Below, one piece after another: positions 1 to 64,000 of a stretch of DNA of 64,000 nt (positions are counted from its first letter, which is position 1; each line of letters starts with the position of its first letter). The notes beneath the pieces were generated by a model, which saw only the letters and a list, made by a program, of their open reading frames with translations, searched no databases and was not told the DNA's origin. A program made the position numbers and the translations under genes. This DNA is from Leucoraja ocellata (taxonomy: Eukaryota): the NCBI GenBank assembly GCA_036785375.1, contig JAWMAR010000246.1, positions 2,480,001 through 2,544,000 of the forward strand. The letters run 5' to 3'.

Positions 1-132
1 TAAAATTAGTAATCACATTATAAGAGATGCGGAAATATTTTTTTGTATCATGCACTGAAGAATCTCAATGCTGTCTGCCCAGTGAATTACATAACAGTAT
101 ACTTCCAGGCAACAGTTTGTACCCATTAAAGA

Positions 133-360
133 TACAATATACAATACAATACAATTTATTTGTCATTTGAACCTCACATGAGGTTCAAACTAAATTTGGC
201 TTCTGCAGCCACACAAGAAAAGAACCAAGACACACACCAACACAATTTACACAAACATCCATCACAGTGAATCTCTCCTCACTGTGATGGAAGGCAAAGT
301 CTTGTCTCTCCCCTGCTCTCCATTCCTTGTCTCTCCACTGCGATGTAAGGCCCTGCTCCG
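133..360 (-). mobile_element. Related Rex1-like 3' end with (TATTG)n tail
   Basis: Reverse complement resembles 18765-18905 (ccttccatcacag.gag...gtgatggatgttt, tttgaacctca...gaggttcaaatgacaaataaa). Confidence 0.65.
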
Positions 361-1609
361 GGTATTGATGTTCGATTGGCTAGAGCATTATACACCATCA
401 CCTTATGATCTTCTGCCAATTGATTTTCATATTATCCTATTGGTATTGCATTTTATAAAATGTTGGCTGTGTGATTTTAAAATATTGTAAAATGTATTAG
501 AACTAATAGACCAGAAAACTAATGATAGAAATAAAAAAAATGATGGAAACATTCCCAGATCTGATGAAAAGTCTTCAATCTGATACGTTAACTCTCTTTC
601 TGCTTCCACAGAAGCTGCCCAACCTATTGATTGCTTTCAGTTTTTCTGCTGTTGTTTTGGATTCCCAGCTTCTGCAGTTCTTATGATTTGCATTTTTTCT
701 GAAAACTGATGAAGTAGTTCTTGCAATGGGATGAAATCAATTATGCTGAGAAATACAATGATGCTCCTCCTTGGGATGCGAGAGTGAATTGCCATTGTAT
801 TTTTCAGGTTTTAGTTATTTCAATAATGTTGAAGTACATCCAGAACAGCATTAGGAGATCTGAGCTAGCCACTAGGTGGGGTGATAAGAAAAATGCAATG
901 ATGGCAAACTGCTGTAGAGCAGAGCAACCACATCCAGTTGAAAAACACAAAACTACGATTATTTTATGAACCTTACTATCCTCAGTAAAATCAGCATGGC
1001 AACTTAAAGTATATTGTTGGCACAAGAGGTCAGACAAGCGAGAATGGCACTCGCAGGAACCATTATGTCAGTTCAAAGGAGGTTGATGAAGTAAGCAGTT
1101 TGAGCTTTCAGCAAGTCCAATTGGTTCAGGGAGATAAATCGGACTGCATTTATTTTTAATTATGGGCTGGACGCTTCACTTTGAGTAGCAATTCATTTAT
1201 GCAGTCGAATATAGGATCAGCCAACTAGCTAGAATACACAACACGATTTTGTAAATTTAATAATGAGGTTGCTTAGGTCAGTGCAAGTGACCTTACTATT
1301 GCACTGAGCTCTGCATCAATGAAATTCAAGAACTCTAAGGTTTATTTTGGATTTAAAGTCAATTACAATGCAATGTAGCTAAATCAGGCGATGTGATATT
1401 TATCCAAATTATTTTAATACCAGCTTGTTCTATAGAACTATTTAATACTGATTTACTTGGTGAGATATAACAATATACTATATTTCCCATTTGGCACGGT
1501 GCAAAACATTTTTAAAAATTGATCTGCAACTATTAGAAGTCCAAAACTTCATCCAGGTATGTATAGCACTCTGCAAACAGATATGTATACATAGTGTTCT
1601 GTAAGCCCC

Positions 1610-2660
1610 TCCTGTGCACCATGGAATAAAGTCCTCACCTACCCAACTTTTCCTATAGCTCAGGCCCTTGAGTCTTGGCAATATCCATGTAAATCTTCAT
1701 TGCACTCTTTCCAGCTTAATGACACCCTTCCTATAGCAGGGTGACCAAAAGTGAACATAATACTCCAAATGTGGCCTTACCAATGTATTGCACAACTATA
1801 ACATCCCAACCTCTGCAGTCAATATTAAGCTGAGCATGAGCATACTAACCTGAGCGTACCTGAGCATACTAACATACTGTGTATGGGTGTGGTACACCAG
1901 CTGCACAGCGGCTCAGAGGAAAGCGCTCCAGAGGGCCATTGACAACGCCCAGAGGATTGTCGGCTGCCCTCTCCTTACCTTGGAGGACTTACACAGTTCC
2001 CGCTGCACCAAAAAATCCCAGAGTATCATAAAGGACATTTCCCACCCCGGACACTCCCTTTTTTGAACTGTTGCCGTCAGGCAGATGGTACAGGTCTACA
2101 AGGGCAAGGACGAACAGACTAAAAAACAGTTTTTACCCCACTGCTATAAAAGCACTAAATGTAGCCGCCAAGGAACGCAGGGGCGAGACATACTAAGGGA
2201 CTGTGGTACACTGTGAAATCGACAGAAGGATGGAGGGTTGGGTGTTTATGCGTGCTATTTTCGTGATATTTATTTAGTTGTTTATCTTTTAATATTTTAC
2301 CTTGTATGTATCGTTAGCTTTTAGAAATGTTTGAATGGTGCACTGACTGGCTGACATTTTTAAATTTCGTTGTACATGGTTCATGTTACAATGACAATAA
2401 AGAAACTATTCTATTCAATACCCTGAATGATGAAGGCCAATGTACCAAAAGCCATCTTGACCACCCTATCCACCTATGATGCCACTTTCAGGGAACTATC
2501 TACCTATGGTCCTAGATCCCTGGATCCCTCTGCCATATAGCATTACTCTCGGTCCTACCATTCACTATGAAGGCCCTGCCCTCGTGTTGATCTGCTTTAG
2601 ACTCCATTAGCCATCCTTCAGCCCACTAGTCCCAGATGATCAAAAGTCTGGTGTAATTTT
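1610..2660 (-). mobile_element. Degraded CR1 fragment interrupted by a Rex1-like insertion
   Basis: Reverse strand encodes LVRPHLEYYVHFWSP.YRK. It continues at 2421-2660. Confidence 0.75.
1825..2414 (+). mobile_element. Rex1/Babar-like LINE 3' fragment
   Basis: SILTYCVWVWYTSCTAAQRKALQR...HPGHSLFELLPSGR...TNRLKNSFYP. GACAATAAA plus (CTATT)n tail. TCAATA duplicated at 1819-1824 and 2415-2420. Confidence 0.85.
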
Positions 2661-4434
2661 TGATATGTGATGAACAAAATTTACCTATCCAGATGCCCCA
2701 ACAAACCCTGATGTCAGTATCTGGGAGAGCCCATAGTTCCAACATTTGATCTCATTATCCATGCCAAATTTCACAAAATATGAATGGGTACAATCACAAG
2801 GGACTGCCAAAGGAGGGAAAGGAATCAACAGTGAAATTATAAAAGAAAGTACCAACAAAATATATCTATTTGTTATGTTAGGAAACGGAGAAGTAGAAAT
2901 TGACAGGGCAAGATAATTGGTTATGTTGTAGTAATTTCAGTAACTTGATATGACCAAATAGTATGGAGGTCATGAGATTTTTCAGTCTAACCCTCACATC
3001 CTTATTTGGCTTCAAGAAAAAAGGCAAATAATTGCTCCCCCTCTGACTTCTGCAGCAGCCTTACCACCATTTGAGCTGAAAGCAGCTACCGGGCCACAAG
3101 ATGGGATATTAGGATCATATTACAAATTGCAGAAAACTGCACATTACTCATGTGAAAACATATGGTTTGAATAAAATGACCTTTTAAAAAAAATTCTCAT
3201 TACAATCTTGATAAGAGCCAAAATATTTATGAAAATGCAAAAGTAATCAAATCTGGGTCTGGAAGGAGACTGCAATAAATAAACTATTATGCATATGGTT
3301 ATACAATTTATATTTGAGAATTTGTAAGAAAATATGATTGCAAGGATTTCAACCTATGACCTGAATTAAACAAAATAATGTACAAAATATTGCAGGGAGA
3401 TGCAGGAAGAATACTTAGAATGAGGAATCTAGAATTAGGAAGCACAGTCAAAAGATTTTGATTTAGGTTTGTTATTGTCACATGTACCATGGTACAATGA
3501 AAAGATTTTGTTTGCATGCTATCTAATCAAATCAGTTAAAACAATACATTAACACAATCAGAGCAAACACAAATACAAAATGTAGAGTGAGGAGAATGCC
3601 AGAGTGAGGAATGATATTAGAGTGCGCCTGAAATGTTGTTGTATGTATTTACAATGACAAAGTATTATTATTATTATTATTATTATATAGTTTCTCAGCA
3701 TTGTAGTGTAACAGTTCCAGAGAGAAGATACAATGTCTGCAATGAAGTAGGTTGGAGAATTGGCACTGTACTCTAGCTTATGGAAGGACCGTTCAGAAGT
3801 CTGATCAGAGGGGAAGAAATTGTTCCTGATAAATAGCAGAACAGGTAGTATTATAAAGATAAATTTCTACTCCACAAGGATCTATAAGCTCAGCCATTGC
3901 TTCAATAAAGTGATCATTAGATTTTAGGATATCAAAATAATCAAGAGATATGGAAACAGTAAGAAAATGTTTTTTAGTGGTGGAAGTTCATGCATGATCT
4001 TGACGCATGGTGAAGCAGACTAGCGGTCTATGCCTACACCTATTTCTTGTGTCCAATGTATTTAATAAACAAGCCAAAATAATGAATGGGGCTGATATTT
4101 GTCTTTACGAGCTCTTTATTAAAACAAAGTGCCTAATTTACTTTTGTTAGCAGATATCTATACTCTATTTGCCAACAGATTTGTGCATTTCAAAAAATGG
4201 TTCTGTTCCAATTAACATTTGAAAACAATAACATATTGAATGGCCTCAATTTCCAAGGCAATACAAAAGAAGAAAATTAAATCTATGTTACTTGCCCCAT
4301 CCCTGTACAGATGCACAGAACAAGACTTGCCTGTTAACTATTTTATTCCCAGAGACAGCAAAATGACAGACCAGTATCATTAATTCAACATTTGATCTGA
4401 AGACCCAGGGGGCGGGGGGAAAGAAGGCCAGAAG

Positions 4435-4995
4435 AGAAAATTGGAGAATTCAATGTTCATACTGTTGGGTTGTAAGCTAACCAAGTGGAATTTGCATATG
4501 GCCTCACTGGCAATGGACGACGTCAGGACAGAAAGGTCAGTATGACAATGGGAAGAGAAATTAAAAAGGTTAGCAGCCAAGAGATCCAGTAGGGCCTAGT
4601 GGACTGAGCACAAGTGTTCAGCAAAACATTTGCTGAGTCTACACTTGGTCTTGCCAATATGCAGGAGGCCACATTGGGAACACCAGATACAATAGGTGAG
4701 ATTAGAGAAGGTGCATGTGAACCTCTGTCTTAGCTGGAAGGACTGCTGGGGTTCCTGGATGGAGGTGAGGGAGGCGGTATAGGAACAGGTATTACATCTG
4801 CAGATGTAAGGGAAAGTACCTAGGGAGGGGATGGCTTGGGTGGGGATGAGTAAATCAAATAACAGTCTCTGCAGAAGGCAGAAATGAATGGGTATGGGAA
4901 GATGTGACTGGTGGAATCACATTTGATGTGACAGAAATGTTAGAAGATTATATGTTTTGTGGGGTGAGCGTTGAAGACTAGGGGAACTCTATCTA
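4435..4995 (-). mobile_element. Penelope-like element ORF remnant (Cys-rich linker plus GIY-YIG endonuclease C-terminus)
   Basis: Decayed GTFP...CNTC...QRFTCT.SNL.YCI.C.QCGLL.IG.T and SH.HTDLSVL...LQPNSMNIEFSNF (ORF 4380..4580). Confidence 0.8.
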
Positions 4996-5724
4996 AAAAG
5001 AGTAGAAGGGCCACATGGTGTGGTCTGATGCTATTTATGTGCTTGCATATAATGCCGTCTAGCACTCACAAATAGAGTTTCGTTTAAGAGCAACCCAGAT
5101 TCCTTCCAATTGTCCCTTTAACTCTGTAAGATATAATGGGAGAGCAACAAAATCGTTTTGGACAAGGCTCCTCAATCTTTCAACAATCAACACTACTGAT
5201 TGTTAACCCCATGCAATTAGAGTCTTAATCACACTACTTAATCCTTCAAGCAATCATCAAATGCAATAACCCAAAAGAACAGCAGTGTGCGAAATCTGGG
5301 AGTCTGTCAGCATCCCATGAATCCCACCTGTGTTTTTCTAGAGTAATATAGCCAGCTTTAACAGTGTTCGACAATCTTCATTACAAATATGCTACCACAA
5401 ACATAATAAGCAGTAAGAAAACAAACCATCCATCTGAGTTATAACACATGGTGATGACATATTGGATGTCTGCCCAAGATACTGACTAACTTCTCGGTGC
5501 CTTGAAGTCTACTAGAGAGGTGAAAAACGACATTAAAATCCCAAGCCTAATGAAAGAAATATAAATCTGAAAGTCAATTCAGGAAAACAAATTGAGAATT
5601 AAAAAAAATAATAATAATTGGTATTCACCTTGTGTTCAGTGTTGTCTCCGTCCAAGGAATCATTTCTCTGTGATATCACATTTTAACCCAGACTTGCTAC
5701 CACAGCCACGTGTGTTTCTCCGTA

Positions 5725-5900
5725 CTTCACTCAACATCACCGTCTATATCTCATTTCCCTTTCCCCCAACTCTCAGTCTGAAGAAGGGTCTCGACCCGAA
5801 ACGTTACCCTTTCCTTCTCTCCAGAGATGCATGCCTGAGTTACTCCAGCACTTTGTGTCTATCTTTGGTTGAAACCAGCATCTGTAGTTCCTTCCTACAC
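5725..5900 (+). mobile_element. Penelope-like 3' end with hammerhead motif (5778-5805)
   Basis: ctgaagaagggtctcgacccgaaacgtt followed by the family body and the ccagcatctgtagttcc tail. Confidence 0.78.
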
Positions 5901-6884
5901 AAATTTCCTTGACTATTGTGGCTGCTTGCTAAATTAATAAGGGTTGAGTGCTAGGGAAGCAAACGTTTGGCATCCACAAAAGGACATTCAATGAACAGAA
6001 AAAAGGTCCCGTAAATCCTATTCTATCAATCATACCTGAAGCATGTGCATCTTTTCCAGATATCGTACACATCTCTCGTACACATATCGTACATAACCCA
6101 TAGCTCCATTAAAGTGAGTACTCCTGTTAGTAGGCAGCAACAGTGCCACTGCTTTTATGATGACACTAGGTTTAGTACACTTAGAGACTCTTCAGTGGGT
6201 GAAAGAGGGCAATAAACTTAATTTTTATTTAATTTATTACCTAGAGATAGATGTGTGATTGAACAAGGAGAAGAAAAAAACCCTGCTATTTCCTACTTCC
6301 AAAATGATAATGAGAGCAATCAAAACGCGTGGTTTTAATTTTTGACATTAACAATTTACAAACTTGAAACCATCATCATAAATGTGCTCATTAAATATTT
6401 CTACCTTTGACTGGACTTGCTAACAGAAGAAATTAATGTAATATCAGCAGAATGCTATAATTAACTATGTATACAAAGGCAATATTTTTTTTAATCATTT
6501 CGGTCCCTGTGTAATGCAACACTGAAAGAAGTAGGAGATTTTGTTGTCATTATTTTGTATATGCCACTTATGGTATTCCAACAGTGTTAAATCTGTTTCA
6601 TATTATTTTTTAACCACATATGGTAGATCAAGATTGTGTGGTTTGTGCTGACTTTAGTAAACTTTCCCTTTCATTCCACTTTAAAAACTGTCTCAGAGCT
6701 TCCAAATTAAAATCATGATAATTAAAAAATAAGATCTTATCAGTTTATTTTAATGCTAATAGCAATGATCTTTGCTAATCATTGGCCTGATATTATAATT
6801 CCACTCAAGGCCTTATAGAATGATATTGTTCTGTCAGGTTTTGAGTTATATCATAATACTTTATAATACCATATTTTTATTTCA

Positions 6885-7740
6885 GTTTACTTTACTTTAT
6901 TGTCACCTGTACTGAGGTGCAGTCAAAAGGTTTTGTTGTGTGCTAGCTAGCCAGTCAGCAAAAATACTAGGCAATGTTTCGGGGCCGAATGAGTCTGAAG
7001 AAGGGTTTCGGCCCGAAACGTTGCCTATTTCCTTCGCTCCATAGATGCTGCTGCACCCGCTGAGTTTCTCCAGCTTTTTTGTGTAACCAGCAAAAATACT
7101 ATATGTGATTACAATTGAGCTATCCACAGTGTATAGATATATGATAAAGGGAATAACGGTTAGTGCAAGATAAGGTCCAGCAATGTCCGATTAAAGATAG
7201 TCCGAGGGTCTCCAATGAGGTAGATAGTAGCTCGGGGCCGCTCTCTAGTTGTTGATAGGATGGTTCAGTTGCCTGATAACAGCTGGGAAGAAACTATCCC
7301 TGAATCTGGAGGTATAGTTCACATTTCTATACCTCCAACCTGATGGGAGAGGGGAGCAGAGAGAGTGTTGAGACATCCTTGATTATGCTGGTGGCCTTGC
7401 ACTGGCAGTGTGAACTGTTAATGGATTCAATGGAAGGCAGGTTGGTTTGTGTGATGGTCTGGGCTGCATCCACAATTCACAGCCTCTTCTTAAAATCTTT
7501 GATAGAGCTATTCCCAAAACATGCAGTGATACATCCTGAAAATATGCTTTCTACAGCGCATTTGTTGAAGTTGGTGAGAGTTGTTGGGGACATGACAAAC
7601 CTCTAAGGAAGTTGAGGCATCGGTGTGCTTTTTGCCCATTGCTTCGATATGGGTAGTCAAGGACAAGATATTGATGATATTTACTCCTGGAAACATGAAG
7701 CTTTCAACCAACTCTATTTTGGCACCGTCAATGTACATGG
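6885..7740 (-). mobile_element. Rex1-like LINE 3' fragment
   Basis: ORF 7508..7738 (IELVESFMFPGVNI...TTHI). The 3' end GTGACAATAAA plus microsatellite lies at ~6885-6905. Confidence 0.75.
6970..7087 (+). mobile_element. Penelope-like mini-insertion with hammerhead motif, nested in a Rex1-like 3' end
   Basis: Same family sequence as 29912-30148, with a short inverted 5' segment and no tail. 14-bp TSD CAGCAAAAATACTA (6956-6969, 7088-7101). Confidence 0.85.
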
Positions 7741-8061
7741 GGTTGTTACTGGTATTAAAGGGGAAAAGGTTGAACTCAGAGACCTGCCAAACCTCGGAAG
7801 AGTATGTGTTATCATTTACATTTTCCGATTAGTATTAGTCATATTTTAATTTGCATTGTTAGTAAGAGCAACAGGAATAAAAATTGCTAATGCGTTCTGC
7901 TTATTTTTACTTAAACTTGTGATAGAGTGTATTTGGAATAACTATCGATTATTTGGGTAGCATGCTGCAGATGACACATTGAAAGAGGCAATGCTATAAT
8001 TTTGCAGACACCACTAGCAATTTTCTATAAGGCCTTGAGCTGAATATATATATATATATAC

Positions 8062-8900
8062 ACTAGACGAAGTGGGACCTGTTGGTAGGACTGGTCCTCC
8101 AACGCAATATTCCACCTCTCCACCAATTCCAATATTGGTGGCCAATGGGGGGGGGGGGGGGGGGGGGGGTTCTGGGGTGGTAGTATGGGTGTTGTGGGCT
8201 GAAGGGACTGGTTTCCAGAGGGCTAGTATGGACATTGTGGGACAAATGGATTATTGGGGTGGCAGCTCAGTCACTCAAGCCTGATGTGCTGACAGCTCAC
8301 TCACGGCTGATGGGCTGGCAGTTGACTCACGGCTATTCCTTGAAATTCCATTTCAAGCAGGGTGCAAGGCCACCAAATTCAAGTGCAGTTTCATGCCAAG
8401 CAGGGTGCAAGGCCACTAAATTCAAGCCGATGGCCAAAAATCACAGCATTAAGTGGTAGCGTTTTATCTAAAATCAATATACAGTGCAAACAGGAAGTTG
8501 TTAAGTTTAGATTTTTAATCATTTGCCATTTCAAACCCACCAGCGCCAACCATTTGCTGTACTTTATTTCAAACCAACCATTTGCTGTGCTTTATTTCAA
8601 ACCAACCACCACCAACCATTTGTTGTGCTTTTTCAAACCAACCACATTTTCATTTTAAAACCCCATTAAAGGCACTCAAGGTCAGTAAAACCGCAATCAC
8701 AGTATAGTAGACATGTGTTCAGTGTTATTCACAGCTCAGACTGAGAGATGTGACCCTCTCGCTCCCCCATCGTGCAGAGACTGACTGAGGCATTCAACAC
8801 TTTCAGGTTTTATAGTCCCACAGGAAGGGGCATAACCTTCAGGAGAGAGAATCTCAACATTTTTAAAACACTAATAACTTTTCTTTTTCATCGATGGCTA
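8062..8900 (-). mobile_element. Possible non-autonomous Helitron-like element
   Basis: Minus strand ends ...GGTCCCACTTCGTCTAG|T next to (TA)n. Internal short tandem duplications at 8345-8430 and 8530-8650. The terminal hairpin is imperfect. Confidence 0.35.
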
Positions 8901-9239
8901 ATAAATGACTTGTACGAGAACGTGACAAAACTAATGAACCAGCGTTCACTTGCCTGTTTCTTGGTCTAGGCCAGCCCTCAAACATAGCACTAGATTAGTT
9001 AACTTGTACATTGGACAAGGATCCAAAAATCTGCAGCCTTAAAATAGCACACTGCTTTGCAGTTCAGTGCTATGTCAGCCAGTTGTATTAATTCTAAAAC
9101 AACTCGTTTCAGGAACATATTGGATATAAAGGGAAAAAGGGTGAACTCAGAGATCTGCCAAGTCTCTGTTCCATTGGGCTAAGTCCAGTTCAGAGGAAGG
9201 TCATTGTTTGTTGAAGCCACAGATATAATACTGGCTTTG

Positions 9240-9850
9240 GCAAGATAAAATGGTATTGGAGTCATGCTTGTCTTCATCGGTCAGGTTGTTGGAGTTTTAC
9301 TGTCAGGAAGTCGAGTTGCAGCTGTATAAAACTTTGGTTAGGCCATATTTTGAGTATTGTACGCAGTTCTGATTACCACATTATTGAAAGTATGTGAAGG
9401 CATGAAGAGAAAGCAAAAATTCACCAGGGTGTTGCCTGGACAGAAGAGAATTGGTCAAACTCTGAAGTATTCTGAATGTATTCTCTGAAGTATCAGAGAC
9501 TGAGAGGAGACCTGATTGAAATTTATAAAATTGTGAGAGGCATTGAGAGGGCGAATAAGCAGGGTCTTTTTCCCAATTGTGAAACGTCAAATACTAGAGG
9601 ACAGAGGTTTAATGCGAAAGGGGGAAAGTTTAAATGAGATGTACATGGCAAGTTATTTACTGCTGCCAGTGGAAGATGTGGAAGCAGATATAATAGCAAA
9701 CTTTAAATGGCATTTAGACAGATACACAAATAGGCAGAGAATTGAAGGTTATAGACCATGTACAGACAAATGTGCAGTTTAAGTTGGCATCATGCTTGGC
9801 TCAACATCATGGGTCAACTGTTCCTGTGCTGTACTGCTCTATGTTCTAAA
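9240..9850 (+). mobile_element. Degraded CR1 3' fragment
   Basis: Remnant of KTLVRP..EYC.QF and FKWHLDRY. Confidence 0.75.
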
Positions 9851-10419
9851 TGCCATGCCGTCAGACATGCCAGTTTGTATTGGCCTACATCACCAGGGTC
9901 ATGGCTTGTTCACTAGGCGCTCATGCATGTTGTCAAAACACATAAAGATGCATTGTTCATGGTTGCCCTTTTTTTTGCCATTTGTCCAATTTTTCATAAT
10001 TATTCTAAGATATAGTATAGCTTCCGAGTTCTGCTGGATGATTATATCCGTTGCACCTTCACACATTTGCTTCTTCAGCTGCTCTGAAGGGAGACAGAGC
10101 AAACGTTCAGGAAAATAGATGCTCATTCAACGGGGACTGACAAATGGATTCTAATGCATTTTGAAAATGATGGAAGTAGTTTAAATTTGGGGTGTGCCAA
10201 TCTTTTGTTTCATTTAATCCAGTGAAGATCAGAGGCAAAAACAAGGAAGTGCACATGCTGGTCAATGAAAAACAACAAAACGTGTTGGAGTAGCTCAGTG
10301 GGTCAGGCAGCATCTCTGGAGAACAGGGATAGGAGACGTTTTAGGTCAGCGCCCTTCTTCAGACTGGCAGTTACTCAGTTGCAGCCATAAAAGAGATCTG
10401 GTATTGTCGACAGTAAGAT

Positions 10420-10998
10420 AGTTGTACAGGGTCTTGGTGAGACCACACCTGGAGTATTGCGTACAGTTTTGGTCTCCTAATCTGAGGAAAGACATTCTTG
10501 CCATAGAGGGAGTACAGAGAAGGTTCACCAGACTGATTCCTGGGATGGCAGGACTTTCATATGAAGAAAGACTGGATAGACTCGGCTTGTACTCGCTAGA
10601 TTTTATAAGATTGAGGGGGGATCTTATAGAAACTTACAAAATTCTTACGGGGTTGGACAGGCTAGATGCAGGAAGATTATTCCCGATGTTGGGGAAGTCC
10701 AGAACTAGGGGTCACAGTTTAAGGATAAGGGGGAAATCTTTTAGGATCAAGATGAGAAAATCATTTTTTACACAGAGAGTGGTGAATTTGTGGAATTCTC
10801 TGCCACAGAAGGTAGTTGAGGCCAGTGCATTGGCTATATTTAAGAGGGAGTTAGATGTGGCCCTTGTGGCTAAAGGGATCAGGGGGTATGGAGAGAAGGC
10901 AGGGATGGGATACTGAGTTGGATGATCAGCCATGATCATATCGAATGGCGGTGCAGGCTCGAAGGGCCGAATGGCCTACGCCTGCACCTATTTTCTAT
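10420..10998 (+). mobile_element. CR1 3' fragment
   Basis: ORF 10422..10916 (LVRPHLEYCVQFWSP...GYGEKAG) plus 3' UTR. Confidence 0.93.
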
Positions 10999-11407
10999 GG
11001 AGCCGGAGATGCAAAGGCACACAAGAGTTGTTGCCATGTATTATTGCATGCTTTTGAAGGACCAATCCAAATGATATGGATACAAGGAACTACAGATGCC
11101 GGTTTACAAAAAAAAGACATAAAATGCTGGAGTGACTCAGCAGGTCAGGAGAACATGGATAGGTGACGATTCAGGTCGGGCCACTTCTTCAGACTAATCG
11201 TAGTGGGGAGAGGGTATGAGGTAATGATGATTATAAGAGTATAATAGATGAAGATTATAAAGATCATAAGAGATGATCCATAGGATTGGGAATGGCAAAA
11301 TCAGGGAAAATAATGCAAATGTATGAGGTACATTTTTTTGTATTCCATTTCATTAAAGAATTTCAGGTGAATAGATATATCATTAATGCTAACTAATTAT
11401 TCTATTT

Positions 11408-14300
11408 TATAAGATCATAAGGTCATAAGTGGTAGGAGTAGATTTAGGCCATTCGGGCATTAGGCCATCAAGTCTAATCTGCCATTCAATCATGGCTGAT
11501 CAATCTCTCCCTCCTAACCGCATTCTCCTGCCTTCTCCCCCTAACCCCTGACACCTGTACTAATCAAGCATCTATCCATCTCTGTCTTAAAAATATCCAC
11601 TGACTTGGCCTCCACATCCTTCTGTGGCAAAGAATTCCACAGATTCACCACTCTGACTAAAGAAATTTCTCCTCCTCTCCTTTTCCTAAAAGAACGTCCT
11701 TTAATTCTGAGACTATGACCTCTAATCCTAGACTCCCCCACTAATGGAAACATCCCCACCACATCCACTCTATCCAAGCCGTTCATTATTCTGTATGTTT
11801 CAATGAGGTCCCGCTTCATTCTTCTAAACTCCAGCGAGTACAGGCCCAGTGCCGACAAACGCCCATCATGGGTTAACCTACTCATTTATGGGATAATTCT
11901 TGTAAACCGGCACATCTTTCCTCAGATATGGTGCCCAAACTTACTCACAATATTCCAAATGCAGCCTTACCAGCGCCTTACATTACATCCCTGTTTTTGT
12001 ACAAGCCCTCTTGAATTAAATGAGTTTGCTTTCATCATTACCGAATCGACTTGCAGATTAACATTTCGGGATGTTACCTGCACCATCACTTCCATGTCCC
12101 TTTGCACTTCTCTCCCCATTTAAAAAATAGTCTTTGCCTTTATCCCTACTACCAAAATGCATGATTCCACACTTTGCTACACTATATTCCATCTACCACT
12201 TCTCTGCCACTCTCCAAACCTATCCAAGTCCTTCTGCAGAGTCCCTGCTTTCTCTACACTACTTGCCCTTCCACCTATTTTTGTATCATCCGCAAACATT
12301 GGCCCAAAGCCTTCAATCCCCTCATCCAAATCATTAATATACAAAGTGAGGAGTAGCAATACTTTCTTCAGTTATATAAAGAGTAAGAAAGAGGCAAGAA
12401 TGGAAGTTAGGAAGTGGAAGTGGAAGCACTGACCCCTGCGGAACTCTGCAAGTCAATGGCAGCCAACCAGAAAAAGCCCCCTTTATTGCCATTCTTTGCC
12501 TTCTGCCATCCAGCCAACCTGATATCCATGCGAGTATCTGCCCTTTGATGGCCTAGGCTCTTATCTTCCTTAGCAGCCTCACGTGTGGCACCTTATCAAA
12601 GGCTTTCTGAACATCTAAGTAAACAACATCTACTGACTCTCCTTTGTCTGTCTGCTCCTCACTTCAATGAATTCCAGCAAATTTGTCAAGTAAGACCTCC
12701 CCTTTGCAAAGCCATGCTGACTTTGGCCAATTTTATCATGAACTTCTAAGTACCCTATAACGTCATCCTTTATAATGGTAAAATCTTACCAATCACCGAA
12801 GGCAGACTAACTGGCCTATAGTTCCCACTATTTTGCTTTGCTCCATTTTTGTGCAATATTGGGTAATATTGGCAATTTTCCAATCATCTGTGACCTCTCC
12901 TGTCAATAGTAATTCTTCAAATATCACTGTCAATGCCTCCACAATCTCTAAAGCCACCTATTTCAGAACCCTAGGGCGTAGTCCATCTGGTCCTGGTGAC
13001 TTATCCATCTTCAGCCCTTTCAGCTTCCCAAGTACTTTCTCCCTAGTAATAGACACCCCACTAATTTCCAGCCCCTAACTCTCTTGAATTTCAGGCATGC
13101 TGCTGATGTCTTCCACTGTGAAGACTGATGCAAAAAAAATTATTCAACACCTCAGCCATTTCTTTATTCGCCATTATCACTTCTCCTGTGTTATATTCCG
13201 GACAGCAGAATGAATAACAACTTACACGCAGGTTGCCTGTATCACAAGAGAGAGTTTTATTACCCAACATTCTCCCTGCTTACATTGAACACCAACTCAT
13301 TAACGTATACATGAATATGTATGAATACATTACATCCTGCATTATTCCTCAGCGGTCCAACTTCTACTCTTGCCTCTTTCTTACTCTATATATAACTGAC
13401 AAAACTCTTGCTATCCTCTTTTATATTATGAGCTAGCTTACCTTCATATAATAGGAGCAAAGAGGTCCTTCTGCAGTTGTACAGGGCCCTAGTGTGACCA
13501 CACCTGGAGTATTGTGAGCAGTTTTGGTCCCCTAATTTGAGGAAGGACATTCTTGCTATTGAGGGAGTGCAGCGTAGGTTCACAAGGTCAATTCCCAGGA
13601 TGGCGGGACTGTCATATGCTGAGAGAATGGAGTGGCTGGGCTTGTATACTCTGGAATTTAGAAGGATGAGAGGGAATCTTATTGATACATATAAGATTAT
13701 TAAGGGTTTGGACACACTAGAGGCAGGAAACATGTTCCCGATGTTGGGGGTCCAGAACTAGGGGCCACAGTTTAAGAATAAGAGGTAAGGCATTTAGTAC
13801 AGAGATGAGGAAACACTTTTTCACACAAAAAATTGTGAGTCTGTGGAATTCTCGGCCTCTGATGGCGGTGGAGGTCAGTTCTCTGAATACCTTCAAGAGA
13901 GAGCTTGATAGGGCTCTTAAAGAGAGTAGAGTCAGGGGCTATGGGGAGAAGGCAGGAATGGGGTACTGATTGTGGATGATCAGCCATGATCACATTGAAT
14001 GGCGGTGCTGGCTCGAAGGGCCAAATGGCCTACTCCTGCACCTATTGTCTATTGTCTATTTCATCTTCTCTCCCTGTATTACCTTTTTAGTTCCTTCTGT
14101 TGTTCTTTTTAAAGCTTTCCAATCCTCTGGCTCTCCACTAATTTTTGCTATGTTATACACCTTGTCTTTTAGTTTCATATTGTCCTTGACTTCCCTTGTC
14201 AGCCACAGTCGCCTCTTTCTTCCCCTAGAATATTTCTTCCTCTTTGGAATGAAAAGATTCTGCATCTACGGGATTATTCCCAGAAATTTCTGCCATTGCT
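11408..14300 (-). mobile_element. Older deleted CR1 LINE containing further insertions
   Basis: ORFs 11541.., 12177.. (YINDL...FADDTK), 14056... The reverse strand of 12450-13200 is RT/linker sequence. Confidence 0.85.
13451..14060 (+). mobile_element. CR1 3' fragment nested antisense in older CR1
   Basis: ORF 13537..13761 and tail (ATTGTCT)n. Host sequence is continuous either side. Confidence 0.9.
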
Positions 14301-14824
14301 GTTGCAGGGGATGCAGTTTTAGATGCAGGATTATGTGCTGTGCACATCCTGTATTTTAAGTTAAATTACATTTAATTTTGTTCTGTCATTTGAACAGCTG
14401 TTGCTGAATCCAGTACTGGAGCAAATACCAAACCACTAAAGATCAGATCTTTTCTTTTCATATCTTACTTAACCATGATCCAGCAGCTGACTGTCAATGC
14501 CTCAGTTTCCAACTGTAGATCAAGCCAATGTCTGAATGCTGCAGTAGAAGCTCAGTTATCTGCCATGCAAGCACAGATTTTGTCATCATGGTTCCTGGTA
14601 ATATCAAGCAATGGAGCTGGCAAATAGTCACAGCAATCCAAAACTTCACACCTCTGTGGTGCCCACCCAACCCCCAGCCGCGGGGCCCGGCTCCTCTGGC
14701 CGGGCCCCGACCCAGGATTCTATCCGGCGATCCAGGAGGCATAGAGGCTGCGACACCTCGATAAAGGCCTCTGGCCGTATTCCCAGTCCACAGCCATGTT
14801 CCCATCAGGAAACCTACTGGCCGC

Positions 14825-15442
14825 GTGGCTGGAAGGAAATTCGGCATGTTTACGGTGACTCTTACAAACTTCTACAGATGCACCAAAGAAAGTATACTAT
14901 TGGGGTACATCACAGCTTGTTTTGGAAACAGCTCCACTGAAAACCACGAGAAATTGCAGAGAATTGTAGATATAGCTCAGTCGATCACACAGACCAAACT
15001 TCCCATCATTCACTCCAGCTACACTTCACGCTGCCTCAGAAAAGCAGCCAACATAATCAAAGTCTTGTCCTACCCCAGTCATACCTTCTTCTCCCTGCTC
15101 CCATTGGGTGGAGGTTATAGAAGCTTGATCGCAAGCACAGGCAGTAGGGAAAAGCTTCTTCCCCTCTGTTATCTGGCTTCTGAATGGCGCTTCCATAGCT
15201 AGGGTACTGTTCGATTCTCTTATCCCATTGAGGTACGTGGATTTTTGTCTATGGAACTGAAGCACTGCAGTGCGCTACAACACTGAGAACTATATTCTGC
15301 ACATGGTTTCACCCCCTTCGCTCTATCTATTGCATTTGAGTTTGAACTGGTTGCATCTATGTGTGGTATATCTGGTCCGTTGGGACATTATGCAAAACAA
15401 AGCTTTTCACTGTACCTTGGTACATGTGACAATAATAAATCT
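14825..15442 (+). mobile_element. Rex1-like LINE 3' fragment
   Basis: ORF 14825..15202 (LTNFYRCTKESIL...KLQRIV...FFSLLP.G) and GTGACAATAATAAA end. Confidence 0.83.
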
Positions 15443-16929
15443 CAGGGCTGCCAACATTGAGAGTTGAGAGTGAGAAATTGCGATGGAGCATAGCGACCGA
15501 GGGGGTGTTCCCCCTCCCATAGTAGGCTCCGGAGGCGGAACCAACGCCTGGTCCACTCACCTGGTCCTGGCTCCGGGCCGGGGTTAAAACTCCATGGGGT
15601 GTGGACAGAGCGGACAACGGACATTGAGCCGCCGGAGGTGAGGGTGGGAGGTGTGTGCCGTGCGTCAGTGGGGAAGGGGAAGGGGGGTTGGTGCTGGGAC
15701 CACCGCCGTCGTGTCTCACCGATCACACCATCTGCATGGGAGAAACTGCATGGGAGAAACTAAACTACTTTTCTTTCCCCCAAAACCATCCCGCAGTTTG
15801 ATAGCCCTGCTTTAACCCAATCTTAAATCACATATCCTGGGAAAAAGACTATGCATTCACCTGATATTCCCCTCATGGTTTTTACTCACCTCTAAAACAA
15901 TTTTTGCTTTATTTTGAACTTTCAGCACCCGCAGATATTTGAGCGTGAGAAATTTTGTGATCAGCGTGAGAGCATGAGAATTTTGTGAAATGTGTGAGTC
16001 TCACGCTCAATGCGTGAGAGTTGGCAGTCCTGCTAATAATGCAAACATTTTATGCCAGTTCCAATTGTTTGGACAAAAATCACTTATTACTGCTTTATAT
16101 CAGTTAAGTTACTTTAAGACCATTTCAGAAATTATGGCAGTCAACAAACAATCAACTAACAAATTAAAGCAAACTAAAAATAAATAACATGTTCCCTTTC
16201 GTGACTCTACCTCATAAGTACTTGAATGCTGTTAACAGAGCAATGGGGTATTAATCTCATGAATCAAAATGGGGAAAGTGGGGGCAATTTTGCTTAAATT
16301 GTAATTCTAAGCCCATTCAGATTTGCATAGAGTCAGAGTTATACAACATGTACATGGCTGGCCCAATTTGTCCATAATGATCAAGTTAGCATTCTGCGTG
16401 CCCAGGGACTGGCTGCTGTTCCCAGATCAGCTCGCGTCCCAGGGACTGGCTGCAGTTCTCAGTTCGGCTCGCCTGCCCTGACCCTGCGAAAACGAATTGA
16501 AAAGAAAACGCGGATTTTCGGGTTATGGGCCGGATTCAGCCCGTGTGCCGTAGGTTGCCGAACCCTGTCCTTGATGTTTGGCCTCATTGTGGTCCCCCCC
16601 ATGTTTTACAACCGATTCACCTGGTTAGTTCTATCTCCGGCTGCTTCATGTTGTCAGCGGCTGCACATCCAACCAAGAAAGAAGAGAAGAGAAGAGATGC
16701 GACGTCACTCACAGCCGCCAACTGACGTGCTTCCCCAGACCGCACAGATCGTTGTGATGTGGCGCAAAGAGACAAACTAGGCAGGGACTGAAGACAGCGT
16801 GAGAATTCTGTCATCAGCATGAGAATTGGCTGAAATGCGTGACTCTCACGCTCAAAGCGTAAGAGTTGGCAGCCCTGTCTAAGGCCAGGATGTGACAACA
16901 GACATACAGGGAGCCACATACACAAAGGA

Positions 16930-17133
16930 AGACACACACACACACACACAGGGAGACAGACACACACACACACACAGGTAGACAGACACACACACACACA
17001 GGGAGACAGACACACACACACAGGTAGACAGACACACACACACACACAGGGAGACAGACACACACACACAGGGAGACAGACAGACACACACCCACAGGGA
17101 AACAGACACACACACACAGGGAGACAGACACCC
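16930..17133. repeat. Compound (CA)n minisatellite, unit ~GG(G/T)AGACAGA(CA)n
   Basis: Direct reading. It runs into the assembly gap. Confidence 0.95.
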
Positions 17134-17437
17134 NNNNNNNNNNNNNNNNNNNNNNNNNNNNNNNNNNNNNNNNNNNNNNNNNNNNNNNNNNNNNNNNNNN
17201 NNNNNNNNNNNNNNNNNNNNNNNNNNNNNNNNNNNNNNNNNNNNNNNNNNNNNNNNNNNNNNNNNNNNNNNNNNNNNNNNNNNNNANNNNNNNNNNNNNN
17301 NNNNNNNNNNNNNNNNNNNNNNNNNNNNNNNNNNNNNNNNNNNNNNNNNNNNNNNNNNNNNNNNNNNNNNNNNNNNNNNNNNNNNNNNNNNNNNNNNNNN
17401 NNNNNNNNNNNNNNNNNNNNNNNNNNNNNNNNNNNNN
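17134..17437. other. Assembly gap (N run with one stray A at 17286)
   Basis: 152 N + a + 151 N. Confidence 0.98.
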
Positions 17438-17577
17438 CTTTCCACCCCCCCTACATCCTCCCCCTCCCTCTTTTTCCTCACGCTTCCTCTTTCGCCCCTT
17501 TCTCCTTCCCTTCCTTCATCCCCTTTCTACATTCCCTCCCCCTGTCTCTCTTTGCCTCCATCCCTCCCTTTTTTCTT

Positions 17578-17579
<2 letters not shown>

Positions 17580-17617
<38 letters not shown>
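17580..17617. repeat. (CT)n microsatellite within a pyrimidine-rich tract
   Basis: Direct reading. Confidence 0.95.
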
Positions 17618-17622
<5 letters not shown>

Positions 17623-17868
17623 TTCTCCCCTCCCTCTCTTTCCCCGGCCACCCAATGGGGAGTCTGGCGGGCACGGTATTGTGTGGATTGACGGCGCTGG
17701 CTCTGCCATGTGAGTTGAAGGGCAGGAGGGAGGGAGGGAGCGAGGTTGCTGCGGCAGCCGGCAGCGCAGACGGCGCACAAAAGCACTGACACCCGCTGAC
17801 CGGGACCGACGCGCTTCCCCAATCCGTGCAGATCGCTGTCATGTGGCGCAAAAAGACAAACTGTGCAG

Positions 17869-17912
17869 CAAAGATCCTATAGCTCCGCTACAGCTCCGCT
17901 ATAGGATCTTTG
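17869..17912. mobile_element. 44-bp MITE with 15-bp TIRs and 8-bp TSD (hAT-type)
   Basis: CAAAGATCCTATAGC-14nt-GCTATAGGATCTTTG. TSD CTGTGCAG (17861-17868, 17913-17920). Empty paralogous site at ~16771-16790. Confidence 0.88.
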
Positions 17913-18044
17913 CTGTGCAGGGACTGAAGACAGCGTGAGAATTCAGTCATCAGCGTGAGGGCGTGAGAATTGGCTGAAATGCGTGACTGTCACGCTCAAA
18001 GCGTGAGAGTTGGCAGCCCTGAAATCTAAACCTAAACTAAAAGT

Positions 18045-18948
18045 ATGTGCATCGAAGTGCATCCGGTGGGCGGCGCGACTCTGGTCAGCAGCGGCCTCTG
18101 CAGTCTGTCCGCGTTTTATTATTTTCTGTCTGTGTTTCTATGTAGTTTTTGTTATTTTTTGTTGGGGTGTGTGTGTGGGGGGAGCGGGGGTGGGGTGGGA
18201 GGAGGGGGGAACTTTTTAAATCTCTCTTGCACGGGAGACCCGACCTTTTCTCGTCGGGTTTCCGTTGTCGTTGGGGGCCGCAACGAGGAGCGGCCTCCAA
18301 CAGGAAGAGACCGGGGACTCTGGTGCTACGACTCACCGTCGCCGTCGCGGGGCTGGCCGAGTCCGGAGCGGGTGGAGCGGTGGAGGAGCGCTGCTGCTGC
18401 TGCTGCTGCGGCCCGACCGGAGAGTCGGAGGCTCCAACGGCAGGTCTGTGGACGGCGGCACCGGGAGCCCGCGGCTCCCTGGAGGGAGACCGCTTTTCAG
18501 GGCTCTCGCAACGGCGACTTCTCCCGCCCGAGTTGCGGGGTTGAAGAGCTCCTGGAGCGGGGCCTACATCACTGCCCCGCGCGGCTTGGAATGGCCGCGG
18601 GACTCTGCGAGCGCACACCGGGTGCTCTAACACCAAGACCCGGTGTGCGACCTCGCACCACCCGGCGTGGCTTTAATGGCCGCGGGACAATCGCCATCGC
18701 CAGCCGGGGGCTTTGACTTTGACTCTGACATGGGGAGGGGGGGGGGGAGTGCAGTGGAGAGATAAGTTTATTTGGCCTTCCATCACAGCGATGTGATGGA
18801 TGTTTATGTAAATTATGTTGTGTCTTGTGTCTATGTGTTTGTAATGTATGGCTGCAGAAACAGCATTTCGTTTGGACCTCAAGGGGTCCAAATGACAATT
18901 AAATGTATCTTGTATCTTGTATCTTGTATCTTGTATCTTGTATCTTGT
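18045..18948 (+). mobile_element. GC-rich non-coding retroposon with a Rex1-like 3' end and (TCTTGTA)n tail
   Basis: 3' hairpin tttggacctcaaggggtccaaa plus TGACAATTAAA and tail. The 3' ~330 bp is nearly identical to 31090-31450. Confidence 0.65.
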
Positions 18949-19295
18949 AATCCTTTGGATACAGAGCCGAAACCAAAGAATATGAGATTGACTGTTTATA
19001 TACAGATTACTTGTAAAATCGTGAACGGATATCAAATATTGGGATTGGAAATGAGATTAGAAATGAGCGTAAACATGAGAAAGTGTGATGGAAATGAAAA
19101 TAATTATATAATTGTTATTTAGTGTTAAAGTGTTCGATGGGCAGCGTAACATACACCTGCTTCCATTTCCTTTCTTTCAAATCCCCATCCCCAGCCTCAG
19201 GCATGCATGAATAGATAGATCTCACTTCCTGTATGGTGACAAGCGAATGATGAGGTAGATACCAATCCAGAAAGCAGCAAAATTTGTAACAGTCT

Positions 19296-19499
19296 TGTAG
19301 ATTGGCTATTTCATACTAGCCAATTATAGTGCTTGTTAGTAGTGATTCTGCCTAGTATGTGCTTTATATTATCAAGAGCTTGCCTATGTTAGTTAGTATG
19401 AGTAGCAGCTAGGAAATGTAATGTCTGCAGATCCTTGCTGTAAGTAGATTTAATAAACATGTGTTGTATCTTTATATGTGTTCATGTCACCCCATTACA
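19296..19499 (+). repeat. 5' LTR (TGTAG...TTACA)
   Basis: Direct repeat of 30259-30461 with about 15 substitutions and 1 indel by manual alignment. Contains AATAAA. Confidence 0.95.
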
Positions 19500-19514
19500 T
19501 GGTATCAGAGAGTG
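19500..19514 (+). promoter_or_regulatory. Primer binding site TGGTATCAGAGAGTG
   Basis: Starts with TGG directly after the LTR end. It resembles both tRNA-Leu (TGGTGTCAGGAGTG) and tRNA-iMet PBSs, so the primer identity is not resolved. Confidence 0.8.
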
Positions 19515-19699
19515 AATCTTGTTTACTCCGTTCATGTTTATCGGGTTTTGGTTTTTTAAATTATTTTCTGCATTTACTATCACCTTCATGACACATTCGT
19601 GTCGCCGTCCAAGTCCTCTGATCTTTGACTCTGACATTGCTGAACACTGGCATCTTTTTGAGTGAGACTACACTCATTATGCTTGCATCGTTCATCGCA

Positions 19700-22220
19700 A
19701 TGACACCCCCCCCCCCCCCCCCAATGTGGATGCCTCTGTTCTGCTGAACTTGGCGGGACCAGAAGCAATGAATCATGCCAACAGCTTCACTTTTGTGCCT
19801 GCTGTTTTGGATGATAACGGTCAGGTCCGAGTGCCTGCTGAGACGATCAACAACCTTGCGGTTTTGTTCAGAAATATTCAGAGAGCTGTGTGACCTGCCC
19901 TCAAACTACATTATTGAAAGGACCAAGTTTAATGCTCGTTTACAGCAGGTCGGTGAACTGATTGAACGTTTTATCAGTGACCTGAAGCATATGGCTGCCC
20001 GCTGTCGATTTCATGATTTACATGATGAGCTCAACCGCGACAAACCTGCTGGAGGTATGCTTGATAGCAAGTTACAGGGTGACCTCTTCGTAATACTGAC
20101 CTAACCCTTGATCAAGCAGAGCATGCTGGTCAGACTTCTGAGATAACGTCTCCCCACACTGATTCTGTCCCCTTCGGTCATCGGTCGCAGCATAGTGTCA
20201 ATATTACAGACTACTCATCCCATAATTCCCGCACGGGGTGTACTGTTCGGTGTAAAAATTACAACTATTTCCATGCTACGTCGTCAGTTCTGTGTTGCTT
20301 ATGAGAAAGCCTGTAATTTCTGCAAGAAGTTAAACCACTTTGCACGATGCTGCCGTTCCCGTGTGAATCAAGCAGCTTCAAGGACGAGTCTACACCTGCT
20401 ACAAAATGAGCTTGCTGATAATGACTTCCAAGAGCCTGACTTGCACTACACTCTCAGAAAGTGCAGATACCAGTTCCACCATCCACTCTCTCCTCCCTTC
20501 ATCTAACGAGCAACTTGACCCTGAGGTAACCATGTTTGTGAATAACAGACCTTTGATCGCGAAGGTTATTACTGCGGCCAAATGCAACGTCATCTCATTA
20601 ACAGAGTTAAAAAAAAATTGTAATGCTGAATGTATTGAATAGGCCTCCGCCACGTTTCGGGCTTACGGGGGAGATGTTCTACACCCACTTGGACAAGCTG
20701 ATTTAAAGTGCACCATAGACGCGCAGACACCCGTACCTTAAAGTTTGATATTGTTAAAGGGGATTCAGAGACTCAGCTCCGTATCAATGCATGCCACGAT
20801 CTAGGCCTGGTATACTTTGGCTGCACTGTCCATCAACTCTTTCTCGCTGACGGACCCACTCAACAGGTACTCGCTCAATACAAAGAACTGTTTAACGATG
20901 AGCTTGGCAAGTTGCCTATCAAATACCACATTGTTGTCGATCCCAACGTCACTCCTGTGGTCAGAGTACCACATCGTGTTCCGCATGCCATGCGTGACAG
21001 AGTACACAATGGACTCAAGCAGATGGTCTCCATGGGTGATATTGCTGAAGTTACTGACCCATCTGACTGGGTTTCCACCATGGTGGTCGCAACAAAGAAA
21101 AACAAGGAGGAGATCCATATCTGCATAAACCCCAGAGATCTTAAAACTGCCATCAAACGACCAGATTACCCAATGCGAACAATAGAGGAAGTTGCTGCTC
21201 AGATAGGCAACGCATCAGTATTCTCCGTTCTGGATGCCAAAAACTCATTTTGGCAGGTTCCACTGGACCCAGACTCGTCCAATCTCACTACGTTCGGCAC
21301 CCCCTTTGGCCGATACAAATTTCTGAGAATACCCTTTGACATCAACTCCACCAGTGGTTTTCCAGCGCACGATGGAACAACTGTTTGCTGAGAACCCATG
21401 GGCCATCGTTGATGACATTCTCATTTACGGACATGACTTGGCTGAACATGACGCTAACTTGAAGAAAGTACGTGACCATGCCAAAGACATTCAGCTAATC
21501 CCCTGAAGTGCAAGTTTCGAGTTCCAGGAGTTACTTATGTCGGACATGTTTTCACAAGTGATGGTTTTAGACCAGGCCCGTCAAAGGCTGCTGCTATTAA
21601 CGAACTGCCGGTTCCTGCTGACGACGTGAGCCTACAAAGGTGCCTTGGAATGGTCAATTACCTGGGAAAATGTATTCCCAAACTCAGTGACATATGTGCC
21701 CCCTGCGAGAACTGACACACAAGGACGCTGCATGGTCCTAGTATCCGCAGCACCAAAGAGCTTTTGACACTCTCAAATTGCAGCTGGCTAGCGCACCTAC
21801 TCTCGCATACTTTGCTTTGGAGTTACTAGTAACGCTCACCTGCGATGCGTCCCAGTACAGATTAGGCGCTGTGTGCCTAAAGACCATGACCGATGGCGAT
21901 TTCAAGCCCGTTTCATATGCCGCTTGTACACTGACTGATATTGAACAACGTTATGCCCAGATGGAAAAAGAACTGCTCGCAGTGGTTTTCGCCTGCATAA
22001 AATTCAAGGACTTTATCTTTGGGAAGTCTGTGTATAGAAACTGAGCACCAGCCGCTGGTCACTATTTTGAATAAAACCATCCATGCTGCCCCAGCACAAC
22101 TGCAACGAATGATGATGCAACTGCAGCAATTTGATTTTAACATCATCTATAAGAAAGGCAACGACATGCACATAGCTGATACACTATCAAGAGCCCCACG
22201 CAAAACCAATGAACAACAAC
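19700..22220 (+). pseudogene. Gypsy gag-protease-RT-RNase H, frameshifted
   Basis: ORFs 19775.. (ERTKFNARLQQVGE), 20195.. (CCHC knuckle), 20708..21391 (LDAKNSFWQVPL...TTFGTPFGRYKF), AIVDDILIYG at ~21401, 21778.. (TCDASQY...YAQMEKELLA), 22019.. (IADTLSR). Confidence 0.93.
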
Positions 22221-22221
22221 G

Positions 22222-22519
22222 ACAGTTTAAGAATAAGGAGTAAGCCATTTAGAACGGAGAAGAGGAAACACTTTTTCTCACAGAGAGTTGTGAGTCTGTG
22301 GAATTCTCTGACTCAGAGAGCGGTGGAGGCAGGTTCTCTGGATGCATTCAAGAGAGAGCTAGATAGGGCTCTTAAAGATAGCTGAGTCAGGGGATATGGG
22401 GAGAAGGCAGAAATGGGGTACTGATTGGGGTGATCAGCCATGATCACATTGAATGGCGGTGCTGGCTCGAAGGGCCAAATGACCTACTCCTGCACCTATT
22501 GTCTTTTGTCTGTTGTCTA
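22222..22519 (+). mobile_element. 5'-truncated CR1 LINE 3' end inserted in Gypsy pol
   Basis: ORF2 C-terminal sequence (FFSQRVVSLWNSL), 3' UTR hairpin ggctcgaagggcc and an (ATTGTCT)n-like tail. Confidence 0.88.
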
Positions 22520-24864
22520 ACTCTCTGACCAGGACCAATTCTCAGTAATGAAGGTATCGTTTGTTCCGACTGATTGCTTGAGCAGCCTAGCAGGACACAC
22601 GATTGCTGATGAGAATTTATAATTGCTGTCTGCAGTCATCCAGCATGGTTGGCCAGATAAATAACACAACACCCCGCTCGCAATCTGCCCATACTTCCTG
22701 GTTGGTGCCAGGATACAGGACGTCACGGACAGAGTGCAGAAAATCCTCAAGGGCGAAGGTGAACAGCTGGAAGTGGTAGTGCATGTCGGCACAAACGATG
22801 TCGGAAAGAAGGGGATGAATATTCTGCAGCATGACTTTAGAGAGCTCGGAAAAATGCTGAAAAGCAGGACCTCCAGGGTTGTTATCTCCGGTTTGCTTCC
22901 AGTTCCTCGTGCTGGCGAGAGCAGGAACAGGGAGATACGGGACCTGAATGTGTGGCTGAGGAACTGGTGCATGGGGAGGGATTTAGATTCTTAGATCACT
23001 GGGATCTGTTTTGGAGTAAGAAGGAACTGTATAAAAGGGATGGATTGCATCTAAACAGGTAGGGGACCAGCATTCTGGCAGGCAGGTTTGCCACTGCTAC
23101 ACGGGTGGTTTTAAACTGAATAAGGGGGGTGGGGTGTCAAATAGGATAGTCGAGGATGGAGTTAAAGGGAAAGGGTTTCTTAAATGTGTGAGCGTAGAGA
23201 CAGAGGGGTGTAAAATGAGGGTAGAAGCAATAGGTAGCAAGGTGAAAAGTAAAAGTGGCAGGCAGACAAATCCAGGGCAAAAATCAAAAAAGGACACATT
23301 TCAACATAATTGTATAAGGGGTAAGAGTGTTGTAAAAACAAGCCTGAAGGCTTTGTGTCTCAATGCAAGGAGCATTCGTAATAAGGTGGATGAGTTGAAT
23401 GTGCAGATAGCTATTAATGACTATGATATAGTTGGGATCACGGAGACATGGCTACAGGGTGATCAAGGCTGGGAGCTGAACATCCAGGGATATTCAATAA
23501 TCAGGAGGGATAGACAGAAAGGAAAAGGAGGTGGGGTAGCATTGCTGGTTAGAGAGGAGATTAACGCAATAGAAAGGAAGGACATTAGCTTGGAGGATGT
23601 GGAATCGATATGGGTAGAGCTGCGAAACACTAAGGGGCAGAAAACGCTAGTGGGAGTTGTGTACAGGCCACCTAACAGTAATAATGGAGTTGGGGATAGC
23701 ATCAAACAGGAAATTAGAAATGCGTGCAACAAAGGTAAAACAGTTATAATGGGTGACTGCATACATATAGATTGGGTGAATCAAATTGGCAAGGGTGCTG
23801 AGGAAGAGGATTTCTTGGAATGTATGCAGGATAGTTTTCTAAACCAACATGTTGAGGAACCAACGAGAGAGCAGGCTATTCTAGACTGGGTATTGATTAA
23901 TGAGGAAGGGTTAGTTAGCAGTCTTGTTGTGCATGGCCCCTTGGGCAAGAGTGACCATAATATGGTTGAGTTCTTCATTAGGATGGAGAGTGACATTGTT
24001 AATTCAGAAACAAGGGTCCTGAACTTTAAGAAAGGTAACTTTGAGGGTATGAGACGTGAATTGGCCAAGATAGACTGGCAATTGATTCTTAAAGAGTTGA
24101 CGGTGGATATGCAATGGAAGTCATTTATAGACTGCATGGATGAACTACAACAATTGTTCATCCCAGTTTGGCAAAATAATAAATCAGGGAAGGTAGTGCA
24201 TCCGTGGATAACAAGGGAAATCAGGGATAATATCAAAACAAAAGATGAAGCTTACAAATTAGCCAGAAAAAGCAGCCTACCAGAGGACTGGGAAAACTGA
24301 CTGCAAAAGTTTTTATAGATATGTAAAGAGAAAAAGATTAGTTAAAACAAGTGTAGGTCCCTTGCAGTCAGAAACAGGTGAATTGATCATGGGGAACAAA
24401 GACATGGCAGACCAATTGAATAACTACTTTGGTTCTGTCTTCACTAAGGAAGACATAAATAATCTGCCGGAAATAGCAGGGGACCGGGGGTCAAATGAGA
24501 TGGAGGAACTGAGTGAAATCCAGGTTAGCCGGGAAGTGGTGTTAGGTAAATTGAATGGATTAAAGGCCGATAAATCCCCTGGGCCAGATAGGCTGCATCC
24601 CAGAGTACCTAAGGAAGTAGCCGCAGAAATCGTGGATGCATTAGTGATAATTTTTCAAAACTCCTTAAATTCTGGAGTAGTACCTGAGGATTGGAGGGTA
24701 GCTATTGTAACCCCACTTTATAAAAAGGAGGGAGAGAGAAAACGGGGAATTACAGACCAGTTAGTCTAACATTGGTAGTGGGGAAACTGCTAGAGTCAGT
24801 TATTAAAGATGGGATAGCAGCACATTTGGAAAGTGGTGAAATAATTGGGCAAAGTCAGGATTTA

Positions 24865-27286
24865 AAAAAAAAAAAAAAAAAATTATTTTTATTAGAAGTA
24901 TGGTAAGTTACAATAATAACCTAATAACACATATGTCTTAATACATTTTTTGTACCGCTTCATTTTTTGAGCTTTAAAAAAAGATAGAAGTAAAGGAAGT
25001 AAGGAAAGTGCGCAAGAGTCGTGAAGGTGCAGGAGAGTGTTAAGAAAAGAAAGCCCCTTAGAAAAGAAGTTAGAGTAGGAAGTAAATAAAGAAAGTAGAC
25101 CCTAGAAAAGAAGGAAAAAGAAAGGAGAAACAATCACTCTATTATAACATTAAACTCCGCAGGAAGGGGACTACCAACCAAGTTTGTTTTTGTTGGGGGG
25201 GGGGGGGGTTTACCCCCCGTTGCCAGATCCTGGTACCTTTTATTTATTTATTTATTTATTTATTTTTTAATTTACTGTTGCACCTTATGCTTGCAATAGT
25301 TCCAAAAACGTAGACCACGTCTTTTGGAAATGGTCTGCTTTGCCTGCTAAGAGGAATCTCATCTCTTCCAGATGTAGTGTTTCAAACATATTTGATATCC
25401 ACTTTTTTATTGTTGGTGTAGGCGCATTTTTCCAGAATTTAAGTATGAGCTTTTTTCCCATTATTAGCCCGTAATTGAGTAAATTCTTTTGAAACACGTT
25501 TAGTTCAGGGTTACCTTCCGATATTCCAAAAATGATCCATTCTGGTTTTGGTACCAGTTTTACTTTAATTAATTTTGTAAAGATGTCAAATATTTAATTC
25601 CAGAATTTTTGGATTTTTGTACAAAAAACAAAAGAATGAGCTATGGTAGCTTCTTGACACAGACATTTATCACAGATGGATGAGACATTAGGGAAGAGTT
25701 TATTTATTTTAGTTTTTGAATAATATAGTGTATGTAATGTTTTGAATTGGATGAGAGTATGTTGAACATTTATGCACCTGTCGAACATTTATGCACCTGT
25801 AGTAAGTGTTTATCCCAGCTCTCTTTTGAAATTTTTATAGCTAATTCGTGTTCCCAGTCTCTTCTAATTCCATCAGTTGTGGGTATTTCTATGTTTAAGA
25901 TGATGTTATATAAGTACGATATTAGATTCGCTGATTCCGCCTTTGTCTTCATTGCTTCATCCAGTAAGTCTGTAGGCATATTATGATAGTCTTTTGTGTA
26001 TATTTTCAGATAATCACGAATTTGAAGATATTTAAAATATTGATTATTTTTCAAATTATATTTCAGTTGCAGTTGTTGAAATGATAGTAATTTTTCCAAT
26101 TCATACAGATCTCCGATCATTTTGATTCCCATTCTTTCCCATTGTATAAATGATTTGTCTATTATTGATGGTTTAAACAATGGATTATTAACTATTGGTA
26201 TTAAAAGAGATAGGTTTCTTAATTTTAGATTCTGTTTTATTTGTTTCCATGTTCTTATTGTGTTATGTATAATTGGATTTTTATTATAATTTTTGTTATT
26301 CAGATATATTGGTGAGAGGAGAGTCGCTCCTATATTACACGGAGAACAGTCCTCTCTTTCCATTACAATCCAGTCCACCTGCTGGGCAGAATTGTACAGC
26401 AGGTGAATCATATTTTTAATATTTACTACCCAATTATAATTCATAAAGTTAGGGAGCGCTAGACCACCCAACTCTTTCCATTTATTAAGGTGTGCTCTTT
26501 GTATCCTATGGGATTTATAATCCCATATAAAATTTGTAATGTCTGAGACTAATTTTTTGAAAAACTTTTTTAGGAGATATATAGGTATTGATTGAAATAT
26601 GTATAGAATTTGTGGTAAAAAGATCATTTTTATAGCATTTATTCTGCCTATTAGGGACATCGGAAGTGTTTTCCAGAATTTAATCAAATTATTTAGTTTC
26701 TTAAGTAAGGGATTATAATTGGCTTTAAACATAGCATGGTAGTTTCTAGTCATTTCAATTCCCAAATATTTGAATTTTTCTGTAGCTATTTTAAAGGGGA
26801 ATTTCCAGAGGTGTGTTGAGTCTTTTGGTTTTATCGACATAATTTCACTTTTGTTCCAGTTTATTCTATATCCTGAGAAGGATCCAAAGTCCTCAATTAA
26901 ATGTAATATGTTTGGTATACTTATTTGTGGTTTTGTGATGTACAATAGTACATTATCGGCGTATAGAGATATTATGTTATTTTAGTTTTTTGTATTATAA
27001 CCATAAATATCCGGGTGTGTTCTTATTTTTTCAGCAAGGGGTTCAATTACCAAAGCAAATAACAGCGGTGATAGTGAGCATCCTTGTCTATTGCCCCTTG
27101 ATAATTCAAATTTCGTGGATAGTATATTATTAGTTAGTATTCTAGCCGTGGGTTTGTTATATAATAATTTTATCCATGCGATGAAGTTCTCCCCCATTTG
27201 GAATTTTTGCAATACTTTAATCATATAATCCCATTCTACTTGATCAAACGCTTTTTCTGCGTCCAGTGAAATAATAGATAACTCTT
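24865..27286 (-). mobile_element. 5'-truncated L1-clade LINE nested in CR1
   Basis: SLDAEKAFDQVEW, GNRQGCSLSPLLF, SLYADN, FKYLGI, C-terminal CDKC...HSFVFC knuckle (ORFs 26982.., 25770.., 25594.., 25285..). 3' UTR with AATAAA. GGATTTA duplicated at 24858-24864 and 27287-27293. Confidence 0.93.
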
Positions 27287-27899
27287 GGATTTATGAAAGG
27301 TAAATCATGTCTGACGAATCTTATAGAATTTTTCGAGGATGTAACAAGTAGAGTGGATAAGGGAGAACCAGTGGATGTGTTATATCTGGACTTTCAGAAG
27401 GCTTTCGACAAGGTCCCACATAAGAGATTAGTATACAAACTTAAAGCACATGGTATTGGGGGTTCAGTATTGATGTGGATAGAGAACTGGCTGGCAGACA
27501 GGAAGCAAAGAGTAGGAGTAAATGGGTCCTTTTCAGAATGGCAGGCAGTGACTAGTGGGGTACCGCAAGGCTCAGTGCTGGGACCCCAGCTATTTACAAT
27601 ATATATTAATGATTTGGATGAGGGAATTGAATGCACCATCTCAAAGTTTGCGGATGACACTAAGCTGGGGGGCAGTGTTAGCTGTGAGGAGGATGCTAGG
27701 AGGCTGCAAGGTGACTTGGATAGGCTGGGTGAGTGGGCAAATGCATGGCAGATGCAGTATAATGTGGATAAATGTGAGGTTATCCACTTTGGTGGCAAAA
27801 ACGGGAAAGTAGACTATTATCTGAATAGTGGCCGATTAGGAAAAGGGGAGATGCGACGAGACCTGGGTGTCATGGTACACCAGCCATTGAAAGTAGGCA

Positions 27900-28037
27900 G
27901 GTTACACAGAAAAGCTGGAGAAACTCAGCGGGTGCAGCAGCATCTATGGAGCTCCATAGATGCTGCTGCACCCGCTGAGTTTCTCCAGCTTTTCTGTGTA
28001 ACCTTCGATTCTCCAGCATCTGCAGTTCCCTCTTAAA
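27900..28037 (+). mobile_element. Penelope-like mini-insertion: perfect 104-bp palindrome plus 34-nt tail
   Basis: Arms 27900-27951 and 27952-28003 with no loop, tail 28004-28037. 15-bp TSD CATTGAAAGTAGGCA (27885-27899, 28038-28052). Confidence 0.88.
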
Positions 28038-28677
28038 CATTGAAAGTAGGCATGCAGGTGCAGCAGGCAGTGAAGAAAGCAAATGGTATGTTAGCATTCA
28101 TAGCAAAAGGATTTGAGTATAGGAACAGGGAGGTTCTACTGCAGTTGTACAGGGTCTTGGTGAGACCCCACCTGGAGTATTGCGTACAGTTTTGGTCTCC
28201 TAATCTGAGGAAAGACATTCTTGCCATAGTGGGAATACAGAGAAGGTTCACCAGACTGATTCCTAGGATGTCAGGACTTTCATATGAAGAAAGACTGGAT
28301 AGACTCGGCTTGTACTCGCTAGAATCTAGAAGATTGAGGGAGTATCTAATAGAAACTTACAAAATTCTTAAGTGGTTGGATAGGCTTGATGCAGGAAGAT
28401 TGTTCCCGATGTTGTGGAAGTCCAGAACAAGAGGTCACAGTTTAAGGATAAGGGGGAAATCTTTTAGGACCGAGATGAGAAAAACATTTTTCACACAGAG
28501 AGTGGTGAATCTGTGGAATTCTCTGCCACAGAAGGTAATTGTGGCCAGTTCATTGGAGAGAAGGCAGTTACAGGATACTGAGTTGGATAATCAGCCATGA
28601 TCATATTGAATGGCGGTGCCTGCTCGAAGGGCCGAGTGGCCTACTCCTGCACCTATTTTCTACGTTTCTATGTTTCT

Positions 28678-29865
28678 ATGAGTTGGTCTTACAGGACAGG
28701 ATTATAGTTAAGGGCCACAAGGCAGTGGTCCCAGCTGTCGCCCGGGAGAAGTATTTCAACACTGTCCACAGGGGCCACCCCAGTATGGAGGCAACCCTAC
28801 GAAGGGCATTAAGCATGTTTTACTGGCCTGGTATGACCAAGTACATACACGAAAAAAACGAAGTTTGTGCCGTCTGCATAAGCCTGACATCATCAGAAGC
28901 AGCCTTTACTGCCGCATCCGGCCCCTCCTCTCTCGTGGTCCACGTTAGTCACCGATATATTCAAATGGCATGGGAAACACTATCTGGTTCTTGTTGACTC
29001 TTTCTCGGGCTTGTTTGAAATTGACTTACTTCAAACCATTACTTCTGAAGCGGTTATCAAGAAGTTGCAGAGTCACCTCTCCATACACGACTCCCCTGCA
29101 CATATTCTGTCCGACAATGGTAGACATTTCACCAGCCAAGCTTTCAAAAACTTTGCAAACCAATGGGACTTTCGACATATTACCAGCAGCCCTGAGTTCC
29201 CGCAGTCCAATGGACTCGCCGAACGCGCTGTCCGAAGCGCAAAACAACTAATGGAGCAGTCCTACCTTGTAAAATCGGACGTGTACCTGGACCTGCTCAA
29301 ACTAAGGAACATTGCTCGGGATCCCATACTGAGTTCCCCAGCCCGGTGCCAAACCCGTGCTCCCCTGCCTGTGCCCCAGCAGCGTCTGCAGCTGCAAGTT
29401 CGTTCCGGGCCGGCAGTCCAGAAACAACTACAATTCAAACCTGACAAGCAGAAATGCTTCTTTGACAAATCCAGCAAGCCATTTAAACCTCTTGCACGTG
29501 GACAAGTGGTTCATCTCCAGACCAACAAAGGCCATGCACGTCAGGGTCACGTCTACGTCCCTGCCAAAGAACCGCGCTCTTATCTGGTTGAAGCGGATGG
29601 AGCCATCTACAGACGCAACCGTCAACATATCCTTCCGGTGAAGGAACCACGTCCTGCGACTCCGTATCCAGATGTCTTGCATTTCGTATACTCTCCCACG
29701 GTCGGCCCCGCGGACCCACTGCCAACTAACGTTTCCACCACAGCCTCCCCGCGATGTTTGGCGACCAGCTCACCTATCTCATCACGCTCCCTGCCTGTTG
29801 TGTTGCCGGTTGTTTCCCCAATTCCCTCCCAATTTTCTACGGAAGGAGGTGAGACGGATTCATAA
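28678..29865 (+). pseudogene. Gypsy integrase, resuming after the CR1 insertion
   Basis: ELVLQDRIIVKG...HRGHP...YWPGM...CAVC (HHCC), LSDNGRHF, PQSNGLAERAV, YRRNRQH. Joins the piece at 22520-22702 (GWPDK...PYFLV). Confidence 0.92.
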
Positions 29866-29911
29866 CGCACACGGGCCGGACGGGTTTGCAGGCCACCCAT
29901 TAGATACCGTG

Positions 29912-30148
29912 GGTTACACAGAAAAGCTGGAGAAACTCAGCGGGTGCAGCAGCATCTATGGAGCGAAGGAAATAGGCAACGTTTCGGGCCGAAACCCTTC
30001 TTCAGACTGATCGGGGGTGTCTGAAGAAGGGTTTCGGCCCGAAACGTTGCCTATTTCCTTCGCTCCATAGATGCTGCTGCACCCGCTGAGTTTCTCCAGC
30101 TTTTCTGTGTAACCTTCGATTCTCCAGCATCTGCAGTTCCCTCTTAAA
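29912..30148 (+). mobile_element. Penelope-like mini-insertion: 96-bp inverted arms, 11-nt spacer, 34-nt tail, hammerhead motif on both strands
   Basis: Arms 29912-30007 and 30019-30114, tail 30115-30148. 14-bp TSD CATTAGATACCRTG (29898-29911, 30149-30162). Confidence 0.9.
30019..30050 (+). ncRNA. Minimal type I hammerhead ribozyme motif (mirror copy on - strand at ~29976-30007)
   Basis: CUGAAGA core, stem II GGGU-UUCG-GCCC, GAAA core, self-complementary AACGUU in place of stem III, putative GUU cleavage triplet ending at 30048. Confidence 0.75.
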
Positions 30149-30247
30149 CATTAGATACCATGATTTTGTGTAATTTTACAATCTTTCCCAAATGTGTTAT
30201 TAACATTCCACCTATATTGCTTAGCCACCGATGCTTCTTTTGTTTCT

Positions 30248-30461
30248 AAAAGGAAAGACGTAGATTGGCTATTTCATACTAGCCAATTATAGTGCTTGTT
30301 AGTAGTGACTCCGCTTAGTATGTGCTTTATATAACCAAGAGCTTGCCTACGCTAGTTAGTACGAGTAGCTGCTAGGAAATGCATGTCTGCTGATCCTTGC
30401 TGTAATTAGATTTAATAAACATGTGTTGTATCTTTATATGTGTTCGTGTCACCTCATTACA
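30248..30461 (+). repeat. Polypurine tract (30248-30258) and 3' LTR (30259-30461)
   Basis: AAAAGGAAAGA followed by the LTR copy, which starts CG (mutated TG), ends TTACA and is followed by TSD AGTCT. Confidence 0.95.
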
Positions 30462-31089
30462 AGTCTGGTTAGGTTTGAACTCTCAAAGTGTTCTGTTTTA
30501 AGATCGAGAATGTCCCAATTTTATTATTTTTGTGCGATTTGGAATTTAGTGTTTGCTTTTAGCTCACATCCATTTGATGAACCATAAATGTCTAAAGACC
30601 AGTTTCAGACCAATGTAAACTGCAAGTTCCTGTGCTGATAGATTCACACCTATTGTCAACATTAAGTTCAGGCTGCACTGACCCCTAAAGTTGGATTAAC
30701 AATTTAGATTTCCTGCCATTCAAAAACAGTAACACATGGTCTCGAAATAAAGTGATAGGCTAAACTAAAATAAATGATCTGCAGTGAAACATTGTGATCT
30801 AGAACACAATGTAAAAGACGATGGAAACAGAAACAGTAATCATTTCTGAAAGAGAATCTGATGTATTCTTCTAAAGGTGACATTTGCAGAGCTGAGGTAA
30901 ACAACGGGGGAGCAGGAACAAATGGATAACTCTTTAAAAGGCACGATAGAGACATTAATGTTGGAATAGCTATTTCTGTGCTGTGGAATTCTAAAATCTG
31001 TAACAAGCGATGCTCTCTCACTTGCTGCCCAATATTCACCATGATTAGTTGGTGTCAGAGGTTTTCCACGCTATCATTCCGCGGCCATT

Positions 31090-31450
31090 CCCCGCGCGGC
31101 TTGGAATGGCCGCGGGACTCTGCGAGCGCACGCCGGGGGCTCCAACATCAAGACCCGGTGTGCGACCTCGCACCACCCGGCGTGGCTTTAATGGCCGCGG
31201 GACAATCGCCATCGCCAGCCGGGGGCTTTGACTTTGACTCTGTCATCGGGGGGGGGGGGGGAGTGCAGTGGAGAGATAAGTTTTTTTTGGCCTTCCATCA
31301 CAGCAATGTGATGGATGTTTATGTAAAATGTAAATCATGTTGTGTCTGGGGTCTATTTGTTGTAATGTATGGCTGCAGAAACGGCATTTTGTTTGGACCT
31401 CAAGGGGTCCAAATGACAATTAAATTGACTCTTGACTCTTGACTCTTGAC
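31090..31450 (+). mobile_element. 5'-truncated copy of the same GC-rich retroposon with (TTGACTC)n tail
   Basis: Matches 18575-18905 almost base for base. Confidence 0.7.
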
Positions 31451-31454
31451 TATC

Positions 31455-32555
31455 ACTGAAAGACATTTTCATTAGGCGAGAAATAGTATTGGGTAGGCTG
31501 ATGGGACTGAAGGATGATAAATCCCCTGGGCCTGATGGTCCTCATCCCAGGGTCCTCAGGGAGGTGGCTCTAGAAATAGTGGACACATTGGTGATTATTT
31601 TCCAATGTTCAATAGATTCAGGATCAGTTCCTGTAGAAAGGAGCGAGAGAGAAAACGGGGAATTACAGACCAGTTAGCCTGACTTTGGTGGTGGGAAAGA
31701 TGCTGGAGTCAATTATTAAAGAGGTAATAATGGGGCATATGGATAGCAGTAAAAGGATTAGTCCAAGTCAACATGGATTTATGAAAGGGAAATCACGCTT
31801 GACTAACCTTCTGGAATTTTTTGAGGATGTGACAAGTAAAATGGATGAAGGGGTGCCAGTGGATGTAGTGTATCTAGACTTTCAGAAAGCCTTTGATAAG
31901 GTCCCGCACGAGAGACTGGTGACTAAAATTAGAGCACATGGTAGGGTGTTGACATGGATAGAAAATTGGTTGGCAGACAGGAAGCAAAGAGTAAGAGTGA
32001 AATGGTCCTTTTCAGAATGGCAGGCAGTGGCGAGTGGAGTGCCGCAAGGCTCGGTGTTGGGGCCACAACTGTTTACCATATATATTAATGATTTGGAAGA
32101 GGGAATTAGGAGCAACACTCGCAATTTTGCGGATGATACAAAGCTGGGTGGCAGTGTGAACTGTGAAGAGGATGTTAGGAGGTTGCAGGGTGACCTGGAC
32201 AGGTTGAGTGAGTGGGCAGATGTGTGGCAGATGCAGTATAATATAGATAAATGTGAGGCTATCGAATTTGGCGGCAAAAACAAGGGGGAAGATTATTATC
32301 TCAATGGGGTTAGGTTAGGTAAGAGGGAGGTGCAGCGAGGCCTGAGCGCCCATGTACACCGGTCACTGAAAGTTGGCTTACAGGTACAGAGAGAGTTAGA
32401 TAGAGCTCTAGGGGCTATTGGAATCAAGGGATATGGGGAGAAGGCAGCCACGGGTTATTGATTGGGGCCGATCAGCCATGATCACAATGAATGGTGGTGC
32501 TGGCTCAAAGGGCTGAATGGCCTCCTCCTGCACCTATTTTCTATGTTTCTATGTT
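31455..32555 (+). mobile_element. Internally deleted CR1 LINE
   Basis: ORFs 31489.. and 31685..32461 (RT motifs fused directly to the C-terminus) and a (TTTCTATG)n tail. Confidence 0.92.
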
Positions 32556-32634
32556 GGAGATATTAACAGGTTATTATTGATATGTAAGCAGACAAGAACG
32601 TTGCTTTGCTCTTAAAGGTATTATGTATTTGAAC

Positions 32635-33495
32635 ATAGAACAGTACAGCACAAGAATAGGCCCTTCGGCCTATAATGTCTGTGCCAAACATGATGCTGAC
32701 CATTGCTTATCTACTTGTAAATAGCCCATAATCTTCTGTTCCCTGCCTATCCAAAAGTCTTTTAAATGCCATTATGGTATCGACCTCACCATCTCCAGCA
32801 ACGCATTCAAGGCATTCACCACCCTCTGTGTACAAAACTTGTCCCACACATCTCTTTTAAACTATGCCTCTATTCCCTTAAATCTATTCCCTCCAGTATT
32901 TAATGTTTCCACCCTGGGGAAAAGATTCGGACTGTTTGAAAAAAATTAATGAAGTTTCTAAGAACTCAGTGTGCTATTTGGTTAACTTAAACTATATTTA
33001 AAACTGGCATTGAGTTATATCCCACAAGTACTGTAACATAGTCATTTACTCCAATTGTAGCAAGTGATGAAATAAGAATATTTTACAATTGTTGCTAAAA
33101 AATGTGCATATTTTAAAATAGGTCAAAAAGAAAAGTCACTTGAATGTGATAATTATCTGTTTGAAACTGTTATGAACTGAATTGAACTGAATTGAAAAGA
33201 AGTTCAGACGCCAGGTAAAAAAATAATTGTTAACATTATTTATTCATTGGTATATCATTGGTAAATGTTGATCATCAGCTACAATGAAAATCTAGTTTAC
33301 AGAAACAACACAGGTACATAGAATAGAAACATAGAAAAAAAATAGCAGGATTAGGCCATTTGGCCCTTCGAGCCAGTACTGCCATTCAATATGATCATGG
33401 CTGACCATCACAATCAGTACCCCGTTCCTGCTTTTTCCCCATATCCCTTGATTCCTTTAGCCCTAAGAGCCAAATCTAACTTCCTCTTGAAAACT
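32635..33495 (-). mobile_element. Two short CR1 3' ends (32635-32935 and 33320-33495)
   Basis: aggcccttcggcc / aggccatttggcccttcgagcc 3' UTR hairpins with catagaa tails. Confidence 0.75.
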
Positions 33496-33689
33496 TAAGA
33501 ACAAGTGAAAACTTATAGAATCAAATGAATACACAAAAACAAGTCATAAAAGTTACGTATACAATTTCCAAAAGGAAGACTGTGTCAGACATGAATGCAA
33601 AAACATCATTTAAAAAAAGTCCGGAGTTGTGCATAAAGTTGGCTGCAGCGTTCCATTGTCTAGATACATTGGTATTGTGTAGATTGGTT

Positions 33690-34465
33690 TGAGAAATTAA
33701 TGGTTGAAAAAAAGTAACTATTCCAGAACTTAATATGGGCCTTCGGGCTCCTGTGCCTCCTGCCTGATGTTAGCAGCGTGAAGCGGTCTCGGCCCAGATG
33801 GATGTGGGGGTGGGGAGAAATCCTTGACAATAGATGTCGCCTTCTTGAGGCAGGGCCTCATGTAGATATTTTTGATGGTGCGGAGGGCAGGGCTCATGTG
33901 GACCAGGAGAGTCCACTACTCTCTGCAACCTCTTGCATTCTTCTGTGTTATTTTCTACAGTACAGGTGTAGAGGTTTGTTATAAATGGAGAAATCAGCTT
34001 TAAACTTCTTAGACAGTAGAGACGCTGCCATCCCTTCTTCATGAGTACATCTGTGTGCTGTGCCCACAGCACATTATTGATGTTAATGTTAAATATAGCA
34101 ATGTTAATACCCAGGAATATGAAGCTGCTAATTCTCTCCACCGCTGACCTACCAATGAAATCAGGTGCATGGTCCCCCAATTTCCCCTTTCCGAAGTCGG
34201 AGATTAGTGCCTTGGTGCGATAGAGCACGTGGTTGTAATTGCAGTACTACTCAAACATGTGCTCATTCTCTCTCCTACACGCTAACACATCATTATTGCC
34301 AACATTGAAGCTGTGCTTACCACACAGTCACAGGTGTAAATAGATTAGAGCAGGTAGCAGAGCGTGCAGCCTTGAGTTGCATCCGTTTGGTGGTCAGTGA
34401 GGAGATGTTACAGATTCCCAGTGATTGAGGTCTGTCAATGAGGAGGTCAAAGATCCAGCTACAAA
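33690..34465 (-). mobile_element. Degraded Rex1-like LINE fragment
   Basis: ORF 33770..34228 (VERISSFIFLGINI...KKGWQRLYCLRSL...RLQRVV). Confidence 0.75.
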
Positions 34466-34638
34466 GGGATGGCCAGAGGCACAAGGCAGATCATGTAGAT
34501 GGATTCTAAGACATTCCATCAAGTTTGACACTAGCGGAGACTATTAAACCCTTCTAGAATTTGAACCACTTGGTTGTAACCTTCAATCCTGTAGTGTCTG
34601 TTACTCGGGTTATATCCTTCTAAGCTTGTACAGTCCAA

Positions 34639-35447
34639 GTTTAGTATAGTTTAGAGAAAGAGGCCTTTTGGTCCACTGAGTCTGCACCAGCCAGCGATTT
34701 CTGCGCATTAACAATACCCTGCATATACTAGGGACAATTTACACTTATACCAAGCCAATTAACAAATGTACATCTTTGGAGTGAGGAAACCCAGGCGGTC
34801 ATGGGGAGAACATACAAACTCCATACAGATAGCAACTAAAGTCGGGATCGAACTCGGGGCTCTGGCGCTGTAAGCACTGTAATGGGCCTATCCCACTTAG
34901 GTGATTTTTTCGATGACAGCCAGCGCCTGTCATTGTCGTAGTAAGGCACCTAAAAACTGGCGACTGGACCCCCCTACAACAATGTCGACGTCAAGCTAAC
35001 GACAACTGACGGCCCATTAGGACCACATCTCCGACAACCTGCATCCACCCGTGACAAGCTATGGCATGGTACGGCCCTGTCGGCGACAACTGAAGACAAC
35101 TTAAGACAATTCAGTCGCCGGTACCTGTCACTGGTTGACGTAGGTAGTTGCCAATGGAATTCACCAAAGTCAGCACCGGCGACAACCTACGTCATCCTGG
35201 CGACAACCTACGTCATCCTGGCAACAGCGCCTACCTCAGGCTACGATCGTTGACGTCAAGCCCACGGCCATCGACTGTCGCCGAAAAGTTTTGAACATTT
35301 CAAAATCCAGCAATGACCAGAAAAAAGGTACGACTCTTTGGGAGAAAATACAGGCGACATGTGGCGACATCCTAGTCATCTGTAGTCACCTGAAAAATCG
35401 CCTAAGTGGGACAGGCTCATAAGGCAGCAACTCTAACACTGCGCCAC
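34639..35447 (-). mobile_element. tRNA-derived V-SINE (HE1-like), split by a Harbinger MITE
   Basis: A/B-box-like head (gtggcgcag...gttcgatccc), V-domain (tggagtttgtatgttctcccc) and a CR1-derived tail. Confidence 0.8.
34883..35419. mobile_element. PIF/Harbinger-type MITE inserted in a SINE
   Basis: 27-bp TIRs TGGGCCT(A/G)TCCCACTTAGG(T/C)GATTTTT and TSD TAA (34880-34882, 35420-35422). Internal GACAAC-rich repeats. Confidence 0.87.
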
Positions 35448-35754
35448 TTTCAAGTGTTCGAAAGCTCAGCTTCAGACTGCACCACTTCACCTTTGGGCAT
35501 TAGCAAATGAAGTTGGGCAATCAAAGGGCAACAACAAGGATAATAGCAGCATGGCAGATATGTGATCAAAGATGTGGTTACCTCGTTTCAGGATAGTTTA
35601 CAGAAGTACTGCCATTGCCCCAGAATGGCAATTCATATTACCATATGTTCACACTTCATGAAAACAGGCCATTTGGCCCACCACGTCCATGCTGGACAAT
35701 GGGGATCAATCTCTATTAATCCCATGTTCTGCATTTGACCTGTAACATTAACAT

Positions 35755-37140
35755 TTGATGGGCGTTTGATGACACTGGGCCTGTACTTGCTGGTGTTTAT
35801 GAAGGGAGACCTCAATGAAACTTATCAAATAGTGAAAGGCCTGGATAGAGTGGATGTGGAGAGAAGGTTTTCACTAGTGGGGCAGTCTAGGACCAGAGGC
35901 CATAAGGTCATAATAAAAGGACGCACCTTTAGAAAGGAAATGAGGAGGAATTATTTTACTAGGGTGTTGAATCTCTGGAATTCTTTGCCATAGAAGGCAG
36001 TGGAGGCAAGTCAATGGATATTTTTAAGGTAGACATTGTTAGATTCTTGATAAGTTTAGTTTATTAGTTGATTGTCATGTGTATCAAAGTACAATACAGG
36101 TGTCAGGGCTTATGGGGAGAAGGCAGGAGAAGAAGATTGCGAGGGAAACATAGATAAGCCATGATTGAATAGTGGAGTAGACTTGATGGGTCAAATGGCC
36201 CAATTCTGATCCTACAACATGAACTTATGAACTCTTTTTAGCATGTCTTGGGATCTGTGCTCTGTTACTTTATTTATTATAGTTCTCATTTTAGCTGTGA
36301 TTTGGAAAATGCCATTCAATGAGCTCTGAGCTCTTGCATTAAAATAAACTTAAATTCAATGTAGTCTAAACAGTCGCTGTGAATATTAACACGTAGTTTG
36401 AGAAGTTAGGCACAGAAGATACAATGCAGATTAAGAAATAGTGCAGTTGAAAAAAATGTCATTGCCATACCATGGTTTCAACTTCCAGTTTATTGTTAAA
36501 CTCTCATTGTTAAACCTATCTTGATAATCCCAACCCCTTTGCTCAATACCCCTGCCTCTGAAGGCATGCAAGCTAAACATCTTCCCTATCCTATCCACCT
36601 ATGTTGCCATTTTCTGATTCCTATGAAGTTACATCCCAAATTTCCTCTGTTCATCTAGAGGGCATAGCTATAAAGTGAGAGGGGGAAAGTTTAATGGAGA
36701 CGTGTGGGGCAAGTTTATTTACATAGAGAATAGTGAGGGCCTGGAACGCATTGCCAGGGGTGTGGTGGAGGAAGGTATGATAGTGAAGTTTAAGAGGCAC
36801 ATGAAGCACAGGGAATAGATGGATATGGATCATTAGTTTAGTTTAGTTTCTTGTCATGTGGACTGAGGTAGAGTGAAAAGCTCTTTTTGTTGCCCACTTT
36901 GTCAGCAGAAAGACCATACATGATAATAAACAAGCCACTCACAGTGAACAGATAAGGATAAAGGAAAGATAAACTCCAGTAAATTCTGATCAAAGATAGT
37001 CTGAGGGTCTCCAATGAGGTAGATGGTACGTAAGATCATGTACAGGTAGATGAGATCAGTTTAACTTGGAGTCATGTTCGACACAAACATTGTGGGCTGA
37101 AGGGCCCATTCCTGTGCTATACTGTTCCATGTCCAATGTT
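35755..37140 (+). mobile_element. Cluster of CR1 3' fragments (35755-36230 +, ~36500-36650 -, 36655-37140 +) with a nested Rex1-like end (~36835-37035 -)
   Basis: ORF 35766..35993 and recognisable CR1 C-terminal and 3' UTR sequence. Confidence 0.72.
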
Positions 37141-37189
37141 AAAACAACACTTGTAACTTCCCTGCTGTGTACTGTATATATCTGTATAT

Positions 37190-37472
37190 ACAGCAAGGAA
37201 ACAGGCCTTTTGGCCCATTGAGTCCACACCGACCACCCATCCCTGTGCATTAACACTAACCTTGACTAGGGACAATCTTTACATTTATACCAAACTAATT
37301 AATCGACAAACCTGTACGTCTTTGGAGTGTAGGAGGAAAACTCACACGGGTCACGGGGAGAATGTACAGGCTCCATAGAGACAAGCACCCATAGCCAAGA
37401 TCAAACCCAGTTCCCTGGTACTGTATGCACTTAAATCACAGATGATTTAATTTCATCTGCCACCACTCTGCC
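37190..37472 (-). mobile_element. V-SINE (HE1-like)
   Basis: Same architecture: cctacactccaaagacgtacagg core and CR1-like tail. Confidence 0.78.
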
Positions 37473-37859
37473 AATGTTCCAACTGATCCATATCCCTCTC
37501 TATCCTTAAGGATGTTTTCTTATTAATTAAAATGTTTATTTTTAATTTTCACACCATGAAGATAAACAAAGCACCATAGAACCATTGAATATTGTAGTAA
37601 ATTGGATAATTGAAGATTATTTGCTTATTTAGTGGCAATCACACTTGTCATCGCAATTATTCTAATAGATTGTCAGGGCCCAGAACAAGCAATATTTAAC
37701 AAGTAATCTCTCAGCAACACATAGAATATTGGATTAGGGGATATAATTTGAAGCAATGTTAAAATTAATAAAAAATGGAGGGAATACTTAGAAATATTGG
37801 GGTTGAGATCAATACCAAATCCATGCTGATTTCAACAAATTTCAGATAACTTGAACCAA

Positions 37860-39840
37860 AACTCAGCATTTGACTTCCAGATAAGGACATGGCAAAAAGT
37901 CAATTTCAAATAGAAGAAAATGAGATGTAACAATTCTTATTTGGATGAATCGATGGAAAACCTAATGAGATTAAAAGTTAATGGGATCTATTGACCAGCA
38001 TCCAAGGGTCTTAAAGGAAGTGGCTGCAGAACAGAACCATTGGCTACATGATCAAAACTCATAGTTGGGAAGATACTGCCTGTTTAGGAAATTGCAAACA
38101 TGACCTCTTTATTTAAGAAGGGAGAAAGACAAAAAGCAGAAAACAATAGGCCAGTAAATAATTTCAGCAAGATGCTAGTTGAAATTTAGGAAAATATGGC
38201 AGAGGGGGAATTACCTTTAGTCAACATGCTTCCCAAAGAAGGGAACATCATGTTTGATAAATATTCTGGAGTTATTTGAGGAAAGTCAGGTCTATATGAG
38301 GGAATATATATATATATATGTTACACTTGGATTTTCAGAAGGCATTTAGTAAGGTGCCACATAAAAAACATGGTACACTGGATAAGATTTCATCGATGGG
38401 TAAACATAGATTGAGGGTAGATTATCATACTGAACAAATTGAGTTTTTTCAGACTGGAAACATATGGAGTGCTATGGATCAGGTCTTATCCCTCAATTAG
38501 TTACTTTCCATATGATTTGGAAAGAGGTAGAGTTCACAGTATCCACGTTTATTGATGAGGTGAAAGTAGATTGGGGGGCATGCTACAATGAGACTATTGA
38601 GATTCTGAAACAGAATATAGATAGGTTGAGTGAATGGGCAAAGTCTTTACAAATGGAATTTAATATAGGAAAGCATGAGGTCATACACTTTTGTAGAAGG
38701 AATTAAAAGGGAGATTATCTAAATTAGGAGAGACTACAAATGAGTGGAGTACAGAAGGATCTAGGTGTTCTTATGCATGAAACACTAAATGTTAGCAGAC
38801 AGGTACAGCAAGTAGTTAAGACAAATGGCACATTGGTCTTTATTCATAAAGGGTTGGAGCTTAAGAAGAAAAGTATTGTTACAATTATACAGCATGTTGG
38901 TGCGGCTGCACCTGTTGTACTGAGTATCACGACTTTAAACTTTAGAGATACAGCGCAGAAACAGTCCTTTTAGCCAAACAAGTCTATGCCAACCAGCGAC
39001 CCCCATACACTAACACTATCCTACATACTAGGGACAATGTAGTTTTACCAAATCCTCTGTACGTCTGTACGTCTTTGGAATGTGGGAGGAAACCAGAGCA
39101 CTCAATGAATACCAACACAGTCACTGGGAGAATGCACAAACTCCATACAGTCATCAGTAGTCAGGATGGAAGTCAGGTCTCTGACACTATAAGGCAGCAG
39201 CTCAACCGCTACACCATTGTGTTGCCCCTCTGCCATTGGGCCACCACTATTGTTCCACAATATTAAGAAAGAATATACTCGCATTGGAAGCAGTCCAGAA
39301 GAGAGTCAGCAGACTCATTTCTGGGAAGAGCCGATGTCCTATGAGGAGTGGCTAAAAAAGTTACATCTACATTCTTTGGAACTGAGAGAATTAAGGGTGA
39401 TCCCATTGAACCACATAAAAGTCACAGGGGCATGATAAGATAGATATTGATATTTTTCCAAACAGGGACATAATTATAAAATAAGAAGGATGTCATTGTA
39501 AACTGAGGTGCAAAGGAGTGATTTTTTTACAGGGTGATGAATCTCTGTAATACTCTGTAACAGAGTGTTCTGAAGGTTGAATCATTGAAGGTATTTAAAG
39601 AGGAGGTAGATAAGTCTTTGCTAGATCAGCTTATTGAGGGCTGTGGAACTGGCAAGGAAACAGATCCACTGAGATACTCTAGCTTTTTGTGTCTATCTTT
39701 GGTTTAAACCAGCATCTGCAGTTCCTTCTTAAACAGAGTTGAGGATCAGGGCAGATCAGCCACAATCAGATTGAATCATGGGCCTGTCTTGGGGCTAGGT
39801 ACTGTAGCCTTCTCCTAATTCTACTGTCTTGCATTCTTAA
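37860..39840 (+). mobile_element. Old degraded CR1 ORF2
   Basis: ORFs 38318.. (LDFQKAFSKVPH), 38464.., 38740.. (QKDLGVLMH). Confidence 0.8.
38935..39232 (-). mobile_element. V-SINE (HE1-like) nested in old CR1
   Basis: Head ggtgtagcggttgagctgctgccttatag and V core ggtttcctcccacattccaaagac. Confidence 0.82.
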
Positions 39841-40283
39841 TTTCACCCTAAAACTCTTATCTTCTTGAAACTATCTCAACTTTTAATTCAGAATATTATA
39901 CACGCAACTTACGTCCCCAAGTATTAACTGAAATGCCAGTCAATCCAATTTTATCTGGTTTATTTGAACAAAATATTTAGCAATATCTTAGATACACAGT
40001 ATGTACAGCTTATATTGGGAAAATATTATGGTAGGAATTTACCTTTGGTTGAAAGTGTTAAATGGGTGTGAGAAAACCAAACACCAGGTATCATCACATC
40101 CTAGTATTTGGTTCCATCACAGTCAATGGGACTAATATGTCATGAAAGAGGTACAATTAACAGTGAAAACTTTTGGACTCATTTAACACGAGTGAACAAG
40201 GTCAGATTTTTACCCCTTATATTTAAAAAAATTCTCAAACACATTATATAAATCTTAATATAGAAAGCACAAAAAAAGAAGGG

Positions 40284-40289
40284 TTTATT
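40284..40289 (-). terminator. Candidate polyadenylation signal AATAAA of npr2 (second candidate at 39959-39964)
   Basis: tttatt on + strand ~220 nt downstream of the stop, in AT-rich non-repeat sequence. No transcript evidence. Confidence 0.4.
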
Positions 40290-40510
40290 GAAAAGCTAAG
40301 AAGAAAAATGTTCTTAATAAAAATTACTTATTTTGCAGCTTTGTTCAGGTATGAATCATACCCAGGATAATTCTAGGCTACTGATATCTTCTAAGATCTT
40401 CCAGAAATTAACATAGCCAAAATTTGTTTATGTAACAAATAAACTACAGCTTGAACAATCACTGTTCTGCAGTATAATAGTGTACAAGCGATTTCACATC
40501 GAACATCATG

Positions 40511-40573
40511 TTAGATATCGGAAATATCCTTCTGTTCACCAAGCAGCCAGTAGGTCCTCAATTTGCCTTTACC
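40511..40573 (-). CDS. npr2: npr2 terminal coding exon with stop codon
   Basis: GKGKLRTYWLLGEQKDISDI* after acceptor tctttgacag. TAA at 40513-40511. Confidence 0.93.
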   Translation of the reverse strand, partial: GKGKLRTYWLLGEQKDISDI

Positions 40574-41024
40574 CTGTCAAAGACAAAGCAAATGTTACAC
40601 ATGCTGGCTAAAATCATCAATAATCCTTTAAATATTTGCCAATCTTTATAATGATTATGAAAATGATTTTCTAAGGTGCATTATGGATTAAGGCACTAAA
40701 TCAGACACACATGTTTTAGATTTGATCTTTTGCTTCAATTTGCAGGAATGTTCTCTGGGTGTGATTTCTCTTACTCTTTCACAATATGTAGATATCAGTG
40801 GCAATATCAGCAATTATTACTCATTTGTAACTAATCTAATTAATTCATGGACAATTAAAGGTTCGACTCTTTGGAGACTGGATGCCCAAACATGCTACAT
40901 TAAGTAAAAAATATATTTTCTCCTGATGGATTTTTGAAAAACAAATGACATTTTACACCAATCCCTGGAATTTTGTGGTTAACAATTCTGAAACTAATTA
41001 GTTTCAGCCTAATTAGTGAACTGG

Positions 41025-43062
41025 GACATTTTGTTTTATGGGAAAGATGTAGAAGAGAAATGGAGGACATTTAAAGGGGAAATTTTAAGAGTACAGAATC
41101 TTTATGTTCCTGTTCGGTTGAAACAGTAAAAATTGGAAAGAGCCCTGGTTTTCAAGGGAAATTGGACATCTTGTTCGGAAAAGGAGGGAGATGTACAATA
41201 ATTATAGGCAGCATGAAGTAAATGAGGTGCTTGAGGAGTATAAGGAATGTAAAAAGAATCTTAAGAAAGAAATTAGAAAAGCTAAAAGAAGATATGAGGT
41301 TGCTTTGGCAAGTAAGGTGAAAGTAAATCCAAAGGGTTTCTACAGCTACATTAATAGCAAAAGGATAACGAGGGATATGTGAGGCAAGGGAAACTAGTAG
41401 AGAAGCAAGGGAAACTAGTAGAGTAGCTATGGATACCATGAGGTTCAAAGTAAAAGAAGTACTGACACTTTTGAAAAATATAAAAAGTGGATAAGTCTCC
41501 AGCTCCTGACAGGATATTTCCTAGGACATTGAGGGAAGTTAGTGTAGAAATAGCTGGGGCTATGACAGAAATATTTCAAATGTCATTAGAAACGGGAATA
41601 GTTCCCGAGGATTGGCGTACTGCGCATGTTGTTCCATTTTTAAAAAGGGTTCTAAGAGTAAACCTAGCAATTATAGTCCTGTTAGTTTGACTTCAGTGGT
41701 GGGCAAATTAATGGAAAAGATACTTAGAGATAATATATATAAGCATCTGGATAAACAGGGTCTGATTAGGAGCAGTCAACATGGATTTGTGCCTGGAAGG
41801 TCATGTTTGACTAATCTTCTTGAATTTTTTGAAGAGGTTACTGGGGAAACTGACGAGGGTAAAGCAGTGGATGTTGTCTATATGGACTTTAGTAATGCCT
41901 TTGACAAGGTTCCTCATGGAAGGTTGGTTAAGAAGGTTCAACTGTTGGGTATAAATGCAGGAATAGCAAGATGGATTCAACAGTGGCTGAATGGGAGAAG
42001 CCAGAGGGTAATGGTGGATGGCTGTTTATCGGGTTGGAGGCAGGTGACTAGTGGGGTGCCTCAGGGATCTGTGTTGGGTCCTTTGTTGTTTGTCAGGTAC
42101 ATCAATGATCTGGATGAAGGTGTGGTAAATTGGATTAGTAAGTATGCAGATGATACCAAGATAGTGTGGATAATGAAGAGGATTTCCAAAGTCTACAGAG
42201 TGATTTAGGCCATTTGGAAAAATGGGCTGAAAGATGGCAGATGGAGTTTAATGCTGATAAATGTGAGGTGCTACACCTTGGCAGGACAAATCAAAATAGG
42301 ACGTACATGGTAAATGGTAGGGAATTGAAGAATACAGTTGAACAGAGGGATCTGGGAATAACCGTGCATAGTTCCTTGAAGGTGGAATCTCATATAGATA
42401 GGGTGGTAAAGAAAGCTTTTGGTATGCTAGCCTTTATAAATCAGAGCATTGAGTATAGAAGCTGGGATGTAATGTTAAAATTGTACAAGGCATTGGTGAG
42501 ACCAAATCTGGAGTATGGTGTACAATTTTGGTCGCCCAATTATAGGAAGGATGTCAACAAAATAGAGAGAGTACAGAGGAGATTTACTAGAATGTTGCCT
42601 GGGTTTCAACAACTAAGTTACAGAGATAGGTTGAATAAGTTAAGTCTTTATTCTCTGGAGCGCAGAAGGTTAAGGGGGGACTTGATAGAGGTCTTTAAAA
42701 TGATGAGAGGGATAGACAGAGTTGATGTGGACAAGCTTTTCCCTTTGAGAATAGGGAAGATTCAAACAAGAGGACATGACTTCAGAATTAAGGGACAGAA
42801 GTTTAGGGGTAACATGAGGGGGAACTTCTTTACTCAGAGAGTGGTAGCGGTGTGGAATGAGCTTCCAGCGGAAGTGGTGGAGGCAGGTTCGTTGGTATCA
42901 TTTAAAAATAAATTGGATAGGCATATGGATGAGAAGGGAATGGAGGGTTATGGTATGAGTGCAGGCAGGTGGGACTAAGGGAAAAAAAAGTTGTTCGGCA
43001 CGGACTTGTAGGGCCGAGATGGCCTGTTTCTGTGCTGTAATTGTTATATGGTTATATGGTTA
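41025..43062 (+). mobile_element. CR1 LINE ORF2 fragment, antisense within the last npr2 intron
   Basis: ORFs 41191.., 41487.., 41612..42208 ([12 protein letters not shown]), 42166..42978. Tail (GTTATATG)n. Confidence 0.93.
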
Positions 43063-45209
43063 TAATTAACTGTGCCCCCCCCCCCCCCCCTTAATCTGCA
43101 TCTCCCTATTATTTGCCATGGATTGTACTGTTTCTAATAATCTTCTTCTCCTCCACTACAATCAGCCTGAAGAAGGGTCTCAACCCGAAACGTAAGCTTT
43201 CCATTTTCTCCAGAGACGCTGTCTGAACTGCTGCATTACTCCAGAACGTTGTGTCCTTCACTGGGATGCATTTATCTGCAGATTTATATTGATGCCAGAG
43301 TGAAGGGAGAAAATGGAAAGTACTGGACTCCAAGAAAGGATTGGGATTAAATAGTTGCTCTTGCAGAGAACTGGCACCCACTTGATCAGCCAAATGGCAT
43401 TTTCCATGAATCTGATTCCAGCTACTGTACATCTATTGCTGTTGAATAGCCACATTGTTGAAATTATATGGTGCTTTGGGATGGCAAAGGGGCAAATGTT
43501 TTGTTCCTTTAAATTAATGAGCTGTAGCTATAACTGGAATGTAAAATGGTTCAATGAGAACACTTGTGAGATTTCCTTATTTTGTTTCATTATAGTAATG
43601 CTTATTTTGGGCTACTATTTTTGGCATTTTGCCTTTGGTGCCTTATTTGAAAACATTTGACTATCACGAATAGGGAAATGTCTGAACCTGAACTATTCCA
43701 CATTTATATAATGTATTTCAAAAAGGATAAACAGGGAAAAACATAATTGGCTGCATCAATTTTGAGTTTGGTGTTTATATGAAAAGGCAAAATGGAAAAT
43801 GGGAACAGAATCAATTCTTTATTACACCAGTGAACTGAAGGATCCCTTAGGATCTTAGAGGTTCATATCACAAACACGCACATGATGCCCTTCAAGCAAA
43901 ATGGCTAAATAGTCAATTTCTCGGGAGTGGAATTAATTATTTTTTAAAATCTGGCAATTATATGATTTTTTTGTTTAGTTGAGTTTTCCTAATGATTTGA
44001 ATGTAAACATGATTGCTTCAGATTGAAGGCATTTGGCTGAATTTCCTATGCAGTCAACTAAATTGATCACTCAACAAGCATTGCTCAATTGGACTGCAGC
44101 CCATGTGCCAAAATAGTACTGACATTAATAGATTTTAAATTTGTGCTATTACAATTTGAAGGAACATGTTTTTTTCTCTCCCTCAGAATCCCAGCTCCTA
44201 TAATTTTGACTTTCCTCAGACATAATCCAGCCCACAATTTTCATGTCGCTGGTAGTGCTTCAGTCATTGCCACAGAAGACGCTGAATTAAATTGTGATTC
44301 ACGTTCAATTTGCTTTCCTTTTGTCAGTTCTTTAAGAGTGAACCATTTATGTGCAGATTCGAGTTGAAGCAACTCTACCCTGTGTAGAGTTGTGAGTGAA
44401 TTTAATTTCTTTACAAAGGAAAATTTAGAACTGGCAAGATCATAGAACTTTAAAATGTGAGAGGCATTGAAGACTAAATTTGAACAAACTATTTAGTGAA
44501 ACTGAGCACAGAATTTAAAATAAGATATACAGTCTTGAAATTTGAAAAGCGAATGGAATAAAACTGAAGTAGCTATGATGAGCAGATTCTGTGACAAAAA
44601 AGGTGTATGTACCTTTACAAAAACTAAGCTGGAGATGGTCCCCCATGAATTCTCTGTTTAAGAAATGATTGACCGAACTATGAAGGTCATATCAGCTTCG
44701 GTTGACTAATTCGATTTCAGAATGGTGTTAGAATTGATACAGTTGGTCTCAAGAGGACCAGACAAGGGGAAATGGACCAGTATTTTGATTTCTGAACATT
44801 ATTCATCTATTATCGAGCATAATTCAACATTATTGACCTGCATCAGAATTGTATGAGTGGGTCTCTAAAGGGAGAAAGTCTAGATGATTGGCATATTTTT
44901 CCAAAGGACATGCTGCAGTACTGTATGTAAACTTGTATAACTATCACAGTTCAATAAAAAATATTATTAGCTATTATTTCATTTCCATGCCTTGGTGCCT
45001 AAACAAATATTGTACCCTCGGTTAAAATAATGGTCAGAACCATTCTTCTTATTTTTTTTCTTAGAGCAATGACTGACTCATTGTCAAGTAGTTCTTGCAC
45101 AATTACATGCTTAAATATATGTATATGCATATATATTTGTATTAGAGTATTTGAGAGCAATCTAACTAGGTGGTTTTTGGGTATCATTCACCTGATCTGA
45201 ATTGGCAAA

Positions 45210-45500
45210 CTTACCAAATTCAAGAGTTCTCCCGAGTTTCCGCTGATTCGAACTCGGAGAATTACGGTAATAGCCGCTCGTAGGTACTCGGGGCTCTCGT
45301 GGACATCTTTCAACATGTTGAAAAAACTTCACGAGCTTACCGCATTTTACGAGTACCTGCCGTTAGCGTTACGAGCTGCTAAGAGACGTCCCGAGCTCCG
45401 ACGTACCCGCTACGTACATTCTACGTTCTTACCACGAGTTTGATTTTTTTTTTAAACTCGGGAGAGCTCTTGGGTGAACTCGTATAGTGGGACAGGCCCT
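45210..45500. mobile_element. One-ended Harbinger-type MITE remnant
   Basis: Right end AGTGGGACAGGCCCT followed by TTA, matching the TIR core of the two other MITEs. Internal inverted repeat gagttctcccgagttt / aaactcgggagagctc. Left TIR missing. Confidence 0.7.
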
Positions 45501-46649
45501 TTACTGTCTTTGTCACAAACACAACTGGAAAAATCTTGGGAGCAAATTGTAGTTTAACTGGCTATTGTGTAGTCAACGGAGTGACCAAATGTAGAAATCA
45601 CCTGATCACCACAAGCCAGAGGAGTGAAGCATTGACATGATTCATCCTATTTCTGTCATTTTTGCCAAGCTGCCAATGAACACACATGCTGGAAGGCAAC
45701 TGGCCAATTGGAAATGCAGTTGGACGTTTACCAGTTCTTCTACATGCAAAGAGGAGGTGGTGAAGGCTTAATTGAGCAATCAGCATCAGCAGAAACAATT
45801 TGTTTCAGGGGGCCAGGAGGAGGATTTTGCCATAAAAATATTAGCATCACTGTTTTCATATGCAATATTACAATGCCTGGCAATGGTTACTTTGAGAATA
45901 ACTGGTTTGGCTGCACTATGAGCAATAACATTATTAATGACTAGTACATGCTTAAGAAAGGTTTAGAGAGATATGGACCAAACGTGGGCTGGTGGAACTA
46001 GTGTAGATGGGACACCTTGGTCGGCATGGAAATGCTGGGCCAAAAGGTCGGTTCCTAAGCTGAATGACGTTATGACTATAATTAAGGGTTTCTAATATTG
46101 AACTTTGCAAAATTTATCACAATGTGTATCCCTGACAAGCAAATATAAGTGCAAGTTAAGCAAGATTCAAGAGCATTAGTCAACAGACTTTCCACCAAAT
46201 CTATTTCAACAGAATGTTGATTGTCTATTTTCCAGCACACTCCAAACTTAGTGAAATAGAAAAAAAAACGGAATGATAATTAGGGTGTTTGCTGTGAAAA
46301 CCCATCTTGGTTTCTATTTTAATCACCTTTTAGCCTGAAGATGACAACTGGTGCGAGATTACAGATCTACGCATGAGAATAGGATTTCAGTTGATCATAA
46401 AAATGGCCTTGCATGCAAATATGCAAGGCCACAGAGTGAGAATTAGGTAGCTACTCTCCATCATTTGTTTACTGGAACAGTGAGAAAATAATCAGACAAC
46501 TGTTTAAATTAGTTTTGCGTTTATTTTGGAATGTTGAGATTACTGTTGAATGCCTGGATTCTTCATTGAAGAAGCATACCAGAGAGTTTGATTGAATTGT
46601 TTGAAAGATACAGTATCTACCAACTTTGCCCACCAAATCCTTGACAAAC

Positions 46650-46918
46650 ATCGATCCTATATCACACTAGTTATGTGTTATCCCACTTTTGCACCCACTC
46701 CCTATATACTAGATGCAATTTACAGAACCAACTAACCTATAAACATATAAACCCATACATCTTTGGGATGTGAGAGGAAACCCGAGGGCCTGAAAGAAAC
46801 CCACGCCATCTCAGGAGAACATGCAAACTCCACAAAAAATAACACCCTTGGTCAAGATTTAATCTAGGTACCTGGTGCTGCAATGTAACGACTCTACCAT
46901 TTTGCCATTGCACTGCCC
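46650..46918 (-). mobile_element. V-SINE (HE1-like), npr2 intron
   Basis: tggagtttgcatgttctcc...ggtttcctctcacatcccaaagat core. Confidence 0.78.
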
Positions 46919-47266
46919 TGGAACAAATGCAACTTCTTATTATGATATTGATCTCTGATGCTTGGATAACAAATCAAAGGATCCGGTAATTTATGGATAA
47001 CATAAGCAAAATTTTCATTCATTATATAAATTGAATAGAAATGATGGGCACGCAATTTATTCCAATGATTTACTGCCCATGTGGGAAAGGGAAAACTCCC
47101 ACCAATGAAACTTAAAAAGAATACGGAGGGATTTTTCTTCCATTATTAAAATCTTTTCTATTATTTTTTGTGAAAGCTCTCAAGTTACCCATTTTTTTGT
47201 TTACAGGGCAAACATTAATTTTAATGCTAAAATGGAAATATTTATTAATGGTGTTTCAAAAATATT

Positions 47267-47466
47267 NNNNNNNNNNNNNNNNNNNNNNNNNNNNNNNNNN
47301 NNNNNNNNNNNNNNNNNNNNNNNNNNNNNNNNNNNNNNNNNNNNNNNNNNNNNNNNNNNNNNNNNNNNNNNNNNNNNNNNNNNNNNNNNNNNNNNNNNNN
47401 NNNNNNNNNNNNNNNNNNNNNNNNNNNNNNNNNNNNNNNNNNNNNNNNNNNNNNNNNNNNNNNNNN
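47267..47466. other. Assembly gap (200 N) inside npr2
   Basis: N run. Confidence 0.98.
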
Positions 47467-47824
47467 TGTTTTCTGTTGTTGGATGTGCCTGGACATTGAA
47501 ATTAATCTCTATTCAACGTATCAAACCATGGTTGTATTCAGCTTCAATGCCAAATGTTATGTAATTAGCAAAGAGTACACACAGAAATAAATGCCCTGAG
47601 ATCCATGAACAACTAATTAATGAACATTTGAAAGGCTAATTGCTGACGGTTTATGTCAAGCACATTCTCTGGACCAGAGTAGTGTTTAAGATTCTGCAAA
47701 GAGTCCTGAAGCCTGCAAATTAAATGCATTGAAAGGTAAAAACTATATTTCTCTTCCATAGGCTCTGGCCTAATATTATGTGGAAAAATAGGCACACATA
47801 GAAAAACAATGTCGCTTTTGTGGA

Positions 47825-48600
47825 TAAACACAAAAAGCTGGAGTAACTCAGGAGAGAATGAATGAGTGACATTTCGGGTTGAGACCCTTCTTCAGACTAG
47901 TTAAGGGCCTGTCCGACTGCGGGGACCTAATTTGCAAGTTTAGACGAGTTTACGCTCGACTCAAACTCGCAGCATGATCGACACATGGTCTTATGAGGTC
48001 TATATAACTCTGCTTCATGCTCGAGAGAAGTTTCCGCATACTCGCGGCCTCAGTTTGGTCAAGGATTTTTTTTAGAATGCTGAAAATTGTCCGCGACTAA
48101 AAATTGGTTGTTATGGAAAAAAATCTATATTTTTTTACTCGTAGGTTTAGTCGAGGTAGGTCTTAGTGGGTCGGCATGTTATTCGTAGGCAATCGAAGGT
48201 AGTGGAAGGTAGTTGAAGGTAGTCATCTTCACTCTCCACTATTCAGTGTCCAATTTTCCAGAGAGTATCGGCGAGTAAATTGTAGATAGTCGAAGCTAGT
48301 CTTCAACAAAGTTGGAGATCAAAGGAGGTCTTCTACATATTCGTAGGAGGTTCTCTACTAGTCGAAGGAGGTGTTCTACTTCAGCTAAACACCTAGACCA
48401 TGACTTCCTCTTTGACTCTCCTAAACTCTTCTAAACTCGCAAATTAGGTCCACGCAGTGGGACAGGTCCTTTAGGATAAGGGAAACCAGAGATATAGAAG
48501 GTGATGTAGAGAGATAAAGAGCAATGAATGAAAGATATGCAAAAGAATAACGACAATAAAGGAAACAGGCCATTAGCTGGACTAACAGCGGGACCGGTAG
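47825..48600 (-). mobile_element. Penelope-like 3' end interrupted by a Harbinger MITE
   Basis: Hammerhead motif reverse-complemented at ~47868-47897. The 3' UTR-like sequence resumes at 48474. Confidence 0.7.
47904..48470. mobile_element. PIF/Harbinger-type non-autonomous DNA transposon
   Basis: ~40-bp TIRs (AGGGCCTGTCC(G/C)ACTGCG.GGACCTAATTTGC.AGTTTAGA) and 3-bp TSD TTA (47901-47903, 48471-48473). Confidence 0.85.
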
Positions 48601-48824
48601 CTTTTGTGGGTTGGGATGATGGGAGGGATTTAGATAGAAGAGGGGTCAAGGAAATGGACAAGATTACAATGACTGGGCAATCAAATTGGTGGATGTAATG
48701 ATAGATTAGAAGAGGTTATGGTATAGACAAACATTTGTAGATTCACTTTATTTGTTCATCCCTTTGGTTAACTATCAACACCAGATTTAAAATTAATAAC
48801 TGATTTTGATGAACAATTGCACTC

Positions 48825-49440
48825 GGTCCGCTGGATCTCCCAGTTGATAACCATTTAACTTCCCTTCCCATTCCCGCACTGACCCTTATGTCCTGGGCCT
48901 CCTCCATTGCCAGAGTGAGGCCACACACATACTGGAAAAACAGCAGCTCATATTCCACTTGGGTAGTTTTCAACTAATGGTGTGAATATTGAATTCTCCA
49001 AATTTAGGTAACTTCTAATTAACCCTCCCTCTCTCACCTTCTCATCTCCCCGACATCCACCCTCTATCTTCCTCCCCTTCCCTGACCTGGGCCCCACCTG
49101 GACTCCCATCTATTTCCCCCTCCACCTGTCCCCCTCACTCCTGGTTTCCTCCTTCTGGCTTCACAATCTGCAACTTCTCAAACTTGTCACACACCTACTG
49201 TTCTTATCTCTGGCCTTTGCTCCATCCATCTCCCTGTCAAAAAACCCTCCTCATCTGTGTCGATCTGGCACCTGTCATGCATTGTCCTGCTTCATCCCTT
49301 TTCCAGCTTTGGTCTCTCCCATCAGTCTGGAGAAGAGTCTTGACCTGAAACATCATGTTCCCCAGAGATGCCGCCTGACCTGCTGAGTTATTCAAGCACT
49401 TTGTGTCCTCTTGTGTACTCACTAGCATCTGCAGTGCTTT
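48825..49440 (+). mobile_element. Penelope-like element: GIY-YIG C-terminus, 3' UTR, degenerate hammerhead and tail
   Basis: DLPV.NH...SHSRTD..VLGLLHCQSEAT..LEKQQLIF.LGS...NIEFS, then cagtctggagaagagtcttgacctgaaac and a ctagcatctgcagt tail. This links the hammerhead repeat to a Penelope ORF. Confidence 0.82.
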
Positions 49441-49898
49441 ATTTCTGGCATTAATTACTGTTGCAAAAGAGAACATTGAAGTATTTAAGTTCATTTCTGA
49501 AAGGCCTGGTTCTAATTTTTGGGCTACCTAAAGTCTCCAAACAGCAACAATAGCATTATCAGATCCAATTAATATTTGCGCTCTTTTTTTTACTGAATAA
49601 ATCAACTCAGATAAGAATCAGCTATTAATCATTACATCAATCAAACTGCTTTCACAATGGATGGTCAGACTGACAAAAATGGCTTTTAAATACATCACAA
49701 AAATGTTTCATTATAATATGGATATGGTGGGAATGGAGGGGTATGGATCATGAGTAGGCATCTGAAATGAATTTGCCATTATGTTCAGCACTATCATAGT
49801 CGGCCAAATGACCTGTTCCTCTGCTGTGCTTTTCTATGTTCTATGAAACTTTCATTATATGAGCATAAACGACTGAGTTTTCAGTATGCATTAGATTA

Positions 49899-50042
<144 letters not shown>

Positions 50043-50789
50043 TCAAATAAAGAAAAAGAAAAAATTGTTCCCAATTATTTTTAAATAATTTGTACAATTA
50101 AATAAATTATTTAAACACCAGGATTTTTCACTCTGGATATTTTTGGAACGGGGACAAAGAATGAATCATTTAAAACATCTTATGTCCTCCAAAATAACTC
50201 CAATATGCATTTCCTTTGGCAGCACTTTGTCTATGTTCACATAGTAATGACAAATTAATTCACTCCCAAGGTGAAACAAATATTAATGCCTCATGTTTAA
50301 CTATAATGATATCTTCAGAGATGTTTTTGACTCTGGAATGGAATGCAGTATTATAAATGAGACAGAGACCTTGGCAAACAATGAAGCACAGGAAGTGGTC
50401 TTCCAGGAGTTGGGGGTAGGTGGAAGTGGAAATAGGACGCTGCTCTTGGTTAGGCGGTACGACCAATCATTAACACAGTTTTAGCACTGTTGTCTCCCAT
50501 TTGCAGAGGCTGCACCGAATAAATAATTCTTTGAGCACAATCACTGTGGTTCACCAATGTTCTCCAGAGGAGGAAATCTGCCATCCTTATCTAGTCTCAT
50601 TTATGCATAACACTAGAACCACCTAAACCTTGCCTGCAAATAGAAAGATAATTGGACATTGTCTATAAATAACGGCTGGTCTAATTACATTGTTATCCTG
50701 TTATTTAGTTAATCTAAACAATCAACTAGTTAACAGCTTACGATATATAAATGAAAAATCAATCTTTCGGGGATACTCCGCGCTCTTAG

Positions 50790-51140
50790 AAATCCGACAA
50801 TGTAATCAAGGACTATTCACACCACACTCTCTTTTCCACTCTCCTGTCGGGCAGAAGATACAATAAGTCGAAAGCAGATATCTTTAGATTCAAGAACAGC
50901 TTCTTTCCCGCTGTTATTAAACTCTAGATTGGTCTTGCCGTTATGCGAGGGATGAATTCCAATGTACTTTAGATTTCACTGCAGTTGTAACACTATATTC
51001 TGCACTCTGTTTATTTCCTCTTTTGCTATTTCCTCTTTTGCATTACCTGATGTATTCATGCATGCTATGACTTACCTAGATAGCATGCCAAACAAAGTCT
51101 GTCCAATGTATTTCAGAACAGATGGCAATAATAAACCAAT
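50790..51140 (+). mobile_element. Rex1-like 3' end in npr2 intron
   Basis: LFSTLLSGRRY...RFKNSFFPAVI followed by the family 3' UTR. Confidence 0.7.
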
Positions 51141-51684
51141 GCCTATCATATCATTTCTCAGCTTCTATTCCACTGAAGGAAGCAGTCCTGATTCAATTTT
51201 TTTTTCACCTTTCTCCTTATTTTATGGCAAATAAATAATTATGTGTTACTCTCCCTAATTAGATATTTTTCTTTTTGCATTTTATTAAAATCTTCACGAG
51301 GAGCACTTGGATGTCGACCACTGACTACAATGACAAGATTTTGTAACATGAATGTCACAACATTTCCTTTTTTTTTGTTTCCTCTCTTAAATCACAGATT
51401 AATATCAGAGCACACTTTTGTAGGTACAGACCATTGCAGGGTGCCTTGCTAAGATGAACATTCATAGCACAAGACTCTTAACAGAAAAGGGGGGAAATAG
51501 CAAGCATCCTTCACTAGGCCCATTGTAACTGTGACATGGAGTGAAAGAGTGTAACCTCTGCAAAATCACCAGTGGATTGTGTTTCCAAGCAGTTGTTCTG
51601 AATAGTAAAATCTATGAAGAATAACTATATAATCCCAATGAGAACCTATACATGAACTTAACTTCTTATATGAACTTAATTTAC

Positions 51685-51859
51685 CTGTGTGCATTCCTAT
51701 TCTTAGCTTTAGCTGGTCTTTGGGCTTATGCCGTATTTTAAAAGATCTCACTGCATCCAGCAATGCTAAGGACATTCTGGCAATCTCTCGTGCATGGAGT
51801 TTTTCATTCCGTACTGGGAGCCCAGATACAACCATATAGGCATCTCCAATTGTTTCAAC
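51685..51859 (-). CDS. npr2: npr2 coding exon, 175 nt
   Basis: [58 protein letters not shown](G). Acceptor aatgttag, donor GTAAAT. Overlaps ORF 51566..51835. Confidence 0.96.
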
Positions 51860-52254
51860 CTAACATTGAGAATACAAGCATATCATTAGTTGAAACCACT
51901 TAACATGGGAAGACTACCTGTTCTCTATTAGTGCAGTAAAGTGAAACATTAAATGTTATCGTAGAACATTTGGTTCCAGAAGTTGATTGAGTTTATTTCT
52001 TGATCTAAAATTGACATAAGATCTCCCACAGAAGTGAAGAAATGGACACCTTTGGCTCCTTGCACTGTTTCTCCAAGGCTTCTTCAAACTCCAGTTCATC
52101 CAACTATAGAGGCGTACAGTACAGAACTGATTATTTTTTTACCCAAATCCTTTGAATGCTGGAAAATTCATCCAATTTATTGTTAAAAAAAACTGCATTG
52201 GTGTTAGTCACAAGACACTGTGCTTTTCACGTCTTTCTCCTTATTTTATGGTAA

Positions 52255-52399
52255 TTTTAATTTTTTAATTTTTTTTAACCTGTTTTTTTATTTTTATTTT
52301 TTAAATTTTATTTATTAGAAGTAAGTACAATACAGTGGTACCTTTTTACAGGTTCCCAAAATTATGTTAACATAATACATTCTCTGTACAACTTACTTA
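52255..52399 (-). mobile_element. Extremely 5'-truncated L1-type insertion with A-rich tail and 12-bp TSD
   Basis: TSD ATTTTATGGTAA at 52243-52254 and 52400-52411. T-rich tract then tttattagaagta, the same terminus as the L1 at 24888-24900. Confidence 0.78.
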
Positions 52400-52527
52400 A
52401 TTTTATGGTAAATTAATAATTGTTTTTTACCCTCTCTGGAATTAATTTGTTTTCCTTGTGCATTATATTAAAAGAGTTTTATACATTTTAAAAGATTACA
52501 ACAAATGGTGAGTTGAATTTGACCAGC

Positions 52528-52822
52528 TGTTTAGTTTAGAGACACAGCACGGAAACAGGCCCTTTGGCCCACCAAGTCCGTGTCCACCAGTGATTCCTGC
52601 ACACCCACGCTGTCCTACACATACTACGGAGAGTTATTTTTACAATTTTAGCAAGTCAGTTAGCCTACAAACCTGTACGTCTTTGGAATGTGGGAGGAAA
52701 CTGGAGCACCCAGAGAAAACCCACTCAGGTCATGGGGTGAACGTACAGATTCCATACAGACAGCTCCAGTAGTCAGGATTGAATCCGGGTCTCTGGAGTT
52801 GTAAGGCAGAAATTCTACCACC
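52528..52822 (-). mobile_element. V-SINE (HE1-like), npr2 intron
   Basis: ggtagaatttctgccttac...cccggattcaatcc head, V core and CR1-like tail with (CTAAA)n. Confidence 0.82.
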
Positions 52823-54434
52823 TTTGTTCTACTGAGCCTATTCGTTTCATCATGGTATAATTTGTCCACATCACTATCTCCATTCGTGGAATTTCTCCAC
52901 CCCACCAGAACAACTGTTTACTGGAACCAATCTTCTAGAAAATGTGTCAACATTTGTGATTGTAAGCATGCATATTTTATTAGAAAAGCAGCTTTACAGC
53001 AGTACTGTAATGCGGTTGCCTATGGTTGTTTAATTTATTTTAATAATGTCAAAGAATGTTAAGTAAATGGTCTAATTAATATGTAGACTTATTCAACCTA
53101 CTGAAAAAGAAAAAACATTTCAATGAAATTAGTGAGATCTTTAAGGCATAAAATAAGGTATACAACTGCTCTTAATGCATTTATTAAGTTTTTGAAAGTT
53201 ATATTTAATGCCAATATTCATCCCTCAGGAGGCAGAACATATTGCCTAATGCTGGGTTGCAGTTCTCTGCTATCACCCGTTAATATTTTGCAGACTTGGT
53301 CATTCCTTATGGCTGTGCTTGGACAGTAATTTCAAAAGACTGTTCGACCAAGCACAGGATGGGTTTCAATAGATAATTTTACTTTCAGTTTAGTTTATTG
53401 TCACGTGTACCTAGGTACAGTGAAAAGCTTTACACTTTACCCTTTCTTTGCATTGAGATCTTTGGACTTTACCAAGAACATATAGAACAGTACATAACAG
53501 AGCAGGAGATGATCCTTCAGCCCACAATCTCTGTGCTGGACATAATGCCAAATGTAACTAATCTTCACTGCCTGCAATGGAACATAGAACATTACAGTAA
53601 AGGAACAGGATGCAGTAAATGTATAACATGCATATAAGTAAAGGCCAACACACTAGAGAACTGTATCAGATGTTAAAACAAAAATTGTGCAATGGTAATT
53701 ACATTGACATTGTGGCAATTTGAGGCTTCAAGCACTGAATCTAGATATCTCCGCCTTAAAAATATCCAAATAGGCGGAGATTTACAGATTTGTGATTAAT
53801 ACGGGTGTCAGGGATTATGGGGTGACGGTAGGAGAATGGGGTTGAGAGGGAATGATAGATCAGCCATGATTGAATGGTGGAGTTACTTAATGGGCCTGAA
53901 ACATCACCTATCCATTTTCTCCAGAGATGCCGCCTGACCTGCTGAGTTACTCCAGAAGTTCGTGTACTTTTCTGTTTTGCAGTTTATTGTTTCTAACAAA
54001 AAGTAAGGAGGCTTATTTTATCAATAATGTTCTAAATATTTAACAGCATTGAAATGAAGTTTGAAACACAGGCATAAAACGATTGAAGCAGCTGTATAAT
54101 TTTCAGCATTTTCTCATGATGATATCTATTACAGTTTGAAGGACATATGAGGGAACTACAATCCATCATACAAAAAGCTATATTGCAGGTCAAATAAATG
54201 TGCTTAGCAGCAATTATGGCTTAGTGTCCCCAATTTACAGGTTACACTACATTTTCAAGGTATCATAGAGCAAAACCAACTTATGTACATCGATTTTTAA
54301 CAGGGAAAGTTGAAAGAAGTGCACGTGGTTGAAGCATGAAGCACCTTAAGATTTCCATGTTAAACTATGAAAGCTCAAAAATCTGAAAATTCAGTTGCCT
54401 TTTCACTGCCATATAATCTGCAAAGTCTTGCTCA

Positions 54435-54665
<231 letters not shown>

Positions 54666-56394
54666 TTACCCTCAGTTACATATGTTAATGCTGAATAATA
54701 TATGGCAACTGTGCATTGCATTCCCTTTCAAACTTCAGTTCAAGTGAAATCGATGGAGCCAAATTTGCCGCTGTTACTATGAAGGAGTATAGAACACAAC
54801 CAACACATAAGAATTCTGAAATAATCTAGGGTACTAATAAACTTTGAGAAGTCATTACTCATTCAGGCTGTTTTGAGTTTTGGGTTTTTAACTTATTTAT
54901 ACTGATGTTTAAAAGTTAAAACCTGGAAACATTGGGAAACGCGTTGTCATAATTCTTCTGAAATGGTTTTATTTAAATTCAATTTCCAGGAACTAATCCA
55001 TCAGGATAATGATTTAATGATTTAATTTGCTATGAACTTCCAGACAAGTAAAATCCATGCTGTAAGTTGAAAAGTTACAGAAATGATAAAAATCAGGGGC
55101 AGCAGAAAATCATTATTAGGAAAGAGGGAGCTCTGGCGATGTATTTCATGTGCACTAAGCATTGGCAACGTACACTGGTTAGCCACCAAGCCACATCTCA
55201 GAAATTGACCAAGTTATGTTTCCATTGTCAGCTAGGTGAGATTGGTCTGAAGAAGGGTCCTGACTTGAAAGGACATCGGTCCATTCCCTCCAAGATGTTG
55301 CCTGGCACTGTAAGGCAACAACTAAGATAATTACAGATAAAGCAGTCTATTAACTTGTTTTAATTCAATCATTCAACACAATTACTCCATTCCCTCAATG
55401 TAGCTCTTTAGGAATGGGATTTATGGCAAAGTCAGCATTTAAAGCCCATCCCATTGGTGATGGGCGATCTTCATCAACCACTGCAGTCTCTACGGTGAAG
55501 CTGTTCTCACAATATTATTACGTAGACAATCCCAGTGTTCTGGTTCAGCGTGATGAAGAATCGATTATGTTTTTCCACATTGGGTGTGGAACTTTCAGGT
55601 GGCAGTGTTGCATTTTGCCTACCAGAGAGTAGATGTCCAGGTGACCATGTACAAGGGCAAAGGCTGTTTAGCGAGTGCAACCCCAACTGCCCTGCTCAGA
55701 ATGAATGGGCCCTGTGGCACCAGTTTGACTCCCTGCAGGAGCCACAGAGGGTGTTGACCATAACAGATTGTCGCATTGGGAGGTGCTGAAGAAGAATATT
55801 GTTGATTCGTTGCAGTACATGTTAGGTGGTTCACAATGGAACTTGCAGCTATTTACAGTAGACAGTAGGATTATATATTTGAGGAACTGGATGACATGTC
55901 TTTCAAGGTGGTTGCTCTGACCTGGATGGTATTGATCTTCCTGAGTGCTGCTGGAAAATATTCCATTGTAATCTGGACTTGTGCTCTGTAGATGGTAGAA
56001 GGTCTCTGGGGTGTCAGGTATCTAATTACTCCTTGTAAATGCTTTGATCTGTACCTGCAGCCATTGCATTCTTGTGGCCAGTTCAGATATTAGTCAACGG
56101 TGGTGCCCCGGAACTCAATAGGAATGCAGTTGAAAATCAATGGAATGTATAAACAAGGACCTGTAGATGTTGGTTTACAAAACAAAAGACACAAAGTGCC
56201 GGAATAACACAGAGGGTCAGGCAGCACACCTGCAGAACATGGATTGGTGACTTTTTGGGTCAGTGTCCTTCTTTAGACAGTGTTTCAGGTCAGGACCCTT
56301 CTTCAGACCCAAAGGATGCTGTTAGATAAGATTGGACTTCACCTCCAATACATTTTCCATGACTCCAACCTTCAAAGCTCTTCAACCTACAACC

Positions 56395-56590
56395 CTTACA
56401 TTCCAGGACCAAGGGGACCCAACACTCAGTAGTCAAGCTGCAGTATGCAGATGACACTTGCATTTGTGTTTGTTCGCTTCAATGCATCGCCAATTCATTT
56501 ATCAAAGTTTACAAGTGGATGGGTCTGAACACAACATCTTCAAGACCAAGGTCCCCAAACAGCCTATGTCTGTTGCACTCCACTACCCTC
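56395..56590 (+). mobile_element. RTE-clade RT fragment
   Basis: SRTK...SVVKLQYADDTCIC...LQCIANSFIKVYKWMGL...NIFKTKV. Confidence 0.65.
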
Positions 56591-56767
56591 CATCAATTAG
56601 GATGCGAGGAAGATGGTAAGGGTAGTCCTAGTCCTTGGCACTTCATTCTTACTTGCAGGTTACTCCTGTAACCATGTGTTAGGAAGGAACATCAACCAAC
56701 CCTCACTTTCTCCCTCTCTCCATCCCTCCCCCTTCCCAGTTCTCCAACCAGTCTGATTGTCTCTGAC

Positions 56768-58683
56768 CAGGCACGGAAATCGCTATCAAAATATGGAGGG
56801 AACCGGGGGACAGGGGGGGACACAATTTCTTGGTGGCCGCGCGCGCATGCGCACACTCACACACACAGCGCGAGGCTTCGGAGGCTCAATCCAGCGCTAA
56901 ATGCAGCTCAACTCTGCCTGTCTCGCCGGGTTAACCTACATCCCTGCCTGTACTGATGGAACATAGAAACATAGAAACATAGAAATTAGGTGCAGGAGTA
57001 GGCCATTCGGCCCTTCGAGCCTGCACCGCCATTCAATATGATCATGGCTGATCATCCAACTCAGTATCCCGTACCTGCCTTCTCTCCATACCCCCTAATC
57101 CCCTTAGCCACAAGGGCCACATCTAACTCCCTCTTAAATATAGCCAATGAACTGGCCTCCACTACCCTCTGTGGCAGAGAGTTCCAGAGATTCACCACTC
57201 TCTGTGTGAAAAAAGTTCTTCTCATCTCGGTTTTAAAGGATTTCCCCCTTATCCTTAAGCTGTGACCCCTTGTCCTGGACTTCCCTAACATCGGAAACAA
57301 TCTTCCTGCATCTAGCCTGTCCAACCCCTTAAGAATTTTGTAGGTTTCTATAAGATCCCCTCTCAATCTCCTAAATTCTAGAGAGTATAAACCAAGTCTA
57401 TCCAGTCTTTCTTCATAAGACAGTCCTGACATCCCAGGAATCAGTCTGGTGAACCGTCTCTGCACTCCCTCTATGGCAATAATGTCCTTCCTCAGATTTG
57501 GAGACCAAAACTGTACGCAATACTCCAGGTGTGGTCTCACCAAGACCCTGTACAACTGCAGTAGAACCTCCCTGCTCCTATACTCAAATCCTTTTGCAAT
57601 GAAAGCTAACATACCATTCGCTTTCTTTACTGCCTGCTGCACCTGCATGCCTACCTTCAATGACTGGTGTACCATGACACCCAGGTCTCGCTGCATCTCC
57701 CCCTTTCCCAATCGGCCACCATTTAGATAATAGTCTGCTTTCCCGTTTTTGCCACCAAAATGGATAACCTCACATTTATCCACATTATACTGCATCTGCC
57801 AAACATTTGCCCACTCACCCAGCCTATCCAAGTCACCTTGCAGTCTCCTAGCATCCTCCTCACAGCTAACACTGCTCCCCAGCTTAGTGTCATCCGCAAA
57901 CTTGGAGATATTGCCTTCAATTCCCTCATCCAGATCATTGATATATATTGTAAATAGCTGGGGTCCCAGCACTGAGCCTTGCGGTACCCCACTAGTCACT
58001 GCCTGCCATTGTGAAAAGGACCCGTTTACTCCTACTCTTTGCTTCCTGTTTGCCAGCCAGTTCTCTATCCACATCAATACTGAACCCCCAATGCCGTGTG
58101 CTTTATGTTTGTAGTCTCCGCGCTTCTCCGCGCTGGCTGTAAACATGGGCCATATATCCCGCAAGTCCAGGCAGGGCTGTACGTTAACCTGACGGGACAG
58201 GCAGAGTTGAGCTGGGTTTTGCGCTGCTTCTCTGCACTGGCTGTGTGCCTGGGGGCACCGCTCCCGTCCGACTCCCGACGTCTCTGGCCACCCCCGGGCG
58301 TGGGGGGGGACAGCGCCGGAGAGCCGGGATCGATCCTGGCTACGGATGAGGCGCAGGTCTGTGCCGAGAGTGTTTTGGCACGTCTCCCTCCTCTAATCAC
58401 TGCACTCTATCCTCAGTCCCAGGAGTGGGGGCCCCCACTCCTCCCTCCTCCCTCCTCCAATGATCACGCTGAATCATCATGTCCCGCTCCCATTGCCTGC
58501 TGACCAACGTCTCTCTCATCCAATCGCACCCTCGATCATCAGTCTCACTCCCAATGCCTTGCAGAAAGCGGAGATTTCACCGGGTTTTAAAATCCAGAAT
58601 ACAAAAAATGGGGGGAATCAACCCACCTCTCAAAACAGGGGGGGACGTGTCCCCCCTGGCCCCCCCGGGAATTTCCGCCCCTG
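56768..58683. mobile_element. GC-rich hAT-like non-autonomous element, inserted in a Penelope 3' UTR and itself carrying a CR1
   Basis: TIR-like CAGGCACGGAAAT / ATTTCCGCCCCTG (11/13 match) with GGGGGAC subterminal repeats. The Penelope sequence at 56690-56767 resumes at 58684. No clean TSD. Confidence 0.6.
56960..58105 (-). mobile_element. Young 5'-truncated CR1 LINE with an uninterrupted RT C-terminal frame
   Basis: ORF 57061..58164 (CR1 part from KAHGIGG to GEKAGTGY*) and tail (TTTCTATG)3. Confidence 0.95.
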
Positions 58684-58920
58684 TCTACATTTTATCTGTT
58701 TGCTTTGTTGTTAACTTCTACAAGTTAATAATGACATATTCTACATTTTCCTAATCTCCATCCCCTTTGTCCTAGTTTCACATCTTACACTTTCTTATCT
58801 TTGCATCTCCCTCTCCCCTGACATCAGTCTGAAGAAGGATCTCGACCCGAAACAGCACCTGTTCCTTCTCTCCGGAGGTGCTGCCTGTCCCAATAAGTTA
58901 CTCCAGCATGTTGTGTCTAA
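58684..58920 (+). mobile_element. Penelope-like 3' end with degenerate hammerhead motif (~58829-58856)
   Basis: cagtctgaagaaggatctcgacccgaaacagcacc plus family body. Confidence 0.72.
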
Positions 58921-59059
58921 TTCCTGTGACCATGTTTCTGGGCACAGTAGATCCTTTCCTGGCATGTCCATGTACTGCATTTACTCTTTATGTAGCACGT
59001 GGGGCAGGAACTTTGCTGCAGTTGGGAGATCACAATATTGCTAATTTATTTGATTGGTT

Positions 59060-59637
59060 CAGTATAGGGCTCTGGTGTGACCACATCTGGAGTATTGTGT
59101 ACAGTTTTGGTCTCCTAATTTGAGGAATGACAACCTTGTGATTGAGGCAGTGCAGCGTAGGTTCACGAGATTGATCCCTGGGATGGCCGGACTGTCATAT
59201 GAGGAATGATTGAAAAGACTAGGCTTGTATTCACTGGAGTTTAGAAGGATGAGGGGGATCTGATAGAAACATATAAAATTATGAAAGGACTGGACAAGCT
59301 AGATGCAGGAAAAATGTTCCCGACGTTGGGCGAGTCCAGAACCAGGGGCCACAGTCTTAGAATAAAAGGGAGACCATTTAAGACTGAGGTGAGAAAAAAC
59401 TTTTGAGTTGTGAATTTATGGAATTCCCTGCACAGACGGCAGTGGAGGCTAAGTCACTGGATGGATTTAAGATAGAGTTAGATAAAGCTCTGCGGGCTAG
59501 TGGAATCAAGGGATATGGGGAGAAGGCAGGCACTGGTTATTGATAGGGGACGATCAACCATAATCACAATGAATGGCGGTGTTGGCTCGAAGGGCTGAAT
59601 GGCCTCCTCCTGCACCTACTTTCTATGTTTCTATGTA
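59060..59637 (+). mobile_element. CR1 3' fragment
   Basis: Decayed ORF2 C-terminus, 3' UTR and (TTTCTATG)n tail. Confidence 0.88.
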
Positions 59638-60129
59638 GTAGCTTGTTTGTTGCAGCATTGATAGACATTGTTTTTGCTGGGAAGTGCACCAATTCCCATA
59701 TCTCAGGAGGCACCTTTTGGCCATGGCAAACACCAAAATTGAAATTCATCGCTGCACATTATGTATTGGCAAAACTTCTGGCTGAGAAGAAATTATCTGA
59801 GTTTCAAGATCTCCGAGCTGGCACAAAATTCACGGTCCTTCCGGCAGTCCATGATCACTGTTCTAAGGTATGCTTCCGAGACTTGGACAGCCTTTCTCTG
59901 ACATCTCAAGCCATTGGAAAGATACTAGCAATATCATACAGTATATGTAAAATCCTCCAAATGCACTGCAAAGATAAGAGAATCAGCCTCTCGCTTAACG
60001 CAACACCCCCAGTATTGAGGACCAAGTTACTATCAGCTACCGATATATGCTTGAATTCCAAAACAGATTTGGGCATTTGCTCGTATCTTATTCTGTGTTC
60101 ACCTGGTAATTTTCTTGTGCATAATTATC

Positions 60130-61040
60130 AGGTAGACACAGGATAAGATACGAGTAAATGGCCAAAGCTTCCGCAACATCACCACTGGACAAAGTGGGGG
60201 AAAATGATTGAGATGGTTTTGAAAACATTTAGAGCATGAATTGAGAGAGCAGAGAGTACCCGTGTGGAGAACACCAAAACTCCCATCACCCATCTCCTGC
60301 CCCATCTTAGGAAGGGACTTTTGGTTGGGAAATGAACCTGGCCAGGTGACTGGTGTCTCAATGGAAGAGCATTTTGAGGATAGTGATCACAACTCCATAA
60401 GTTTTAAGATTGGTTTGAAAAGGGATAAAGCTAGACCTTGCAGGAAGGGACTAATTGGAGTAAGGCAAATTACGTTAATATCAGGCAGGAGCTCAGGAGA
60501 GTACATTGGGGCAGATGTTATGGGGCACGTCAACATCTGACATGGAGGAGTCATTTAAAAGCCAGTTAATTAAAGTTTAGGACTGGCATGTTCCAGTGAG
60601 GAAGAGTCCAACCTCGCCTTATTGCTAAAATCTCCCGATGCAGGCAGCATTGTGATAAGCCTCTTCTGTACCTTTTCCAAAGCTTCCTCAACTTTCCTGG
60701 TATGGGGCGAACAGACCTGTACACAATACTCCAAATGTGATCTAACCAAAGTCCAATAAAACTGCCACATGACTTTCTGAGTCTTATAATCAACAGGCTG
60801 ACAGATGAAGGCAAGCATACCATATGCCATCTTTACAATTCTATCTCCTAGTGTTGCCACACACAGGGAGCTCTGGATTTGGATTCTGTATAATCAATGT
60901 TGTTAGTGGTCTGCATCAACTGTATACTTTCCCCTCACATTTAACCTCGTACAGTGTAACACATCAGTCGTATTCAAATTAAATTCCATCAGCCATTTCT
61001 CCGCCCACTTCTGTAGATGATCTATATCTTGCCATATATT
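60130..61040. mobile_element. Two old CR1 fragments in opposite orientation (60130-60600 +, 60605-61040 -)
   Basis: GNEPGQV...EEHFEDSDHNSISF on +, and LVRSHLEYCVQV.SP on -. Confidence 0.75.
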
Positions 61041-61562
61041 TGATGGCCGTATAATCTAACAGAAAATCTACCAACAGGTAAAAGGAATTACTATTTTTTG
61101 AAATGTTTTGATAATATTTAAATCAGATTGATTTGTTGGCAGAGGAACATTATACTTTCCTTCTTTTATTTGTTGGCTCTGGTAATGAATAAGGGTATCT
61201 GCCTGAAATCTTCAACAAGTTTAGTGCTAGTACTATGCATGGCCAAAAAATATAAATTACTATTTTTTCTATGTATCAAATTTCATCAACTAAAGTTGTC
61301 AGGTCTTCATAACCTACATTATTGGTTATAAGGCACTTTGGAGGAATCTGACGTTATGAATGTCACAACATAAATGCAAAGCATTTTTTTCAGTCACGAA
61401 AATGACTTGTACTTGTCACATGTACAATTTACAAGTATCTGATATTTGCTCTAAAAAGTGTGAAATAACTTTCTGCTGCCAGTGAGACTGTGATCCAATT
61501 TGTCTTTTATAATCTTACAAGAAAGCTCTAACCCTTAACAAAAATTGGAATGGAATATTTCA

Positions 61563-61766
<204 letters not shown>

Positions 61767-63149
61767 TCATAAAACCTTTATACTTAGAAATATGACATTG
61801 TTAATGAATTAGGTGTTCGGGGTTTATTGAAATTAGACTATGTCATGAGTAGGATATGACCTTAAATCATCATGTACATTAATACATTTGTGAAACATGT
61901 ACTTATTTTAATTCTTAACCATTTTATGAACCAAGTAGTGCATTTACGTGTCTTGTGTTGAAATGCATAATATGTACTTCAATGTTATAAAAATAAGTTG
62001 GTTGAAATTTGAAGTAAACATGTGATATTTATCATAATTTCTCACTCCACTGCATTTCCCAAAGTTAGGGAGTGCTGCATTATTGTGGAAATGGGTTTGT
62101 AGATGGCATTCCACAAATTGGGTGCGTGGCACCCACATTTTAGACATCATGTGGTGAATGATCTCCTTCTGTGTTCCATCATTAAATGGTTCTACTTTGC
62201 AATTTAACTATAGTAAATCTGTAACAACCATTGTTCTAAATCAGTGAGCAGTTATTGTAAATCTGTAGGTTGGATATCAACGTGCGCCTGGATATTTTAA
62301 AATAATTGTAGAGGTACTGTTACACACAATTAAAATGTAAAACCGTATATATGTTATGACATAAGACTAAGAAATACCAGTCAGTTGGTGGAAAGGAGAG
62401 CTTTCAGAATGGTCACACACAGTATTAGTTGGTGACCCTGAAATCTAATGTGTGTGGATGTGGTGCCGACGGACGAGAGGCCGAAGCAAAGAAGTCGAAG
62501 CCAAAGAACGGAATGGAAACGAGGTCGAAACAACAATAAACCAAAAGGGTCTGAAGACGAAATGCCTACTAACTGAAAGGGCGGGACGCCTAAAACCCAA
62601 GGAACCGAAAAGCTGCGTCGCCTAAAAGCAAACTTACCGAATGGCCGTTCTGTCAAAACGCCACGTACCCGATAGGCGGCGTCACCTACAGGCCAAAGGA
62701 CCGACTGCCGCTCAACAGAAAAGTCCAATAACGGACATAACGTTGCCGGGGGGCGGGACTTGTCAGCGATTGGTCCAGACACCCGCTTCCATCACATCAC
62801 TGTGAAGGCATGAACATTGTCCCAAACCTGACCCTCAGTCCGCGGAGGGTGGCCGTGGGAGAGTGGGGGCTGTCCCGAGCGATGCACACCTTCGGCCGCT
62901 TTCAACTTGGTGCTTAGGTTCAGATTGCCCATTCACCTATGGCGTGTGTGGGAAAATGAACCCCATGTTCCCGTCTCCCCCTTCTCTCTTCCCTCTTCTC
63001 TCTCTCCCCTCTTCTCTTCTCTCTCTTCCCCTACTCTCTCCCCCCCTCTCTCCCTCCCTTCTTCCTCTCCCCCTTCTCTCTGGTGGTGAGGAATGAGGTG
63101 GAAATGTTTTTTAACATTCTAAGTTACTCCAACTATTATAAAGAAAGGT

Positions 63150-63310
63150 AAAAGCCCAAAGTGCTGACGGAACTCTGCACATCAGACAGCATCTGTGGAG
63201 ACAAAGGGAAATTAACATTTCGGGTCTTTGTCTCCACAGATAATTCCTGACCCGTTGAGTTCCTCCAGCAGTTTGAGTTTTGCTCCAGATTGCAGGATCT
63301 GCAGTCTCAT
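63150..63310 (+). mobile_element. Older inverted Penelope-like mini-insertion
   Basis: Imperfect arms (atctgtggagacaaag / ctttgtctccacagat) and a tail ending tccagattgcaggatctgcagtctc. Confidence 0.6.
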
Positions 63311-63421
63311 ATGCCTCTAATAGAAAACAACCATTTTATCATTTTTTTATTAAAATGATTAACATTTTTTTTTTAAATTGAGAATGCATTTTATAATAAA
63401 TACATATAAATCGAAGCAATT

Positions 63422-63872
63422 AATAGACAATAGCAGAAATAGGCCATTCGGCCTTTCGTGCCAGCACCGCCATTCAATATGTTCATGGCTGATCATCCAC
63501 AATCAATACCCCATTCCTGCCTTATCGTCATATCCCCTGACTCCACTATCTTTAAGAGCTCTATCTAATCCTGTCTTGAAAGCATCCAAAGAATTGGCCT
63601 CCACTGCCTTCTGAGGCAGAGAATTCCACAGATTAACAACTCTCTGGGTGAAAAAGTTTTTCCTCATCTCTGTTCTAAATGGCTTACTCCTAATTCTTAA
63701 ACTGTGGCCCTTGGTTCTCGACTCCCTCAACATCAGGAACATGTTTCCTGCCTCTAGTGTGTCCAATCCCTTAATAACCTTATATGTTTCAATAAGATCC
63801 CCTCTCATGCTTCTAAATTCCAGAGTATACAAGCCCAGCCGCTCCATTCTATCAACATATGACAGTCCCTAT
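63422..63872 (-). mobile_element. CR1 3' fragment
   Basis: ORF 63503..63847 plus 3' UTR and attgtctatt tail. Confidence 0.9.
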
Positions 63873-64000
63873 ATCCTGGAATTCAATCAAATAAAAAGGA
63901 AACAGAACAGATACTTATAGTGACTGGTACTTAACAACAATATTATAAGCTTTCTTTTCCATTGACATCAATGGACCTGTTGGATTTTCACCACATTCAC

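Follow-up and report, generated by a model that had tools for sequence, protein, structure and literature searches.

A 237-bp fold-back insert with head-to-head hammerhead-like motifs in Leucoraja ocellata belongs to the truncated complex insertions of endonuclease-bearing Penelope-like elements

The window, by which we mean the whole 64,000-nucleotide stretch of DNA that was analysed (located in G000:C246 of a 3.44 Gb genome), contains a 237-bp insert at 29912–30148, just behind the coding end of a decayed LTR retrotransposon whose relatives are 80–87% alike (Table 1). The two arms of the insert (29912–30007 and 30019–30114) are 96 nt long each and 100% complementary with 11 nt between them, and a 265-nt RNA made of the insert and its flanking repeats folds at −209 kcal/mol (z −29 against 200 shuffles). 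An earlier sequence-only reading had described a young, non-coding insert made of these two perfect arms, an 11-nt spacer and an unpaired 34-nt tail, bounded by a 14-bp target-site duplication, and most of this description stands. The flanking 14-mers (29898–29911 and 30149–30162) are identical at 13 of 14 positions, and a search with the left flank of the insert found an empty site 108 kb off on the same contig (L224), an inverted duplicate of the flanks that is 96–99% identical, insert-free and has a single left 14-mer. Because this site without the insert has one left-type 14-mer, the 14-bp duplication is real and its right copy is the mutated one, by a single CpG-type G>A change.

We number the element from the G of GTCTGAAG as +1. 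Both arms match a natural long copy (L161) with 0 mismatches, the right arm over 132 nt, in agreement with a young insertion. The apparent 11-nt spacer is misnamed: it is the left arm running on for 12 more bases that are templated according to L161, to 30019, where the left and right arms overlap by one G, and the sequence at 30008–30018 also precedes the ribozyme core in L160–L162. The tail is present as described, except that it extends to about 30150, its final CA being common to the tail and the duplication. The tail forms the beginning of the 5′ UTR in the full element, where ~35 nt separate its end from the ATG (tandem junctions of L158/L159/L220). The insert contains no direct repeats besides the target duplication; its arms lie head to head and form no tandem repeat.

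Table 1. Features of the insert, its host sequence and related copies in the window (signed numbers are element positions)
Feature	Window position	Strand	Basis or remark
Third copy: arm +1 to +96 lacking the tail, plus short inverted piece; 14-bp duplication	6956..7101	+	Window repeat comparison
Second fold-back, same subfamily and tail: 54-nt arms joined at +44 and lacking the ribozyme core; duplication of 15 bp	27885..28052		Inside LINE RT frame
Host: broken integrase-coding end of decayed LTR retrotransposon	28539..29865	+	Pfam rve E 6e-9, Integrase_H2C2 E 3e-10
Target-site duplication, left copy, 14 bp	29898..29911	+	Identical to single copy at L224
Left arm: inverted 5′-truncated copy, +96 back to −12, inner start site, tail-less	29912..30019	-	L161 identity, 12-nt run-on
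Minimal hammerhead-like motif, left arm	29976..30007	-	Sequence and descriptor match; no Rfam match
Apparent spacer: last 11 nt of element 3′ UTR, belonging to left arm	30008..30018	-	L161
Right arm: +1 to +132, outer start site, stop at ribozyme's first base (commonest family stop)	30019..30150	+	L161, stop statistics
Minimal hammerhead-like motif, right arm; predicted cut between 30048 and 30049	30019..30050	+	Sequence, pair counts
Tail: +97 to +132, between two reverse-transcription start sites	30115..30150	+	Tandem junctions; 5,893 exact matches
Target-site duplication, right copy, G>A at 30160	30149..30162	+	Comparison with left copy and L224

Besides the second and third copies in Table 1, the window holds older related Penelope ends that are 70–78% alike (5773–5897, 10245–10366, 39666–39735, 43161–43244 and 58809–58920), Penelope ORF fragments (4524–4989 and 48834–49004) and two decayed inverted repeats at 60065–60169 (78%) and 63151–63281 (70%). 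The last of these has the appearance of an old fold-back belonging to a related family; a duplication was looked for there and not found. Pfam gave no clear host gene in 15 long ORFs of the window, only retroelement domains and three weak sub-threshold matches.

The Penelope origin proposed by the sequence-only reading, and its expectation that a genome search would find an autonomous partner, were both borne out. Among the first matches, the flanks of L005 and L010 contain an inverted frame with reverse transcriptase (RT) and GIY-YIG domains that runs directly into the same ribozyme sequence. An intact partner lies in L220 (G000:C1:8664380-8674379), a partial tandem made up of two units of 3,985 bp and a further 1.8 kb, flanked by 13-bp duplications; one unit has an intact 1,234-aa ORF, with 116 nt between its end and the same ribozyme sequence downstream. 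Pfam matches this ORF to RVT_1 (E 1e-6) and GIY-YIG (E 8e-4) with scores just below the curated cut-offs (28.6 vs 29.6 and 20 vs 22.6 bits), and among 7,989 candidates scored there are 599 homologues of the protein, which carry both domains, the best of them 54% alike over 99% of residues 500–1234. Residues 1101–1109 form a CX4CX2C linker, and a zinc-finger-like CX2-5CxxC linker between RT and endonuclease is given as the mark of Neptune elements (PMC8557442), so by this one motif the partner may be classed as Neptune-like. The hallmarks of endonuclease-bearing (EN+) Penelope-like elements are present: an RT + GIY-YIG ORF, a partial tandem, an inverted truncated copy, a one-sided tail and a target duplication. 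The C1 array itself, with ~2.5 units inside one 13-bp duplication, points to a multimeric or circular RNA template. Residues 175–500 of the L220 ORF are a long proline-rich low-complexity stretch with short repeats, which accounts for the protein being ~300 aa longer than most of its homologues. Further multi-unit tandems occur at C300, C1093, C265 and C8 (99.4–100% identity over the 1.7 kb compared, L220 included), and the unit spacing in C300, C265 and C8 is 3,946 bp, 39 bp less than in L220. Similar repeats probably occur in skates and sharks.

The core letters of the putative ribozyme are as the sequence-only reading gave them, with the cut predicted after 30048. The motif has a 2-bp stem I, CUGAAGA, an extra A, a 4-bp stem II with a UUCG loop, GAAA and a loopless palindromic stem III, and so contains what is expected of a minimal type I core (CUGANGA/GAAA, an extra base after A9, a stem II and a palindromic 15.2–16.2), apart from a helix I of only 2 bp in place of 4–5 bp. 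In 193 motif copies in the fetched DNA the pair closing stem II is U-G in 164 and U-A in 27, and in stem I only the pairs 2.1-1.1 (U-G in 145, U-A in 31) and 2.2-1.2 (G-C in 172) hold, the third being A-C. The catalytic fold costs 6.1 kcal/mol above the minimum, the stem III duplex is predicted at −5.7 kcal/mol, and single arms fold no more stably than shuffles (z −0.4 to +0.5). The Rfam search proposed earlier as a check gave no hammerhead family at E ≤ 10 in 28000–32000, only hairpin-shape miRNA matches below gathering scores; minimal hammerheads are said to need relaxed descriptors (PMC4209133). The same source describes low activity of minimal Penelope-like hammerheads even as dimers, as well as opposite-strand hammerhead pairs 100–700 bp apart in Schistosoma, and in an Anolis element cleavage needs protein and is dispensable for insertion (PMC11167929). 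The accessible part of PMC1636495 has nothing on GUU.

It had also been suggested that a read-through transcript could fold either as a hairpin or as a ribozyme. Such a switch is not what the arrangement predicts: because the antisense arm is transcribed first on either strand, the motif would be trapped in the 96-bp hairpin of any read-through RNA, and the opposite arm is an antisense copy and therefore cannot serve as a dimer partner. Perfect hairpins of this kind within transcripts are likely a large putative source of dsRNA.

The hammerhead-core pattern has at least 27,878 exact matches in the genome, a 3′-anchored subfamily 32-mer has 7,107 and the tail has 5,893. Our sample of the family was the first 100 of the 7,107 32-mer matches, which lie on two contigs, represent one sequence variant and resolve into 79 events. 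An inverted arm is present in 26 of the 79, and extrapolation of that fraction to the 7,107 matches gives roughly 1,800 fold-backs of this single variant in the genome. Arm lengths range from ~30 to >1,900 nt, with 5′ ends from +63 to −1950, and either arm can be the longer one. In all 19 two-arm events with the 32-mer on both arms, one ~+96 arm is paired with one ~+132 arm, for which the chance expectation, calculated by hand, is 0.5^19 = 2e-6; six of the other seven fold-backs fit the same one-of-each pattern, one (L170) is unclassable, and none has two arms of a kind. The ribozyme core is retained on both arms in 10 of the 19 two-arm events, and head-to-head hammerheads are therefore routine in this family. 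Target duplications of 18 fold-back arms are 14–18 bp long (mode 15). The junctions vary among events, with the exception of one duplicated locus; those of L181, L183, L190, L193 and the window copy at 27951 are palindromic, and many others have fillers or no palindrome.

The 5′ ends themselves are unevenly placed. The sequence-only reading had expected ordinary truncation to give a continuous spread of lengths; the range is indeed wide, but it is not smooth, and there is a strong pile-up at the ribozyme's first base. We analysed 95 arms, after removal of three tandem-array arms and two duplicates, and 32 of these end at −7 to +5; counted as first-pass arms, 32/71 stop at the front edge of the ribozyme. 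The stop rate at −2 to +5 is 6.5% per nt (28 in 429 nt at risk), compared to 0.48% at +6 to +63 (24 in 5,040) and 0.25% at −8 to −200 (15 in 6,075), and Fisher p values against the two neighbouring zones are 4e-18 and 2e-23 when bases are treated as independent. The mode of the edge stops is G+1 rather than the A of an initiator-like TCAGT, with a spread from −7 to +5, and no clear cap-derived G was seen at edge-ending copies among the 95 arms. At the predicted cut (+30 to +33) there is no excess of cDNA ends (1 in 346 nt at risk), which speaks against a cleaved template.

Copies long enough to cross the edge a second time behave differently in two sets. In the young set, 28 of 30 fetched 5′-UTR-bearing copies (of 40 listed) reach +5 and none stops; merged to events, 0/22 long young events stop, against 32/71 first-pass arms (p 2e-5). 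For the older subfamily we took 30 of 40 listed copies, 28 of which have an upstream repeat; 20 reach +5, and 8 of these 20 ORF-bearing loci (the query copy included) begin exactly at the edge, or 6/14 after near-identical flank pairs were merged by eye. Tandem arrays cross the edge site repeatedly. One older-subfamily full-length copy, L151 (G000:C3:11555000-11563000), begins exactly at the ribozyme's first base. RNA reads from poly(A) and single-cell libraries are mostly 90–95% alike, and so possibly from a relative, and show no peak of beginnings or ends at +1 or +31; most run on into unlike sequence and hence come from dispersed copies.

The reading we prefer, to which we give a probability of about 0.85, is that the insert is the young 5′-truncated end of a Neptune-like Penelope element, likely twin-primed from two target strands, with the ribozyme as a passenger and the edge stop, though with less certainty, as an RNA start. 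The element's protein would cut both target strands ~14–15 bp apart, and a short cDNA would be primed from each of the free target ends. Of these two cDNAs, one would start at the inner RNA site (+96) and the other at the outer site (+132), giving the one-sided tail; here the pairing pattern is observed and the priming is modelled upon it. Copying of the right cDNA would have ended at +1 and that of the left at −12, and repair would then have joined them head to head through the one shared G observed at the junction. Since ends at the predicted cut are not in excess, the template would be uncleaved RNA, and the hammerhead only a passenger on it. For a related Penelope protein, in vitro work has shown that both strands are cut and extended, that copying begins at two internal sites, one at either end of the tail, and that the RNA used as template is uncleaved (PMC11167929); the same work reports no start-site difference between strands, so the strict one-of-each pairing has no explanation there. 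The edge stops most likely (about 60%) show where one class of template RNA has its 5′ end, and we infer that multimeric or circular RNA accounts for part of the longer copies. A mix of edge-starting RNAs and multimeric or circular RNAs explains both the young and the older sets. Counting against the RNA-start reading are the scatter of the ends with their mode at G+1, the lack of a clear cap-derived G, that no young long copy begins at the edge and that cDNAs may be more processive after 4 kb.

Several other explanations of these structures were considered. That the pile-up marks only a place where the enzyme stalls at an intrinsic front-edge roadblock (a fold, a bound protein or the upstream C-rich tract), or where the RNA is processed at a splice-acceptor-like CAG, seems unlikely to us, although it has some attractions. 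A pyrimidine tract and CAG directly precede the ribozyme and end one base inside the motif (L220:8125–8160, minus strand, which reads also as TCAGT), a Drosophila Penelope intron ends at the 5′ end of helix I (PMC4209133), and the older subfamily's second-pass stops (8/20) are close to the first-pass rate. A fixed roadblock nonetheless fails for the young set, because none of its 22 long events stops on the second pass, and the arrays go through the site again and again; stalling by a structure would moreover be expected on the 3′ side of that structure and not at the 5′ edge. RNA processing is at odds with the copies ending at +1, which share no upstream exon, and a spliced template was set aside for that reason and for the lack of any GT-AG joint among the joints listed from two sets of RNA reads (a further 135 and 24 joints lay outside the two lists).

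The inverted arm might instead come from a single cDNA that folds back at a palindrome and primes itself or switches template, perhaps while copying an antisense template. This was put forward for rotifer Penelope elements on the strength of palindromes at inverted junctions (PMC3846280), and several junctions here also lie on palindromes. Twin priming is what we infer from the products, and palindromic junctions would fit self-priming as well. Self-priming is nevertheless improbable as the general route, in view of the separate, defined start site of each arm (one of each in 19/19), arm 5′ lengths that differ both ways and the many junctions with fillers or no palindrome; in this insert the two arms were truncated at different points and overlap by 1 nt where they meet. 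The sequence-only reading had offered either a heavily truncated Penelope or a retrozyme-like satellite, and it is the former that the spread of 5′ ends and the variable junctions favour. We consider it very improbable that a separate non-autonomous satellite exists, one that would be transcribed and moved in trans as a whole fold-back or as a fixed short unit, even though the near-fixed 5′ end of 32/95 arms at the ribozyme edge yields many copies of ~96 or 132 nt and animal retrozymes have been proposed as derivatives of Penelope ends (bioRxiv 10.64898/2026.07.22.740005): the junction of this insert is found in 1 of 31 exact right-arm starts, the insert has no sequence of its own, being 100% identical to the long copy L161, it is not tandem, and the family's 5′ ends reach out to −1950. 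A fixed 5′ mini-exon or start at GGTG, shared by nearly all of the best matches in one search, proved to be an effect of query selection (only 31 of at least 27,878 core matches).

Within the preferred reading of a twin-primed Penelope end, a more specific scheme can be put forward tentatively, though we hold it to be somewhat doubtful. A protein dimer may cut a preferred 14–15 bp staggered site, always assigning one target strand to each RNA start site, and use two templates: a linear RNA from the ribozyme's first base, giving run-off stubs of 96 and 132 nt, and, for more-than-unit tandems that lack an edge stop, a unit RNA that is circular or multimeric and may be produced by the ribozyme.

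Target choice shows regularities of its own. Eight insertions in a 1,450-bp LINE stretch occupy only four positions (3, 2, 2 and 1: window 27885–28052, L170 and L189; L172 and L196; L143/L144 and L148/L149; L212), which makes 5 coincident pairs against ~0.14 expected by a rough hand estimate. These are independent insertions, because their arm structures differ and one case has the opposite orientation, and they suggest sequence-specific targeting of base-precise LINE sites. In the flanks of 88 sampled arms the first base past the outer site is A in 80% and that past the inner site is T in 62%, as in the RNA template, and positions 14–18 are T-rich, hinting at a symmetric target and at 1–2 nt of primer-template pairing.

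As a single locus the insert is ordinary, and its value is as part of a fossil record of Penelope copying. The genome combines an intact element of very recent date with two sharply defined start sites, strict pairing, a measurable stop and recurrent targets, and these lead to precise predictions for an in vitro assay like that for the Anolis element. The start and stop positions of such stubs bear on the Penelope copying cycle and on the ribozyme's job. Earlier publications already describe inverted truncated copies, tails at one end only and hammerhead pairs on opposite strands (PMC8557442, PMC3846280, PMC4209133), and a 34-bp repeat is on record too. The pile-up and the one-of-each rule were not found in the literature covered, which includes few subscription journals.

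Complex insertions of EN+ Penelope-like elements (PMC8557442 Fig. 2; Adineta Pen2a, PMC3846280; D. virilis Penelope, PMC2377424) have in common with this one the 5′ truncation, the adjacent inverted copy, a 30–40 bp tail at one end, partial tandems and a target duplication. The present insert differs in being only 237 bp long and in having no ORF, duplications in its family are longer and more uniform (14–16 bp) than the 8–10 bp of the rotifer elements, and the strict use of one of each start site and the ribozyme-edge stop do not appear in the accessible parts of those accounts. The Poseidon element of Anolis (PAc; PMC11167929) shares the two internal start sites bounding the tail, the cutting and extension of both strands, an uncleaved template and a pLTR hammerhead; its ORF starts inside the ribozyme with the sites 111–118 nt into the ORF, whereas the present element has both sites upstream of the ATG, within the 5′ UTR, and encodes a protein with a zinc-finger linker of the Neptune type. 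The minimal type I hammerheads of metazoan Penelope-like elements (PMC4209133) have the same CUGANGA + GAAA core, extra base after A9, G10.1-C11.1 pair and palindromic loopless stem III, with a helix I of 4–5 bp as opposed to 2 bp here (as in the D. virilis variant); older subfamilies have GUC as the predicted cut triplet, where this one has GUU. Non-LTR retrozymes (PMC7229834; bioRxiv 10.64898/2026.07.22.740005) are likewise short, non-coding, equipped with type I hammerheads and akin to Penelope ends. They are, however, head-to-tail repeats with canonical hammerheads that form circles (see also the review PMC6765202), whereas here we find neither head-to-tail hammerhead units nor a mobilised consensus of its own, but a head-to-head product at a single site; the insert belongs with the truncated complex insertions left by endonuclease-bearing Penelope-like elements.
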